From IMG/VR virus record IMGVR_UViG_3300029381_000172: a stretch of 5,484 bases of DNA; one strand, given 5' to 3'. Shown piece by piece: positions 1 through 5,484 of this stretch. The notes beneath the pieces were generated by a model, which worked only from the letters and a program-made list of their open reading frames with translations, was not told the DNA's origin and ran no database searches. The DNA is from a virus. The position numbers and the translations under genes were made by a program. The stretch's first letter is position 1. The number at the start of each line of letters is the position of its first letter.

Positions 1-44
1 CGATGCCGGTTTATGGTGTTCCTGGTATGCTTGACCATTTTTAA
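1..44 (+). CDS. C-terminal 14 codons plus stop of VP1 major capsid protein. This is the wrap-around duplicate of 5362..5405; the full gene is 3720..5405.
   Basis: Bases 1..123 are identical to 5362..5484. Reading frame ...PMPVYGVPGMLDHF* ends at TAA 42..44, matching the end of the 561-aa ORF. Confidence 0.85.
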   Translation, partial: MPVYGVPGMLDHF

Positions 45-57
45 GGAGTGATGATAT

Positions 58-1101
58 ATGAGTTTCTTGTCATCGGTTGCTGGTGCTGCACTTGGCATAT
101 GGTCGGGTAATAAGTCGGCTAATGCCCAGGCTGCACTTTCCCGTGAGCAAATGAAATGGCAATCTCAAGAAGCGCAAAAAACTCGTGATTGGCAAGAAAA
201 AATGTCTTCTACCGCTCATCAGCGCGAGATTGAAGATTTACGTAAAGCTGGTTTAAATCCCATGCTTTCTGCTATGGGTGGTCAAGGTGCGTCTACACCT
301 GCCGGTGCAACCGCTTCTTATTCTTCCAATGCGTATACTGGTTATGGTTCGGATGTTTCTAATGGTATTAATGCTATGACTGGTATGTATTCTGCTAAAA
401 CGAATCGAAAAATTCAACAGCAGCAAGAAAAGAATCTGGAGCAGCAAAATTTGAACCTCGGTGCGGATACATATAAAAAGACACAGGAAGGTCGTGCTGC
501 ATCTACGGAAGCAGATTACAGAGAAGCTATGTTAAAGATGCAATTAGTACAGCTGCTTGCTAATGCGAATAATTTACAAGCTAATGCTGATTTTACAAAA
601 GGTGTCGGTACTGCCAAAGCACAGTCTGAGATTGATAAGTATACTGCTGAGGCTCGTTATATTAGCGGCCCTCAGACGGATGTTGCAAATGCGACGACTG
701 CAAATCTCGGTGCTCAGACAAACCGGATTAACGCTTTGTTGCCACATGAAATCGCAAAAATTGATAGTGATATCGAGAAGAATGTGCATGAAATTTTACG
801 AATTGATTCTGAGACAAGCTTAAATCAAGTTAAAATGATGACCGAAAAGTATATACAGGGCGAGCTTAGTGCTCGCTCGCTAGTTGAGTATCTAAAAGCT
901 AAAGGTCAGACTGAAGATAATGCGTTAAAGTATACAAATCGTGTGCGTGCTCAGATGGATCTAAAACAGTATCAAGTTCAAAATCGTTATTCTGGCGTCG
1001 CTCCGCAAGATCCTTATGAATATTTAGCTCGTATTCTCGGCAATGCGAAAGGCCTTGTTGATGCTAGTCCGTTGGGCCTTATCACACAAGTTTTTAAGTG
1101 A
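58..1101 (+). CDS. VP2 minor capsid / DNA pilot protein, 347 aa
   Basis: ATG at 58 preceded by AAGGAG (43..48) with 9-nt spacing. Gly/Ala-rich hydrophobic N-terminus (SFLSSVAGAALGIWSG). The block QREIEDLRKAGLNPMLS matches the conserved YQR..xDhxxAGLNPML motif of gokushovirus VP2. It sits directly downstream of VP1 with a 13-nt gap, as in gokushoviruses. Gln/Asn/Ala-rich coiled-coil-like middle section. Confidence 0.85.
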   Translation: MSFLSSVAGAALGIWSGNKSANAQAALSREQMKWQSQEAQKTRDWQEKMSSTAHQREIEDLRKAGLNPMLSAMGGQGASTPAGATASYSSNAYTGYGSDVSNGINAMTGMYSAKTNRKIQQQQEKNLEQQNLNLGADTYKKTQEGRAASTEADYREAMLKMQLVQLLANANNLQANADFTKGVGTAKAQSEIDKYTAEARYISGPQTDVANATTANLGAQTNRINALLPHEIAKIDSDIEKNVHEILRIDSETSLNQVKMMTEKYIQGELSARSLVEYLKAKGQTEDNALKYTNRVRAQMDLKQYQVQNRYSGVAPQDPYEYLARILGNAKGLVDASPLGLITQVFK

Positions 1102-1120
1102 GTTTTCTGTTAGAAATCTA

Positions 1121-1149
1121 TTGACTTTCTATTTAAGCTATGTTATAAT
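1121..1149 (+). promoter_or_regulatory. Consensus sigma70-type promoter with an extended -10 element: TTGACT (1121..1126), a 17-nt spacer, then TGtTATAAT (1141..1149)
   Basis: Read directly from the sequence: ttgactttctatttaagctatgtTATAAT. The -35 hexamer matches consensus at 5 of 6 positions, the -10 at 6 of 6, and the spacing is the optimal 17. The predicted transcription start near 1156 lies about 22 nt upstream of the ATG at 1178. Confidence 0.6.
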
Positions 1150-1177
1150 TTAAACATAGAAAGAGAGGTTGATAGGT

Positions 1178-1357
1178 ATGAAAGAGTTAAAAAAGTCGAG
1201 AAGCGTTTATTGTACAGAGAGTGAATACCAGCGTTTGAAGAATGCTCTTGCACTTATTCGTGTTTATGATAATCTCGGTCCTCTTGCATTTTCCGAGAAG
1301 GCTTTCGCTGAACAGTCTTTTTGGAAGATAGTGAAAGGAATTGATAAGCATGATTAA
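1178..1357 (+). CDS. Hypothetical small protein, 59 aa (MKELKKSRSVYCTESEYQRLKNALALIRVYDNLGPLAFSEKAFAEQSFWKIVKGIDKHD)
   Basis: The track ORF 1169..1357 begins at TTG. The in-frame ATG at 1178 has a good SD, AGAGAGG (1162..1168), at 9-nt spacing and sits directly behind the consensus promoter. I recognise no family for it. Stop TAA 1355..1357. Confidence 0.55.
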   Translation: MKELKKSRSVYCTESEYQRLKNALALIRVYDNLGPLAFSEKAFAEQSFWKIVKGIDKHD

Positions 1358-1460
1358 GTTTGTTAAGTTTATTTTGTTTTGCTGTTCGCTGCTGCTCGCT
1401 TTATTTATTGTGCTTTTCGTGCTGATTCTTGTAGTCAGTACGGTTGACGTTTTGTTTTGA
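1350..1460 (+). CDS. Candidate 36-aa single-pass membrane peptide (MIKFVKFILFCCSLLLALFIVLFVLILVVSTVDVLF), not in the ORF track
   Basis: ATG 1350 is preceded by AAAGGAA (1334..1340) at 9-nt spacing. The start overlaps the stop of the upstream ORF (gcATGATTAA), which suggests translational coupling. The peptide has a K-containing N-terminus, an uninterrupted hydrophobic stretch of about 24 residues, and a short acidic tail. Stop TGA 1458..1460 falls immediately before the RBS of the next gene. Caveat: a T-rich strand inflates hydrophobic codons. Confidence 0.4.
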   Translation: MIKFVKFILFCCSLLLALFIVLFVLILVVSTVDVLF

Positions 1461-1476
1461 GAGAGGAAATGATATT

Positions 1477-1590
1477 ATGAAACGACAAAAAATGAGTAAG
1501 AAAAAGAGTAGTAAGAATTTCCGCCGCGGGATGAAGGTTAACCCCAAAAATAAGCGTTCTATCCCGATGCGTGGCGGTTTCCGGATGTGA
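1477..1590 (+). CDS. Small Arg/Lys-rich DNA-binding (packaging) protein, 37 aa, of the gokushovirus ORF8 type (comparable to phiX174 J): MKRQKMSKKKSSKNFRRGMKVNPKNKRSIPMRGGFRM. Not in the ORF track.
   Basis: ATG 1477 with SD GAGAGGAAA (1461..1469). 15 of 37 residues are K or R. The C-terminal ...PMRGGFRM matches the conserved MRGG-aromatic-R-hydrophobic end of gokushovirus small DNA-binding proteins. Position immediately upstream of the replication initiator gene fits. Stop TGA 1588..1590. Confidence 0.75.
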   Translation: MKRQKMSKKKSSKNFRRGMKVNPKNKRSIPMRGGFRM

Positions 1591-1621
1591 TGCTATCGTA
1601 GTTTGTTAGGAGATGTTTATT

Positions 1622-2539
1622 GTGCCATGTTATCATCCTATCCCCATGTGGTATAGTAAGGAAATAAATAAAGACACTGGTAAGCGTTCCTTAACAGCAA
1701 ATTATGGCAATGCGTGGCGTCCGCTCGGTAAACTCCCCGAAACGATTTATGTTCCGTGTGGTCAGTGTGTCGGCTGTCGGCTTGAGTATAGCCGACAGTG
1801 GGCTATGCGCTGTGTACATGAGTTTGAAATGGCTGGTTGCGTTGGATCATTTTTAACGCTTACTTATAGCCCTAGATATTTGCCGGAAGATGGTAAAATT
1901 CATAAGGATGTTTTTCAAAAGTTCATGAAGCGGCTTCGTAAGAAGTTTGGCAGTGGTCTTCGCTTTTTTGCTTGTGGCGAGTATGGCCATAGGTTTAAAA
2001 GACCCCATTATCATGCAGTTATATTTGGCTTACAATTCCCGGATTTAATGATTCATACGGTCAAAAATGGTTTCCAGTATTATCGCAGTCCGATATTGGA
2101 GAAGTTGTGGCCTTATGGATTCAGTTTGGTTGGTAGCGTTACGTTTGAGTCGTGCGCTTATGTTGCTCGCTATGTCATGAAAAAGCAGACAGGTGATGAT
2201 GTTGACGAATCTTTACAACCCTTTGTTTTGATGTCGCGCATGCCAGGTCTCGGTCATGATTGGTATGAGAAGTATAAAAGTCAGGTTTATCCCAATGATT
2301 TTATCGTTGTTCGCGACGGCGTGACGTGCAGGCCACCTGCATATTATGATTCTTTGCTTGAAAAGGATGATCCCGATTTGTACGAGAAAGTCAAAAAGGC
2401 TCGTCAAGACAAGTATCGTCGTGATGAGTCGATGACAACGGAAGAATATGAAATTGCTCAGATTCAAGAGCGGCTAAAAGCCCGTAAGCTAACAAAGCTT
2501 GTGCGAAAACTGCATGATGATATGGATATGTATGAGTAG
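1622..2539 (+). CDS. VP4 rolling-circle replication initiation protein (HUH endonuclease superfamily). Probable GTG start at 1622; the track's ATG at 1613 is the alternative.
   Basis: Motifs read in the translation: the Cys cluster CGQCVGCRLEYSRQWAMRC, the HUH motif PHYHAVIFG, and the catalytic di-tyrosine motif CAYVARYVMKK (compare phiX174 gpA YVAKYVNKK). The ATG at 1613 is only 1 nt from AGGAG (1608..1612). The GTG at 1622 has 9-nt spacing and gives an N-terminus M-PCYHPIPMW that matches the conserved MxC(Y/L/F)xPIxAW start of gokushovirus initiators. Stop TAG 2537..2539. Confidence 0.93.
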   Translation: MPCYHPIPMWYSKEINKDTGKRSLTANYGNAWRPLGKLPETIYVPCGQCVGCRLEYSRQWAMRCVHEFEMAGCVGSFLTLTYSPRYLPEDGKIHKDVFQKFMKRLRKKFGSGLRFFACGEYGHRFKRPHYHAVIFGLQFPDLMIHTVKNGFQYYRSPILEKLWPYGFSLVGSVTFESCAYVARYVMKKQTGDDVDESLQPFVLMSRMPGLGHDWYEKYKSQVYPNDFIVVRDGVTCRPPAYYDSLLEKDDPDLYEKVKKARQDKYRRDESMTTEEYEIAQIQERLKARKLTKLVRKLHDDMDMYE

Positions 2540-2566
2540 ATTCCATTTGACTTTTTGCCCCCCCGT

Positions 2567-2601
2567 ATGGTGCTGTTGTACTAACGAGAGGGCATTTTTT
2601 T
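2567..2601 (+). terminator. Weak terminator-like element after the replication initiator gene: GC-rich segment gcccccccg ... gagagggc followed by a T7 run (2595..2601)
   Basis: The C7 run and GAGAGGGC could form only a short GCCC/GGGC stem, though a clear U-tract follows. Microviruses typically carry leaky terminators. Low confidence. Confidence 0.25.
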
Positions 2602-2786
2602 ATATTTAAAATGAGCGATCCTTTTCTGTTTACTCCAAGCAACACTCCCTCTCGGAAAGGAGGTCCTTGATTGCCACGGTGAAATTGTTTTGCTCTCGTA
2701 TTAGTGGAACGGTGACGTACGGTGGCGTTTAGTCTTTATTAAAATATTTTCATATTAGAAAGGAGTTTAGAAATCACTATTCTTGC

Positions 2787-2801
2787 ACGTGTCTTACACG
2801 T
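2787..2801. other. Small hairpin ACGTGT-ctt-ACACGT followed by a T-rich run (tatttttac); possible weak intrinsic terminator or operator-like palindrome in the long intergenic region
   Basis: Inverted repeat read directly. The stem is only 6 bp, so it would be marginally stable. Confidence 0.3.
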
Positions 2802-2858
2802 TATTTTTACCGCTGTTTTTGATTTTATTCTTAACGTTTTAAAAGGAGCTGTTACAAA

Positions 2859-3137
2859 ATGCTTAAAGTTTACTCAATCTTGGATGATAAAGCACAGTGC
2901 TTCAATACGCCGTACTTTGCCCAAAATGACTTGGTTGCTAGCCGTTCTTTTAGTGATTTGTGTAATGATAGTCGGAGTCTTGTTAGTCAGCATCTCGGCG
3001 ATTTCCACTTGTATTGTTTAGGTGAGTTTGATGACGAAAAAGGTCTTCTTAAGCCTTATGATGTGCCTAATTTTATTAGTCACGCCTTACAGTATGCTAA
3101 TGTCGAAAGGAATGATGTTGATGGAGATTCGTTCTAG
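2859..3137 (+). CDS. Gokushovirus VP5-like small protein, 92 aa
   Basis: ATG 2859 with AAGGAG (2843..2848). The sequence MLKVYSILDDKAQCFNTPYFAQNDLVASRSFSD...GDFHLYCLGEFDDEKGLLKPYDVP fits the conserved VP5 pattern (FD.K...F..PFF..ND..A.R.F ... DF.L..LG.FDD.TG...P.D.P) seen in Chlamydia-type microviruses. Its 3' end overlaps the VP3 start. Confidence 0.7.
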   Translation: MLKVYSILDDKAQCFNTPYFAQNDLVASRSFSDLCNDSRSLVSQHLGDFHLYCLGEFDDEKGLLKPYDVPNFISHALQYANVERNDVDGDSF

Positions 3138-3558
3138 ATATAACGCCGGTGTCCGCGAAGGTTGGAAGTCGAGTACTCCTTCTATGACGCAGCAGCAGTT
3201 TAAAGACGAAGCAGATATCAATTATATCGTTTCAATGTATGATTCTTCTGGTGTTATGCCTACGTTTCACGGTGACGGTCAGCCTGCGCAGCCTGTTTTT
3301 GGTGATTTTGCATCACTGCCGGACAATGCGCAGGAAATGTACAATCGCATGATTGAGGCTAAAAATAACTTTGACAATTTGCCGTTAGAGGTTCGTAAGC
3401 GTTTTAATTATGACCCTGCTGCTTTCCTGGATTTTGTTGACAATCCGGAAAATTTGGATGAGCTTGTGGCCATGGGTCTTGCCACCAAGACCGTTATTAA
3501 CTCTGATAATCATACAGGAAATACGGATAATAATGCAGTCGATAATGCTAATGAATAG
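3112..3558 (+). CDS. VP3 internal scaffolding protein, about 148 aa from ATG 3112. The track ORF 3022..3558 starts at an upstream GTG.
   Basis: The C-terminal half (FKDEADINYIV...FGDFASLPDNAQEMYNRMIEAKNNFDNLPLEVRKRFNYDPAAFLDFVDNPENLDELVAMGLAT) matches the conserved gokushovirus scaffold signature (FKDECDIN ... FGDF ... LP..IR.RF.NDP..FL.FV.DP.N..EA..LGL). ATG 3112, or 3115/3121, is preceded by AAAGGA (3105..3110). Size from 3112 is the usual 148 aa or so. The upstream 30 codons overlap VP5 and code an odd Met/Leu-rich stretch. Confidence 0.85.
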   Translation: MMLMEIRSRYNAGVREGWKSSTPSMTQQQFKDEADINYIVSMYDSSGVMPTFHGDGQPAQPVFGDFASLPDNAQEMYNRMIEAKNNFDNLPLEVRKRFNYDPAAFLDFVDNPENLDELVAMGLATKTVINSDNHTGNTDNNAVDNANE

Positions 3559-3630
3559 GCATTTTCTCAATAAATGTCACTTTTTATCAGAAAAGCTGAA
3601 AAACCGCATGGTTGACACTTTTGTTTTCAG

Positions 3631-3665
3631 GTCGTACCAGTTCTACTTGATGTAACTGGTACGAC
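3631..3665. other. Perfect 12-bp inverted repeat with an 11-nt loop: GTCGTACCAGTT-ctacttgatgt-AACTGGTACGAC. Strong stem-loop in the VP3-VP1 intergenic leader.
   Basis: Read directly: the right arm is the exact reverse complement of the left arm. It is the strongest secondary-structure element in the genome, with TTGACA (3612..3617) 14 nt upstream. No U-tract follows, so it is not a classic intrinsic terminator. Confidence 0.6.
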
Positions 3666-3668
3666 TGA

Positions 3669-3687
3669 CACCAATGTTAGATTGGTG
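3669..3687. other. Second hairpin: CACCAAT-gttag-ATTGGTG (7-bp stem, 5-nt loop), 3 nt after the first
   Basis: Perfect inverted repeat read directly. The tandem hairpin pair sits 33 nt upstream of the VP1 start. Confidence 0.5.
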
Positions 3688-3719
3688 CTCTAAATACAGA
3701 TGTTAGGAGATGTATAAAA

Positions 3720-5405
3720 ATGTCAAAAAGAGCTACTCAACACAACTTTGCTATAAGTCCACAAAACCAGGTTCCCCGGTCTTCGTTTAAGCGTTCTCAT
3801 ACGGTTAAGACTACGTTGGATGCAGGTCGACTTGTTCCTTTTTATATCGATGAAGTTTACCCCGGTGATACTTTTAATTGTAAAGCAACGCTTTTTGGCC
3901 GCATGGCTACGCCGATTGTTCCGGCCATGGATAATGCTTATATGGATACTTTCTTTTTTTTCGTTCCATATCGTTTGCTTTGGAAGCACTGGAAAGAGTT
4001 CAATGGTGAAAATCCGCTTGCCGGTTATCAGAGCACAGAATATGAAGTGCCGCAAATGACGGCTACAAACGCTCAAGTACAGACGCTTTGGGACTATTTC
4101 GGCTTTCCGACTGATGTAAAAAATAAGTTATCCGTAAGTGCGTTTCCGTTCAGAGCTTATTGGAAGATTTACAACGATTGGTTCCGTGACGAAAATCTTC
4201 AGAACGCCGTTTCAATCCAGACTGGCAATCCGCTTTCTTCGACTTCGTCAGAAGACGACGCTTATGGTGGCGATGCTATGCAAGATGCTACGACTGCGCA
4301 GTGTTTTTATCGTGGTAAGCGTCATGATTACTTTACAAGTGCCTTGCCCTGGCCGCAAAAAGGTCCTGGTGTAGAGCTGCCTCTTGGTCAGACTGCTAGT
4401 ATTACTGGTTCTTTGCCTCTTAGCGGCTCTGTTGGTATTGCTGAGCCTTTGCCTGGTTGGACGGATCCTAATCCAGGTTTATACGTTCATGTAGCTGGTG
4501 TTAATACTGAATCTTTTTCTACTGTGAAGTTAAAGGGTGGTCAGCGTCCTGCGCCGTCTAATTCGCTCGATACCCCTTTAAGTTTATCTCTTAATGGTAC
4601 TGCTGATGCAACTAAAGCTACGGTTGATTTATCTACCGCAACTGCAATTACAATTAATAGTTTACGTTCTGCTTTTGCGCTTCAACGATTCTATGAAAAA
4701 GACGCTCGTGGTGGTACGAGATATACTGAAATTATTCGTTCTCATTTTGGTATTATTTCGCCGGATGCTCGTCTTCAGCGTAGCGAATACCTCGGCGGTG
4801 ATTCGACACCGATTATGTTTAACCCCGTTCAGCAGACGTCTTCTACGGATACAACTTCGCCGCAAGGTAACCTGTCTGCATATGCTTTGATGAGTACACG
4901 TGTTCATGGATTTAATAAGTCTTTTACGGAGCATGGTATTGTAATCGGTTTATGCAATATTCGCACTGATTTGAGTTATCAGCAAGGTATTAATAAGACA
5001 TGGCTTAGACAAACTCGTGAAGAATTCTATTGGCCTACTTTTGCTCATCTTGGCGAGCAGGCTGTGTTGAATAAGGAGATCTACGCCCAGGGCACTGATG
5101 CTGATAACCAGGTTTTCGGTTATCAGGAACGATATGCCGAATGCCGTTATCATCCATCCATTATTACTGGTAAGATGCGTTCAACATATGCGCAGAGTAC
5201 GGATGTTTGGCATTTTGCCCAGAAATTTGATGCGCTCCCGGCTCTTAATGGTGAGTTTATCCAAGACCAGGCGTCTTATCAAGCAATTAAGCGTATTAGT
5301 GCAGTACAGTCTGAGCCTCAGTTTTATCTTGATGCATATTTAGATTTAAAGTGCGCTCGTCCGATGCCGGTTTATGGTGTTCCTGGTATGCTTGACCATT
5401 TTTAA
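3720..5405 (+). CDS. VP1 major capsid protein, 561 aa
   Basis: ATG 3720 with AGGAGA (3705..3710). Gokushovirus VP1 hallmarks: N-terminal MSKR...HNFAISPQN...RSHTVKTTLDAGRLVPFY.DEVYPGDTF, the block INSLRSAFALQRFYEKDARGGTRYTEIIRSHFG after a Ser/Thr/Gly/Pro-rich variable insertion, and a C-terminal FYLDAYLDLKCARPMPVYGVPG. Size is typical at 530-570 aa. Ends TAA 5403..5405 inside the terminal repeat. Confidence 0.95.
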   Translation: MSKRATQHNFAISPQNQVPRSSFKRSHTVKTTLDAGRLVPFYIDEVYPGDTFNCKATLFGRMATPIVPAMDNAYMDTFFFFVPYRLLWKHWKEFNGENPLAGYQSTEYEVPQMTATNAQVQTLWDYFGFPTDVKNKLSVSAFPFRAYWKIYNDWFRDENLQNAVSIQTGNPLSSTSSEDDAYGGDAMQDATTAQCFYRGKRHDYFTSALPWPQKGPGVELPLGQTASITGSLPLSGSVGIAEPLPGWTDPNPGLYVHVAGVNTESFSTVKLKGGQRPAPSNSLDTPLSLSLNGTADATKATVDLSTATAITINSLRSAFALQRFYEKDARGGTRYTEIIRSHFGIISPDARLQRSEYLGGDSTPIMFNPVQQTSSTDTTSPQGNLSAYALMSTRVHGFNKSFTEHGIVIGLCNIRTDLSYQQGINKTWLRQTREEFYWPTFAHLGEQAVLNKEIYAQGTDADNQVFGYQERYAECRYHPSIITGKMRSTYAQSTDVWHFAQKFDALPALNGEFIQDQASYQAIKRISAVQSEPQFYLDAYLDLKCARPMPVYGVPGMLDHF

Positions 5406-5484
5406 GGAGTGATGATATATGAGTTTCTTGTCATCGGTTGCTGGTGCTGCACTTGGCATATGGTCGGGTAATAAGTCGGCTAAT
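5362..5484. repeat. 123-nt exact duplicate of positions 1..123: terminal redundancy of a circular 5361-nt genome (assembly wrap-around)
   Basis: Base-by-base identity read directly. It contains the VP1 3' end and the VP2 5' end (the second VP2 copy starts at 5419). Confidence 0.95.

Follow-up and report, generated by a model that had tools for sequence, protein, structure and literature searches.

A conserved intergenic hairpin of gokushoviruses as a probable viral-strand origin of replication

What is the role of the strongly folded gap that separates the scaffold gene VP3 from VP1 in a gokushovirus genome? The question was raised by IMG/VR virus record IMGVR_UViG_3300029381_000172, whose stretch of 5,484 nucleotides was analysed as a whole and is called the window below. 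Here, the VP3-VP1 gap covers 161 nt (3559-3719), from the VP3 stop codon (3556-3558) to the VP1 ATG at 3720. The features of the window that are relevant to the question are as follows:

1613..2539, + strand: VP4, HUH replication initiator with hairpin 1 as its presumed target (Pfam PF23343, E = 3.5e-21)
3022..3558, + strand: VP3 scaffold gene, directly upstream of the hairpin element (Pfam Chlamy_scaf, E = 4.6e-35)
3560..3630, + strand: 5' part of the gap, near-invariant in the close clade, holding TTGACA (3612-3617)
3631..3642, + strand: 5' arm of hairpin 1, GTCGTACCAGTT; the inner CAGTT is kept family-wide, and covariation with the 3' arm is seen at the outer 5-7 positions
3643..3653, + strand: loop of hairpin 1, CTACTTGATGT, containing the core CTTGAT; predicted VP4 nick at G3649/A3650, placed by analogy
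3654..3665, + strand: 3' arm of hairpin 1, AACTGGTACGAC, the perfect complement of 3631-3642, with covariation
3666..3672, + strand: TGACACC box, abutting hairpin 1 on its 3' side; conserved, candidate Rep-binding ("key") sequence
3669..3687, + strand: hairpin 2, CACCAAT (3669-3675) and ATTGGTG (3681-3687) around the loop GTTAG; DNA fold of −5.0 kcal/mol
3706..3722, + strand: VP1 ribosome-binding site AGGAG (3706-3710) and start codon (3720-3722), from the sequence and the ORF 3720-5405
3720-5405, + strand: VP1 (Pfam Phage_F, E = 1.3e-167)

The two hairpins described in the sequence-only reading were confirmed, with the sequence and the repeat finder in agreement. The arms of hairpin 1 (3631-3642 / 3654-3665) are complementary at 12 of 12 positions and enclose an 11-nt loop (3643-3653); the perfect 7-bp hairpin 2 begins 3 nt (TGA) further on, and its stem pairs part of the TGACACC box with downstream sequence. 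Stems of this length had been considered unexpected, which is true of the first but not of the second. Indeed, no other perfect short-range inverted repeat in the window is as long as the 12-bp stem (the runner-up has 9 bp), and this length was reached in none of 300 dinucleotide-preserving shuffles of the window, among which the maximum was 11 bp, in three shuffles. Conversely, perfect 7-bp hairpins are commonplace, at about 7.6 ± 3.4 per shuffled genome. Folding was computed for both ssDNA and RNA, as had been proposed: the whole gap gave −29.4 kcal/mol as DNA (z = −5.7) and −48.9 kcal/mol as RNA (z = −4.5). By themselves, hairpin 1 and hairpin 2 gave DNA folds of −11.8 kcal/mol (z = −6.7) and −5.0 kcal/mol (z = −4.05), and the local DNA fold of 3560-3630 was weak (z = −1.9).

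The 5' part of the gap is identical in almost every column of an alignment of 11 close relatives, whereas the end of VP3 varies. The TTGACA motif, which had been listed as a feature of a leader, turned out to be a singleton: position 3615 is A in the window alone and T or C in the other close relatives, ten of which have TTGTCA or TTGCCA. As a promoter, TTGACA (3612-3617) was discarded, being present in one of the 11 close relatives and lacking a −10 element; the consensus scan found no sigma-70-like promoter on the + strand of 3559-3719. The TGACACC box (cTGACA) was likewise rejected as a −35 element, since in some genomes it stands just ~17 nt ahead of the next start codon. The view that the hairpins are no simple intrinsic terminator was upheld: no T-run follows hairpin 1 or hairpin 2 in the sequence, and no terminator-like site (stem plus T-run) was found in 3559-3719 by the consensus scan. 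A dif/XerCD site was also discarded, as the loop and box are unlike dif, and enterobacterial prophages have their integration junction between VP2 and VP4 rather than at the element. Rfam contains no family for the gap, and the three matches in the window lie elsewhere, with E = 0.9-8, far below gathering scores.

We then consider how widely the element is conserved. Hundreds of gokushovirus genomes each have one copy of it in an intergenic gap, among them Chp2 (14-bp stem, loop TCTACTTGAT), phiMH2K (loop ...CTACTTGTTGT...), and SpV4 (GGGGCATAT-ATTACTTGTTATA-ATATGCCCC, then ATTGACGAC). A blastn search with the 161-nt gap retrieved 103 phage records, most of which align over 3624-3679 only, with 81-94% identity; these matches come from microviruses of pig, Ciona, honeybee, tortoise, and seawater that cannot otherwise be aligned. 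Two separate scans with an exact 22-base pattern matched at least 119 IMG/VR contigs in one case and at least 120 in the other, and a covariance model (R1) has its sole strong match in the window at 3628-3674 on the + strand (59.5 bits, E = 4e-12); sampling by either pattern or covariance model is biased toward conserved loops. In an element-blind sample, made of 80 loci picked on VP1 similarity alone, the covariance model matched the VP1 strand in 62 loci (E ≤ 0.01), partial contigs accounting for most of the misses. Among the 52 sequences of this VP1-selected sample, the loop core columns are C in 52, T in 52, T in 50, G in 52, A in 48, and T in 52, and the TGACACC box is kept in 49-51 of the 52 per column. 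Many relatives have a loop of exactly 9 nt, CTACTTGAT, and the trinucleotide behind the stem is GTG in 30 and CTG in 19 of the 52. There is one strong covariance-model match per genome, two copies being present in concatemer-length contigs only, one genome length apart. No match was found when the hairpin was compared with E. coli genomes by blastn. Two bacterial CRISPR arrays carry the element as a spacer. In the searchable open-access literature, we found no description of the element in gokushoviruses.

The stem is conserved as a structure. All 12 stem pairs have changed on both sides, with 130 doubly changed cells vs 45 ± 5 in shuffles (0/500), and the covariation score was 0.507 vs 0.131, slid controls reaching at most 0.099. 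Pairs were counted on a hand-registered seed alignment, which reproduces the covariation result, and on the covariance-model alignment; a MAFFT alignment of 69 elements was left out, its 5' arm being out of register because loop lengths vary. Among the non-Watson-Crick cells of the stem, G.T (10) and A.C (9) are about equally frequent, and such near equality would fit better with a DNA than with an RNA structure for hairpin 1. Conservation at the VP3-VP1 junction, which had been suggested as a check, was thus found for hairpin 1, with many compensatory changes, but the junction itself is not constant: the element has VP3 directly upstream in about 129 of the 137 surveyed genomes, while the gene downstream is VP4 in 89/137 and VP1 in 36/137. 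The position of the element is independent of which gene comes downstream, and the description of the gap as a VP1 leader does not stand, as the constant relation is that of lying directly after VP3.

Hairpin 2 follows another pattern. In 65% of 143 non-redundant relatives, four or more nucleotides of the box pair with sequence further downstream, vs 22% in shuffled sequences; the pairing is frequent without being universal, and the partner of the box differs in sequence between genomes. In 17/130 genomes, hairpin 2 is formed by the box and an inverted copy of it just downstream (TGACACC/GGTGTCA). Iterons were searched for within ±150 nt of the stem, and no further direct copies of the box were found; the second TGACAC of the window (3613-3618) is not general.

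The orientation of the element bears on which strand it serves. Of 281 unique genomes, 271 have it between genes on the coding strand, and the other 10 have it in the opposite orientation to most or all genes. Nine of these 10 have all their genes co-oriented; in the tenth, L315, both strands carry genes. In eight inverted genomes, the A-T skew at third codon positions is +0.48 to +0.62, which places them at the 99.6th percentile or higher among same-orientation genomes (Mann-Whitney p = 3.6e-6), and the nearest same-orientation VP1 relatives of these eight have skews of −0.5 to −0.7. Similarly, T3 is 0.07-0.13 in these lineages vs 0.36-0.58 in their nearest relatives. Element orientation follows the sign of the third-codon A/T skew in eight of the nine purely inverted genomes, the exception being L138, which keeps an unflipped skew; on the other side, same-orientation genomes reach a skew of +0.52, and the isolate phiMH2K stands at +0.39. 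The neighbor-joining tree of VP1 requires at least 5 changes of orientation. As the intergenic element alone flips, it must contain whatever determines the asymmetric strand. This suggests that the element tracks the asymmetric strand, with the packaged strand deduced from the skew.

A known origin with a similar sequence is ori+ of phiX174 and G4 (Bullavirinae), a 30-nt sequence, comprising an AT-rich spacer and a key binding sequence, that the gene A protein cuts between G4305 and A4306; in phiX174, where the origin is annotated at 4306, the cut is made by Tyr343/347 (bioRxiv 10.64898/2026.07.25.740675). The loop CTACTTGATGT is identical at 9/11 positions to the phiX174 nick site CAACTTG/ATAT (cut at the slash), with ACTTGAT shared. 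When the phiX174 30-mer (CACTATAGACCAC) was compared without gaps to the window, the best of 10,968 positions gave 18/30 identities, a unique maximum that begins at 3643, in register with the start of the loop, and that stands one step above three chance matches of 17/30. In this alignment, the box stands opposite GACCAC of the 30-mer. A 30-column weight matrix of the gokushovirus element, scanned on the phiX174 genome, did not rank the true origin at the top; on the 23 non-core columns, the phiX174 origin falls in the top 2.3% of positions. Given this failure of the matrix, the homology claim rests mainly on the 7-9-nt core, and homology over the full length of the 30-mer is not claimed. Elsewhere, neither strand is depleted in the heptamer ACTTGAT (77 observed vs 72 expected; 74 vs 73), so that specificity must come from context; this lack of depletion carries no weight either way for reading the element as an origin.

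Judged from its motifs, the window encodes an HUH initiator of the cognate type with two catalytic tyrosines, VP4. Its similarity to the phiX174 A protein is detected by BLASTP (E = 5e-6), and the motifs are near-identical: the HUH motif is RPHYHAVIF in VP4 vs RLHFHAVHF in phiX174, and the di-tyrosine motif is YVARYVMKK vs YVAKYVNKK (Tyr343/347). The gokushovirus site thus resembles phiX174 ori+ in the identical core ACTTGAT, in the aligned GAC of the box, in being single-copy and on one strand, and in having a homologous initiator with HUH and YVA(K/R)YV motifs. It differs in that phiX174 ori+ lies inside gene A, while the gokushovirus site is intergenic, after VP3; the location of the origin inside the initiator gene is a trait of the Bullavirinae genome layout rather than of the mechanism. 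Moreover, phiX174 ori+ is not in a hairpin and has an adjoining AT-rich spacer, whereas the gokushovirus site occupies the loop of a covarying 10-12-bp hairpin, and the similarity beyond the core is weak.

A viral-strand origin is favored because the loop matches the phiX174 ori+ nick site, the conservation spans unrelated hosts, and the orientation tracks the skew. We consider it likely that hairpin 1 and the TGACACC box constitute the viral-strand (+) rolling-circle origin, the counterpart of phiX174 ori+, nicked by VP4 between G3649 and A3650. Cleavage by VP4 and the exact nick position are proposed by analogy, and the box may be the site bound by Rep. On this model, the stem would display the conserved loop (Y)TACTTGAT(GT) in single-stranded form, either on ssDNA or when the supercoiled replicative form extrudes a cruciform. 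As an HUH endonuclease with a pair of catalytic tyrosines, VP4 would dock on the TGACACC box and the conserved inner part of the stem, cleave between G3649 and A3650, and stay linked to the 5' end, while the host polymerase would extend the 3'-OH and displace the strand. Once the hairpin is regenerated, the second tyrosine would cut and ligate, releasing a circular genome for packaging. A nick-site sequence in a conserved hairpin loop, a stem whose sequence is free to covary, and an HUH Rep as initiator are also found in the stem-loop origins of CRESS-DNA viruses (the nonanucleotide of geminiviruses and circoviruses) and in the double-strand origins of rolling-circle plasmids of the pT181/pMV158 type. 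Unlike these, the gokushovirus element has another loop sequence, no iterons flanking the stem, and a Rep of the two-tyrosine phiX/VP4 type; the likeness is one of mechanism only, without membership.

The sequence-only reading had instead suggested a complementary-strand (minus) origin, in which host primase, PriA, or RNA polymerase would read the hairpins on the packaged ssDNA and prime its conversion to the double-stranded form. A role in DNA replication is indeed the best reading of the element, but the evidence favors the viral-strand origin, and we regard a minus origin as unlikely. A stable set of intergenic hairpins on the presumed viral strand would suit it, as in the G4 oric primase site and the PriA-binding hairpin of phiX174 (overlapping the terminator T_F), which are intergenic hairpins on viral ssDNA adjoining a capsid gene. 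A CTG also lies directly at the 3' end of hairpin 1 (3665-3667), as in the primase site of G4, which has CTG, yet across relatives GTG is the more frequent trinucleotide (30 vs 19 of 52). Host-read origins such as those of G4 and phiX174 are host-specific and not kept across hosts, whereas the gokushovirus loop and box are kept across host phyla, in Spiroplasma, Chlamydia, and Bdellovibrio phages as well as in gut and marine contigs; loop and box being common to phages of unrelated hosts, a phage-encoded reader is indicated. The loop resembles the phiX174 ori+ nick site and not ori−. The argument from strand specificity equally demands a minus origin on the packaged strand, but if a minus origin alone were inverted, the strand asymmetry could not flip with it, so that the plus origin must share the inverted segment. 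Hairpin 2 and the invariant 3560-3630 segment are free for such a role, and a minus-strand function of hairpin 2 or of the conserved 72 nt upstream is possible. Olo Ndela et al. 2022 (PMC9865509) likewise proposed a minus origin where other small microviruses, the reekeekee- and roodoodoo-microviruses, have conserved hairpins ahead of Rep; these authors left the function open and leaned to this reading. By their description, those hairpins are like the gokushovirus element in being intergenic and beside Rep and in combining an identical loop with compensatory changes in the stem (PMC9865509); they belong to other Microviridae clades.

Two further readings leave replication aside. That the gap acts as RNA in the VP3-VP1 transcript, as terminator, mRNA 3'-stabilizing hairpin, attenuator, or leader for VP1 translation, appears very unlikely. 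The good RNA fold (z = −4.5) and the location between genes on the coding strand in 271/281 genomes speak for it, as do the terminator hairpins present in the intergenic regions of phiX174 (bioRxiv 10.64898/2026.07.25.740675). However, there is no T/U tract, the downstream gene varies among genomes, no Rfam family matches, and a terminator or stabilizer would not need the conserved sequence of loop and box. The predicted minimum-energy RNA fold pairs 3559-3572 with the region of the ribosome-binding site, but this long-range helix lacks covariation support and is missing from the DNA fold. The mRNA-stabilizing or attenuating element that had been suggested is further disfavored because an RNA element would not survive inversion with its loop sequence intact: the inverted copies retain the DNA-strand sequence, of which transcripts would hold the complement, and G.U is not in excess over A.C. 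It is similarly improbable that the element is a protein-binding DNA site unrelated to nicking, such as a packaging signal for VP5 or the procapsid, or a regulatory operator. Such a site could be single-copy, sequence-conserved, and strand-oriented, as the element is, and the inverted repeat of the box in the 17 genomes mentioned above resembles a dimer palindrome; but the likeness to the nick site and the conservation of the Rep motifs would be left unexplained, and packaging specificity alone would not decide which strand is displaced. In phiX174, moreover, it is the A protein at the origin to which packaging is coupled, and no separate signal is known.

If the element is the viral-strand origin, its inversion has a further implication. 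It is conceivable, and we advance it tentatively as somewhat short of an even chance, that the hairpin is the determinant of the packaged gokushovirus strand and was inverted independently several times, at least 4-5 on a VP1 tree, giving virions antisense to every gene. The lineages with both inverted element and reversed skew include Blackfly microvirus SF02 (MK249209) and the IMG/VR contigs L105, L112, L125, L234, L260, L267, and L330. To our knowledge, "negative-sense" microviruses have never been described.

Gokushoviruses are among the most abundant ssDNA phages of gut, marine, and soil viromes and, as far as we found, their replication origin has been neither mapped nor annotated. A recognizable origin present once per genome would, if confirmed, provide a natural zero coordinate and a strand assignment for thousands of metagenomic genomes, and the question of the origin can thereby be put to a direct test, whether with EC6098 in E. 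coli or with purified VP4. It would also be a minimal cis element for ssDNA-producing vectors. As a conserved sequence that is already a spacer in two bacterial CRISPR arrays, the element is a target for linking phages to hosts. Lastly, the packaging of the antisense strand in some microviruses is raised as a testable possibility; if true, the reversed third-codon A/T skew would be the mutational footprint of a switch in the packaged strand.

The window is a gokushovirus (Microviridae) genome of 5,484 nt with all its genes on the + strand, and its closest public relatives are pig-faeces microviruses (87-89% nucleotide identity). The genes are:

58-1101, + strand, VP2 pilot protein (PHROGs)
1613-2539, + strand, VP4 replication initiator (PF23343)
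2859-3137, + strand, VP5 (Pfam)
3022-3558, + strand, VP3 scaffold (Pfam)
3720-5405, + strand, VP1 capsid (Pfam)

The top sigma-70-like promoter match of the window (1121-1149, +; TTGACT, 17 nt, TATAAT; 11/12 plus an extended TG) lies inside the 511-nt VP2-VP4 gap, immediately 5' of an unannotated 62-aa ORF (1169-1357) with no match in Pfam, NCBIfam or PHROG.

The features that the sequence-only reading had described in the VP3-VP1 gap (3559-3719) were all confirmed in sequence and inverted-repeat position: TTGACA (3612-3617), hairpin 1 (12-bp perfect stem, 3631-3642/3654-3665, loop CTACTTGATGT) and, beginning 3 nt past it, hairpin 2 (7-bp perfect stem, 3669-3675/3681-3687, 5-nt loop), with no T-run after either hairpin. 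The longest of the window's short-range inverted repeats is the 12-bp stem, which, as had been proposed, is unexpected by chance (0/300 dinucleotide-preserving shuffles reached 12 bp); the same claim failed for the 7-bp hairpin, since shuffles lead one to expect several per genome. Compared with its shuffles, the whole gap is far more stable, with z = −5.7 for DNA and z = −4.5 for RNA, and hairpin 1 by itself folds as DNA at −11.8 kcal/mol. No Rfam family matches. In the RNA minimum-energy fold, 3559-3572 pairs with 3698-3713, the region of the VP1 ribosome-binding site; the DNA fold lacks this helix, which closes the whole gap, and its relatives differ too little for a covariation test of it.

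Hairpin 1 is an element shared across the family rather than something local to this genome. When the 161-nt gap was searched by sensitive blastn against 50,697 phage records, 103 matched and, apart from seven close relatives, all aligned solely at the hairpin (window 3624-3679; 81-94% identity), the rest of those genomes being too diverged to align. These matches came from pigs, Ciona, honeybees, tortoises, blackflies, plants and seawater, and two exact-pattern scans of IMG/VR gave at least 119 and at least 120 contigs. Among 80 loci picked through VP1 similarity alone, and thus blind to the element, a covariance model based on 26 elements (E ≤ 0.01) matched 62 on the VP1 strand; the misses were mostly partial contigs, with about four near-complete genomes having no detectable copy. 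Three classical isolates carry the element: Chp2 (CTAGCGTATAACAG-TCTACTTGAT-CTGTTATACGCTAG), phiMH2K (GTTCGGCTAC-GGACCCTACTTGTTGTAA-GTAGCCGAAC) and SpV4 (GGGGCATAT-ATTACTTGTTATA-ATATGCCCC, then ATTGACGAC). The element is single-copy; two occur solely in concatemer-length contigs, one genome length apart.

Across relatives the stem varies from 7 to 19 bp and is free in sequence, while the loop core is near-invariant (C52 T52 T50 G52 A48 T52, n=52); many genomes carry exactly the nine-base loop CTACTTGAT. A TGACACC box (window 3666-3672) stands 0-6 nt 3' of the stem, each column being conserved in 49-51 of 52. Elsewhere, neither strand is depleted of the heptamer ACTTGAT, and no iterons were found beside the stem. 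The sequence-only reading had suggested looking in relatives for a conserved hairpin with compensatory changes, and many two-sided stem changes were found: in the element-blind alignment, fitted to the covariance model, both sides changed at 12/12 modelled pairs, with 130 doubly changed cells where shuffles gave 45 ± 5 (0/500), and a covariation score of 0.507 (shuffles 0.131; slid controls ≤0.099). A hand-registered ungapped seed alignment agrees. Hairpin 2 is a looser companion, in which 4 nt or more of the box are paired downstream in 65% of 143 non-redundant elements, compared with 22% when shuffled; the partners vary by genome (CACCAAT/ATTGGTG in the window, TGACACC/GGTGTCA or GACTGAC/GTCAGTC elsewhere). 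In a human-gut genome, Gokushovirus WZ-2015a (L027, KT264826, ~4404-4440), GGTGTCACATAATGTCATAATGTG follows straight after the box, resembling a XerC-arm/dif-like motif, and is followed by repeated GTGTC(G/A) units; this may be a phage dif site abutting the putative origin.

The gene directly 5' of the element is VP3 in about 129 of 137 genomes, and the gene 3' of it follows gene order, being VP4 in 89 and VP1 in 36 of the 137, which removes the proposed role as a VP1-specific leader. In phiMH2K (L148, AF306496) the hairpin comes after VP5, not directly after VP3. The box is not the −35 element of the next gene, because the start codon is just ~17 nt away in some genomes. Nor did TTGACA hold up as a conserved feature or as a promoter: all ten close relatives have TTGTCA or TTGCCA, and no −10 element lies 3' of it. 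Within the close clade the gap sequence between the VP3 stop and the box is near-invariant, whereas the VP3 end varies; the 72 nt that precede hairpin 1 (3560-3630) are thus also constrained. This segment, near-invariant across 11 relatives with coding-sequence differences of 10-18%, folds weakly (z = −1.9) and could be a minus-strand origin or a promoter of non-sigma-70 type.

Ten of the 281 unique genomes carry the element opposite in orientation to most or all of their genes, still within the VP3-VP4 gap, and no second, normally oriented copy was found in them. Nine of the ten (L025, MK249209, element ~1175-1222; L105, L112, L125, L138, L234, L260, L267 and L330, mostly IMG/VR contigs) have all genes co-oriented and the intergenic element alone flipped; therefore, the determinant of the displaced or packaged strand must lie within the element. 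Third-codon A-T skew is +0.48 to +0.62 (T3 = 0.07-0.13) in eight of the ten, values no lower than the 99.6th percentile for the 271 same-orientation genomes (median −0.29; Mann-Whitney p = 3.6e-6), and the nearest same-orientation VP1 relatives of the skew-reversed genomes show −0.5 to −0.7. This points to packaging of the antisense strand in the eight skew-reversed, purely inverted genomes, although skew is an imperfect reporter, because same-orientation genomes reach +0.52 and the isolate phiMH2K +0.39; L138 is an exception, inverted with unflipped skew. At least five orientation changes are needed on a VP1 neighbour-joining tree, which carries no support values and leaves room for recombination. 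The third codon of phiMH2K is strongly A- and C-rich (A3 = 0.40, T3 = 0.18) with the hairpin in gene orientation, an exception to the pattern of a T-rich viral strand. In the IMG/VR contig L315 (4492 nt) the element shares a strand with VP4 and VP3, opposite to VP1 and VP2; the contig represents an ambisense gokushovirus or else an inversion introduced by assembly.

Setting the displaced strand is the behaviour of a plus-strand origin, and we consider it probable that hairpin 1 and the TGACACC box form a VP4-dependent viral-strand origin, with a predicted nick at G3649|A3650. The phiX174 origin of viral-strand synthesis is annotated at 4306, in CCCCCAACTTG|ATATTAATAACACTATAGACCAC (GenBank J02482), and cleavage of G4305/A4306 within the 30-nt ori+ by protein A Tyr343/Tyr347 is established (bioRxiv 10.64898/2026.07.25.740675). 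The window loop CTACTTGATGT is identical to phiX174 CAACTTGATAT at 9/11 positions. When the 30-nt ori+ was slid ungapped over both window strands (10,968 positions), the unique best match, 18/30 and one step over three chance matches at 17, started at the first loop base (3643), with GAC of the box in register with GAC of phiX GACCAC. In the reverse test, the true origin was not the top hit of the gokushovirus weight matrix on the phiX174 genome, and on non-core columns it came only within the top 2.3%. Therefore, we claim only a common nick-site core and a similar layout from these sequence comparisons, and not homology over the full 30 nt. In the region of the HUH motif, VP4 can be aligned with protein A (E = 5e-6; RPHYHAVIF versus RLHFHAVHF, YVARYVMKK versus YVAKYVNKK). 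The element would thus act like phiX174 ori+, but displayed in the hairpin loop of an intergenic gap; CRESS-DNA viruses and rolling-circle plasmids likewise have their origin in a hairpin loop. In other small microviruses, conserved hairpins 5' of Rep have been reported, their function left open (PMC9865509); our literature search, which did not reach the older Chp2 and phiMH2K papers, found no description of the gokushovirus element.

A complementary-strand origin, located especially in hairpin 2 or the conserved 72 nt 5' of hairpin 1, could coexist with a plus origin; as the explanation of the element it is unlikely, since inverting it alone would not decide the displaced or packaged strand. 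We regard RNA-level roles as very improbable: an RNA element alone would not set the displaced strand, and G.T (10) and A.C (9) are about equally frequent among the non-Watson-Crick cells, which is not usual for an RNA helix. A separate packaging or operator site deserves just as little credence.

In bacteria, scanned with one genome per species, the copies of this probable viral-strand origin occur in three settings: MAG chromosomes without recognisable microvirus genes nearby, CRISPR spacers and integrated gokushovirus prophages. Contigs L367, L364 (6239) and L343 carry the element with its stem and a common upstream flank of ~100 nt, with no detectable VP1-VP5 near it. L367, a Pseudomonadota MAG, has two direct copies (2809-2836 and 4427-4454) 1.6 kb apart, adjoining a tyrosine integrase gene (45-719), and neither Pfam nor PHROG matches any of the intervening ORFs; such copies might represent a remnant or else a satellite-like segment between two origins. 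Spacers made of loop, 3' arm and box are found in Natronospirillum operosum G-116 (L353, ~3535-3567) and Marinomonas arctica 328 (L354, ~6933-6964), one array having 32-nt I-C-like repeats (at least 11 copies) and the other 28-nt I-F-like repeats (at least 23). Both spacers begin at the same T of TACTTGATG, and phage loops have TTC or CC just 5' of the matching sequence, in keeping with the I-C and I-F PAMs. The spacers link gokushoviruses to these two species as hosts. Prophages with the element after VP3 occur in cultured isolates, on large chromosomal contigs: Phascolarctobacterium faecium DSM 14760 (L345), Intestinirhabdus alba BIT-B35 (L355 and L365) and a Desulfovibrionaceae MAG (L370). 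L355 and L365 share one scaffold, with prophage junctions between VP2 and VP4, and appear to be two different prophages in tandem. The prophages of these three bacteria are possible experimental systems.
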